Assembly (NCBI RefSeq): GCF_006345805.1
Contig: NC_043005.1
Location: forward strand, 97,526,001 to 97,590,000
Length of the DNA stretch: 64,000 nucleotides
Direction: 5' to 3'
Source of the DNA: Octopus sinensis
Lineage: Eukaryota
Shown here: piece by piece, positions 1 to 64,000 of the stretch
How the letters are laid out: every line of letters begins with the position of its first letter
Numbering within the stretch: position 1 is the first letter of the stretch
Made by a program: the position numbers and the translations under genes
The notes under the pieces: generated by a model
Database searches by the model: none
What the model saw: only the letters and a program-made list of their open reading frames with translations
Told to the model about the DNA's origin: nothing

Positions 1-262
1 CCAACACTCCATGAGTGAATTTACTGGACAGAGTCTGCACGGAAGCCCATCATGTGTGTGTATGAATAATGTGACTGTGTTTGTGCTTTTCCCCACCCCA
101 CTTCCTGTTTGATAACTGGTGTTGGTTTGGTTACATCCTTGATAGAGCAAATATCAGACACTAAAAATAAGTACTGAGGTTGATTTGTTTGATTAAACCC
201 TTCAGGGTAGTTCATTAGCATGGCCGCAGTCCAATGAATGAAACGAGTGAACGGTAAGATAA
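1..262 (+). mobile_element. tRNA-derived SINE family 1 (octopus OR/CORE-like), 3' part
   Basis: Shares gtgaattt..., agcatggccgcagtc..aatga..gaaac tail with the copy at 31790. Confidence 0.7.
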
Positions 263-3200
263 AGTGTTACGGGTATTAAAGGTTGCTGTGGTGTGACTTT
301 ACCCGACACTTTAATAGCAGCAGAATTTTCCAACATAGATTCATGTTTATTGTCTCCCTCTAAGAGGCACTGTCGATGAGATGTCATGGTGTTCATCCCT
401 TGTTTGGTATTAAGTCATTGAGAGAAAACAGTCTTTTCTCTGTAGGAATGCCTGTTCATCGCAAATTTTAAGATTTTCAATACTTTGCAGTTCTACCGTG
501 CTCCTGCTTTCTGCTTACAAGAGGGCAGTGCTGTGCCTTACCATTGTATCAGGTCATAGTTCAGTGAAGCGAGTGATTGATCGTTAAGAATGAATGCTGA
601 AGACACCCACTGTTTATATATTATTAGTACTAATATACTGTAGACTGGTGATAGTAAGTTGTTAATCCGGCTTGTGACACTCTCTTTGCATCACTGATAA
701 GAGATAGGTATCCAAACCCTTAGTATTTAGAGTGAGTGGTTATTTGTGTGTAGTGAGAGATAGATAAGTCATGTATCAAACTGGTTATATATACTGACAA
801 TAATTTTATATATTTGAGATATAAACTATCATCTTGTGTCTTGATAAAGTCTGATTGCTGTCAGTACAGATCTTTGTTTGGTATTGATTTGCATAACTGC
901 AGTTTAGTTGTTTGTTGCGTACCCCATTATCAGCTGCTTATCAGTTGATCATTTCTTGCAAACTGGGTATTCTATTGCTAATCTTGTGCTCAGTTGATCA
1001 TTGTCTTGTGTCAATAATCACATTGTTAAATGAGTCATATTAGCAGTACTGTTAATGACTTTTAAATGTGTAGCTCAATGTTGTTGGCCTTGCATCCAAC
1101 TTCACGTCTGACATGATTCTTAAGCCTATATCAGGTCTGATTGGGCAGAATGATCAGATGTTCCAACTATGGCTAGATTTTTTTCTTTCTTTCACACATG
1201 GTCTATCTGATATGGAAATTTGAGTGCTATTTCTAGCTGATCAGATTACTGTGTAATGGCATCCTCATTGACTCAATATGATTAGAATGTATTTATTTTG
1301 TGACCCTGTATTTCACCTCTCTTGATTGACTTTTTGTTTTTAATATTGATTTTGATATATGGAAGTACTGCAAGGACAGTAATAGAGATAGGAAGGATCT
1401 TGGCAGGGTTTCCTTATTTTTTTATTTGTTGTTTTGTTTTATAAGAAGCAGTTGTGTTCATGGCCTTCATAGGCTTTTGAGATTGGTGAGAGTGATGCAG
1501 CTGACACTGTTCTTCTCGAGTAACTGATTGGTGCATGAAAACATGGACAGAGAGGAAGGTAGATAATTCCAGAAGGATGACATCCTGAAGAGGAAGGACT
1601 GGGTAGAGTAATTAGTACAAAGCTTGAGATAAGATAGTGAGCACAACATAGGTGACAAGTAAGCTGGATGGTTCTGTGTGAAGGTGGTATGAGATCATAG
1701 TAGAAGAGGCAGTGAAGAATGTGGGCCAGAGTTTGAGTAGCCTTTTTTTTTTTTTTTAGATTACATTTAATTTATGTTTATCCGGAGAGTGAGACACTTC
1801 AAATTCTGATTGAAGTAATTTCCTTTTAATTTCTGTACTTTTCTTGAATACAATATTTATAGACAATGGAATTGCAGAATCGGTAGAGCATCGGATACCT
1901 ACAGTATTTAGTTATGGTTTCATGTGGCATTTGCATTCTTCATTTTGGCTTTGTGCATTCTGGTTCCAGTTCCTGTTATGGTCAGCTTTGGCTTTTCTTT
2001 CATCTTTCTGGGGTTGATAAAGTATCAATCCAGCACAGTGGATCGGTGCCATTAGATGCCTTTTAGTATTTAGTCCATCTCTTTACATTCTAATGTCAAA
2101 TCCTGCAACAGTTTACTTTAGTGATAGACTTAATCTGTCCCCCAGTTTAACACTACTACCTGATTCTTGGGCACCTTTAGTGGACTCCATTCTGTTGTGA
2201 GCGTTCTGGACAGATATGTTCCTTCCTGCCTTCCCACTAGTCCCAGAGTCCCTAAAAAGCATCATGGACATTGCCCTTCTCTCTTGAAACAATTCATTTA
2301 GGTAATGAGGTTCTCCAGGCGGTTGTTTGTAAACTGACTCCTTTACATGTGCACATGATCACCTATTTGTTGGAGGCTAGAGTATTGTTAGTAGACCCTG
2401 CTTCTGTAATATGACTGATATTTATTTTAGTTGGTTCTGGTGGCTTGATGATAAACAGTGAATCCTAGTGATTTGAACTCAAAATGCAAGAGAACTAAAT
2501 ACTAAAATTCCTTGTCTACTGGCTACAGTTATGCCACCATTTCCCTGTTGTATCCCTTAAAAAAAAAATTTTTTTTAAATTTACTATCTAGACAAAACTT
2601 TATAAATATTGATTTTAAAGAAAAACCTTATCAGTAAAACACTGTGCCACAAATTCTGTTATGACAGGTCATGCTGTGCTTTTAAAGGCCTTTAAGATAA
2701 AATATCACATACTTGTAAAGCAGTTCAGGGTTGGCAACAGAACATCCAGCTGTAAAAATCAGGCCTATAGATTTTAAAACAAGTTGCTTATCTCTTGGCC
2801 AGTTCTTACCTAGCAGGCTTTTGATCTAAGACATTCTGGCCATGACCATCCCTGTCCTATTATTTAGCATGTATATGACTGCATCTAATGTACCATCCTT
2901 TTTTAAGATGGTAACATTTGACGTGAGGAAATTTGAATGCTACTTCTCACAGGCCAGGCGACCACATTGAGGTTCTGTGTGAAAAGGTTTGGGGAAGTAT
3001 CCATTTTACCAAATTCCTTCTTCCAAATTCTATTTGCTTTTCCAAATTGATAGATACCCACAATGAGTGTATTCCCTATTGATCAGGCTCATTGAACTGT
3101 TATATTGCATATAGATTTACATAGAGAACACTTAGAGTAACCTCCAAGAGTCAGTGCGGATGGTTCTGTGTTATTATTTGTACATGGATATGTGCCATCA

Positions 3201-3569
3201 CTCTTATCAGATAATGGATCTCTAATTGTCTGAGGTGATGCAAGTTTCCAAGCAATATGTATAACATGTCATTATCTACAAATGAGAAAATATTATACCA
3301 GATAGTCGTAGTTGTTATATTAGAACAGTGAAGGTTAATGACACTGAATAGTTTATAAAGAACCATAGAGGATGAAATGTCAATAGCTTGTTACCAACAG
3401 TGAATTCATGGCTGTAAAATTCTCTCAATCATTTTTTGTTTTTGTTCTTTTCTTATTCAAATGGAATTTGTTGATTGAACATGTTTTAATGCATATAGCA
3501 TTAAAGGTTTATTTCCCTCGGCTTTTAAAACTGTTACGCTTCTGTTAAGGTAGATTTTAAAATATATAT

Positions 3570-3750
3570 ATCATCGTCATTGTTTAATGGTTTTCCCATT
3601 CTGACATGGGTTGGATGGTTTGACAAGAGCTGCACCAGGTTCCATTGTCTGTTTTGGCATGGTTCCGATGGCTGAATGCCCTTCCTAAAGCTATCCACTT
3701 TACAGAGTGTACTGGATACATTTTAAGTGGCACCAGCACTGACAGTCAAC
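3570..3750 (-). mobile_element. (GAT)n-tailed dispersed repeat, family 3
   Basis: catc..gtttaa..catgggttggatgg..atgcccttcctaa motif seen more than 12 times in the window. Confidence 0.7.
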
Positions 3751-3851
3751 AAGTACTTTGCAAGGCAAAAACCCTTCAACTGGGAGGAGCGATTAGTATT
3801 GAGGGTGTGTGGCTTTGTGCCAACTGAGAGTCTAAAGGTATAGAGAGACTG

Positions 3852-4085
3852 AAGGTGGCAAGCTGGCAGAAATGTTAGCACGCCGGGCGAAATGCTCAGA
3901 GATATTTCGTCTGCCACTACATTCTGAGTTCAAATTCCGCTGAGGTCGACTTTGTCTTTCATCCTTTCAGGGTCGATAAATTAAGTACCAGTTACGCACT
4001 GGGGTCGACATAATCGACTTAATCCCATTGTCTGTCCTTGTTTGTTCCCTCTGTTTAGCCCCTTGTGGGTAGTAAAGAAATAGGT
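3852..4085 (+). mobile_element. tRNA-derived SINE family 2 (Meta/MESC-like core), full length
   Basis: A-box-like TGGCAGAAATGTTAG, B-box GAGTTCAAATTCC, core GAGGTCGACTTTGYCTTTCATCCTTTC.GGGTCGAT; diverged TSD (15/17) at 3836-3852 and 4082-4098. Confidence 0.8.
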
Positions 4086-5204
4086 ATAGATAGACAGATA
4101 GGTGTCTTGCTGTGGAGTTAATACATGGATACCTCAGATGGAAAAGTAAGGAGAGTGAGTTAGAGAGTAAGATAAAGAGAGCAATAGTGAGAGAGATGAT
4201 GGTAAAGATGTATTGAGACATGCCCTGAAGGGACATTGGGAACAGTGAGAATAGGTTTGGACTGGGTGAGTGGACGGGATTGAGGTGAACGTAGCAAATG
4301 ATGGAAAGAAATATAAGAGAAGCCATGGGGCAGGGTTTGCAGTAAATATTGAGGATGATAGCAGGTAAGTGAGGTGTTTGAGGTGTTAATGATGGAAATC
4401 AGCATGGAGGAGGGGAGGCATGGAAGATGATTGGTGGAGGCAGGTGGTGGTGGTGGTGGGGGGGGAAGACAGTAGGAAATGAAAGTGGGTTGAGGTGGGG
4501 GAAGAAAGGTAAATGAGAAAGTTGGGAGATGCAATAAACGTCTCTTCTGTTCTCAGGTAATAGAGAATTGATGGGTGTTAGGGAATGGAATGTGTGTGTG
4601 TGTGTGTATGGGGGGTGGTAAATGATTGACAGAGCAGAGAGTTGGGGTGGGGCAGATATCCCTTCATGGACAAGCATTTTAGGATATCAGTTCTGTTGTC
4701 ATGGACGGGTCTTCTTGGGTACAGCAAGGCACTAGATATCTTTCTCCATTCACCAACCATTACCAATGCCAACATCATTGCCACCACCACCACCACCACA
4801 ATAATTGCTACTAGTTTTCCTTACCTTTTGTATTAATATATGGATGTTTAGATGGATTTCCTTTCACTTTCAACCAAATTAATTTTAATTGGTTTAATGG
4901 TTTTCATTTTGCGATTTGCACTAACAAACCTCCCTTTTTTTCTTGTCTCCACATTTTCATCAATTTTGCAAATTTAAGCATTTATTGAAGAAGTTATTGT
5001 TGTCTAACTGTACATAAGTTCTCACTGACATATAAGATATGATTTGAGAGAGATTTGACTGTTATTTGTAATAGGTTTTGTGTCTATAGAAGTTCCCTCA
5101 TTGCCAATATTCCATTGTGATAGGGACAACCTATGATCAAGTCAAATGATCTGAGGTCTATAGCTCATGAATAAAACAGCTGCAGTAAAGAATGAAAAGT
5201 GAAC

Positions 5205-5647
5205 CAAATTCAATGTCTGGCACCCATGCCAGTGGAGCGCTAACAGCTCCATCCAAGTGGGGTCACTGCCAGAACAGCTGTCTGGCATGTAAAGAGAACC
5301 ATTTGAGCGTGATCGTTGTCAGCATCGCTTCACTGGCATGTGAGCAAAACATTCGAGCGAGGTCGTTGCCAGTGCTGCTGGACTGACTCCTGTGCAGGTG
5401 GCATGTAAAAAAACACCATTTTCGAGTGTGGCCGTTGCCAGTACTGCCTGACTGGCCCTCATGCCAGTGGCACTTTAAAAGCACCCACTACACTCTCAGA
5501 GTGGTTGGTGTTAGGAAGGGCATCCAGCTGTAGAAACTCTGCCAGATCAAGATTGGATCCTGGTGCAGCCATCTGGTTTGCCAGCCCTCAGTCAAAATCG
5601 TCCAACCCATGCTAGCATGGAAAGCAGACGTTAAATGATGATGATGA
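5205..5647 (+). mobile_element. (GAT)n-tailed repeat family 3, near full length
   Basis: Ends ...CCATGCTAGCATGGAAAGCAGACGTTAAAT(GAT)n; near-identical to the reverse complement of 55831-55990. Confidence 0.8.
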
Positions 5648-6060
5648 GTTGAATGTGATCTGTGTGCTGTATGTTTAACTTAGATGAAAAGTGGAGCCCA
5701 GCTGAGGTTAGCTGAAGGGAGCAGCTGAACATTAAAAGGTTTCATCGAAAACTCTGCCGGAGTGAGGTGTGAGATGATTTGTGACATAGATTTATAATAT
5801 GGATGGAAAATGAATATGAGGTGCTACTACAGAGTTTCTGTGGCATAGGATGTCCAAGGAAGATGTTGGAGGAAGTAATGAGGTTAGATCACAGGATGCC
5901 AAACTATTTTGAACCGTGCTGGAAAAGAAAAGATAAATAAATAGATTCTCATTATTAAAACTTTAATAACAAACCTGTTGTCAAGTTATCCTTTATTAAT
6001 GATTATCCAACTCATAATTGTCGTAGCCAGAATAATAACTTCAATGTTTTTACTTTACAG

Positions 6061-6171
6061 ACTACAAGGGAGGAATTTGATACACATGAATACTGTGTGA
6101 GGCGTAGATACAATGACTTTGTATGGTTACGTCAGAGATTGGAAGATGGTTATCCGACACATTTGGTGCCT
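6061..6171 (+). CDS. SNX30: SNX exon (PX domain, TTREEF...THLVP)
   Basis: tttacag|ACT ... CCT|gtaagt, 111 nt, phase 0-0, RRRYNDF motif. Confidence 0.93.
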
Positions 6172-9100
6172 GTAAGTAGAAAACATTTCTTCACTTTTCG
6201 TAGACATACATAAAATATCAGCATTTCATACATCAGATATTGATGTAATCATACATACAATATAGGCATGTGTTATAAATGCAATATAGTCATGGATGCC
6301 ATACATACCTTATAGAGATGTGTGTATATACAGTATGTGTATGTTGCATATACAATATAAATGTGTGTGTTGTACGTACAATATAAACATGCATGTTTAT
6401 GTATAGTATGTTAGGTGGGTAAAAAAGTCTTGTTGCATTTCAAAATAGAAAAGAAAGTAATGATTCTTTGGTCTTAACTGATATCAAGATATTTCCCCTT
6501 ATTATTGTTAACATAATCCCATTTATTTGGAAATTGTTAATCCCTCAAATGTAAAATTCTTCAGCTTTTAAAGCGAAGAAACAATCAGTATGTTTTTTTA
6601 ATCTCTTCACAATTAATAAACTGTTTTGTCTCTAAATATTGTTGCAGTGATCTGAGAAAATGAAAATATGATGGAGCAAGGTCAGGAGAATAATTATTTA
6701 GTGCCATAATCTTTTCCTGAGTGACTTAGGCAATATATGGTCTTGCGTTATTGTGTAAGAGCAACACTCTTTCATGACTGACTCATGAAGAATGCTTTTT
6801 CTGAAATTTTTTATGCAATTCTTCCAGTTGGTGATAATACTTCCCATTAACCATTTTGTTTTGTTTCACACTTCATGATAGATGACCCCTTTTACATTCT
6901 ACGAAACCCAGAGCATAACTTCTTTCACGTTTAGTCTTGATTTAAGGATAGATTCTCCTTTTTTCGTTGGGTGTTAACTATGATTATAGAGAACCTATTT
7001 TTCGTCACTTGTGATATTTCTCTCTAGGAAAGGTCCGGAAGCATTTCTACTCTTCAATGTTAAGCATGGGCAACTCTTTAAGCTGAGGAGCAGTCAGATG
7101 ACCACAAATTTAGACACTTTTCCTATATTTCTGAAGATCCTTTTGATTGAAGTGTGACTTGACTTCAGTTGTTTTGCCAATTCTTAAGCAGTTTTTTTTA
7201 TTGGATTTTCAACTACAATTTTCAGAAGCTTGATATTAGCAAATTGGTCATCTGGATCAAGGGAAATCTATGAGTAAAAATATACCATTGCTGGTATATC
7301 CAAACACTTAAAATTTCTTTTCCATAGATAGAATGAATATTTCTTGTCACTACCATTGCTTAAGAGTCCATTTTGAATTTAAACAGCATGCAGTGACAGA
7401 TACAGATCTAATCTAAACAAATTTTAAAGGGTAAAAGTAATACAGATTTAACCACTGTGGTATAAAACAATCTGCTATGAAAGAACAATATATTTGTGTT
7501 ACTGTAAGTATTGAAAATGTACCCTCAGAATGATCATTTCAAAAATGTGACGGAACCTTCTAAACTAATAGATATGTATGTTGTACGTAAAATACAAACA
7601 TGAGAGATAACGATCAAGATACGAAAAATGTTTTGGTCATTACAGAATCCATCATCTTAAGTTGTTCAATTGTTTTTTCATAAATATTTGATGATCTTGG
7701 GTTATGAGAGTAATGTAAAATATATAATTATATTTTCATCACTGTACATTTCTTTTTAATCATACCACAAACTCGAACTTGGAACTTGTATAATAAATGT
7801 GACAACATCTTGTTTTATTTTCAGCCTCTGCCTGCTAAACACAGCCTACGGCGTTTGGACCGTTTCAGTTCTGAGTTTCTACGAGTTCGACAACAAGCAT
7901 TACAGAAATTCCTCACCCGAATCGCTGATCATCCAGTCTTGTCCTTTGATAAACATTTTCATGTATTTCTCACTGCTAAAGCTTGGGTAAGACTTCCTTC
8001 CTTCTCCCTCCCTCTCTCTCTCTAGTTGTCTCATTATTTTTTACCTCTCCCCATTTTTGTCCTCTACTCTGTACACTTTGAATCAAACTCAGTTGTGCAA
8101 TTCACAGAATTTTTTCCTAATATGCATCTGTGGTTGCTGAAAGTTGTATATAAAGTGAGTTTTGTTTTCTCCTTACATCAAACAAATTAAGAAGTTTTAA
8201 GCAATTGTAAAATATTGTATAAATACATCCCTAGCAAGCGTGCTTGCTGTGCTGCAATGTGGAAATATTTCTAGTGCTAGTGCATGCATATACAGCTGCA
8301 TGCATGCACACTACATGCGAGTACTGTCCAAATCTCCGACCAATCACATACAGCTAGCTGGCATTCAATTGGCGTATCAAGTTTCGGGCATTTTGATTGG
8401 GTTTTGGATAGAAAATTCACAAAAAAGTCACTTCTATTGATTTTTTAATGGCTTTGCAGGGTGACTGGGGAAATGTAAAGATGTGCACGACCACCCTTGG
8501 ACGATTTGGAATGACCATAGAAAGTGCGAGCCCTCTAACTGAAAAATTGTGGATTTGTATAAAGGACACACACACACACACAGACATTTTGCCGTTTATA
8601 TATCATATGAAACCATTTTAACTCCAATCCTTTATTTCAAAAACTTAAGTCACCAAATATATAATCATGCAACTGACTCCTACTCCCTAAAATTCGTGAG
8701 TTTGTTCCAAAATTTGGAACCATTATATCTTAATATAAGGTATTGTGATATTATTGTCAGGTCTGTAGTGCAGATGGTAATGTGCTGAGCAATGATTAAT
8801 TTCTATTTCTTTATTGCCCACAAGGAGCTAAACACAGAGGGGACAAACAGATTAAGTCAATTACATCGACCCCAATGCATAACTGGTACTTATTTAATCG
8901 ACCCCAAAGGATGAAAGGCAAAGTCAACCTCGGCGGAATTTGAACTCAGAACGCAGTGGTGGGCGAATTACCACAAAGCATTTCGCCTGGCGTGCTCACG
9001 TTTCTGCCAGCTCACCACCTTTGTGCTGAGCAATGATTAATTTCATTGATTAATGACTGAGTTTAAATCTTGAGTCACCTTCGTCACATTTTATCCCACT

Positions 9101-12100
9101 GTTGGTCTGCAGGAAATTCAGTTCCATAGGTTACAGCTTCTCCGACACATCATCTGCATATGTTTGTGTCAGTACAAATTACATTATGCAATGAAAATTA
9201 ATTCAGGGTCAAGGACTCATAAACTGAGTTTTACTTAATTTTATGTCCTGTCTTGGTGAGAGATAATTAAAATCTCAGATGCTGACCATAACAGAGACAG
9301 GTAATATAGATTCTGTCAGTATAGAGTAATTATTAATATTTTGTGGTGTTTCAGGGTGCACCCTGATTAAGCAGACCCATGGTTAAAGCTCTAGGTCACA
9401 TCTTGATTAAGCAGACCCATGGTTAAAGCTCTAGGTCACGTCTTGATTAAGCAGACCCATGGTTAAAGCTCTAGGTCACGTCTTGATTAAGCAGACCCAT
9501 GGTTAAAGCTCTAGGTCACGTCTTGATTAAGCAGACCCATGGTTAAAGCTCTAGGTCACGTCTTGATTAAGCAGACCCATGGTTAAAGCTCTAGGTCACA
9601 TCTTGATTAAGCAGACCCATGGTTAAAGCTCTAGGTCACATTTTGATTAAGCAGACCCATGGTTAAAGCTCTAGGTCACATCTTGATTAAGCAGACCCAT
9701 GGTTAAAGCTCTAGGTCACGTCTTGATTAAGCAGACCCATGGTTAAAGCTCTAGGTCACGTCTTGATTAAGCAGACCCATGGTTAAAGCTCTAGGTCACG
9801 TCTTGATTAAGCAGACCCATGGTTAAAGCTCTAGGTCACATCTTGATTAAGCAGACCCATAAAGGGTAAAGAGAGGAAATAGCAGTGTACTACTAGATGT
9901 ATCCTTTTTTCTGCCTGAAGAATTTTGGTCCTGTTACTGATCTATTAACACTGCTATACTCACTTGACACTAACCAGGGGCTTTGTTAGTCTTGATATTT
10001 GTTTACCAGCTGCATGGGGTGAAGCAAGTGAAGTAAATTGCCTTGTTTAAGAGTACAATGCAGCTCCCAGTTTGAGAATTAAACCCACAAACTTATTGAG
10101 AGCCAAGTTATTTAACCACTATGCTATATGCCTTCTGCATTAATGTATTTGGTTTGAAATTTCAGGAATTCAATGCCCATAAAAAGAAAGGACAAGGTTT
10201 GATCAGCCGAGTCACCAACTCCCTTCACAACATAAGTGCTTCATACATGATGAAAAACCGGCCTCCTGAGTTTGCAGTGATGCATGACTACGTGCAGTCT
10301 TTTGGTGATAAACTTGCATCAGTAGATAGGATTACTCAGCGAATACTCAAAGAACAGAGTGGTAAGTAAGGCAGCTGGAATTCATTCTTCGTCTCACACC
10401 ATTGATTTGATTAGTTGAAAGATTCAGTTCCTGTAGAACAAGGATTATTCTTTTGTTGCTCGGCACCATCTTTCATGGAAAGGTGGTTTACAAGCATCCC
10501 TCTCCATGTTTTGCTAGAAAGGAAAAAAAGAGAAAAAGGAAAACCAAAACAACAGATTATTTTAATCAGACAGAGGCTAATTTTGCTTATGCTTTCCCAC
10601 AAAAGGTAAAGTTTCCTGCTAGAGTCATACTAACTCATAAGGGCTACTTTTTCCGGTTTCCATAGTGTATATATATTCCCCACTTGGATGAAACACTGGT
10701 CTGTTGCAGGATTATCCATTTAAAGTGTTTTTCTCAAGAACACAAGGCATCACTTGGTCCAGGAATTGAAACCACAATCTTACGATCACAAGTCCAGCAC
10801 CCTAACCACTAAGCTACTTGCCTCCACTACATGCTATCCCATCCATCCAGCACATACCTCTTATTAGTTATCACTTCCCCGCATTTTAAACTTTTATGAT
10901 ATAGCTGTGTGATTAATAAGCTCGTCTTCAAGCGTATAGTTTTGGGTTCAGTCCCACTATGTGGCACCTTGGATAAATATTTTCTATTATAGCCCTGGAC
11001 TAACCAAACACTTGTGAGTGGATTTGGTAGATGAAACTCTGTGTGTGTCCCTCTTGACAACTGACGTTGGTTTGTTTACATCCCTGTAACTAAGCAGTTT
11101 GGTAAAAGGGACCAATAAAATAGTACCAGATTTTAAAAAAAATAAGTACTAGCAGGTGATTTGTTTGATTAAACACTCTAACTCAGTGCCTCAGCATGGC
11201 TGTAGTCCAGTGACTGAAGCAAGTAAAGGATAAAAGATAATCTGCTCTGTAAAGCTGAGGAGTGATGTACCAAAAATATACGAGACCTTGGCACATTGTC
11301 AGGATTAAAATATAAGTTAAACTGACAAAGACGGGCTTTTGAAAATGTGTTTAAAAATTATTATACTTGGATTAGATATTTTTTAAAGAAAAATCATGAC
11401 CCATCTAAACGTTTAGTGCTTGCCCTCCCATAGTTATCCTTGACCTTCACAACTGCCTTGTAATCTCAACCCACCACTTTCACCAAAGGTAAATGCTTCT
11501 GCTCAGGTTAGGAACTGCTGATGTAGGCAATTTACAGGCCTCAATCATCATCATTGTTTTAACATCCACTTTTCCATGCTCATATGGGTTGAATGGAATT
11601 TGTTGAAGCAGATGTTCTATGGCTGGATGCATTTCCTGTTGCTAACCCTCACCTGTTTTCAAGCAAAGTAATATTTCCCTGTGACCAAGTAAATGAATAT
11701 AATATGACATATGTATGTATACATCATCATCATTTAAATCCGTTTTCCATGCTAGCATGGGTTGGACGGTTTGACCGGGGTCTGGTAAGCCATGGAGGCT
11801 GCACCAGGCCCTAGTTTGATTTGGCAGTGTTTCTACAGCTGGATGCCCTTCCTAATGCCAACCACTCCGTGAGTGTAGTGGGTGCTTTTTACGTGCCAGA
11901 TGAGGCTGGCAAACAGCCACGATCGGTTGGTGCTTTTACGTGTCACAGACGCCAGTCAGGTGGCGCTAGTATCTGCCACGTTCGGACGGTGCTTTTTACG
12001 TGTCACCGGCATGGGTGTCTTAACTACAATTTCCATCTGAATTTTTATTTTGATGTTGATGTACTTGACTCAATAGGTCTCCTCAAGAACAGCGGGTCAC

Positions 12101-12195
12101 TCTACGATCCAAGGTTAGCTCAGCAGGCCATCCTGCGAGCCATGAACTCCATTTGTCGGGTCTTCGAAGTCACAGCATATATATGTATGTATGTA

Positions 12196-12230
<35 letters not shown>

Positions 12231-15200
12231 CTATCTGTATGTATGTACAGCAAATTTCTGTCTGTTTTCTGTCTACCGAATGTCACTTGCAGCTCATCAA
12301 ATCAAGGCTGTGACAGGAAACTGCTTTCTATGGCTGAAGACCCTTCATATTGCTGACCGTCACTTGTTTCTTCATGGCCAGACACGTTTTTCATGGAAGA
12401 CTGGAAATAACATTGCTTGTATGGTTATGATGCTCAGTTACAACCATCATACATAGGTTGTTAAGCCTAGATAAAAAAAATTGGTTGTTCTGTTATTTAC
12501 AGAAGGATGCCATAGTATTGGTTCCTAGGAAGCTATAACCTTTGCTGACAACAAGAGGATTCCATCTCTCAGCAAAATGAAATGCATCTGATGTCAGTGT
12601 ATGAACTGTGTGGAAGTGAAGTGTGGATCACTGAATGCGGAGGAATGTGCAAAAGATGGAAAGGAACAAAGCAAGAATTGATCTGCTAGGTGCGTGCATG
12701 AATGATGAGGAACAAATGAGTAGAGAGAAAAGATGGGTGTAAGTTGAAGCAGTTGTGGTGTATAGGAGTGACTACATTGGTGTGGATGTGTAACCTAAAT
12801 GGATGATGAGAGGCGGGTGAAGAAGAGGCAGGAGATGAATGTGGAGGGAATTGGTGGAAGAGGACGACCTACTAAAACATGGGCAAAAGTGGTGTAGGCT
12901 GATCTCAGGAAGCTGAACCTCGCAGATAAGGAAATGCAATGAGTGGGATGCTGTGCTGGAGAGGACATTTCCAACCAATACAAGCATGGAAAAGTAGGTA
13001 TAAACATGATGATGATGTGTATACACAGTGTAATATAGAAAAAACAAATTCTCCTGTTTATGTAACACAGACTCATCTTCATCATCGTTTAACGTCTGCT
13101 TTCCATGCTAGCATGAGTTGGACGAATGACTGAAGGCTGGCGAACCAGTTGGCTGCACCAGACTCCAATCTGATCTGGCAGAGTTTCTACAGCTGGATGC
13201 CCTTCCTAACGCCAACCGCTCCAAGAATGTAGTAGGTGTTTTTACGTGCCACTGGCACGAGGGCCAGTTTTGTGGTACTGGCAGTGGCCACGCTCAAATG
13301 GTGCTTTTTATGTGCCACCTGCACATGAGCCACTCCAGCGGCACTGGCAATGACCTCGCTCAAATGTTTTTTTTCATGTGCCACCAGCACAAGTGCTAGT
13401 AAAGCGACACAGGTAATGATCACGCTCGACTGGTGCTTTTTACGAGCCCTTTTAGAAATATATTTGTACAACTTTGTTTACCAAATTGAATTATATTTAC
13501 AAAATTTCGTTAATTTCTTATTTCTCTGTCTTTTAGAATATGTAGAAGAATTGAATGATTGGAGTCCAGTGTATACACTTTGGTCGAATTCTGAAGATAA
13601 ACTGACCCCAGCTCTTCTTACAATGTCCAGAGCAATTGAAGCAAATTGTGTGGCCATTAAAGAATCTGTAAGTGATCGGAATTACATTTACAATTGCTTT
13701 ATTAAGATTTTGAATTAAGTTGGGGAGCTGGCAGAATTGTTAGCATGCCATGCTCAGTGGCATTTCGTCTGTTGTTACATTCTGAGTTCAAGTTCCACTG
13801 AGGTCAACCTTGCCTTTCGTCCTTCCAGGGTTAATAAAATAAGTACCAGTTGGAAACTGGGGTCGATGTAATCCACTTAACCCCCTTCCTTGAAATTTGA
13901 AACCATTGTTGTTATTATTTTTTTTCCCCTTCTTTCTTCAAATTTTCTTCCATTTCTTGCCGAGTGTTTTCCGTACACCTAGGGCAGAGAAGCTCATTGT
14001 ATGCATTCCCAGATTACACATGCAAATTCACAGATAAAATATTTAAAAATTAATAAATAAATAAATTCATGGATGTATGTTGTTTTCACAGTGATAATGC
14101 TCTTCTCAGTACATGAGCTGTCCTAGTTAATATGATTTTTTGCACTTCTTCTTCTTATGGTGGTGAGGTGGCTGAATCATTAGCATGCCAGGCAAAATAC
14201 TGAGTGGCATTTCATTCGTCTTTTTTCTGAGTTCAAATTCTTCTGAGGTTGACTTTGCCTTTCGTCCTTTTCTGATTGATAAAATAAGAACTACAGAAGC
14301 ACTGGGGTCAATGAACTTGCTGGCCTCGTGCCAAAATTTGAAACAATATTTTGAATGAATAGCAGTTCTTTTCCTTTCTTATTTATGAAAATAGTATTTG
14401 TTTCTTGGAATTTTAAGAATATTTTTTATTATTGGAATACAGAAGATGGTGAGTGTGCAGGATCCTTAGTATGTCAGATAAAATGATAAGTGGCATTTTT
14501 TCCAGTTCTTTACATTCTATGTTCAAATTCTACCAAGGTCCACTTGGCCTGTCAACCTTCTTAGGTCAATAAGATAAAGTACAAATCAAGTAGTGGGGTC
14601 GATGTAATCTACTGCCCCCTCCCCTCAAAACTGCTGGCCTTATACTGCAATGTGAAACAATTGTTAGAATACAGTTGTTGTATAGGAGCAAGCTTAGTTG
14701 TGTGGTTAAAGAGCCTACTTCACAACTGCATGGTTTTCGGTTTGATCCTATTGTGTAGCAACTTGGTTAAATGTCTTCTACTAAAGACTTGAGCTCATGA
14801 GTAAAATTTGGTAGAATTGAAACCACATAGAAGCTTGTCATGTGTGTGTTTTTCTTCACACTTCTTCACTTTGGGCAGCATGGACATTTGCTTAAACATC
14901 CTGCAGTTTAATGTTTTGGTGTACAAAGGCCAGGGGAATAAAGTACCTGACCTGAAAACAAGTGAGGGTTGGTATCAAGAAGGCCTCCCATATTGTTTAA
15001 ATAAGTCTTGTCCAACCGATACCATCATAGCAAAATCAGACTTAAAAGCGATCATGATAGATTTTTGTTAGCCCCAGGTCAGCCATAATTGAATTTAGGG
15101 TGGTTTAGCTGCTCTTCTTTGCAACTCCTTAAAAGCTTCCTTACTGGTTTTATTTTTCTCACAAAATTAGTAGTTAAAACGAACTTTTCCAAATTCTTAA

Positions 15201-18200
15201 AGTACCATTGTTATCTGTTACTGTTGTTTCGGCCATGCTGTAACAATGCCTCAACTTAAAGTGTCAGCAAACAGCTTTTGCCTAAACAAGTCCAACCTTT
15301 TCAATGCAAAGGCACTGACAATGAATTGGTCTCAGAGTGTGACAGCTGTTTATATTATTTGACCTCCAGAAATATGTAATAAAAATTCAATCTTGGTATG
15401 ATTTGAATACAGAACATTGATTCAAAAGAATACAGGGTATGACTCTGGGTGGAATTTAAGGTCTTCTCTCAGTCCTTGTTGGTTTTGTATTGTCATAGAT
15501 GTTCCTGTAACTTTGCTTTTTTTGCTAGGGAGGGGGTGTTAGGCCTATGCTAAATCATGTTTTACTTTTGAGAAGTAGTAGTCTATTTTAGTTGGGCCTC
15601 TGTCCTTTCACTTGTCCAACATGGGAGATCCTGTCAGAAGCTTGCATTTTACTAGCATAGCTCTCATGGTTATTGAGGCACACCAGCCACCTCATCACAA
15701 GAGCTGAGCATTGTGGTGGATATTGAAAGATTGGATAACGGTAGAATATAAGGTAGAATGAAGCATAGTGTACAATAAATATTTAAGGTACAATAAAATG
15801 TTACCTTCTTTCTGTTTTGTTCATTTCCAACTCTTTTAAAAGAATGAAATGCCAAGCAAGGTAAATGAGGAACTTCTGCATGATCACTCAATCAGCTAGA
15901 AATAAGAATTCAGTTTCTCTCAGATTCCATTTGTCTTAAAAGGAAGGAAAGTTAGCTATAAAAAAAACAACAAAACAAAACAACAAAACAAAGCATGGTG
16001 TTCATAGCAGTTACATCTTTGTTTTTTGAAGAAGTGTGTTTTCAGTTAGGAGGCTGACCTGTAGCTGAAAATAATAATAGTTAGGGCTTCGGGTGAGAAT
16101 AGTTGCTATTGACATCCTGAGATATGAAAGTAAACATTTTGCTTTTTCCTTCTTGAACTGATGAAATTGAAATCCTGTTATCCAAAATTTTAACTGGATT
16201 AAAAAATAAACATCATTTTTATCTAAGTACAATGTGATCTCAAATATAATGCCCTCCACCACCACACTCCAATTTTATTTACCTAGTATAGTGGGTGCTT
16301 TTTATGTGCCACCAGTACAGGAGCCAGTCATGTAGGCCTGGCATTGATCATGTTTGGATAGTACTTTTTAAGTGCCACTGGCACAGGGGCCAGTCAGGGG
16401 GTGCTGGCATTGGCTACGTTCGGATGGTGCTTTTTATGTGCCACCAGCACAGGAGCCAGTCAGAGAGTACTGGCTACAGCTACGATATTGGTTTTACTTG
16501 ACTTAGCAGGTCTTCTCAAGCATATCATATTGCCTGATGCATCAGGTGTACTCTTAACTGTGCCGGACATGTGTGACTGCAATCTCACTTTAGTTGTCGG
16601 GTCTTCTCAAGCACAGCATATCTTCAAAGATCTTGGTCTCCTGTCATTGCCTCTGTGAGGCCCAATGTTCGAAGGTCATGCTTCACCACCTCATCCCATA
16701 TCTTCCTGGGTCTACCTCTTCCGCAGGTAGGGAGTGGCACTTCCTCACACAGCTGTCCTCATCCATATGTGACATATGACCATACCAATGCTGTTGTCTC
16801 TCTTGCACACCACATTTGATGCTTCTTATGTCCAACTTTTCTCTCAGGATGCTTACACTCTGTCGTGTATGCATACTGACATTTCACATCCAGTGGATCA
16901 TGCTAGCTTCATTTCTTCCAAGCTTACACATGCCCTCAGCAGTCATGGCCCATGTTTCACTGCTGTGTAGCATGGCAATTCACACACATGCATCATACAG
17001 TCTACCTTTCATCCTGAGCAAGAGGCCCTTAGTTGCTAGCAGAGGTAGGAGCACTCTACCCTGGCTATTCTTATTCTAGCTGCTACACTCTCAGTGCAAC
17101 CACCCCAACTACAGACCTGGTCACCTAGGTAGTGGAAGCTATCAACTGCTTCTAGTTTCTCCCCCTGGCATGTGTTGGGAATCTGTTTTCTGTACCTCTT
17201 CAGTGTTTATTGCCCCAGTGCATTTGCCACACAAAAAACTATCTTCCCAGTTAACCTTCCTTTGATATTGCTGTAGCTTTTGTGTGTCCATAGCTTACAC
17301 TGGGTACATCGTATGTAGTGTCTACCTATGCCTTTTCTACAGATTGAGCAGGGGCATCTACCAGAAGAGGTTTGTGATTTGAAGACCTTCAATGACCAGT
17401 TTTGTAATTTTCCATATTTTTTTTGTCTTGTTGCCAGTGACCGGAAATATTCTGTGAAAGCTGGAAACACCCTGTTCACTAAGTCATGTATTTACATATT
17501 TCTTTGTTTCTTTGATGTGTAGATTGATGAAATTGAAGAATCATTTTGCCAACCCCTCAAAGAATATATGTTATATACTGAAGCTGTAAAGGTGAGTAGA
17601 TTCCAGAGTTTACGTCCACTCATTTGTCCATTCTGCCCACTGTTCCTGGGAGGGTTGTTGGGGGTAGAGTCTTGAGGCACCCATAATCTAATCAGAAGCA
17701 GTTGTCATTAGGCTTCCCAACTGGGTCCTCAAACGTGACCAACAAAGGCTATGGATATTATCCAACTGTCTCACTCTTGGTCTACCCCTAGGTCTTTTGT
17801 AGGTTGTCTTGGTTTGAAGAATGTGTCTTGTGATTCTTTCCTGGACATTCTAATTACATGTCCATAGTACTGGACCTCTCAGTCTGGAGAAGTAACTGCT
17901 CAGTCTGACAGACTCTGTCATCTTTGAGTTAGACACCCTTTCAAATAATGTTACTCCAGAGATTAGATTCTGTAATAATTATATTTCACACTTTTTCTAT
18001 CATTAACACATACCATTATTTCATATGTTAATACTGTCTCTTCAGAAGGATAAATGGCAAATGACCTTTGTATTTCTTTCAACCAACGCATCTACTGCTG
18101 GAATACCTTACCCTGATTAAGACGTTGGTGTTTAAGAATTCAATCTGTTAGAGCATTAATTTAACACCTGTCTATTCTATGCTTGCTGTAGCATCTCACC

Positions 18201-20652
18201 TAATATATATCATCATCATCATCATCATCGTCATTTAACATCCACCTTCCATGCTAGCATGGGTTGGACTGTTTGACTGAGGACTGGCTAGCCAAAAGCT
18301 GTACCAAGCTCCAATCTGATCTGGCAAAGTTTCTACAGCTGGATACCCTTCATAACGCCAACCATGCTGAGAGTGTAGTGGGTGCTTTTATGTGCCAGTC
18401 AGGTGGTACTGGCACTGACCACGCTTGGCTGGTGCTTTTTATGTGCCACTGGCATGGGTGCCAGTCAGGCAGTACTGGCATCCATGCTGGTGGCACGTAA
18501 AAAGCACCATTCGAGCATGGTTGATGCCAGTGCCACCTGACTGGTCCCGTGCCGGTGGCATATAAAAAGCATGACCACATATACTTAGTGTATATGCTTC
18601 ATGTATTTGCTGGTCAGTTGTGATTTAGTGTGGTAGGGAATACTCTCTGAGGTACTTGCTCAAAGTGCTGTGCAGTGGGACTGAACCCAAGACCACATGT
18701 TTGGGAAGTAAGCTTCTTAACCACACATACCTGCGAATGTATACCTTTTACTTGTTTCAGTCATTAGAGTATGGCCATGCTGAGGCACTACCTTGAAAGA
18801 ATTTTAGTTGAGTGAATTGACCCCACTACTTATTTTTTAAGCCTGCTGCTTACTCTATTGGTCTCTTTTAATGAACTGCTATGTTACAGGGCACATAAAC
18901 ATACCAAAACTGGTTGGGGACATGCACACACACACGACAGTCTTTCAGTTTCCGTCTACCAAATCCTTTCACAAGGCTTTGGTTGGCCTGAAGCTATAGT
19001 AGAAGACACCTGCCCAAGGTGCCACAGTGGGACTGGATAGAGAAACGTTGGGAAGCAAACTTACCACACAACCAAGCTGGAGGGAATGCTGTGCCCATGT
19101 CCCTTTATAGGGCCTCTGAGACTAGTGGGAGGGAGAGAAGGGGGTATCCTCAAACCGGAGACCTGGTCTTGAATGCTTACAAGAGAGTGCACAACTTTAG
19201 AGGTAAGATTTTTAGGTGTGGTGTTAAACTGGTTGGCTGCAGTTTAAGTCTACCACTTAGGTAGGCCATGTCAGGATTTGAGCTCAGGACACCAAAGAGT
19301 CAGGACAAATACTGCAAAGGCATCTAGTCCATTGTCGTTATAGTTCCACCAGTCCACTGCCCTGGATTGGGACTTTTTTACTGACCATGAAAGAAAAAAG
19401 GCAAAGTTAATCATGAAATTTGAATGCAGAGTGAAGAGAGCTGGAACAAGAACCATGAGGCATTTTATCCCATACACTAATGAATTTGCCAGTTTGCCAC
19501 CTTATCCACACACACGTACAGGTGCAGCCATGTGGTTAGAAGCTTGCTTCCCAATCACGAGGTCTTAGGTTCAGTTCCACTGCATGTCATTTTGGGCAAG
19601 TGTCTTCTGTTACATAACCCCAGGCCAATCAAAACTTTGAGTGGTTTTGGTAAGTGGAAACTGAAAGCAGTCACTTGTGTGTGGTTGTGTGTACCCTTGT
19701 CTCAGCTTCAATGTGATGGTCGTTAACAAGCATCATCATCATACAAGTCATGTCATTCATTTCCAATCTTTCATCAAAAACATGTCGGGCTATGAAGAAA
19801 TATTACCTTGCTTAAAAATAGGTAAGGATTCTTGCTGTTGGAAATATTCAAGGAATTTTGTCTGATCCATGCAAACATGGAAAAGTGGATGATGATACAT
19901 ATTTGTTCACTCATGCATGCCCGTCTATCCATCAGCCTACCAGGCTGTCATCTGTCCTTGTCCCTTTATCAAACTTTAGCTTTTCAACACCTGGAATAAA
20001 GCCCCATCTCAAATACCCGACCCCATTTATTAGTGGGAAGTTTTAACATTTTTCCCCTTGTTCCTTTTCTATTTTGCAAGTTATTTGGTAACCTTCCCTG
20101 TGCTGGTGACATGAAAAAGTTATCTGGTACACATTGTAATGTGGTTGGTACTAGGAAAAGCATCCAGCCATAGAAACCATACCAAAGCATGGCACAGCCC
20201 TGCAGCTCACCAGCTCCTGCCAAACTGTCCAACCCATACCAGCATGGAAAAAAGACGTCATATGCAAACTTTGTGGAGAGATGAAACTGCTCTTTATAAT
20301 AATTAAAACTTATTGAAGAGGGAAATGAAAATCTTTAAAAAATATTTTACATTCTGTTGCACACATTTAATGATTAATGATTCCAAAGTGTGAGCTGGAA
20401 TATCTGTCAGAAAGGAAAATACAAAAACCAAATGTAGAAAAGGGAGCCAATGGGAAGTAAATATTTTCGTGGGATTAAAATTAAAATTTTTGTTTGTTTA
20501 TTGTAGACAGTTTTACGTCGTCGTGATGCTATCCAAGCAGAATATGATTGGACTATAGATGAACTTGACAAGAAAAAAGATGAAAGAGAACAGGTATCAA
20601 TTATATTTCATCATTTTGTTTAGGTGCAGCTTGTGTGTGACTTGTGTGCTAG

Positions 20653-20688
<36 letters not shown>

Positions 20689-23529
20689 CTGTTATTTGTC
20701 TTGTGTCACTGCTCCCTTTTTATTTTAGGTAATATACTTTAGACTATATTATTGTTAATAGCTTTTTTGTGTGTGTGATGGTGATTAGGGTGTTAGGGAT
20801 GATCTTGGTGAGATTAGTGCTGATCAGGATGGTATTGCTTAGCCACAGATTATCACTATTCAAGCGAACCTTTGACCTAAAGTGTTCCAGCCTTGACACT
20901 ACTGTTAATTTTATATCGGTCAGTATTCACTGACTAATATAAGTTGGTAGTGATTGTGAGTTAGGATGTATGCAATTAGTACAATGCAAGTCCAGAGAAT
21001 GGCATTGATCTAATTCAGAGCTGCTACAATTAAAGGTTTCTTTCAGACTACAGTGGGCAGCTTGGAGTCAGTGTCTCAAAATGAATGCCAATAACCTTAG
21101 CCTAAGAAGGGCAAATGACAGTATAATTATGTAAGCATGACTTATAGATAAATAGAAATTATTTACCAGTAATAACCTGGATGTATGGAATGATAACTTG
21201 ATATTGTTGTTTAGACCCAGTTCATCCTTGATTAAGCAGACCAAAGTATGATGAAAAACATTTCAGCTATGACCATAGTCTCTCATTTTTTTCCCCTTTT
21301 GGTATACTATACCCTGGATTACATTATCCATTCATTGTGTCTGATTTCTAATTGTGGAGGGAACCTGCAGAAGGGGTAGACTCAGGAAGACATGGGAAAA
21401 AGTGTCGAGAAAGGATTTTCAAACACTGGACCTAATTGAGAAGATGACAGGGGATCGGGACTTGTGGTGATTTGTTGTACTTGGGAAGATCCGTCAGCAA
21501 AGTAAAACTGTTACCTTCCATACATACAGGCATGTCCTTCACGGCTCTGCCCATGCTCCCTCTCCCAGGTGAGAGATCTTTGTCTTGCAAGTGCTGGTGC
21601 TATGTAAATGCACCTGTGCTGGTGGCATGTAAAAAGCACCCAGCACACTTTGTAAATTGGTTGGCATTAGGAAGGGCATCCTGCTGTAGAAACCATGCCA
21701 AAACAAACAACTGGATTTTGACCAGCTCCTGTCGAATTGTCCAACCCATTCCAGCATGGAAAGCGGACGTTAAATGATGGTGTGTCCATTTTTCTAAAGG
21801 TTGTGATGTTTGAGGGAGATTTCCTGCAATTCAAGCAGGAAAGTCAAAAGTGGTCTCCCTTGATTTTCAAACTGGCGCATGAAATGGTTTCATTTCAACC
21901 CCGTAAGGTAACTGAACACCAGCCAGTTATTGTGTTCCCACTGCTTACCTCAGTAATCTTTATTGTCCGAACCTATTTATTTGCAAGAAGGTGTACCTTT
22001 GTGGCATTTTAGTACTTTTGACTGGGAAAAAAAAAATCAGTGATGACATCATGTAAACTAATTAATTAAACACTGCGGACCCTCTGTTGAGACTCTTACC
22101 TGTGGCTCATTTACAATCAACTTTAATAATAATCAGCATTATTATTAAAGAGGAAAGATCCTGCCCAGGTTCTCTTACCTCTCCATCCTCCGAAGGTCGA
22201 TAATAGGTTCAGGGGTTGATATAAGTGACGGCAAAATCGTTTCAGGTAATAGGCAGGCAGCAGGACCAAGGTTCAATAAATAATTAATTTTACTCTAGCA
22301 GTCATACTTAGTTGTCTGCCCCTGCATTCGTAGTTTAAATTCCCTCCAGTAGACCTTTCGCCTATTAAAGATCAATAAAATATTCTGAAATTCAATTCGG
22401 TAAACTGTAGACTTAACAATGGTGGGAAGCAATGATTGGAGGAACATTTAATATAAACCAAACACTAAAAGGAAATAAGTAACTTGGAGTAATTAAGACT
22501 GATTATCTGAAAAATATTCTCAATAGACAGTTCTCTCTCTCTCTTGTGCACATGTCTGTGTATATTCATGTATGCATGTTATATAGTTAATAAATGTCTA
22601 TTTAGTCTTGCTGAGAAAAATGAATCTGTAGATAATAAACTAGAATCAAAGCTTGAACCAACTAGTAGTTATATTTATATATGTCTATATATTATCATAC
22701 TGCATTAGCACTTTAGTGAAGTGTATGTGTATAAGACTTAGAGATGAAATTTATCCAAATGCGGAAACAAAAGCTTCAATTGAGGAGCCTCTGAGTAAAC
22801 TTGGTAATGGCTGTTGTTTTAGTGAGTTGGAAAGAAGACAGGACCCTGCTGCTACCAAAGAAATGGTCATACTTGATGTTCCAATTCCATACACTGCACT
22901 CAGTGTGAACTTTGGGTGCAGAAGAGATATAGTGGATTCACAGGCAAAGTGACAGTGAATAATGACTTTATATGTGGTTGATGTACAGGAGTAATTAGCC
23001 ATCAGATCAATAGTGAAATAGTTTGTTTGGATGATTCCATAGAAGTAGTTAATTACTTCTGCTCCCTAGGTGGCCTTATCAGCTGTGGCAGAAGGTGGTC
23101 TGAAAGCTGAGTAAGACTGTGGTAGAATCGGTTCATGGACTTACTACCTTTGATTGGCAACAATGCAGTCCTCTCTTCCAGGGAAGGGTAGATTGTATAA
23201 TGGTTGTGAATGAAGGGCAGCGCTGTTGGAAGTGAGACCTGAGCATTGAATGTGGAGGTTGTGAGGGAGATGAAGTGAACATTCTCTGCCAGATGCTGGT
23301 TGTTGTGTGTTTAGATAATGTGGTACAGATGAGTTGAGCTGAGAGTGAGAAAGTAAAAAAAGGAAGATGACTTCATTAGTATGGATATGGAATTATAATG
23401 GAAGAAAATTCCAGGAGAGTCAAGTGGAAGGAAACTGGAGGATGACGACAAAGGAAGAATTTGGCAGAAATGGTGGAAGTTGATCTTGAGATGTTGAACC
23501 TCTCAAACGAGGTGGACTGGAATGAGTGG

Positions 23530-23579
<50 letters not shown>

Positions 23580-26500
23580 TCACCAGCTGTTGCATGTAGG
23601 AATGATAAATAAAAAATAATGAAATTATTGTATACAGTGCTCAGGTGCACCACAACTTGTCAAAAGTGCATATAAAGCATATGCAATAATGTACAAATGT
23701 CTGGGAAGTGAACAGTGTATGAGTCAGATACATGCTTGCGTGTGTATGGAGGGGAGAAAATCAGGTGTAGTGTTGGCGAATCTCAGGAAGCATGGAAGTT
23801 TTGAAGGATTCAGTGCTCCGACAACTAACAACTGATGCCGGCAGTTTGTTCCATACTTCAGCAACTCTTAGCGGGAAAAAATGTTTCCGAAAGTCATGGA
23901 AAGATCTGTGCTGTTTTCTGACTTTGTAAACATGTCCACGAGTGTTAGACAGGTGGAGTTTGAAAAGGTGCTCAGAGTTATTGTTTGTATGATGGTTAAT
24001 AATTTTATGGGTATCTGCCAAGTCAGCTGCCAGACAACGTCGGAGTTTCAATGTATCCAATGTATCCATGCCCATGATGATGAGGTGTGTGTGTATGTAA
24101 TAAGAAATATCTAACCACTGACTTCACCATTGTTTCCATGCTGCTGCTATACATTCAGTGTTCATTGTTTGCTTTCAGTTAAAAGTCTCAGACCAGTCCT
24201 TCTCCCTGGGAGCATTTTTAGGCAAGGATCCAGATGATGTCAAACAGCAAAAACAGATCAAGCTGGAAAAAAATATTCATGAGGTACATTTCTGTGTGTG
24301 TGTGTGTGCAATTTGCAAAGCTTTAGCATCAAAATAAAGTGTGTGCCAATGTACATCTGCATGTGACACACACACACGTTAATAAAGATTTCACTTAGGC
24401 TTCCTGCTGTTTCCACTATATGATGTAGTTCACTCTGAGCTGAGTGCTTGTGCATCACCTAATAGTTTCCTCAGAGCCTTTAAGCTTTGAGTGCACTGCA
24501 TCTTATAGCAGAAACAGTTGTAAGCTTATGAACCGATTATGTAATATCTGTTCCAGTGTCATTCCTTTACACACACACACACGCACACACACGTGTGTGT
24601 CTTTATATCTTTCACTGTGATTTGGCAAAGAATATAAATATTGATGAAAACCCCATGTTCTTTGAGTGAAGTTCACCAAGTTATTGCTTTGACTGTTATT
24701 GTTGTAGATGCTGTGATGTAATGTTTGGTCTCTTGGAAATTTGCAACCAAGAATAGGAAATGAGATCCTCATCGTTTAACATCCACTGTTCCATGCTTGC
24801 ATGGATCAGCTGGAATTTGTTGAGGCAAATTTTTTCTGTGGCTGTATGCCCTTCTTGTTGCCAATCCTCACTGGTTTCCAAGCATGGTGATTTTTCCCAT
24901 GACCAGAAAAGTTGTCCACAGAAGACAGGAAACAAACACTGTCGCTTATGTAATACTTGTTTGTAATCATCATGTGATGTCAAATGAAGGGTACACATGA
25001 ACACACATAATGGGGGCTTCTTTCAGTTTCTGTCTCCTAAATCTGCGCAAAAGGTTTGGCTTGCTCAAGACTATAATAGAAAACACTTTCTCAAGGTGCT
25101 ATGTAGTGGGATTGAACTCAAGACCACCTGCTTCATAACCACACAGCTGTGCCTGTGTCTAAAATCCACACCTATAGTCACATCTGTGCTATAAAATAAA
25201 AAGAAATTAAAAAAAGAAATTGTAATTTGTTTATGCCCCGTCTGTGATTCCATTCTCTGTTTTGTAGCTTACTCAAAATGTGGAAATCCTCAATGACAAA
25301 TCTGCCTGTGCTAATGCTGATTTGAAGGCTGATATGGAGCGCTGGCATAAGACCAAACATAGGGACTTGAGAGAAATTTTCGTTGCTCTTGCAGACAAGC
25401 AAGTTGAACGGTATGAAAAGGTAAGCATGCTGTGCAGAATTCTCCTTCGTCCAGTGCAAAATTCCCTTACTACCTGTGTCAATTTTGTAACGTTTTAGTA
25501 TTTTCTTGTAAGACAGTGTGTCAGCTTTGTTGGTGTTTAAACTTAGTCAAGTTGTGATCCACTATGATCCAGCTGGTTAAAGGCCTCCAACAAGAATTAT
25601 CTCAGTGTATGTAGGATTACGTTATCTAATACAAACTACCACTTTTTTAAAAATGGTGTCGTATTAAGGACATTTGTGTGCAATTTCCATCAGGACAGGC
25701 AACTGCATGTACTGGTTTATGCACAAAAAATATGCGTTATGAGCAAGGGAGATTTATGTTCAACAAGGGATCGAATTCTGTGTTTGTGAATAAACTTATC
25801 TCCCTTTCACATTTTAAGAGAATTGAGGAATTTCATATTTCTATTTTTACATTATTTTAGTTGTGTCAAATATATATTCACTGTATAATTCTGATGCTAT
25901 TATCAATTGTACATGTAGGGTTACTATAGTGCAGTCATTTGTATATTTATGTTGTTGTTCATTTGTATATTTACTGTTTGATTTAAATATGAAATTCAGT
26001 GTTTTTCTTTTTTTGTTAACTTGGATGTCCTTTAAAACTCAGTCAACCGTGAAAGATGATAAACTGAAGTTGAGCAGTGCAAGAAAAATTAATAATAGGA
26101 ATGTGCATACTGCATGCATAGTGTGCAGTCATCATAAGATGTTGGCCATATTTGGCAACATGATGTTTAACCTTATCTAATATTTAGCTTTTTAGCTGAG
26201 ACACTAGCTACTAGCCCCTAGTGCCTCATTGCACACCTTACCAGTCTTGATATGATCCCTTACTGTGATGTCTACTATTACATCACATTTCTTTTTGTTT
26301 GTTAGTCAGTGTTTCAGGTGATAGGAAATGTGAAGGAAATATAAAATGCCATTCGTAGCAAAGCGAATCCAAGACAAACTGTTGTTCAGTAATTCCCTTT
26401 TTCTGTTGTTTCCAGTGTCTCCATGCCTGGGAAGATGCCATCCGTAGAATTCAAGCCAACGCTGATATTACGAAGCCCACTTGTGATGAGATTCAGACGA

Positions 26501-26745
26501 TTGGTGAAGTAAGGGATTCCATGTCTCCCCAGTTGACCCCTTCTCACGTGATGTCAGTGGACACCGATGGCGATACAGGTGCTGAGGCAGCGTGTGTTGA
26601 TGCTGATGCCGATGGGGATCACCCAGCCGTTCCTCCGCTTCCTCCCAAAGACGTCTACGAAGGAAGTGCGAAAGGAGACGGGGGGGACACCTCCACTGCC
26701 AACAACACCGGCAACAACAACAACAACAACAGGAGCAGTACATGA
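6061..26745 (+). CDS. SNX30: Sorting nexin SNX7/SNX30-like (PX-BAR), 5'-partial; join(6061-6171,7825-7986,10166-10361,13537-13667,17523-17591,20507-20593,24179-24283,25268-25420,26416-26745), 447 aa in window
   Basis: Nine GT-AG exons splice in frame. PX motifs [15 protein letters not shown] and PPLPAKH; BAR C-terminal motifs [12 protein letters not shown] and YEKCLHAWE typical of SNX7/SNX30. SNX7 versus SNX30 cannot be resolved (probably a co-orthologue). Confidence 0.9.
6410..7570 (-). mobile_element. Decayed mariner transposon
   Basis: Minus-strand motifs [17 protein letters not shown] and [17 protein letters not shown]; stops and deletions; weak TIR remnants. Confidence 0.8.
7825..7986 (+). 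CDS. SNX30: SNX exon (PX domain, PLPAKH...LTAKAW)
   Basis: ttttcag|CCT ... TGG|gtaaga, 162 nt, phase 0-0. Confidence 0.93.
8230..8603 (+). mobile_element. Putative non-autonomous Helitron/HINE-like element
   Basis: CTAG near start, terminal (CA)n/ACAGAC microsatellite then TTTATATAT; called from architecture only. Confidence 0.4.
8804..9021 (-). mobile_element. SINE family 2 with perfect 23-bp TSD
   Basis: Reverse complement matches 3852-4085; TGTGCTGAGCAATGATTAATTTC at 8781-8803 and 9022-9044. Confidence 0.88.
9361..9860. repeat. 40-bp minisatellite, 12.5 copies
   Basis: Unit TCTTGATTAAGCAGACCCATGGTTAAAGCTCTAGGTCAC(A/G), head-to-tail, no spacers. Confidence 0.98.
10166..10361 (+). CDS. 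SNX30: SNX exon (EFNAHK...ILKEQS)
   Basis: tttcag|GAA ... G|gtaagt, 196 nt, phase 0-1. Confidence 0.92.
10605..10826 (-). mobile_element. tRNA-derived SINE, a further family
   Basis: Minus strand GGAGGCAAGTAGCTTAGTGGTTAGGGTGCTGGACT...GTGGTTTCAATTCC tRNA-like head. Confidence 0.6.
10900..11240 (+). mobile_element. SINE family 1
   Basis: GGGTTCAGTCCCACT..GGCACCTTGG head, cagcatggctgtagtc..tgactgaa tail. Confidence 0.75.
11545..12030 (-). mobile_element. Two tandem copies of repeat family 3
   Basis: (CAT)n starts near 11545 and 11723 followed by the family motifs. Confidence 0.75.
12590..12945 (+). mobile_element. RTE-type LINE 3' fragment
   Basis: Degenerate [16 protein letters not shown] motif; homologous to 16560-17400. 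Confidence 0.6.
13075..13445 (-). mobile_element. Repeat family 3, near full length
   Basis: Inverted relative to 5205-5647; contains internal ~45-bp subrepeats. Confidence 0.8.
13537..13667 (+). CDS. SNX30: SNX exon ([12 protein letters not shown]...AIKES)
   Basis: ttttag|AA ... TCT|gtaagt, 131 nt, phase 1-0; [10 protein letters not shown] motif. Confidence 0.92.
13720..14660 (+). mobile_element. Cluster of three decayed SINE family 2 copies (about 13720, 14158, 14450)
   Basis: Each has a ttctgagttcaaattc..gaggt..c.tttgcctttc-like core. Confidence 0.7.
16560..17400 (-). mobile_element. RTE-type LINE relic (RT C-terminal half)
   Basis: Minus-strand peptides [59 protein letters not shown]; frameshifted. 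Confidence 0.8.
17523..17591 (+). CDS. SNX30: SNX exon ([23 protein letters not shown])
   Basis: gtgtag|ATT ... AAG|gtgagt, 69 nt, phase 0-0; LKEY.LY motif. Confidence 0.9.
18210..18572 (-). mobile_element. Repeat family 3
   Basis: (CAT)n, CCATGCTAGCATGG palindrome and subrepeats. Confidence 0.8.
18650..19075 (-). mobile_element. SINE family 1 copies (partial plus full)
   Basis: cttttacttgtttcagtcatt...tgcccaaggtgccacagtgggactg. Confidence 0.75.
20507..20593 (+). CDS. SNX30: SNX exon ([13 protein letters not shown]...DEREQ)
   Basis: ttgtag|ACA ... CAG|gtatca, 87 nt, phase 0-0. Confidence 0.9.
21590..21780 (+). mobile_element. Repeat family 3
   Basis: ttggcattaggaagggcatcc...agcatggaaagcggacgttaaatgatg. 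Confidence 0.75.
23533..23577. repeat. (AG)n microsatellite
   Basis: Directly visible. Confidence 0.95.
23607..24075 (-). mobile_element. 5'-truncated CR1-type LINE (ORF2 C-terminus plus 3' UTR)
   Basis: [10 protein letters not shown]...[31 protein letters not shown], the CR1 ORF2 C-terminal signature. Confidence 0.85.
24179..24283 (+). CDS. SNX30: SNX exon ([35 protein letters not shown]), BAR tip
   Basis: ctttcag|TTA ... GAG|gtacat, 105 nt, phase 0-0, open frame with helical character. Confidence 0.82.
25268..25420 (+). CDS. SNX30: SNX exon (LTQNVE...ERYEK)
   Basis: ttgtag|CTT ... AAG|gtaagc, 153 nt; [11 protein letters not shown]. Confidence 0.93.
26416..26745 (+). CDS. SNX30: SNX terminal coding exon (CLHAWED...[10 protein letters not shown])
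   Basis: ttccag|TGT, in frame with ORF 26521-26745, TGA stop. Confidence 0.87.
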   Translation, partial: CLHAWEDAIRRIQANADITKPTCDEIQTIGEVRDSMSPQLTPSHVMSVDTDGDTGAEAACVDADADGDHPAVPPLPPKDVYEGSAKGDGGDTSTANNTGNNNNNNRSST

Positions 26746-28943
26746 AAGCCAAAATGAAGCGGGGACATAAGGAATCACTCATCTCTTTTACTATTTAAAT
26801 TATTCCATAATAATTATCTCCATTTCACTCCCACCCACCCCTATTTTCTCTGATCCTATGAAAGGGTCGATAACTTCTCAGGTGGTCCCTGTTCTCTTAC
26901 ATATATTAAAAAAGACCCCTAGGGACCTACAGCAGCTGTTGATGATGAAATTGATGCAATATAATCGACCGTTCATAGAGCAGAGACTGAAATATATTAT
27001 TTTAGAAGTCCTAACTCATCATCATCATGTACATCATCACTATCATCATCATCATTATAATCATTATCTCTATCATCTGATCTGTTCAGTATACACCATG
27101 ATCTCATTTCAATATGGCTTCAGTTACCACATGTCAAAGGTGTATTTGTGTGTGAGTGCAATTATAACTGCAGTCTGATGTGCACAGGTGTTTAATTATG
27201 TGGTTGTGTAGCACATAAGATGTCTTGTCATCTGTTCTCTTTCTCTCACTGATAATTATAGTTGTGTAGTTGTGGTGAGCACGTGTGTGTGTGCTACACA
27301 CTTTATGCATTGTTAAACACAGTAAGATGAGATATATTTATTTGCAATTTTTTTTCTTATTGTATGGAAAGAAGGGCATTATCCATACTCCCAAGGAAGG
27401 GCATTTCATATCAGAGATAAAATGGAATTTTTTTTTTGTAGATTGAAGTTTGGAAAAATTGGAGGTTAGTGCATGAACAGAAAGAGTGAGTGAGATAACG
27501 ATAGAGAAAGTTCTATTGGATGGAGGCACCAGTCTTTTGGACAAAGGACCATATGCAGAGTTTTAATGCAGGGTATGGAGAAATGACAGGCTGTTCTCTC
27601 TTTCTCCTCTCTGAAATCTCTATAGTTACAGGTGCTGATGTCCTAAAGATGCTATCAGATAATTCCCCCCTTTTTCAAAAAGTTAGTTTCATTTGTCAAA
27701 TCAAGTATTTGCTGATGTTGTATCTTATTTATTACAATTCAATATTGTTCAGAGTTGGATCAAATGCTGTGGAGGCCAGAGGCCAGTGGATGGTAGACTT
27801 AAAAAAAAAACCCAAAATCTGTGACCTGGCTTAACACTACCATTAGTCCCTGGGGCATTTAGCAGTGTCCACCTTGTTACAAGAGTTTAGGCCAGATCTC
27901 AAACCATCTACTTATCTTCTTCCCACCAGTCTGAGAGATTGTAAGAAGCATTTCAATAGATGTCTGCCCTTCTTCGTCTAAGTTCTTTAAAGTTCACATT
28001 CCATTTTCAAATAACAGTTGTAGTAATTTTACTTCAGTTAAGTTAAGTTGGCTCATGGAAAAGGCATAAATGTTGCAACATCCTGTTTACTTTGTCTTGT
28101 ATAAATTTTAGGTTTTGTGCTTAGTCAAAAGAAATGACTAGTGTTTAGTGTTGGGCTGTATACTTTAGTCCATCTAGTTTCATATTTCAATGTTGACTCT
28201 TTCTCCTGGGTCCACCAGTCTTATCATCTACTTGTCCTACTGGAGTTGACCTTTCCTGCTGACCTGTTGCCCTGTTGAGGTCAATCTTTCTTATCTTCCC
28301 CTTTCTTGACTGACATTGAATCTTGCTGTTATCTCTCTACCTTATTACGGTTAATTTTGATGTCAATGAGGCAAAGATCTATGATTTAAGGAAGTTGTTA
28401 TCTATCCACCTTCTTACAAAGTGCAATCCTACACTTAGTAAGAAATGGAATCTTTTTGTTTTTTAATGTTACTGCCATTAGAACTAGTTGATCACCAAGG
28501 GTATATAACCACCCGCTTATATATATATATATATATATGCAATAATTATAGCGATAGAAAATATGGAGACTGGTATATCCTCAAAATTTATGTCCCTTTC
28601 ATTTTATGGTATGTCATACAGCATATTTTTAAGGTTTTATATATATATGTATATAAACTTCTTTCAAATAGCTGTAGTAAATGAACCAATTTGCATCTGT
28701 TGAGATATATATATGGTTTATAGATGAAACAGATATTCTCTGTACATTTTGTAGTGCTCAAGAGGTTTAAACTTGAGCAGGTAAAGGAGTAGATGTAAGG
28801 AGAAGCAAGTGAGGCAGGTCGATGTACAGACAATATTAAATACATTTAATACAAAAAATGTACGTATGTATACAAAGAAGTCCGACTTACACAGAATAGA
28901 AATGATATCAAGAATTAAAGGGGTTGAAGAAGAGTTTTACAAG

Positions 28944-29034
28944 TCCAACAGCTGTTTTTGGGAGCTCGTTGGTCCAGAATAATGATTGTAACTTGACTCG
29001 ATCATCGGATAACATCAGCCTCCGTCTTCAGGGA
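28944..29034 (-). ncRNA. Degenerate hammerhead ribozyme motif (Penelope/retrozyme type)
   Basis: UCC-CUGAAGA-CGGAG..CUCC-CAAAAAC-AGCU-GUU-GGA; the G of GAAA is lost. Confidence 0.5.
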
Positions 29035-29187
29035 AGAAGTATTACATTTGAGGTGTTGTCAGAAAGGAGATTAAGGATGGAATATATATATATATATATA
29101 TATATGTTATAAGAAAAATCAAAACCAAGGTAGAACGAGTATCTCGAGTTATTTAGAATAATGCAGTAAGGGTAAGGTGAATTTGAA

Positions 29188-29261
29188 GTCTTAGCTGTTT
29201 CTGGGATAGCCCAAGTGGTTGGTTAGCTTGTCCATGCACTGGGTATTCCATCATCAGAAAC
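29188..29261 (-). ncRNA. Hammerhead ribozyme motif (type I, Penelope/retrozyme type) with collapsed helix III
   Basis: GUUU-CUGAUGA-UGGAAUACCCA..UGGGCUAUCCCA-GAAAC-AGCU-A-AGAC; helices I and II can pair. Confidence 0.62.
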
Positions 29262-31789
29262 AAGGTATGAATATTTTAGACAGGGAAAATTCACAGTTTA
29301 CAAGGAATAGAATTCACAGTTTATAAGGAATAAAATAGAAGAATAAAGAGTAAAAGTGGTCAAAAGAACATAGGCAGGAGAATAATGCTCATAACACCTC
29401 TTTTTCCAGAGGATGTGGGTGTTGGCTGGTACTTCCATGAAGGTAGAGGGTTTTAGTTAAAATCCCAGGTAAACCCAAACAGTATTTCGCCAGTATTCTG
29501 AATATTGTATATGTGTATTGCCTATTATCCAAGTGAAAGTCAAGTTCTAAGAGTAACTTCCATCCTTCTGGGGCAGATGAATTTTATCAGGTTTAGAGAT
29601 TTAATCTTCAGATGTCTTTAGTGGAGTCCACTTTGTTGTAAGCATTTGAGTGAGGTCTCTTCCTCTTTCCCATCAGCCTTGAAAGTACAGCAAAGGACCA
29701 TAAGGCACTGCTTGTTTCCTTTGTGTGTTTTGGGGGGGGGGGGTACACTTGCTGGCTAATTCGTTGAGCAAGCAATTCAGTTAATCAAATAACTGAATAC
29801 CCTCTGCCATTACTAATAGACCCGTTTTTAGGTGGGTTTGCAATAAATACAGTTTTCTCTCACTTCTCATTTGTGTTTGTATTCACATTTAGTTTGACCT
29901 ACAACTATTGTTGTTAATTCAGTCTGAGTTCAATCTTTGGAACCATTTTAATTAGAATAATTATAAATACATGCTCACATGCATTATCATAAGGAACAGT
30001 CATTAATTAGTAATAAAAAGGTTGGTTTGATCATTTCCAGTGCTTACAAGGTCAGATATGTCATTTTGTGTTCAATATAGTGAAGAAGAAGAAGAAGAAT
30101 ATTTTATGTTAACTAATATTGTTTGGCTGAGAGCAAGCAGGGAAGACAACTTTCTGCATTATTAGGCTCAAATCCTTTGCTCCCTATGCGGAATAGGCCA
30201 TTGGCAAGTTTTCTCCATTGTTCTCAGCTCTGGGTAGAACTGCTCTTTCAGTTAGGGCCACCCTCATCGTATGTTTTTTTGAGGTGATGGTCTTGTTGAG
30301 TTTGAATTCCCATTGATGCTTCTGCAACTTTGCTTGTTTTCTAGGTAAAGGTTTTGGTTCTATGCAAATTCTGGGGAGTGGTTTGTCCCTATTACTTGAG
30401 CTTCTATTCTTTAATCTGTCTCAGCAGCTTCTGTTCTGCTGGCATAGCTTTCAGAGTCACAGAAAACATGCCATTTCACTGCAGCAAGGACTGGGCTTTG
30501 TGCTGGATTATAATATTTCTTCCTACTCTGCTTATATCTGAACCCTGTTTTTTTTTATTGCTTAATTATGTGGTCAGCGTCCTTTTATAATTAAATTATC
30601 AATTAATGCTACCAGGCTCGTTAGATCATTAGATAAAATGCTTTGTGGTATTTGTTCTAGCTCTTTGTACTGAGTTCAAATTCCATCAAGGTCAATTTTG
30701 CTTTTCATCCCTTGGGGTTGATGAAGTACTTGTCAAGTACTGGGGTTGACAGTATTGACTAATCTTGTTGCCATGTTTTATTTCAAGCCCCCTTTTTCTA
30801 CCTCTGGAATATAGACTGTTGACCCTTTTTCTTCACTGTGCTCCACCCTGGGCTGTCTTTCCTGCTTCTCTCCAGTTGTATCCTTGCGCTTTCTTTTTGG
30901 ATCTTGCTGATCATTCATTTCCCTGAAGGAGGGCCTTCCTCTCCCACATCTTGGTTTTGAATCTTCATTGATGCTTCTAAAACTTTGCTTTTTTCTAGAT
31001 AGGAATGTTGGACTTATGCATTTTTATTTATGGGAAGAGGCAGTCCATATAAGTTCGGCCTCTATTTGACTTGTCCCGCATGTGAGGCTCGACCAGGAGC
31101 TTGAACTCAACTGGCATAGCTCTTAGGCTCATAAGCCACAACACTGCAATAAGGACTGGATCTTGTGGTGACTAACATTGCCCTACTAAATCTCTAGCCT
31201 TTTTACCTATGTGAGAAATATTCTTACTCTTGCAGATGGTGGAAGAAATTCTCTTTAGATTGTAGAAACGATCAAACTTAACAGAAACTTTTAGTCATAA
31301 TCAATTTCTTAATCTGAACCCTGTTTTTTTTGCTTAATTATGTGGTCAGTATCCTTTTATAATTAAATTGTTAATCAATGCTACCAAGCTCGTTAGAGCA
31401 TTAGACAAATTTTATTATTATTATTATTATTTGATTTAGTGATCAGGTGTAGCTCTGATAAAAAACAGACTACTTATTGAAGGAAGTCTAATTCTTACAA
31501 AAAAAACATAGAAACGCTTTACTCTGTCTTGTAACTATATTTCTAATGTGTTGACAGCCTGTGTTTCAGTTAATTTTCAAGATAATTAGGATTTTGAGTG
31601 GGGTTTAGCAAACAAAAAATATATATATATGTATATAGATATGTCATAAATGACAAAGAAATGGTTTGATGAAATTTTATTTAACAATAAGAAAATTCTA
31701 ATATCACATTTTCTCTTGTATTGTACTATATAGTCTGTATTCTTTGTATAATGATACATTGAGCTTTTTTTATGAGTGCTACTGGATTA

Positions 31790-32160
31790 CTTGTGGTAAG
31801 AAGCTTACTTCCCAACCGCATGGTTTAGGGTTCAGTCCCACTCTGTGGCACCTTGGGCAAGTGTCTTCTACTATAGACTCGGGCTGACCAAAGCCTTGAG
31901 AGTGGATTTGGTAGATGGAAACTGAAAGAAGCCCATCGTATATTCATATAATGTTTGTGTGTGTCTGCATTTGTGTCCCTCCACCCACTAACGTTTGACA
32001 ACTGATATTGGTATGTTTACATTCCTGAAACTTAGCAGTTTGGCAAAAGAGACTAATAGAATAAGTACAAGGCTTACAAAGAATAAGACCTGGGGTCGAT
32101 TTCTTTGACTAAAAGTGGTGCTCCAGCATGGCTGCAGTTAAATGACTGTAAAAAGTTAAA
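31790..32160 (+). mobile_element. SINE family 1, full length
   Basis: tRNA-like head (GTGGTAAG..GGGTTCAGTCCC), CCTTGGGCAAGT CORE-like box, internal (TG)n, A-rich tail. Confidence 0.85.
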
Positions 32161-34090
32161 AAATGGAAGAATTTCTATATATAAATCTTGCTGATTGCCC
32201 AATTGAAAGTCAAGTTATAAGAAAGTCTTCCATTCTTCTGGCGTTGACAAAGTACCAAGTTTGGTGATTTAACCTACCACCTAATTCACCACCACCACCA
32301 CCTGGCTCTTGGATGCCTTTAGTGTTGTAAGCACTTGGGAGAGGCCTATTCCTCCTTCCCATCAGTCTTGAAGGCTCTGTGAAGGACCGTAAGGAATTAC
32401 TTGTTCCCTTTAAGAAACAAGTATGAGGAAATGGTTAAAATAAGGAAATATTAAAAATTTTTTGTGTAGGGGACACCACGAAATAAGACAATTAAAAAAA
32501 AAAAGAATTTATATAATACAGTTATTTTGGAATCCTATTTTTCTGTCGAATTTTGTGTATACGTTTCTTACTCTAATATTTTTTCACAAGTTATCACCTC
32601 GTCCTTTCTTTTGTTTTCTGCACCAAATTATTAATACTCTTTCGGTGCAGTCAAGGTACGTAACTCTGCTTACCTCACCCTGACAACATTGCATTCACTC
32701 TATGCTGTCGGATCATATTTGTAGTTAATATACAAAACACTTCCTTGAGTTCAGTCGGCATTTGAGAGTATATTCAAAATGTTTAGCGAATAGATTTTTC
32801 ATTTTGTTAAAAGTAAACAGTTTAAGAAATAACAATGGATTTGTATTATTTTAATCTTGAGTTGCAAACTTTGAATTGTGATGGGAGAAATTTTTTTCTG
32901 TCCATTCCATTTTCCATCTTCTCCACCTGCTGTTCCTGGCAGTGTCATGAAGATAGTCCCCAGGTACCTCCTCCATAGGATCCTATCAGAAGCAACTTTC
33001 ATAAGACTTTCCAGCTGGATTCCCAAGTGTGAATAACTGACACTATGGATATTATCCAATCATCTGTCTTAATCTATCCCTGGGTCTCCTGCAGGTTGGT
33101 TCGGCTTAAAGAATCTGTCTTGGAATTCTTTCCTGCAACGTGTTTGTAATACCTCTCACAACATTGAAGTCGAGGGTATCGTCTGACGACCTCTCTGCCA
33201 AATTTGCTGGCCTTGTGACTAAATTAGAAATTATTTTGCTATATCCATAAAGTAATTAGTTCAGGATTAAGAGTATTCATTTAATGGGTAATTAAACAGT
33301 GGACGCTTAGGATGCAAAACGTTATCATCTACATATCAGATAGTGTGGGGCCAGGGGTGGATTGACAGAATCAGATGAGCGTTTGATGAAATACCAGGAT
33401 GTTTGGTTAAGTTGTGAGTTTAATTCCAACTTGGGTCAAATTTGCCTTTCCTAGTATCAAGTATGAAAATACTGTCGGTCGGTGTAGGGATGTAGCCGTC
33501 AAAGGTGGTGCCTTGAAATAATTAAAAGCTTGTCATATGTCTTTGGACTAATGTTCTACAACTAAGTATCTTGTCTATGAAACCACATTCTTGGAGTCGT
33601 CTCTTTCTAAATATGTTCAGTCCCAACTGTGATGTTTGTGTGTGTGTGTGAATATAGGTAAGTAGAGTTATGGTTGAATGGTTAAGAGGTTTGTTTCACA
33701 ACCACAAGGTCCCAGTTCTGATCCTATCGTGTGCCATCTTGGGCAAATGTCTCTACAGCAGCCTGTCAGGTGGATTATTATATGTGTAATTCAGATACAG
33801 CCTTGTCACAGATTCTACCTGAGAAGTACATTGTGTGTGTGGAATGCCTAGCCATTTACATATAATGAGCAGTTCAAATGACAGATTCACACACACATAT
33901 TGTGGATAATACATCGTCAGATGACCTCAGATAAAATGCGCATACAATTAGTCTCAGGGTGAATTTGTACCTTATCTCTGGCTGTAAATTCAGTGATGTG
34001 GTAGCTGCTTAAATGAGAATCAGCTACAGGCAATGCATTGATCAAGCTGGTATAACAGAACAAACCAATAGACCAGTGCAAATATAAATA

Positions 34091-34700
34091 TGAGGGGGTG
34101 CTGAGAAGTTCTTGGCTTTGAGTAAAAGAAAATACAGGAGGATCAGTGAATTATGATTTTACTCAACATATTTCCCTCTCAGATTTACGCACTTATTGCA
34201 ATAGTCTTTCAGTTTTTTGGTAAAAAGAATTTGGAAGTTTGGGCCTCCAACCAGACCTCTGTAGCAGCAATCACTTCCAAATTGGAGTGAAATTTCGTTC
34301 CCTTTAGGTGTTTCTTCAGTTATAGAAAGAAGTGATAGTCGGAGGGGACCAAGTGAAGAGTGTAAGGTGGGTGATCTACCAATTTGAAGCCAAAGTTGCA
34401 TATTTTCCACAGAGTTTCCTGTGCTGGTGCATTGTCCTGCAAAAACAGGACACCAACGCTCAACTGACCATGGCGTTTCTGCCTCAAAACTTCACACAGT
34501 TCATCCAACAGAGGCATGTAGTTTTCTGCAATGATGGTGTGACTCTTTGACAGGAATTTTATGAGGAGTACTCTGCCTTTTGTCCCATGATACTGAAGCC
34601 TGAATCTTTCTAGCTGACTCCTGGGTTCAAAACTTCTTGGGATGTGGTGCCATTTCATTGATTGCTACTTGGTCTGGGTATCAGACAAACAAGCTTGGCT
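34091..34700 (-). mobile_element. Mariner (D,D34D) transposon relic, 3' half with one TIR
   Basis: ORF 34320-34658 has VLFLQDNAPA and HPPYTLHLVPSDYHFF; TIR TGAGGGGGTGCTGAGAAGTTCTTGGCTTT at 34091. Confidence 0.85.
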
Positions 34701-37700
34701 TCATCATTCTGTCTTTGTATCCTTTTATTCTACCATATATATATATGAGGCATGTGAAAGTAATCACAGGAATTTGCTGTGTAGGTAGAAATGTGTCGGA
34801 GGTGATCAATGTATACCTACTTTTCTGTGAATGTTAAGATATTTCTTTGTAACTGGAAATATATTGAGTCATATCATATCTTAAAAATGTACTGGAGCCA
34901 TCTTATTATAACCATATCAGGTGACAATAACCAGTCTCTGTCGTGTCTTTGTTGTATTGTATTCATCAATCTTTATTCCGTACACTACCCTAACATCAAC
35001 AAAAAGAAAAACCAAACTTTATGTTGGCAAAGTACTATGTTTGTTTTTCTTTTGAATAAGAATTTTTTTCCCCCCTCTGAAATTTTTTTTTTAATTCTTG
35101 AAATTTTTTTTTTATTTGGTGCTGGTGAAAAATTTATATTTGTTGAGTGATGTATAGACTCCTGCCAACTTTGCTACACTGACAATTAAAACTTCTTTTG
35201 TAGACGTTACACTTGTGATGTTCATGCCACTTCCCTTTTAATCTCTGAAAATCCGAACTGAACGCCTGTCGAATACTCCCTCATAAAAGCCAAGCTACCT
35301 GAGCTTGTGTATTGCATATATATTTTAAAGTCTTGCTTTAAGATGTATTAAATGTGACTGACATATTATTTTCATGCTGACACTGACATTCATAGTATAT
35401 ATATACTACTGATGTAGCCTTGTCACATAACTGAAAACTAGAATTATTTATAAATTTTTACCTTAAATACATGTGTTGAACAACTGTCTCAATGTACAAG
35501 GTTCAAACCTGATACAGCTATGGCATATTATATCTTGATGCACAAACGTTTTACAGTCAAGTAATAAAAAAGGAATCTAGTTATAATTGTGAAACAGACA
35601 GTAAAAACTGTAACTGCTTCTCCAGTGTATCAAATGTTATATGTAGGTGTATATGAAATTATTTCCAAAGGTCATAATTATTTCAGTATCAGAAAGTGCT
35701 TTAAAGCTTCATTTTATGTACTGTAATATAGTAAGTGGATGAAACAAGTTCCCATTTTATTAGTTCTAGAAATGGAATAAATTATAAAATTTTATTTTTC
35801 TACCAAGGGAGAGCATCCATTTTGACAGCTGAAGTAGTCTCGTGCAGCCTTCAGTTCATTCTGAACTTAATGTATGATAATTAATCTGCATTTGGTACCA
35901 GCAGTTATCTGGTAGGGTATATTTTTGTTCATTCAGTAAGCATTACCGAAATCTAAGATGATTTTTAAGACAATAAATATATTCTTTTTTCATAGTTACA
36001 TCTAAATTAAGTTAAACATTTATCCCAAGAACAAATGTTAAACTCACTGTTTCCATCATAAGTTGTTATTCAGAAACTGGAAATTAAACAATCAATATTA
36101 TTTATTTGAATGAAACTGTGCTTCTTAGGAATTCATTCATCTTCAAAACTGTGACTTTGGTTTTGCATTCTCCTTGTGGTCATTTTGCTGACACTGCGAA
36201 TTCTCGAGAATGTTAGTTGATCTCTGTTTTACATATCACTCATCCGCCTACAAACTGAGGGTCTTGTCTCTATTGAAAGCCTCATCGTTTAAGTTGGTCT
36301 GAAACGAAGGGACATAACTCAACACCACCCAGCGGCAACTTTTAAGTACCTTAGTTTCAATTAGACCGTTTTTTTTCTTCTTTAATACAATGTTTGTAAG
36401 AAGTGGAAATTATGCAATAAGTGGAAATAATTCAGCTGACTCTAAAACCCAACAAGTCTTGGCCTTATGTCAAGGTAAAGAAATCATTCTTTCTCTCCCA
36501 TTTTTGTGTCTTCACGCTAGTTTTCTAGTTACCTTCAAATATTGAAACTAAATAGGTTAAACTAGTCAAGTACAATCAAGTGCAGACCGATGGTAAACCA
36601 CTTCAGCCATTGCCAGGTCATCTTTCTGGGTGCCTAATGTAGGTTTTATTTTCATCGTTTTTTAAGACATGAATTGAAGGAGATTTTGCTGTTGCGTTAC
36701 AAAAATTTATATACCTTAATTTGAACGGTTTACCTGGGAATGTTGTATTCAATTAGCTTTTGGGATATGGTAAACCTTGTAGAGTAAGTTCCTAGGGAGA
36801 TGATCTGTTACAATTGTTATCTCTTGACACTGCTAATGCCCCCATCCTCCTTCACGCAAGAAAACTTGAACATCACATCACACTTTCATCCTGCCCTTTG
36901 ATCTTGTAACTAAGTAATATATTGATGTTGTTTACAGATGTAGGACATTGCAAGTGAAATGCTTTTTTGTAAGTGGTTTGCTGCCACACTACCCTGCCAT
37001 GGTCCACTGTACTGTATCTGACCTTTTTGAAGAAGGGGTCTACGTTAAAACAAAACAAAAAGTACCACTGATGTTATTAAAACTGGAGTTGAACCAATCA
37101 ACTCTGCTCACCCTTGAAATTTTTAATGGCTCTTGTGTCATTTATTTTAAGGAATCAATTAAATTAGAATCACATTTGGTGTTTGTTTCTGGTAATTTAA
37201 ATTAATCAAAACAAATTGGGTAGGGGGTGGGAGAACTTCATGTAAAAATAACAACAAACAGAAATCTGTACGTTGTATAGTGCAATGTCTGTACGAATGA
37301 TAACCAATGATGTATGACATATCATTTTTTGAGGGGCTGGATTATAATTTCTGATGAAAAGAGGAAAAAGAAATTTAAATAGTTTCCTGATCTCATTTGA
37401 TACTGGAAGATACCCATTAAAACCCAGTTGAAATATCAACAGGATTTGACTGATTAATCAGTCTTCCAACACATTAAACAATTATTAAATAGAAAAGACA
37501 AAACACAATATTAGATTAAATTGAGAAAATATTATAACTTCAGCTTAAAAAAAGAAAATTAATCCCCAATTCTGATGATCGTTTTTGAAATAATAGTATC
37601 AATTCAGAAAATCAAGACTTAAATAAGATAGGGTTGTGGGGCCCATTTAGGTTAAAAGATGGTTCTACAAAAAAATTAAATGAAATACTATGAAAGCCTT

Positions 37701-38179
37701 GATTTTAGTTTAGTTGAATCAGAAAGTTGGTAGTGAAGTGTAAAATATTAAACCATATATATATACACACACACAAACAGTTTCATAATCTAAGTTAATC
37801 CTTTACTTCTTCAAAAAAAGAAAAAAAAAAAATCAATATTTTTCATTTGAGCTGAGTTGAAATACTTGTTTTGTTTTGTGTCTTTTCTCAAATGAAATTG
37901 CAATTTTGTGTACAGGTAGACATGTACACACACACACACACATAATGTTCTTTTGCCTCCCTTTCCAAAACGTCATTCATTTTTTTGGTGGTAAAAATTG
38001 TGTACCAGTTAAGAAAAAAAAAGCTGAAGTTGCCTCTTTTCTGCTGGATGTACATAAGTTTTTATATTGATGTAAAAGATATTAAAAAAAAATTGGTTTA
38101 CCATTTTTTTTTTTTAAATTCAGTTTAGTAAATGCTGAGTAACTTATTTAATTGTACACAATTTGGGACACACACGTCA

Positions 38180-38185
38180 AATAAA
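38180..38185 (+). terminator. Candidate distal polyadenylation signal on + strand
   Basis: AATAAA preceded by clustered TGTA motifs (including TGTACATA at 38049) and followed by T-rich sequence. Confidence 0.35.
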
Positions 38186-38390
38186 ATTCTTGTAAAAATT
38201 CTGTTAGCATTTCTTGGTCTTTTTCATTTTTGTCAAATACACAAAACTTCGATGGATGACGGTGAAGAGAAATGGAATGAAATGGCAGGGTCAAGTTCAA
38301 ATATCTCAATTTTGGATATTGAAGAAGCAATTAAAACAAACAGTACACTATCAAATGATGACAGAATTACAGGATCAATTATTATATACA

Positions 38391-38587
38391 CGTGAGAGGG
38401 TGCTGAAAAGTTCCTGGCTTTGGGTAAATGAAAATACAGGAGGATCAGTAAAATTCCCCTCTCAGATTCACACACACACATTACAACAGTCCTAAGCCCT
38501 CTGTAAAAGAACTCAGAAGGTTGGGTCTTCAACCAGGCCTTTTGCGATACTCTTAAAGCCAGGAAATTTTCAGCACCCTCTCATGTA
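38391..38587. mobile_element. Mariner-derived MITE (~195 bp)
   Basis: 29-bp TIRs at 38393-38421 and 38555-38583 (1 mismatch); interior matches 34091-34260. Confidence 0.9.
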
Positions 38588-38743
38588 TGTGTGTGTGTGT
38601 GTATACATATATATATAAATGTACATAGTGATTATTGAGGAGACATTAAATGTAGAGCAACAACAGAGGTTAATATCAATACTATAATTAATAATTCCAT
38701 TTTACTTTCATAGTGGGTATGTCTTCCTCACAAATTCTGTTTT

Positions 38744-38777
<34 letters not shown>

Positions 38778-38875
38778 GACCCAAGACCAAGTATTAATAG
38801 AAATAAATTGTAAAGAAAAAAACAAGACAAAAAAAAATAAAGACTCCATTGAATAAAGAACACTTTTTTTTTTGC

Positions 38876-38881
38876 TTTATT
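38876..38881 (-). terminator. Candidate DCAF15 polyadenylation signal AATAAA
   Basis: First minus-strand AATAAA, about 100 nt after the stop codon; usage untested. Confidence 0.4.
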
Positions 38882-38984
38882 GGAGGAATATCCTTGTTTT
38901 CACAAAGGCACTATTTTAAAAAAATATGTTGCATGGTCAACAACTGAGGAATGAAAGACACAGTGATGTACAACACAACCACAT

Positions 38985-39040
38985 TCATCGGCTTATTGCA
39001 ACAAAATGGTGAGGAGCCAGGATCAAAGACAGAGAATTAC
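38985..39040 (-). CDS. DCAF15: DCAF15 terminal coding exon (GNSLSLILAPHHFVAISR*)
   Basis: ctctcag|GT ... TGA at 38985-38987. Confidence 0.88.
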
Positions 39041-42000
39041 CTGAGAGGGAAAAAAAAAACAAAAACAAGATAAAAAAAAATTAATAATGGAGTTGAAATA
39101 CAATAAAATAGACAATTCAGAATGATCTTTACATAAATTCTATCATATTAGTAATTTTGTAAAAGAGAGGAGAGATAAACAAACACAATAGCAATATCAA
39201 AAGGGAGGTTGTGTGGTTTTAATGCTAAATACCAACCATGTCTTGAAGGAATATGAGAAGACCAGATTAACTGTAAACAATTTTTTTTTAACTCTCCAAG
39301 ATTAAAGAATGAAAGTAAATTATGTGCTAAGTTATCCTTGCCTCTAAATTTGAGGTACCAATGTTACAAAAGTCAAATTAGAAGGCAACAGAAGCTGATT
39401 GTAATCTGTACAGAAAAGTGTATCTTTCAAAGCAGAGGGAAAGGGTTTGGGATGAATGGATGTATGATAGGTACTTACCCCTGATGACAGCCTCGTTTGT
39501 TAAGGTATAGACACTTTTGTAAAAGGACTGAGGCACAGCCAAAGCATGCTGCAGCCGGGTAACTTCACCATTTCCTGGGTTCCATTCTTTTCTAAACACA
39601 AAGAAAAAATCTACATGAGGATACTCAATTTTCAAAAACGTACACATGAATACATGTAGTTCAAAGTGGATGAATGAAATGGTTATGAAAGAATAAGTAG
39701 ACAATAAGTTGTAAAGAGACTGCGTGATTTACCTCAAGAGATCAGATTCATCTACTTCCACAAGGTCTTCAATGTGAAAAGTTGAATAGTTTCCTGACAA
39801 AAAAAAAAAAAAGTGGAAAAATAAGTTTTTAGTTAAAACCAAATATATAAAGTAATTTGATAAGATGGTGTTCCAAATATTATTGCTTAGAATAAATTAG
39901 TAAATAAAATAAAGAGTTATTACCTGTTAATAAACTCCAATTGAATGTGATACTGGTTTGATAGTACTGCTTTAGGATATTACTGAAGATGATAAAAACA
40001 GTTTAACATTTAGAAACACTTTTGAGGAGAGAATTTATTTTGAAAGAAACAAAGGATAAAAGACGAGCTTCTTGAGACTTCTGTAGTTGCTGCTCATTTC
40101 CTGCTTTTGCAGGCAGCTATGATCCAGAGAAGTGAAGCTTACAAGAAGTTACACTGAACAGTGTTTAATACAAGATGTGGTATGTGAAAAAGGAATGACA
40201 ACAACAAAGGTGATGCAGGGGCATCACCATCAGATGGGTTTCATTGCAAACCCATCAAATAGGTTTGATTCACTGGAACAGAATAAGCGACTGATAGATC
40301 AGATCAGATCATGTTTATTGTAGGCCATACATCGAAGTATTCATTGGGTTGAGAAGAAAAAAAGTTTATCAGTAATATTAAAAACAATTTCACACTGGCA
40401 CTTTATTAGATTATGACATATTATTATTTTATTTATTTCTGTTATTAGACTGTGGTCATGCTGGGGCACTGCCCCGACATTTTAGTCAGAAGAATTGACC
40501 CCAGTACTTAGTCTCTTTTGTTAAAGCGTGAAGTTATGGGGACACAAACATACCTACAACAGTTGTCAAGCAGTGATGGGGGACAAACACAGCTTTGGTT
40601 GGCCCGGGGTTAGACGACACTTGCCCAAGGTGCCATGCAGTGGAATCAAACCCAGAACAATGTGGTTGGGAAGTAAACTCCTTACCACAGCCACGCCTGC
40701 ATCTAATGAAAACATTTGTTAAGTCTTACCTTCGTTTGCAAGTTTTCTTTTCATTAAAATCTTTCCTTGCCTGGACTAAAGCAAACACCTTTGCTAGAAC
40801 CTCTCCACTTTCTGCATTGACCTAAAAATAAGACAACTTTGCAGTTATAGGTCACAGTATCAATGTGGACCACCGGCAATAATAAACGGAATAAAGCTAC
40901 TACAGTTGTTTTAATCAGAACATAAAAAGGAGCAATAAAATATATCCTGATTACTGTTCTAAACTATCTTTAATGTTTAATATACCCTTACAGCACCACA
41001 TACTAAAGCTGCATATTTTTATAAAACCACAACACATTGCAGTAATGTATCTGTTAACTCTGCTCTTTCAAATTCCTCTGACATGTACACACACACACAC
41101 ATATATATATATATACCATTACTGAAAAACGGTGACATGAAGTGTGTCCAGTTATAAAAATCCTGCTTCAGTTTTCTTTCATCCAAGCCAAGCATATGAA
41201 ACAAAGCACACACACACACACATTGAAATGCAATTTATATTTCCAAGTTTAGCGGAGGGAACGGTAGAAAGCTCATTATGTTTTATAGATGATGATGATG
41301 ATGATGATGTGTGTGGTGCTTTTATATTTATGGATTTTCACATTGATATTGTTCAGCTAAAGGCAATAATGACATATATAGGAAGATACTGATTTAACTT
41401 TGGTCAGGTGTAAGACTAGTTTTTGTTAAAAGGGAAAGAAAAAATCCTATTGAATTGATTTCAGTTGATTTGCCACCTTTTATTGAGTTGGTGGAGGGTT
41501 GGAGGCTAGAAAGGTAACGTCATTGACAAGATTTGCACTCAGAGGTATACAGAGTAATAAATCTACAGGGAAACTTTTACTCTTGACTTTGTTAATGAGG
41601 AGTCTCAAAGCAAATTCAGTTGTAATAGTTTATATAACCTTACTGGACCAACTTGCCACTACCTTGGCAAATGTGCATGGGTATATGCAGTGTGTATGTG
41701 TTTGTCTCTTAAACGCATACTAGTGTCACACAAGATGTATCTAGGTGTGTCATTGATTTTGAAAAGCACACTCATTAGGTATCGGAAAATGCTTACTAAT
41801 ACTTGAGTGTCTTGAAAAAAACAACAACATATTAATCATAATTTTATTATATATAAATATGATTACTAAAACATGGTACAGAAAAAATAACACATTTTAC
41901 ACAGAAAGTTAAAATCTTAAAAGAAATGTAGAAAGCTATTGTGTACATTGTTTTATTAATCATATTTGTGTATAATAAAATTATGAATAACAAGATGTTC

Positions 42001-45000
42001 TCAAGCATTAGTATATTTTTTTTTCTAAACGTTTTCAAGAAATGCACAACACACCTGGATGTTTTTTGTGAAACAATGAAATGCACCTTATGATGCAGTA
42101 GGCTTAATTTATTCCCAATGTGAAGTTAATATACACAAACAATGGAGAATTAATGAAGTGAGAAGCAAAACTGAATATGAGAAGAATCAGATATAGTGTG
42201 CAGGAGAGAAATTTGCTTTGGAAATGGACATATGATGCATATAGAGGCTGACATCTGTATAAAGCAGTCTTTATACAACAAAAATGGAACCTGTGGAAGA
42301 GAGAGAGAGAGACTAAGAAAGATTTCAGATGAAGTGATGAAGACTGCCGTCAAGAAGTTGCATCTGACATAAGAGACACAACAAAGGACCATGAGACAGG
42401 CAATAAACAATGATAGAAAAAATTTGGCCAGAGAAGACCTGTCCAGGATTGTTGGCATGGGGAACTGAAAGTGACAAGAACTGTGGTACTGATGTAGACA
42501 GAGAGGTATGATGATATTTCTCCACCCAGCCCACAACTGTGCCTGACACACCTGGACACCCTCTCATCCTCTTAGTGCCCTTATTTCTACCATTCAACCA
42601 TCTAAAATTCTATCTCTACCTCCACCCCTGTACCGTGTTATCCTTTTTCCTGACACCCTTCTCCATTTACTGACATGGACACCTTATTGACATCTTCACA
42701 CTCAACCTCTCCTGCCTCCATACACACTCATTTTCCCATCAGAATGCTGAGTAACCTCATCACTCATCGCCCTCATGACATGGTTATGATTCATGCCTCT
42801 ATCTACCTTATACTTTGCACCTATCCTTCTGTAAAGAGGCTGATGAGCAAGTGGACATGCGGTCAAGAGGTCCATTTTGGGCATATCATGGATATGACAA
42901 CCTCTCTAATGCTGATGCCATGAAAATATGCACCCAGAAAAGTGTAGTACTGAAAAGACACTTAAGTCTGGTCAAGGAAATGTCAATCCACTGGTGATGG
43001 TGACAGGAAAAAAAAACAAAAAAAAACCCCAGCATACAATACACACTGTAGAGTGGTTGGTGTCAGGAAGAGCACCCAGCCATATTGAAGTCAAACCTGA
43101 AATGCACAAGTGTGATTCAGTGCTCCAATCTGTCTATAAGCAGAACTGCTAAATGTGTGCTGACCCAGGCAATGACGATAATGATACAAATGCATGTGTG
43201 CACACAGTATTTGTCAGTCTTTGTTCTCTGAAAATTGCTGAGTCATGGGAAGTAACATAGCTAGTTTTATACCTTCAAAGGTGTGTGAAATAAGACACCC
43301 ATTATTTGAAAAACAGTTTAAGGGTGAGTGCCAGGAAGGGCACTTGGCTGTAAAAAAAAACATGTCTCATAAGATTGACTAACACCTTTGAGTGAATCCA
43401 CTGAAAGCATAAAAAATATTTTCAATTATAAATATCGTATGAAGTATTTTATTATTCAGAAGACAATTATATATTTATAAGATTCAGCTGTTTAACCCCC
43501 CCCCCCAAAAAAAAAATTCATCAAATTTATGAAATCTGGATACAAAACAACATAGCAATTTTTAAGTTACTATTTAAGTTTTTATTTTCCTTCTTCCCTT
43601 CATTTAATGATCAACTGTGATTGAGAACGTTTGTGCACCATATTTTGTGGCATACAAGTTGTAATATATTGTGTAAACATTCAATCGTTGTCACTATCAG
43701 GCTGCATTTCACATGGAATTTTCAGTCTTTTAAAGTTGTCTTGGGGTATAAGTTAACATACCGTTTTTGGTTGTAAATTTTTATTTGAAATCTTTGACAT
43801 GTATGCTGGAAAATAATGTATTTCTCTTAACACACACACACACGTATATATATATATAAAATGAATTAGAGATAAAACCACTATTAGGCAACTCAAACAG
43901 TGATAGACATAAACCAATACATAAATAACAAATAATATATATAATTAATATATATTAATAGTAGTTTTATCTCTAATTCATATTTTATATATTTATACTG
44001 TGAAATTTGATTTAATGCTAAATTGAATTTTTCCCTGTAAATTTGGAGTTTTACTCCCTAATATTATTATTATATATATATATACATGCACACAAACTGA
44101 GTCATTTTGATTACATATAATACATCAAAGACACTGATTTCATTGTGGATTACTGATTTTTCTGAACCAGAGGTGGTCACACCTCAAATTAAACAAGTAT
44201 TAATTTACTTAAATGGTGAAAGAACTTACATCGAGAAGCTGCAGGTCATAATTTAGAAATGCAATGTAGCGGTGTCCCCATTCTGCTACTGTGTGGATGA
44301 CCTCTTCTAAGAAGTGTTCAATATCCAAGGTCAACTGACAAACAGTGATGTGGTCACTCTGGACAGACAGAAAGTAAAGAGTCCATGGAGTTAAAAAAGT
44401 AAATAGAAAGAAACAGCATTTAGAACTGCAGAGACAATATATAATTCAAACAAGAACATAGCTGGTGGTATTGCTGATATGGAGCAATGTATAACAGGAA
44501 ATAACATAACAGAAGCTGTAGAGCAGGCATTCCTAACCCTGGGTACCCAACCCTGGAAATGAAAGACAGCCACAACGAAAAGGAAACTTTATTCAGTATA
44601 TCAAAAACTTTATCACATGTAGATTCAAATCATTAAGAGATCATGGGCCAAGAACTGTATCCTCATTCCATTTACAATGACTTGTGTCAATCTGGGATCA
44701 GTTCTCTTTTGTCATGACACAATCTAGGAATTTTCTGAATCCACAAGCAGACCTACAGGTCACAGTCATATTGAAGATTTCCTGTTTTGAATGAGAAGCA
44801 GGAACAAAGAGGCAGTTGAATTTTATATTCACACAGCTGAGGTAGATTTCACTATTTACAGTTCTCAGCTAATTGCTTAATATATACCTGCATTTTATGC
44901 ACTGAGTTAAAAGCTTGCTTTTTTGAGTTCAGTTTGTTTCCCCACATAATTGAATGTGGTTTGACTAAAAATAAAAGTAAATTAATTTTTTTGTTGGGGC

Positions 45001-45642
45001 TGAAACCTGGAAGTACCTCATCACCAGGCCAACCTTTAGTGAAGGCAGAGCAAGCTTGGAAGCCCTTGCCTCATTCAAAAAATCAGTTTAATACTGATGG
45101 CCCCAAATAGGGACCTTATCAAATATTAAGCTGATAAAAGATACATCACCAAGAAGCTGAGAAGGACAGAATGAAAAAGAAAATTAGTTATTATAAAATT
45201 ATCCTTTTCATCTTCAAATGTTATATTAGTTTCATAGGTGGGGGTGCAAAAGAAAGAAAAAAATAAATCAATCAACATTTCCTTGAGTATGTTGGACAGA
45301 GAAAAGGTGAAATGGAAAGAGAGAAGATACCAACTCAATGGTTTGGTAGAATTTAAACAGGTTATCCTGTGGCTAGAAGTCCAGCATCTTGACTCCAGTT
45401 ACAATGCCAGTTGAAAAGTCATCAATAGTGAAGTAACTAAATAATGATGAAGGTTCTATGTAGCTATTGCTTAGAAATGTTATACGGACCAGACATTCTT
45501 CAGATGACATTTCACTGAAGAATGCATTATTCCATTTTTTAAATGTTAATGAGTTCACTGACGACAATTTGCACAAGTGAACATGCGTTGCATACTGCAA
45601 GTAGATCAATCAGTTTATCAGTGAATTATAGACATTCACTGC

Positions 45643-45725
<83 letters not shown>

Positions 45726-48700
45726 GAGAGAGAGAAAGAGGCAGAGTATTCATCAATTTGTTCATAAAAAAAAAACTTCACACATGGCATGCACTGCAAT
45801 TATTCCATGCAGTAGATAATGTAAAATGTAATATACAGAAACTAAGAGATGAAAATGTTAAGAAGACAAAAACTTAAAAAAAAAAGTTTTCCATTTCTGA
45901 ACACCTGAAATAAGGAGTGATATAAAATTCACCTCAGATTTTGTGTATATGTACACATATATTTATAAATATGAAACATGCATGCACACATACACAAGTT
46001 TGACATCTTAAGATGTTTAAGAAGTATACTATTTAAAGTGCAGAGTTAAGTAGAAAGTCAAAAGACAAAAGTAACTGCTCCCTCAAATATTTCAAGGAAG
46101 GACAAGCTTTTTCTATGTTCTGAAGTGAGAGTTACTTAAAAAGAACAAAATGGTTAGAATAACATAGAGGCACTCACTTGGTCTGAATCCACATTAGACT
46201 TGGTAATGGACATCAATTTATGATCAGCACCTCGTACATCAAGAGGAAGAATACTGCGGTATGCTAGATCAAAATCATCTGCAAGAACAAAATATTGATA
46301 GATTTTTTTTCCAGTTTTTTTAAATGCAGAACATAAACTATTGATAAAAATCAATCAATCAACAAAAACAAATAAAAACTTCTGGTTGAGTAGTCACCAG
46401 GTCTATTCAGAAAGGATGGATGTTTATATAATAGATGTTACACTCATCTATTTTGCCTTGTAAGTACTCCACTCAATGACTTCTACCCTCTCCTAAAATG
46501 AGAGCAGTCACGTAGCTCCTCTACAGCAAGAAGCCTGTTCTGCTCTGGCCCCTTCTCTTTCATCCTTCATATCCTACCACTTTTATCAATCTTTTATCCC
46601 TCGTCTCCTACCATAAAGCAACCAGTAAACCCTCTGAGGTAGTTGGCGTTTGGAAGAGGGCAGCCTGCCACAGAAGCCATGCCAAAGCAGATACTTGAGC
46701 ACAGTACAGTCCATGGGCCCACAGCATCCTGTCAAATCATCCAACCCATGACATCATGAAACTGGGACATTAAATGACAATGATGAAGAAGTGCATCTAG
46801 GACCACNNNNNNNNNNNNNNNNNNNNNNNNNNNNNNNNNNNNNNNNNNNNNNNNNNNNNNNNNNNNNNNNNNNNNNNNNNNNNNNNNNNNNNNNNNNNNN
46901 NNNNNNAATACTGTTTTCATCATCATCATCATCATACATATATATATATATTATATTCTTTTACTTGTTTCAGTCATTAGACTGTGGCCATGCTGGGACA
47001 CCGCCTCGGCGAGTTTTTAATTGAATGTATCAATCTCAGTACTTACTTTCTAAAGTCTGGTACCAAATCTATCAGTCTCTTTTGCTGAACCGCTAAGTTA
47101 TAGGGACATAAACATATCAGCACTAGTTGTCAAGTGGTAGTGGGGGACACAAACACAAATACACATACAACAGGCTTCTTTCAGTTTCCGTTTACCCAAC
47201 CCACTCACAAGGCTTTGGTTAGCTCAAGGCTATTGTAGAAGACACTTGCCCAAGGTACCATGCAGTGGGACTGAACCCGGAACCATGTGGTTGCGAAGCA
47301 AGCTTCTTTTGTTTCTTGCCATTTTTTGCAGACATATAACATAATGTTTGGTGTCAGATGAAGGGTGCCTCTGTGCACTGGTCAACCATAGATGAATTCA
47401 TACAATTCTCCTTACCATATCATCATCTCTGTGTCATAATGGTTTGAAACAACAGAAACCAATATTAAGTGCTGAAGCAAATGGAACCAATATTAAACTT
47501 ATGCTATATTGATATCTTCATTATTGAGCATTGATCATGTTCCTACAGTCAGTCTTCGTTGTTGCCTGAATCTCCGGCCCCTCCCTTCGGTGCTTCTACA
47601 ATGGTGCTTAAGGTGGTTCGGTCATGCGGCCCGGTGTCCAGAGGGTGAGCTGATTCGCGATGTCCTCCTCCCACCTCCACTTCCCAGCTGGCGCAAACAC
47701 AGGGGCGGGCAGCTGAACACCTGGGCAACAACGATAAAGGAGGACCTCTCCGAACTCTCAGTTCCGCAGGTGGTCGGTCTGTGCAGATGGAACCACGAAT
47801 GGCTTGCTATCTCCAGTGACCTCGCTCAGGATCGTTGAGTGTGGGCCGCCATGGTTCGTGATGCCGTCAGGACCAGAGAAGAAGCCCGCTTAATCCACCC
47901 TGGGTGAACTCCGTCACAAGTAAGTAAAATATCTTCATCATCTTATCCCTTAACTTTCTAATTCTCTCTCTCACCCCATCCCACCAATATATAAAAAGGT
48001 TATCTCTGGATGAATATACAGTAAATTTGCCTTTTAATGATGAATTAAGATTGTGATACATAAGATGGCTATTTCAATTTAATACAGCTTCTATTGCATA
48101 TAACGGATTTTTACTCAGCCACACAGCTATTTGAAATATCAGTGAACATTTTGTTCACTGTTTCCTATACACCAAAGGCAAAAAATCCCCACCAGACATG
48201 TGACTAGCTGTGAGTACATGCCACTGATAAGGCCCGACGAAGCCAAACACAACATATCCATAAGCTATGTTATGAATACCACAGTAATTTTGTTTTTCAA
48301 TGTTTTATGTTGAATATGATACATAGATGGCTCTTTCATTTCAATACTGCTTCAAGTGCATGTAACAAATTACACAGTGCAAAGCTGATAACCTGATTAT
48401 CTTCTGAGACACGAAGGACAAACCTAATGATGACGTGCGTGTGTTATTGGTATGAAAGACATATTTTGCTCTATGAGGACAAATAATACCTGAAATGTCA
48501 ATCTCCATCATTCCACAGCACACTAAACAAATGAAGATTTGTGAACTCTGCTTTATGCCAACTATTACTAAATTCTTAGAAATATATCAAGTTTTCATCT
48601 TTTCGTCTTTTTCATGTAGAGATAAGTAGAAGACATGCATATATTTATATAGGTGTATGATTGTGTATCTGTGGCTGTTTTTGTGTGTTTGCACTTGTGT

Positions 48701-51700
48701 TGCTGTTTATGTTGTTGCCTTTATTTCCTGTAACATGGCATTCCAAAAAATAGAGATTGGTTATGAACAATCAAGTATAAAACTGAAAGAACTACTGGGA
48801 TCATGAATGACAAAGTTTAATGATGTTGCCTCAGATTGGCTGCAGTCCAATGACTGAAGCCAGCAGAAAAAAAAAACAACCAAAAAGTAAAATACTGCTA
48901 CTACAATATATACAAAATAATAATAATAATAATTATCATTATTTCTAATTTTAGCACAAGTTTAGTTAATTACATTGACAACAATACTTGACTGGTACTT
49001 ATGATGATGATGATAATAATATGAAAGAAAAGACAATGAAAGAGTATTTGTAGCGATTGAGAAAATTGTTGAGTTCAAAGTTGAATGTCAGAAACATAAT
49101 TTTGGCAATAAGTTCCCGTCGATATGGTGCTGGAATTCTGAAGTGATCAGAGGATGAACCAAAGGAACTGGACAGGAAGACAAGGATGCTCCTAACCATG
49201 CATGGAGCCTGCCATCCATGATTGCTTATACATGAAAAGAGCAAATGGAGGAGGAAGAGAACTGGTAAGTGAGAAAGACTGCATGTATATCAAACTTGGG
49301 AGCCTGCTGAAGTATCTATCCCAAAGTGAGGGGCAGTTAGAGATAAGGGCATATTGAAATCAGGAAAAAGAAAAGAACAAAACAATAAGTACAAGAAGGG
49401 CATGAAGAAGCACTGCACAGTAAGGGACTAGACAACTAATTCCATGTAGGCACAACCGAAGTTGATGGGGCTGGTTAAAGAAAGGAACACTGAAAAAGGA
49501 GACCGAAAGCACTATATTGGCAGTGCAAGACCAAGCTTTGGCCAGAAATTGGAGGATCAATCTTAGGAATGAGTATGTGTCTCTGCTGAGCCAAACCTAT
49601 TACAGAGTTGACAAAACCATGGCCCATATTGTAAATGAATGCTCTAGATTTTCCCAAATGGAGTCATGATGAGGTAGTAAAGGTTCTACATTGGAAACTA
49701 TGTGAAAAACCAGGGTTAGAGAGAGGTAAGACGTGGTATGAGATAAACCAGAGACAAGCAAAATCCTGTGGGATTTCCCAATTCAAACAGACAACAAGCA
49801 CAACGAGTCAGACCTAGTGGCAGCAGACAAAGTGAATAGTCAAGAAGGAAGATGAAAAAAAAAAAGAGACATATATATACGAGATAGCTTGACTGAAAGA
49901 ATGGAGGTGAAGATATGCCAATTATTGTTGGGTCCTTGGGGACAGTATCAGAAGGCATCAAGAGAAATATAAAGGAAATGTGAACAGAGTGCCTAGGAGA
50001 ACTGTTACAAAAGGTTTGCCTCCTTGGCACGGCCAGAATCATCATGGAAAAGAACAGATAGCATGATACTGTAGGCTGCAGATAACAAACCCACTATGCA
50101 TGCTAAAAACTCCGTGTTCCAACAAAACCTGAGTTAGAATAATAATAATAATAATAATAATAGTTTCAAATTTTGGCACAAGGTCAGCATTTTCAGGGGA
50201 AGGGTTAAGTTGACTACATTGATCCTAGTGCTCAATCGGTACTTACTTTATTGACCCTGAATGACTGAAAGGTAAAGTTGACCTTGGCTGAATCTGAACT
50301 CAGACTGGCGAAATGCAGCTGAGTATTTTGCCTGGTGTGCAAATGATTCTGCCAGCTAGTTGCCTTGGAGATAATATGAGTAAAGTAACTTTATGTTACT
50401 TTACTTAATGTTTGAATTTTAAACCAAACAAAACCTGAGTTGTATGGCATTCAAAGTTTTTTTTGTTTCTGTACAAAGATAAATTTCTAAAGAGTTGGTT
50501 GCAAATGAAGAACAAAGAAAAAGTAATTTTATTTGTTGGTAAAGGGAAAGTAGTTGACAAGGTGCCTACAACATAATAATTTAGATGCAATGAGAATCTA
50601 GATGTAACTGAACGAATGATATAAGCTTTAGATGAGCGACTAGTAGGGATCAACAGTAAACTCAATGTAAAGTACGAGCAAACACCACCAAGGTTTTGAC
50701 TTTTGTGTAATCCACAACATAAACTTCACTGGAGAATATGTTGAAATATGGTTTATGTTAGAAAATCAAACGACTGCACTAAAGGACAAGATTAATGCCA
50801 CCTTTCATCATTCAGGAGCAAGCTGGCTATGTTCAAAATGTGAAAAAGAACTTTGCTTAGTCAGGGCAAATATTCCTGCTAAAGATAAGCTCAACTGTAT
50901 GTACATCAGAAACACTAAGAATATCTAACAGAAAGAACAATGATGAACAGAGCATCACAGAATGGTGGTGTAGTTCAGTTAATAGTTGTAGTAATTCTAT
51001 TAGATGGCATAATCAGACAAGGCTGAGAAGACCTATGAGCAGAGGTGTTCGGATCGTGACTATCTAGCTTTTACATTCAACGAACAGTGCAATTGGGACT
51101 TTATCCAATATGCCTTTCCTTTTGTAATGGTGGGGTGTTATTTGAGATAAATCTGAAAGCCATTAATTACAGGTTAACCCTTTAAGCATTCAGATTTTTC
51201 TGACAAACTGGTTTGAATTAATCATGCATTATCTCCTAGCTTCAAGATTTTAATATTATGCTTGTTTATTCTTAGAATAACATTGTAAGATAGGTGCGAG
51301 ATGCCAGATCTGGTCAGTTTGAACATAAACCAAGTAGAATATTTGGGCCGGTTGTGGCCGGTTCAAACGCTAAAGTGTTAAGTAGTGATAAAAATAGAAG
51401 CTACCAATTTGATGGAAGATTTCAATAAAATTTTTTGGGAAATGTTACTTATGCTAGGAATAAATGGTTCCTTTACACATGTTGCATGTATACTGTACAC
51501 TAGTAGAATATATGAAATGATTACCAACAAAAAAAAAAAGACAACTACAAAAGTATTAAGTTGTGTGTAGTTTGTTGCTTGTAGCAGCGTTAGGTTAGAA
51601 GATGTCTGCAAGTATGCAGAAGACATGAAAAGATAGAAGAGGTAATATCCAAGAGAAAGTACAACATTGATTTTGATACATAATATCAAAGGATGATACA

Positions 51701-54129
51701 TCTTAGATGAATAAATGCTGTGACAGTTACTTAGAATTTGAAGACTAGGTCACACCTGACAATCTTGGTCTCACAGATGAGCTGCCATAGAATCAAGATA
51801 GAGAGGCAGTAGCTGTACTGCAGCTTGAATAAATGGATGTCAGCACTGACCTGAAGAGGACAGAGATAAAAAAGATGGTGAAGATAAAAAACTGATTTTA
51901 TGTTGAAGAAAGAAGCCGTCTTTCACATTTCTCCTACGTATATTGGCCATTGTCTCTGACAGCTTGTTGCTTCCATACTATGCAACCTCTTACATGGAAT
52001 TAATAAACAAGTCTCCCTGAAATTGCACCCGACGAGCTTAACCTTTTAACCCTACAATGTCATTCTAAAAATGAAGAATCACGTCATCAATGCTACAAGA
52101 TTAGACATAATTAATTCAAAACAATGTGAATAGATAAAGAGCAATCTGAATGCCAAAAGGGTTAAATTAGAACTCGTTGGATAATGTAGTCCTACAAAGC
52201 AATAAAAAGATAAGATGGACATGGTGGAATACCTTTGGCCAAAACTGACCTAAACAAAATCAAATTGATATTTTTTCTGTAATTTATAAAGAATGTATTT
52301 ACATCTTAATATATTTGAGAAAGTTCTGGTGAACAGGTACTTCATGGAGATAATATAATTTTAACAACATTTCTACAGGTAAAATTTCAGTCTGCCCAGT
52401 TATAAAAGAACCACTGATTATAGTTGACACTATTTAAGTGGCTGAACTATCAAATAATCATGTCTGCATCCGTTACAGAACATGACCAGGCTTCCAATTT
52501 CCCTGCTGTTTAGAGTAGATTCATTTAAAATTGTCAACATTTTGTGGTAATAGTAATTTTATCTATGTCAATAACACACAGGGATATACTGTAGAAAATA
52601 AGCAGTGTCAGTGAAAAGGATGAGATAGTTTCAAAGAGCATATCACACCTCAAATGGTTTTCCTATCATGACCCAGGCAAATATTTTCTATAAACAACGC
52701 ATAGATACATTAGCATGAGTAAAATATAAGCATTTTTACCGTCTTCTTATCTTGGCAAAGAGTAGTGTAAAAAAACCATCAACTGATTGTGGTGTTGTCA
52801 GAAGTATATTTAGAGAAGGTCACCAGATAATTTATGCAAAGTTAACTGCAGTGCAGGTGTGTAGTGCTGATGAAAGATGTTTTTTTTTAAAATAGACATT
52901 ATGTGGTAGGTGTGTGAGTGAGTCTTCAAAAACTATTACAGAGGGAAGGCGAGAAGACAGACAAAAGGAGCGAGGTAGCTAGAAGTGAAACGGAAGGAGG
53001 TGAGTTGATAACATCTACAGTGCAACATGTGACTAAGGAAAAAGAACAGATACCATGTGACCAAACAGAAAATTGCCACATGACCAACGGACTCTCAGAC
53101 AGAAACACATTCTGTCTATTTGTGATTTATGTCCAAATGGTTGTACTTTTCCTCTCTTCAGTTATACATTAAACATTAAATACATTTTGAGAGAGAGAGA
53201 GAGAAATATAAAAGTGATAGTTCATTGTTAATAAAGGGGTGTAGCAAATTTATAAATCTGCTTCTAAAAAAAAATGGTTGCAACATCAGTTCAATGAAGA
53301 GGAGGTTGCAAAACTTAAAAGAGAGGCTTATATTACTTGTCTGTTCAAATGTAGCTTTTTGATAATGTGGTTCACCCTACCCCATCAACATTATGACATT
53401 AATATAGCCAATGGATAAACAGATAGACGGAAAAAAGAAAGAAAAACAAACCAAAAAGATTACATGTACGAACAAATTTAGAATAAAGACATGAACACAA
53501 AAAAAAGTTGACTGCTGTAAAAACCTGGGGTAGAATTGATAAAAACTTAGAAAAGAGCATTAGAAAACATTGTTAATTCGTGCAGAAAAGATGATAGTAC
53601 TGCTTTTGACTTGTAATGTGAATGAATAATACATGCTTGGTAAAGAAGAAGTGTATAAGATTGTCATTGCTAATGTTTATTCTCAAGTCAACACACTGAC
53701 TGAGGTTACCATGGATGGTAGAAGTAGACCAAAGAAAATTTAGGAACAAAGTAATGAGGTTGAGAAGCAGCATGTTAATGTAGCTGCTGCTCTGTTGGCA
53801 ATAACGATAATGGTAATACTGATAATAAAAAAAAAGTAAGCAAAATACTAAAATTATTCTGAATCTAAATAAATGGACTGATCACCATTAAAACATATAT
53901 TTCCAAAAGAGCCAATAAAGTAGTCTATGTGATTTAATCTGCTAGAAATACCAACCAAATCTTCAAATTAGGACAAGTTGATTTCAAAAGGATGATGGAC
54001 GGGGATGACAAGTTGACTTATTTACTCTATGGTACACAGTACCTTGGAGTAAAAGATAGGACTGTCATGATGAATGCCAAGTCAGTCAACATAGGCTAAA
54101 CAGCAATACATTCTCCAATGGCATGTACA

Positions 54130-54171
<42 letters not shown>

Positions 54172-57100
54172 CTCAGAGTAAATGTTCAGAATATCAGTAC
54201 GAAAAGAAAAACCAGTCTATTGAGAAACATTGAACCAAGTTTCCATCAGTTGCAGGCATAATATCAAATGTCTTAACAGGATTTTATATTACAAATCTCA
54301 GCAGTTAATTCATAATTAAAAACAATAATAATAATATAAATCGAAGTTGATTATCAAAATACATATTTCCAATATATTACATTGAGGCCTAGGAAACACG
54401 TGGAAAACACACCACAATCTGGCTTATCAACTACAACACCAAGATATTTAATGATGCCTTTGTATGTTTTATTACAGAGTGATAGTAATAAATCTTAATA
54501 CAACTTATTGATTTCGAAGTGACTAGATTAATGATAGATTGCTACAGGTCTCTCATATTTGGAAATTACATTTTCTTGGAGAGATTTGAGAACAAATTTA
54601 CGTCTCAACACTATATTGACAAATTCTGCAATGAATGCTGCCAAACGTAATAAACTACTAGCTATTAATTATCATTATTTCAAGGAGGTATTACAATATA
54701 ATTTGAAAAACAATATTAAATTACAATTATAATATAATTACTGAGGGCTATGATCAGTCAGAATACAAACAAATAAAATAGATGGTTGCTAATGTATTAG
54801 TAGCAAATTTTGTGCTTGAACTATTTTAACCTTTTTGTAAATTGCAAAGCTAATGATGTTAGGATGTATCGATGTAAAAATTACAGCATGGCAAGTAATG
54901 GACATAGCTACCTGCCTGTCATGTACATGACTACTATTCTAGTGCTGATGCCAAGAGAAACCATACCTAGTACACTGTGTTGAGAGGACCCTTTAGTTTT
55001 GTCTAGAATATGACAACCTTTTAACTGCTGGTACCATGTAAAAAAAGCACCAAATGCACTCTGTAAAGTGATGGATGTTAGAAAGGGCATCCAACCAAAA
55101 ATGAAACTCTTGAATGGAATGTAATCCTCCAATTCTCAAACGTGTGTTAATTTGATCATGGTGACCCATGCTACGATGGGAAGTGAGCATAAAATGATAT
55201 GATCATAATGATAATATGGATTCTGTGTGATTTAGTGGGGTTATACTGTAACCAAAGAAAATATCAACTGAAGACATTGGTGGGGTTATGCTGTTACTAA
55301 AGGAAGCATCAACAAGAGACAGTGTAGGCATTTTTTAACGAAGAAGCACTGACTTTAAGGTATCAGGATTTAGATTGTTTGAATGCTTAGTCTCCCTATG
55401 GATACAATACAGCACTTGCTGGATGCTCTCTCAACAACTAAGCTCTGAAGAAGTTTAAAGCATGCTTAAATTTCTACAATATAAATGTTCATTTACTATT
55501 AAAGTTGTTTTTTCATTTTTGTATTGTTTCCTTTAAAAATAGATCTAGTTTATAACTCATTTACCTACACACACAGCGAAAACTGAAATGGAACACGGAA
55601 AAGATTGAAAGGAAGCAGGCAAACTACACAGAACACCTCTTGTCAGCCAAGAATACCAAAATCCAGTTTCTGCATATTTAGAGTCTGTCATATATGACCA
55701 CACACACACATGTATATAGATACATGTTTGGGTGTACAAATGGAAGTAAAAGTACTGCACGGGTTTATTTGTTTATATGAAGCAGATACATTTTTTAAAA
55801 ATTTGTTTTACCAGAACATGTATATATATATCATCATCATCATCCTCGTTTAACGTCCGCTTTCCATGCTAGCATGGGTTGGACGGTTTTGACTGAGGGC
55901 TGGCAAACCAGATGGCTGCACCAGGCTCCAGTCTTGATCTGGCAGAGTTTCTACAGCTGGATGCCCTTCCTAATGCCAACCACTCCGAGAGTGTAGTGGA
56001 TGCTTTTTACATTCCACCTGCACGGGGGCCAGTCAGGCGGTTCATTCACATCATCGTTTAACATCCATTTTCCATGCTAGCATGGGTTGGATGGTTCGAC
56101 CAGGGTCTGATCTAGCAGTGTTTCTACAGCTGGATGCCCTTCCTAACGCCAACCACTCAGAGTGTAGTGGGTGCTTTTTACGTACCAGGCGAAGCTGGCA
56201 ACAGCCACGATCGGTCGGTGCTTTTTATGTGCACTTTTCTACTCTAGGAACAAGGCCCAAAATTATGGGGGAGTGGGCCAGCCAATTAGACCAGGCAACA
56301 GTATGCCTGTTGTTAGTGGTAGGTAAAAAGAAACTGCAGGGCAACACAAGGTATGTAAAAATATTGGAATTTCGAAGCAATTGCAATCAACCACTTTTCG
56401 ATGGCACACTCAGATTCAGTAGTCATCATCATCATCATCATCATTAATGTCTGTTTTCCATGCTGGTATGGGTTGGATGGTTTGAACAGACCTGGTAAGG
56501 CCAGGGGCCATACCAAGCTCCCTTGTCCGTTCTTGTATGGTTTCTACAGCTGGAAGCCCTTCCTAATGCCAACCACTCCACAGAGTGTACAGAGTGCTCT
56601 TTATGTGACACTAGCACCAGTGCTTTTAACATGGCACCAGCACTGGTACCAATTCTGTTGTGGCAGACAGGTCTTACTTAAAAATGAAAAAATAAAAAAT
56701 TGAATTATGTTGTTTGAGCATCTTGACTTCTAAATTTCATCAACAAATTATACAAATCTACTGTTTTATAGCAGCCAATCATTTTACGCTGTATTCGTCA
56801 CAACAGGATGTGACAACACAGAAGGGGGGTACCACCTTCAGAGATTACATTAACGCTCTCCCCAATACTTGACTGGTGGCTAGTTTATTGATCCAGCAAA
56901 GTCAAACTAAGTGGAGGAAGATCTGAACATAGAATTTTATGCAAAACCACATATTTGGTTTCTGGCTCAACAAATAGATCCCTGATGTGACACCACTATA
57001 CTAATGAAGGCTGTTTATAAACAAATTTAAATATCAGCATAATGCTGTTAGCTACACAATCAGAAAGGAGGAAATGGAATCTGTTGTCAAGTATGCAGAC

Positions 57101-60100
57101 ATGAGACAGGTTGAGTTAATGGTCAATGGTCCATTATCTCCATTTCAGAACCATTGTGCTTGTCCAAGACTAGAGCTCAAACATTCAAGCAAAGAAAGAC
57201 TTCATTGATTTAGAGAGGAAACTTGCTCCTTGTCAATAGTGTACAAGTTTAACAGGAGAAATATTATGGACACTTACCTTCATTTAGTAAAATGTTTTCC
57301 CTGCTGCTGTCTTCAAGATATGTAAATTTCCTCATGGAGAAAGACATTGACCGAGATTCATTGATGTGTAAATAGACTGGGAGGTTTTCGTTGCTGTTTT
57401 GCGTGGCACTACTGCCACTGTTACTATTGGGGGAAAAGAAGGGCTGCTGGGATATGTTGTTTGATGGAGATAAAGGTTGACTGGTAGATTCCACAATATT
57501 TTCTTTTGTATCAGAGTCACTGGTAGCATTGCAATAGCACTTAGAGTGGTGACTGACCACACTAGAAGCAGTGCCATTCTTCTTTGAACACCGACACTCC
57601 TCCAGTACATTCAGTTTGGAACTACGCTGAAAAACTGTAGGGGGCGGTGCTGGTGGTGGCGATGTTGCATCTGACTTTGCTGTGTCCACAATGACGCAAC
57701 AACTGGAGCAGCTGTTGCGCTGCTTCACCATGCGGCACCATTTGCTATTGCTATCACTCAGTCTGGTATGAAGATCACAGCAGCTAGAAGTAGGGGGAGG
57801 TGGAGGAGGAGGAGGAGGAGAGAAGTTTGTAGCAAGATGATGGTGGTTGTGGTGGAGGTGGCTGTTGTGGAGATGGTGGTGGTGGTGGAGGTGGTGATGG
57901 TGATGACAAGAGGAGGTAGAAGTAAGAGTTCTATCACAGACAGTGCAGCAGGATTGCTTCATGCATCGGTTAGTAGAATCATCGCCACCCCCACTACTGT
58001 TATTCAGAGATGGAGGACAAGAGTTCTCACAGTTGCAGTTCCAACAGTAGCCAGAGGTCTTACTGTGTCGGCAGCAGGTGTTGGTAGTGGACTCACCGCA
58101 GCATGCTGAGCAGCAAGTGTATTGCTCCAAAGTGTCAGCATTGGATGGATTGACTGAGTGAAGTCGAGTTCTTTGGCAGCACTTTGTTACATTGCTGGCT
58201 GTTGTGCTGTTGGTTGTATTTGTGCAGCTGGTTGATGTCATGTTGTTGGTGGCTGCAGTGTTATTGGTGTTTAAACTATTGGAAACGCCTGTTATTGATA
58301 CACTAGTGCTCGATGGTTTGTTTGATTGCAATCCTTTCGGATTGTTCTTACCCCAGCAATCTTCATCCGACTCGGCAGCCGAATCGGACGAGCCTGTTGG
58401 GGATCCCCTGAAGTCATAGTATCCATTAATGAGGTGGTGGTAAGCTTCAGCTCGGTTACCACTACCATCAACCCCTGAGTTAGCTGAGGCAGGGTTGGTG
58501 CTGCCACAGCTGAATAGTCTTTTACATTCATCCACAGAGTTGCTTGCCTTGTTACACTGTGTTACAGGTTGGTTGATACGGAAGTCGAGAGCAACCAAAG
58601 AGTCACCTGTGTTAAGAACCACCATTCCGTCCATTTTGAGCTGGATTTGTGGAATAAATGCTGGAAATGGTGGAGCCAGTTCATACTTGCTGTAGATACA
58701 AAAACTGTGTTTAACACACATAACTTTCTTTTTGCGTTTTGTACCTGAAAGATAGAATGGATACAAGTTAATAAAACCAAGACATGTAACTTCCTAACTG
58801 AAATAATTTCCCATTTACAACATTTAGTTCAGGCTTTCATGCTTCTAGATTGCAAACCTGCTAGGAACTGACATTAGTTTTCATTATTCCAGTGACAAAT
58901 TATTCACCGTTTATGTATGAGTACACACCTGCACTTCAATATGGGTTCTCAAATTTGGCATAATGCACAAAAAAAGGAGGAAGGTGAGACAAAAGTATTT
59001 GTCATTTCAATTTTATTTCTTCTATAACACTGAGGCCTGTTTAAACTGTTAATATCTATTATATATATAGTGAAATGTTATGAAAGTTTTTTGAGATAAG
59101 AAATGATAGACTCACAAAATTATGTCCAGAATAATGTTTAATAAGGCACATTAGAGGAGAAAATGAATTCATGTTCATAATTAAAATAATATCCACTGAG
59201 AGTTGATAAAAGAAAAACAAACAAACTAAAAAAATAGAGTTCAGGTCCATATAGTTAGTATTGTTATGGTTATCATTTTCCTACTAACAAAAAAAAAAAA
59301 AAAAAAAACAAACACAATAATCAAACAAGTTCTCATAATGTAGCACCAGATAGGATTTGTAGAAGTCATGTTCATAAGCCACTCGATAACTGGAGACTAC
59401 AAGAATTCAAAGCAGGATACACTGAGATCCAAGCCAAACATTTTACCTGTTTTATGTTAAAACTGTCCAGATCCAACTTCTCATACCTACCCGACTCTAA
59501 AAATATATAAACACACCATTGACATTGTGAAGCTATACGATCAATCATGAGCAATTCAAAACTGTGTGAATAAATAAGAAATCTGAATGTTAAAGGGTTA
59601 AGCAATGAACTTTTGAATGCGTATTTCTTCAAGTTTCGTAGGATGAGTCAGACTGGTATGCAGTATGGTATGTTTATGTATTATTCTGTTATTTTGCCTG
59701 AGAGGTCAACATTTTGAAACCTGACTTTACTACAACATTCTTTGAAGTTTATAAGGCATTTGTAATCATCCATTCAAAATCCAATGCTGCTTAGTGAATT
59801 GTACCTCTAATTATTTACAGCTGGATGAAATGGGTATATTGAAAATTAAATGTCCTTGCTCAAAATATACAATATTAGGCACATGGTTTAAGCTTAATAA
59901 CTCGGTTTTGGTCAGCTGTAATAATAGGGTGTATAAGTTGTAACCACAAAACTGATGTATGTTTCAAAATTATTTCAAAACCACAGAAAAAGTTAAGAAT
60001 AATAACGATAATAAAAAAAAAGTTTTCATATTTATGATGCAATTAGGTTTCATAAGGTCTTTCCAAACTATGTAATTATAAAATTTATTGTATTTCTTAT

Positions 60101-61487
60101 ACACGTGTATAAATTATATACACACAGCACTGTCATCATCATCACAACCACCTTCCTCCTCACACTCTACTCTTTGTTTGCTTAGAGGTGAAGCCTGCCC
60201 AATAGCGACCACATGGTCACTGGTGTGCATGCATGCATGGCCACTGGTGAAGTTGTGCATTGTAACAGGTGAAAAGTTCTTCAGAGATATTTTGTCAATT
60301 TCAATGTATTGACTCTCAGCATCAACAGGAAGTAGAAAGGAAGAATTTGAGGGTCTATTTTCAAGACTGAAGACTGCTGCTTCCATTACAATGTTCAGTC
60401 TGTTGATGTGTTCTGAGTCCCAAATGCAACCAAGATGAACTATTGAGTCAATTAAATAAATTGACAGTGATGATGGCAGACGGATTCAATCAGCTCAGTC
60501 CTTCCTCTACAAAATAATTTAATGTCTACACATTAGATAAAATATTTGCAGCTGCAAGACAATGACTAATGAATTACTTTCAGGGAAAATTCTTTAGGGA
60601 GAGCAAGAGAAAAGTCATCATACATTTAGGTTCTTTTAAAATACCATCATGACCAAAACCATTTCCCTTTCAACCGACTTCACTAAAAGTGATACCTGTC
60701 ACTGATATTCACATACATTGTTTTTTGTAGATGTAGGGTTTTCTTTTAACAGAAAGTGAAACTACAGCCAAAAGTCAAAAGCTGGTAAATTAGAAATTGG
60801 GCCTCAGATGACCCAAGGGCAGCTGTATGGGAAAATAGACATGGAAAATAACTTTATTGTTATTGGTCTCAAACTCTTAGTTGTATTAAATATGTTATAT
60901 AATGCTTATCTTGACTTTTAAGATTAACACACAATTCTCCATTATCTGCTTAAATAAAGATTTGCATTAAAATAAAGAACCATTTTCATCAACAGTGCAA
61001 TAATAATTAGTTTTCACAACTGGTATCAGTGACTTAATGGTTGAAAAGATAACACATTGGACTACAGACTCTTCTTGCAACCACATTACTCTCATTGCCT
61101 CAGTCTGTCACACTAGCAAAATTTAGCACTTATATTTTAGAAGTAATTTGAAAGTGGCAGAAAGAGCAAACAATATTAGGGAGGAAAAAAAAACTGCCCA
61201 TCATAAAATATGCTACTGTCAAAGAGTGTGCAAACAATCACACAACACAAGCTTATAACAAAAAGAAAGAAAAAAACTGAATAAGTAAGAATTGGAAAAA
61301 AAAAGTGTTTTTGATGACAATCATGAGGATGATTATTATTACTCTGCCCCACCCCCTCCAAAAAATGTAAACATACTTACAGGAAGAATTGGATTCACTA
61401 ATATAACAATCTTTGCAAGCATTGAGAGGTGGCACTGCAGTTATAGTTATGAAACACTGGCTGCCTTCTTCTCGACTTCTTGGAACA
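38985..61487 (-). CDS. DCAF15: DDB1- and CUL4-associated factor 15, 5'-partial; complement join(61381-61487,57278-58744,46178-46278,44230-44358,40730-40821,39924-39982,39733-39793,39479-39591,38985-39040)
   Basis: Exons join in frame. Motifs ITAVPPLNACKDC, CVKHSF..SKYELAPPFP.F.PQIQLK.DG.VVLNTGDSLVA, TVCQLTLDIE..WGH...YD, YQTS...W.L.TG and LTNEAVIRGNSL match DCAF15 (recalled human sequence). Confidence 0.9.
39479..39591 (-). CDS. DCAF15: DCAF15 exon (KEWNPG...LTNEAVIR)
   Basis: gtttag|A ... G|gtaagt, 113 nt, phase 2-1. Confidence 0.9.
39733..39793 (-). CDS. DCAF15: DCAF15 exon (GNYSTFHIEDLVEVDESDLL)
   Basis: ttgtcag|GA ... AG|gtaaat, 61 nt, phase 1-2. Confidence 0.87.
39924..39982 (-). CDS. 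DCAF15: DCAF15 exon (NILKQYYQTSITFNWSLLT)
   Basis: cttcag|T ... G|gtaata, 59 nt, phase 2-1. Confidence 0.87.
40435..40700 (-). mobile_element. SINE family 1 abutting a DCAF15 donor site
   Basis: cacttgcccaaggtgccatgcagtgg...cttaccacagccacgcctgc. Confidence 0.75.
40730..40821 (-). CDS. DCAF15: DCAF15 exon (VNAESGEVLAKVFALVQARK...)
   Basis: ttttag|GTC ... AG|gtaaga, 92 nt, phase 0-2. Confidence 0.85.
42140..42470 (+). mobile_element. RTE-type LINE 3' fragment
   Basis: Degenerate RREICFGNGH and GTCGR..R.RK motifs, same family as 12590. Confidence 0.5.
43854..43992. repeat. ~33-bp inverted repeat with ~70-nt loop inside a (TA)n-flanked element
   Basis: ATATAAAATGAATTAGAGATAAAACCACTATTA versus TAATAGTAGTTTTATCTCTAATTCATATTTTATAT. 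Confidence 0.9.
44230..44358 (-). CDS. DCAF15: DCAF15 exon (SDHITVCQLTLDIE...LQLLD)
   Basis: gtccag|AGT ... GAT|gtaagt, 129 nt, phase 0-0. Confidence 0.92.
45646..45740. repeat. (AG)n microsatellite
   Basis: Directly visible. Confidence 0.95.
46178..46278 (-). CDS. DCAF15: DCAF15 exon (DDFDLAYRSILPLDVRG...DSDQ)
   Basis: cttgcag|AT ... CAA|gtgagt, 101 nt, phase 1-0. Confidence 0.85.
46807..46906. other. Assembly gap (100 N)
   Basis: Run of N flanked by repeat tails; true size unknown. Confidence 0.99.
46955..47310 (-). mobile_element. SINE family 1, full length
   Basis: Reverse complement of 31790-32160. Confidence 0.85.
47520..47925 (+). mobile_element. RTE-type LINE 3' end (GC-rich)
   Basis: LRWFGHAAR...RGGQLNTWATTIKEDL...DLAQDR*VWAAMVRDA; CAAGTAAGTAA tail. 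Confidence 0.85.
49010..50161 (+). mobile_element. R4/Dong-clade non-LTR retrotransposon relic (RLE type)
   Basis: WLKKGTLKKETESTILAVQDQAL, HDEVVKVLHWKLC, KILWDFPIQTD, PIIVGSLGTV, LQKVCLLGTARII; ends in (AAT)n. Confidence 0.82.
50163..50366 (-). mobile_element. SINE family 2
   Basis: tgaaaggtaaagttgaccttggc..tgaactcag..tctgccagct. Confidence 0.75.
50770..50880 (+). mobile_element. Possible piggyBac transposase C-terminal Cys-rich remnant
   Basis: WLCSKCEKELCLVRAN peptide only; short and decayed. Confidence 0.3.
51174..51381 (+). mobile_element. piggyBac-type MITE (TTAA-CCCTTT...AAAG(T/G)G-TTAA)
   Basis: TTAA at both ends, short TIR; further copies at 52038-52165 and about 59435-59601 in the opposite orientation. 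Confidence 0.75.
52038..52165 (-). mobile_element. piggyBac-type MITE, internally deleted
   Basis: Ends TCTGAATGCCAAAAGGGTTAA; reverse complement of the 51174 copy. Confidence 0.7.
55831..56650 (-). mobile_element. Three tandem copies of repeat family 3 (about 55831, 56048, 56422)
   Basis: Each begins with (CAT)n and carries ttccatgct.g.atgggttgga and tttctacagctgga.gcccttcctaa. Confidence 0.85.
57278..58744 (-). CDS. DCAF15: DCAF15 giant exon, 1467 nt
   Basis: ctttcag|GT ... G|gtaagt, phase 1-1, inside the 500-aa ORF 57264-58766. Confidence 0.9.
59435..59601 (-). mobile_element. piggyBac-type MITE copy
   Basis: Ends AATCTGAATGTTAAAGGGTTAA. Confidence 0.65.
61381..61487 (-). CDS. DCAF15: DCAF15 exon (VPRSREEGSQCFITITAVPPLNACKDC...)
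   Basis: minus strand tctttag|T ... T|gtaagt, 107 nt, phase 2-1; first CxxC of the zinc site. Confidence 0.88.
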
Positions 61488-64000
61488 CTAAAGACAGAAA
61501 ACAGCAAAATTTATAAAGAAAATTAAAAAAAATTAAGCAAGAAAGACCTCACCACCACCACCATCATTTCAGAAGAAAAAGCTATTTCGGAAATAAAATA
61601 AATATCAGAATGTCTACAGAATGTTTGGAGCATGAGAAATTTGTTTTAATTTGATAAGTGTGTCACTAAATAGACAATGGAGCTCATATTGAACAGATTT
61701 TTAAATATATCTAGTGAGCAAGCGATAGCAACACCATTCCTATAGCATGGTGCGAAAAGCCAGATCAATATTTCCATTCAACTTTCTACACTCCAATACA
61801 AAAGAAAGCAAGAACATCATTAATAACGAGACTAACAATTCTATAGTAATAAATGTCGTTCTTGGACTGGATTCACTATTATACAGATTTAAGTCACCTG
61901 ATCAACATTTGCATTTTATTTCTATACTAAATAACATTGCATTTCAATAAAGAAAGAAAGAGGGTGGGGGGAACCCCAAAATTTCCATAAGAAATTCCAC
62001 TGAAATGTTAAGTGTTTTAAAATAAAATTCATTAAACTACCACATGACCCTCTCACTTTCAACGAATGTCTGCATACATACTACAACCAGGACTTTGCAT
62101 CATTTAACTAGGAGAGAGAGAGAGAGAGAGAGAGAAACAAGTATGGTTCTACAATGCCAAATGCTACATTCATCTGTTGCTCTATTAGACATGCAAGGTT
62201 TATGAAAGACCTGTTTTACATGGAAAGATACCTTTGCCAAAAACTCAAGAAAACAACACCAAAAAACACACAACACAGTTAAGTTCCCTCTGGTGTGCGA
62301 CTTCCTTTACTGCTGCTGTAACAGACCAACAGGGACAGTTGGAATTTATGACCTTCACATGAACAGCTTATGCTAATTCCTATATATTTAATATACATCC
62401 TCATGTTGGTGGCTGCGAAGAAGAAGAAGAAGCAAGCAGTAGATGAAGAAAAAGAACAAAATGAGAAAGAAGAAGAAAGGAAAAAAAGAATCAAAATCAA
62501 AATCAGAAGAAAACACTAGTAGACAGCTGCCAGTTAATGTAGAGTAGCACTGATATTGATCAATTCCATGAGGTAGAAAGAACAAATTATATTACATTAA
62601 AAAAAAGAAAAAGTGTTTCCAGTCAGTAAAGAGAAAATATTGTAGATTGTTATTAAACACACACACACACACACATTGCAGTAAAACTTCCCGATGTCTG
62701 TTATGTTTATTGCCTTACAGTCATTACTTTCCTTGAGTCAACAACAAGGGAACTGCTATGTCGTCACTCAACAGTCTAGAAATAACAGCCAATTTTTCCT
62801 CAAATCACATCTGACCATCTTAAGAAAAGAAAAGATTCTTTTCACAAAGACTCCCAAGAGATTCATGAAGCCAGAATGGCTTCTGCCTGAACACCTTTTG
62901 TTACAAGATCGATTATTTTCTCAAGAACAATTATATTCAAAATATAAATATTAAGGATCTCTCTTTATAAGCGATGATGCTCAGCTAAGCATATTTTCTA
63001 CAAGTGCTGTTTTCCTGATTTTTGAGTCCAACTGACACTGAGGGGTTATAGCTGAGCTAGACAATAGTATCAGAATGCTGACCTTATAGGTCAATGTTTT
63101 ATATCATAGTATTGACAATGTATTGTCAGTTTCTTCACCGACCACTAAGATGGCTTTGTCTCAAGGCTACCACCAGAGTATTTAGCATCTCAAACCCTAT
63201 AGTGGATAGCTTCCACTTCTCCATTAATTTTTCCCCTACATTTACCTATCCAAATTACACCAGCTGGAAAATGCAGTTTCAAAACAAGAAATCTATTGTT
63301 TTATGATCATTTAAGTCACCAGCGAAATTTGTTACTGGGCAAAATTTGAAATATTTCCCACTATATCAATGCGGGAGGTCATAACACCACATGATCTTGT
63401 TGAGCCTACCTCCACCCATTCATATCTTCTGATCTTCTTCGTTCTGGGAACATCCTCTTTTGCTTTCTTTATTACTAAGATTTAGTGTTTTTAATTGGAG
63501 AAAGAAATTTCGTGTCAGCTCCAATCTTAGCAGATTTCAGACAAATGACTAGCCTATCCAGTGCATAATGCCAATCCCACTTTGTTGTCCTGTAAAGATA
63601 CACTATTTTTATCACTTTATATTTGTAAGCAACCGGAGTTATATATCCAACAAACACTTCATTGGGCTGTAGTGTCAAGATTTAATTTTCCTGTGAATAT
63701 CAAAAGAATACACTCAACTCTGCCGTAAAAGTAGTGGCGGTGGTGGTGCTGCTGCTGTTGTTGTTAAGCAACAAGACGGGTAAGGGTGATTAGGTGATCG
63801 TCTAGGGCTTAGGGGCAGGAGACCCCAGACCTTAGGAAAAAAACAACTTTGGTCGTCTTGTTGTAGTCGAGGGCTCTTCGTTGACGCCCGACACCACTGG
63901 GAGGTGGCCCTCGAAGTCGCTGGAAATGGAGATCTCCAGGTCCAAATTCTTGAACGGTTGCTGCTGCTGCTGTAACCAAATGGGATATGAAGTTCCCCTT

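What the first reader, a model, noticed from the sequence alone, without database searches (positions are those of the whole stretch)
57278..58570. DCAF15 carries a ~430-aa Cys/His/Pro-rich insertion: a candidate metal-binding or condensate-targeting module on a ubiquitin-ligase receptor
Seen: after the conserved LNTGDSLVALDF the frame stays open to the end of a 1467-nt exon. It holds about 32 Cys including seven CC pairs (CCSACC, CWNCNCENSC, CCTVC, CSSCC, CRC, CYC), 17 His in 23 residues (about 57838-57905), a P9 run and N/T/S tracts. Recalled: human DCAF15 has a much shorter disordered linker here, without such Cys clusters. Established: CC/CxC clusters are metallothionein-like ligands, and His repeats can direct proteins to nuclear speckles. 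Inference: a lineage-specific module that might make CRL4-DCAF15 metal- or redox-responsive or relocalise it. Neutral low-complexity expansion, common in octopus proteins, is the null explanation.
Basis: partly seen in the sequence, partly recalled or inferred. Interest (0 to 1): 0.72.

Follow-up and report, generated by a model that had tools for sequence, protein, structure and literature searches.

The report
Expanded DCAF15 partner-binding loop in octopus
This is the internal loop of the octopus protein-degradation receptor DCAF15, kept whole in spliced transcripts and long as in many invertebrates; it is predicted to be disordered and likely works as a docking arm, with short motifs that may bind cohesin and time the protein's destruction, and cysteine clusters that may bind zinc loosely.

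Summary
In detail: one 1467-nt exon of octopus DCAF15 holds 32 Cys, 7 CC pairs, 17 His in 23 residues and a P9 run, and spliced contigs include it whole. It is not a separate inserted domain. It is DCAF15's internal loop, which in human binds cohesin (PMC11222469). Long loops are usual outside vertebrates: median 354 aa in 62 other orthologs, against 468 here and about 183 in human. AlphaFold gives no fold; Pfam finds no metallothionein or zinc finger. The Cys are under selection against a distant unnamed cephalopod (28 of 32 kept, other residues 54%), but Argonauta lost 7 of 28 shared Cys, so a fixed metal site is doubtful. The loop lacks the vertebrate SMC1A-binding helix. It carries a KEN motif (19 of 62 other loops, 4.5 expected) and a CTCF-like YxF motif kept in 3 of 3 cephalopods; YxF enrichment elsewhere comes mostly from one arthropod-like clade. 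Best reading: a constrained, disordered docking arm with lineage-specific motifs. Binding, metal and localisation are untested.

The parts
57278..58744 (-). DCAF15 coding exon, 1467 nt, included whole
58581..58744 (-). End of the folded N-terminal domain (PF14939), with the conserved CxxH at 58707-58718
57402..58562 (-). Internal loop, predicted disordered (pLDDT under 50, coil); counterpart of human residues ~272-385
58350..58430 (-). Conserved block with YxF motif (YYDF at 58410-58421), an SP site and an acidic patch; candidate cohesin-docking motif
58149..58172 (-). D-box-like RxxLxxxN; Leu is Phe in the distant cephalopod; weak candidate
57531..58184 (-). Cys-rich core, 217 aa with 27 Cys (CC, CxC, CCxxC clusters)
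57837..57905 (-). His tract, 17 His in 23 residues, CAC/CAT codons
57792..57818 (-). Pro run (9); 2 residues shorter in O. bimaculoides
57498..57506 (-). KEN motif, kept in 3 of 3 cephalopod orthologs; candidate APC/C degron
57278..57452 (-). Mollusc-conserved tail; its last ~40 codons form strands of the folded core
61378..61490 (-). Upstream DCAF15 exon (carries the conserved CxxC)
46178..46278 (-). Downstream DCAF15 exon
44228..44358 (-). Downstream DCAF15 exon (start of C-terminal domain)
38985..40821 (-). Further C-terminal exons and the stop codon (boundaries approximate; one small exon not placed exactly)

Best explanation
The stretch is the expanded internal loop of octopus DCAF15, included whole in spliced transcripts, predicted to be disordered, and likely a flexible docking arm under selection rather than a folded metal-binding domain. 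The folded core would bind DDB1 as in human (inferred from the fold). The loop likely engages partners through short motifs: a YxF motif that may dock on the STAG-RAD21 surface of cohesin in place of the vertebrate SMC1A-binding helix, which is absent, and a KEN motif that would let APC/C time DCAF15's own turnover. The Cys clusters and His tract are cephalopod additions, likely born by repeat slippage and then kept; they would bind zinc or other soft metals loosely and redundantly, since single ligands can be lost. Shown: identity, inclusion, composition, conservation pattern, absence of the helix. Predicted: disorder. Inferred: every binding step.
For: Identity and fold: (Foldseek E 5e-29 to human DCAF15). 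Inclusion. Disorder: residues 242-626 of the O. bimaculoides protein at pLDDT under 50 while the core is at 70-98; the human loop is disordered too (10.1101/737510). Function of the human loop: residues 274-382 necessary and sufficient for SMC1A/SMC3 pull-down (PMC11222469). Constraint: 163 of 374 loop residues identical in 3 cephalopods; Cys 28/32 vs 217/402, 23/25 vs 106/194 in gap-free context, equal-rate simulation mean 18, max 27 in 500; in 8 of 15 non-cephalopod pairs Cys were kept less often than other residues, so the excess is not automatic. KEN: 19 of 62 loops vs 4.5 shuffled (max 10 in 500), the five permutations 1-8, 14 of 29 vs 1.4 after removing three clades. YxF: 23 of 54 vs 7.8 (max 15 in 300), control patterns FxY, YxY, YF, YxxF, YxxxF not enriched. 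Other clades have their own conserved loop motifs. Vertebrate helix profile finds 6 vertebrate-like rows and nothing else under E 6 among 105 proteins.
Against: No binding, metal or localisation experiment. YxF enrichment rests on one arthropod-like clade (15 of 16); outside it 8 of 38 vs 4.6 (68 of 1000 shuffles reach it), and 5 of 29 vs 2.7 without the Styela clade. The octopus YxF is not followed at once by acidic residues as the arthropod-like and bivalve-like ones are. A YxF arises in 8.6% and a KEN in 5.2% of shuffles of the octopus loop. Both motifs were picked after looking at the sequences. 43 of 62 loops lack KEN, including all 8 vertebrate-like rows, and KEN positions do not align across phyla. 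Orthologs are related, so counts are not independent. Only three distinct cephalopod orthologs were found, one unnamed. In 7 of 15 control pairs Cys were also kept more than other residues. The human loop binds the SMC1A head, not STAG-RAD21.
Confidence: 0.55

Rival explanations
1. The Cys core is a true cephalopod zinc-binding (or redox-sensing) module that folds on metal binding and controls substrate choice.
For: 21 Cys are identical in all three cephalopods, in CC, CxxC, CCxxC and CxC settings; Cys excess over background; highest local Cys density of 64 loops, 17 in 100 aa; other clades keep their own Cys motifs in this loop (CxYCG in the Styela clade, CPYH...CTC in the Asterias clade); CxC in 24 of 38 loops vs 10.9.
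Against: Argonauta, 98% identical in the folded domains, lost 7 of 28 shared Cys, four of them by deletion of whole CC pairs and one more by deletion, at the rate of other shared residues (40 of 182; p=0.81). Cys only 12.4% of the core. No Pfam family over cut-off in the loop. No fold in two AlphaFold runs, though these lack metal and have only three close rows. The distant ortholog has a run of six Cys, which looks like slippage.
Confidence: 0.2
2. The loop is a tolerated low-complexity expansion; His, Pro and Cys runs come from microsatellite slippage and do nothing specific.
For: The human loop can be cut out with DDB1 and glue-mediated RBM39 binding kept (10.1101/738534). Long loops are common. 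Eight other (CAY)5+ runs lie elsewhere in this window. Six of seven CC pairs are TGC-TGC. The His/Pro region differs by one codon between runs (129 vs 126 letters). The loop changes about ten times faster than the core between Octopus and Argonauta.
Against: 60% loop identity with an ortholog whose core is only 80-86% identical; Cys, Phe (8/8) and the YxF and KEN blocks are kept while S/T/N tracts drift. The human loop has a published binding function.
Confidence: 0.15
3. The His tract is the functional addition and targets octopus DCAF15 to nuclear speckles, near splicing factors.
For: His tract in 3 of 3 cephalopods (longest runs 5 here, 11, 10 and 6), 19 of 25 His kept in the distant ortholog. 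His repeats direct human proteins to speckles (PMC2644819, abstract).
Against: Shown only in human cells; 15 of 22 proteins tested there localised. In this genome the run is broken by Leu into two runs of five, under the six named as sufficient in that paper's section heading. CAT/CAC repeats are common in this window. It can be true together with the best explanation.
Confidence: 0.08
4. The CC pairs are S-acylation sites that tether the ligase to membranes.
For: Dicysteine pairs in disordered regions are typical palmitoylation sites (own knowledge); redundancy would explain the losses in Argonauta.
Against: Human DCAF15 acts on chromatin-bound cohesin; the loop has few hydrophobic residues (13 aromatic in 374); CC is not enriched in other orthologs (13 of 62 vs 17.9).
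Confidence: 0.02

Closest known systems
Human DCAF15 internal loop (residues 274-382; PMC11222469)
   Same: Same position between the two halves of the fold; disordered; one gene; core superposes on human structures.
   Different: About 285 aa longer; no SMC1A-binding helix; has KEN, YxF, Cys clusters and a His tract that 8 vertebrate-like rows lack or nearly lack.
YxF motifs of CTCF and SGO1 that bind the SA2-SCC1 surface of cohesin (PMC10279526)
   Same: Y-x-F in a disordered region of a protein already tied to cohesin; the genome encodes STAG SCD exons.
   Different: Binding untested; octopus motif lacks immediately following acidic residues; it sits on a ubiquitin-ligase receptor.
APC/C KEN-box degron (PMC9289945)
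   Same: KEN in a disordered loop, one per loop, enriched across several phyla, with a D-box-like motif upstream.
   Different: Degradation untested; absent from vertebrate-like and most arthropod-like rows.
Metallothioneins
   Same: CC, CxC and CxxC motifs, few aromatic residues.
   Different: Cys are 7% of the loop and 12% of its core, spread over 217+ residues inside a larger protein; no Pfam match; ligands are lost in a close relative.
Poly-His nuclear speckle signal (PMC2644819)
   Same: His runs of five or more in a presumably nuclear protein.
   Different: Interrupted run in this genome; never tested in molluscs here.

Membership tests
DCAF15 | PF14939 domain over the curated cut-off | tested here: met
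   46 bits on the exon (cut-off 23.9); 204.6 bits on the full O. bimaculoides protein
DCAF15 | N- and C-terminal halves matching human DCAF15 in sequence and fold | tested here: met
   phmmer E 1e-56, two stretches; Foldseek E 5e-29, TM 0.81 by target
DCAF15 | Binds DDB1/DDA1 in CRL4 | not testable with these tools
   inferred from the fold only
DCAF15 vertebrate SMC1A-binding loop | Amphipathic helix like human 315-337 | tested here: not met
   profile from 6 vertebrate-like rows hits no cephalopod or other invertebrate row among 105 proteins; no helix in the modelled loop
Metallothionein | Small protein or domain with about 20-30% Cys (recalled) | tested here: not met
   32/434 overall, 27/217 in the core, at most 17 in any 100 residues
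Metallothionein | Match to a metallothionein profile | tested here: not met
   none in Pfam at E up to 1 or up to 10
Metallothionein | Metal-thiolate clusters | not testable with these tools
   needs ICP-MS and spectroscopy
Folded zinc finger or zinc ribbon | Invariant, fixed-spaced ligands and a compact fold | tested here: inconclusive
   21 Cys invariant in 3 cephalopods, 7 of 28 lost in Argonauta; no fold predicted, but without metal and with a shallow alignment
Cohesin CES-binding YxF motif | YxF in a disordered region, conserved in orthologs | tested here: met
   YDF, YDF, YNF in the 3 cephalopods inside a conserved block
Cohesin CES-binding YxF motif | Acidic residues directly after the motif (recalled preference) | tested here: not met
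   RGSP follows; the acidic patch starts about 8 residues on
Cohesin CES-binding YxF motif | Direct binding to STAG-RAD21 | not tested
APC/C KEN box | KEN in a disordered region, conserved or recurrent in orthologs | tested here: met
   3 of 3 cephalopods; 19 of 62 others vs 4.5
APC/C KEN box | Cdh1/Cdc20-dependent degradation lost on mutation | not testable with these tools
   bench assay
Poly-His speckle signal | Run of five or more His | tested here: met
   two runs of 5 here; 11, 10 and 6 in the orthologs
Poly-His speckle signal | Speckle localisation lost on deleting the run | not testable with these tools
   bench assay

The most novel reading that the evidence does not exclude
DCAF15's loop is an ancient cohesin-docking arm that switched grips: invertebrates (arthropods with a tandem pair, bivalves, cephalopods) use a CTCF-like YxF motif on the STAG-RAD21 surface, vertebrates replaced it with a RAD21-mimicking helix on SMC1A; a KEN box puts the ligase under APC/C timing, and cephalopods added a zinc/His segment that tunes the arm.
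Probability: 0.2. Interest if true: 0.7.

Novelty: new variant of a known kind. Interest (0 to 1): 0.42.

Why it matters
DCAF15 is a drug-recruited ligase receptor whose natural job is only now emerging (cohesin control). If invertebrate loops dock on cohesin by YxF, the link is conserved across bilaterians though the interface changed, DCAF15 would compete with CTCF, WAPL and shugoshin for one pocket, and short peptides make this directly testable. A KEN box would tie one ubiquitin ligase to another in the cell cycle. The Cys/His segment alone is of modest interest unless it proves to bind metal in a defined way.

Tried and rejected
Exon skipping or internal splicing: none seen in 7 transcript-like runs; contigs drop rare forms and 37 weaker joints were not shown, so minor isoforms are not excluded. 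No run was on record as RNA; the GT-AG joints are what mark them as transcripts. Assembly artefact: rejected, a genomic-type run covers the exon and both flanks (X15). Paralog or donor of the insert in the own genome: 1 full match (itself) and 7 partial matches at 35-57% identity centred on the His/Pro stretch, 150 of 8938 candidates scored. More cephalopod orthologs: three capped searches gave only O. bimaculoides, Argonauta and one unnamed cluster (empty). ESM Atlas on two loop pieces: no usable hit, no evidence either way. AlphaFold on the exon alone: pLDDT 29, uninformative. General D-box enrichment: RxxL 42 of 62 vs 40, not enriched; the stricter form 15 of 62 vs 6.8 (max 14), weak. CC pairs as a family trait: rejected (13 of 62 vs 17.9). 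DCAF15 in the supplements of an APC/C substrate screen: 0 of 7 files (PMC7758050). dN/dS: not possible, no DNA of distant cephalopods was held. Complex prediction: not run, no whole cohesin subunit was held. Earlier findings of this scan: none. The + strand ORF 57675-58109 is the shadow of the repeats and was not pursued.

Full report
Observation. The minus strand holds a 1467-nt exon, 57278-58744, with one open frame. The start of the exon matches PF14939 and the whole exon is 98% identical to Octopus bimaculoides DCAF15, so the window is from an octopus. The family has 2 exon-level matches in the own genome, both on this contig and strand. The other exons were mapped by tblastn.

Expression. 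Contigs of 7 of 7 transcript-like runs (6 coded studies) cover the exon from end to end with no internal joint. In one search all 4 runs join it to the exons at 46178-46278 and 61378-61490 with GT-AG ends; in two runs a single contig spans four exons. The tool skipped 57782-57910 as a repeat, but record coordinates give 129 letters there in three runs and 126 in four: a one-codon length difference in the His/Pro tract. The runs are only guessed to be RNA and contigs drop rare forms.

What it is. Aligned to human DCAF15, the stretch lies between the two halves of the fold. Human residues 272-385 are disordered (10.1101/737510, passages), and a split protein without 265-382 was crystallised with DDB1 and RBM39 (10.1101/738534, passages). 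An AlphaFold model of the O. bimaculoides protein on 56 sequences has a confident core and pLDDT under 50 with no secondary structure over 242-626; it matches human DCAF15 structures. The last ~40 codons of the exon belong to the core. Anchor to anchor the span is 468 aa, against about 183 in human.

Is the length special? No. Of 105 proteins of 400 aa or more held after, 68 had both anchors (37 dropped); 6 were cephalopod rows, 62 others. Their median span is 354 aa; 22 of 62 reach 400 and 12 of 62 reach 460. Named examples include Ylistrum 400, Diadema 480, Tachypleus 453, Styela 400 and Lottia 178. Their Cys share has a median of 3.1% and a maximum of 7.1%, against 6.8% here; Tachypleus has 25 Cys. 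The His run is found only in the cephalopod rows.

Are the Cys kept? O. bimaculoides keeps 32 of 32 but also 98% of everything. An unnamed ortholog (P0002), sister to Octopus plus Argonauta in the tree with support 100/100 and so inferred to be a more distant cephalopod, keeps 28 of 32 Cys against 217 of 402 other residues (p=1.5e-4). This holds in gap-free context, with a lowered Cys score (27 of 32) and against an equal-rate simulation (max 27 in 500). In 8 of 15 control pairs from other clades Cys were kept less often than other residues, in 7 more often. Against this, Argonauta, 98% identical in the core, keeps 23 of 32, the background rate, and lost 7 of the 28 shared Cys (other shared residues 40 of 182). 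The Argonauta loop changed faster overall (20 derived sites against 10 in the core). So there is selection on Cys, but single ligands are dispensable. Pfam finds no metallothionein or zinc finger in the loop.

What the loop does elsewhere. In human cells the loop, residues 274-382, is necessary and sufficient to pull down SMC1A and SMC3, with a predicted helix at 315-337 on the SMC1A head (PMC11222469, passages and section 8; its supplementary figure 3d was not seen). That helix is conserved in 6 of 8 vertebrate-like rows and is found in no invertebrate row. Each clade instead has its own conserved loop motifs.

Motifs in the octopus loop. (a) KEN at 57498-57506, in 3 of 3 cephalopods and in 19 of 62 other loops (shuffle mean 4.5, max 10 in 500), more than any permutation of the three letters (1-8) and ninth of 5158 tripeptides under a dipeptide-based expectation; 14 of 29 vs 1.4 after removing the vertebrate-like, Pollicipes and Styela clades. 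KEN is an APC/C degron (PMC9289945, passages). (b) YxF at 58410-58421, in a block conserved in 3 of 3 cephalopods within the least conserved third of the loop. YxF motifs of CTCF and SGO1 bind the SA2-SCC1 surface of cohesin (PMC10279526, passages; CTCF's YDF is named in the abstract of 10.1101/2025.01.26.634934, listing only). YxF occurs in 23 of 54 non-vertebrate loops vs 7.8 and in 0 of 7 vertebrate-like loops, with five control patterns flat. But 15 of the 23 are one arthropod-like clade with a tandem pair; outside it the excess is not significant (8 of 38 vs 4.6), and only the form followed by acidic residues, which octopus does not have, passes (5 of 38 vs 1.3; 2 of 29 without the Styela clade). 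Both motifs were chosen after inspection, and related sequences are not independent.

Mechanism. Shown: gene, exon inclusion, composition, conservation pattern. Predicted: disorder. Inferred: a flexible arm that brings CRL4-DCAF15 to cohesin or other partners by short motifs, is itself turned over by APC/C, and in cephalopods carries redundant Cys/His ligands that arose by slippage (6 of 7 CC pairs are TGC-TGC; 8 other CAY runs in the window) and bind metal loosely. I put this at 0.55, a true folded metal module at 0.2, neutral expansion at 0.15, speckle targeting as the main function at 0.08 (PMC2644819, abstract and outline).

Novelty. No paper in the library holds both DCAF15 and YxF or DCAF15 and KEN box; none of the 20 and 15 papers listed mentions DCAF15; subscription journals are not covered. 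PMC9975947 (passages) gave nothing relevant. The metallothionein Cys range, the acidic preference after YxF, palmitoylation of CC pairs and the zinc role of the core CxxC/CxxH are recalled, not from a call. The finding is a new variant of a known protein region; the Cys/His segment is real but less special than scored, and the KEN and YxF motifs are the better leads.

Noticed in passing
L007 (G000:C19:16342344-16342637, minus strand): The STAG (SCD domain) gene has two near-identical tandem copies of one exon, each with its own AG and GT ends, separated by a 38-nt gap, likely too short to splice: candidate mutually exclusive exons in the region that forms the cohesin CES surface.
   Followed up: partly
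L009 (G000:C9310:33686-33811) and G000:C9766:27424-27549: A second, more divergent SCD-domain exon on two small contigs with equal scores: a STAG paralog or duplicated assembly.
   Followed up: no
P0028, P0032, P0037, P0046 and relatives (not in the window): Arthropod-like DCAF15 loops hold a strongly conserved ~45-residue module: two YEF-acidic motifs around a basic stretch (15 of 16 rows with YxF); a faint look-alike in a tunicate-like row (E 0.35).
   Followed up: partly
Styela clade (P0050-P0064) and Asterias clade (P0020-P0038): Clade-specific conserved Cys motifs in the same loop (CxYCG; CPYH with CTC), possible small zinc sites.
   Followed up: partly
window 61378-61490 and 58707-58718: Core CxxC and CxxH align with human and are at least 90% conserved for three of the four positions in 56 orthologs: a likely structural zinc site just before the loop.
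   Followed up: partly
window 55830-56640 and 46900-47300: Copies of a very abundant, highly covered short interspersed repeat with CAT-repeat ends inside DCAF15 introns.
   Followed up: no
window 58263: A single-letter difference (A to G on the + strand) in runs X15, X16 and X19, present in a genomic-type run too, so an allele rather than editing.
   Followed up: partly
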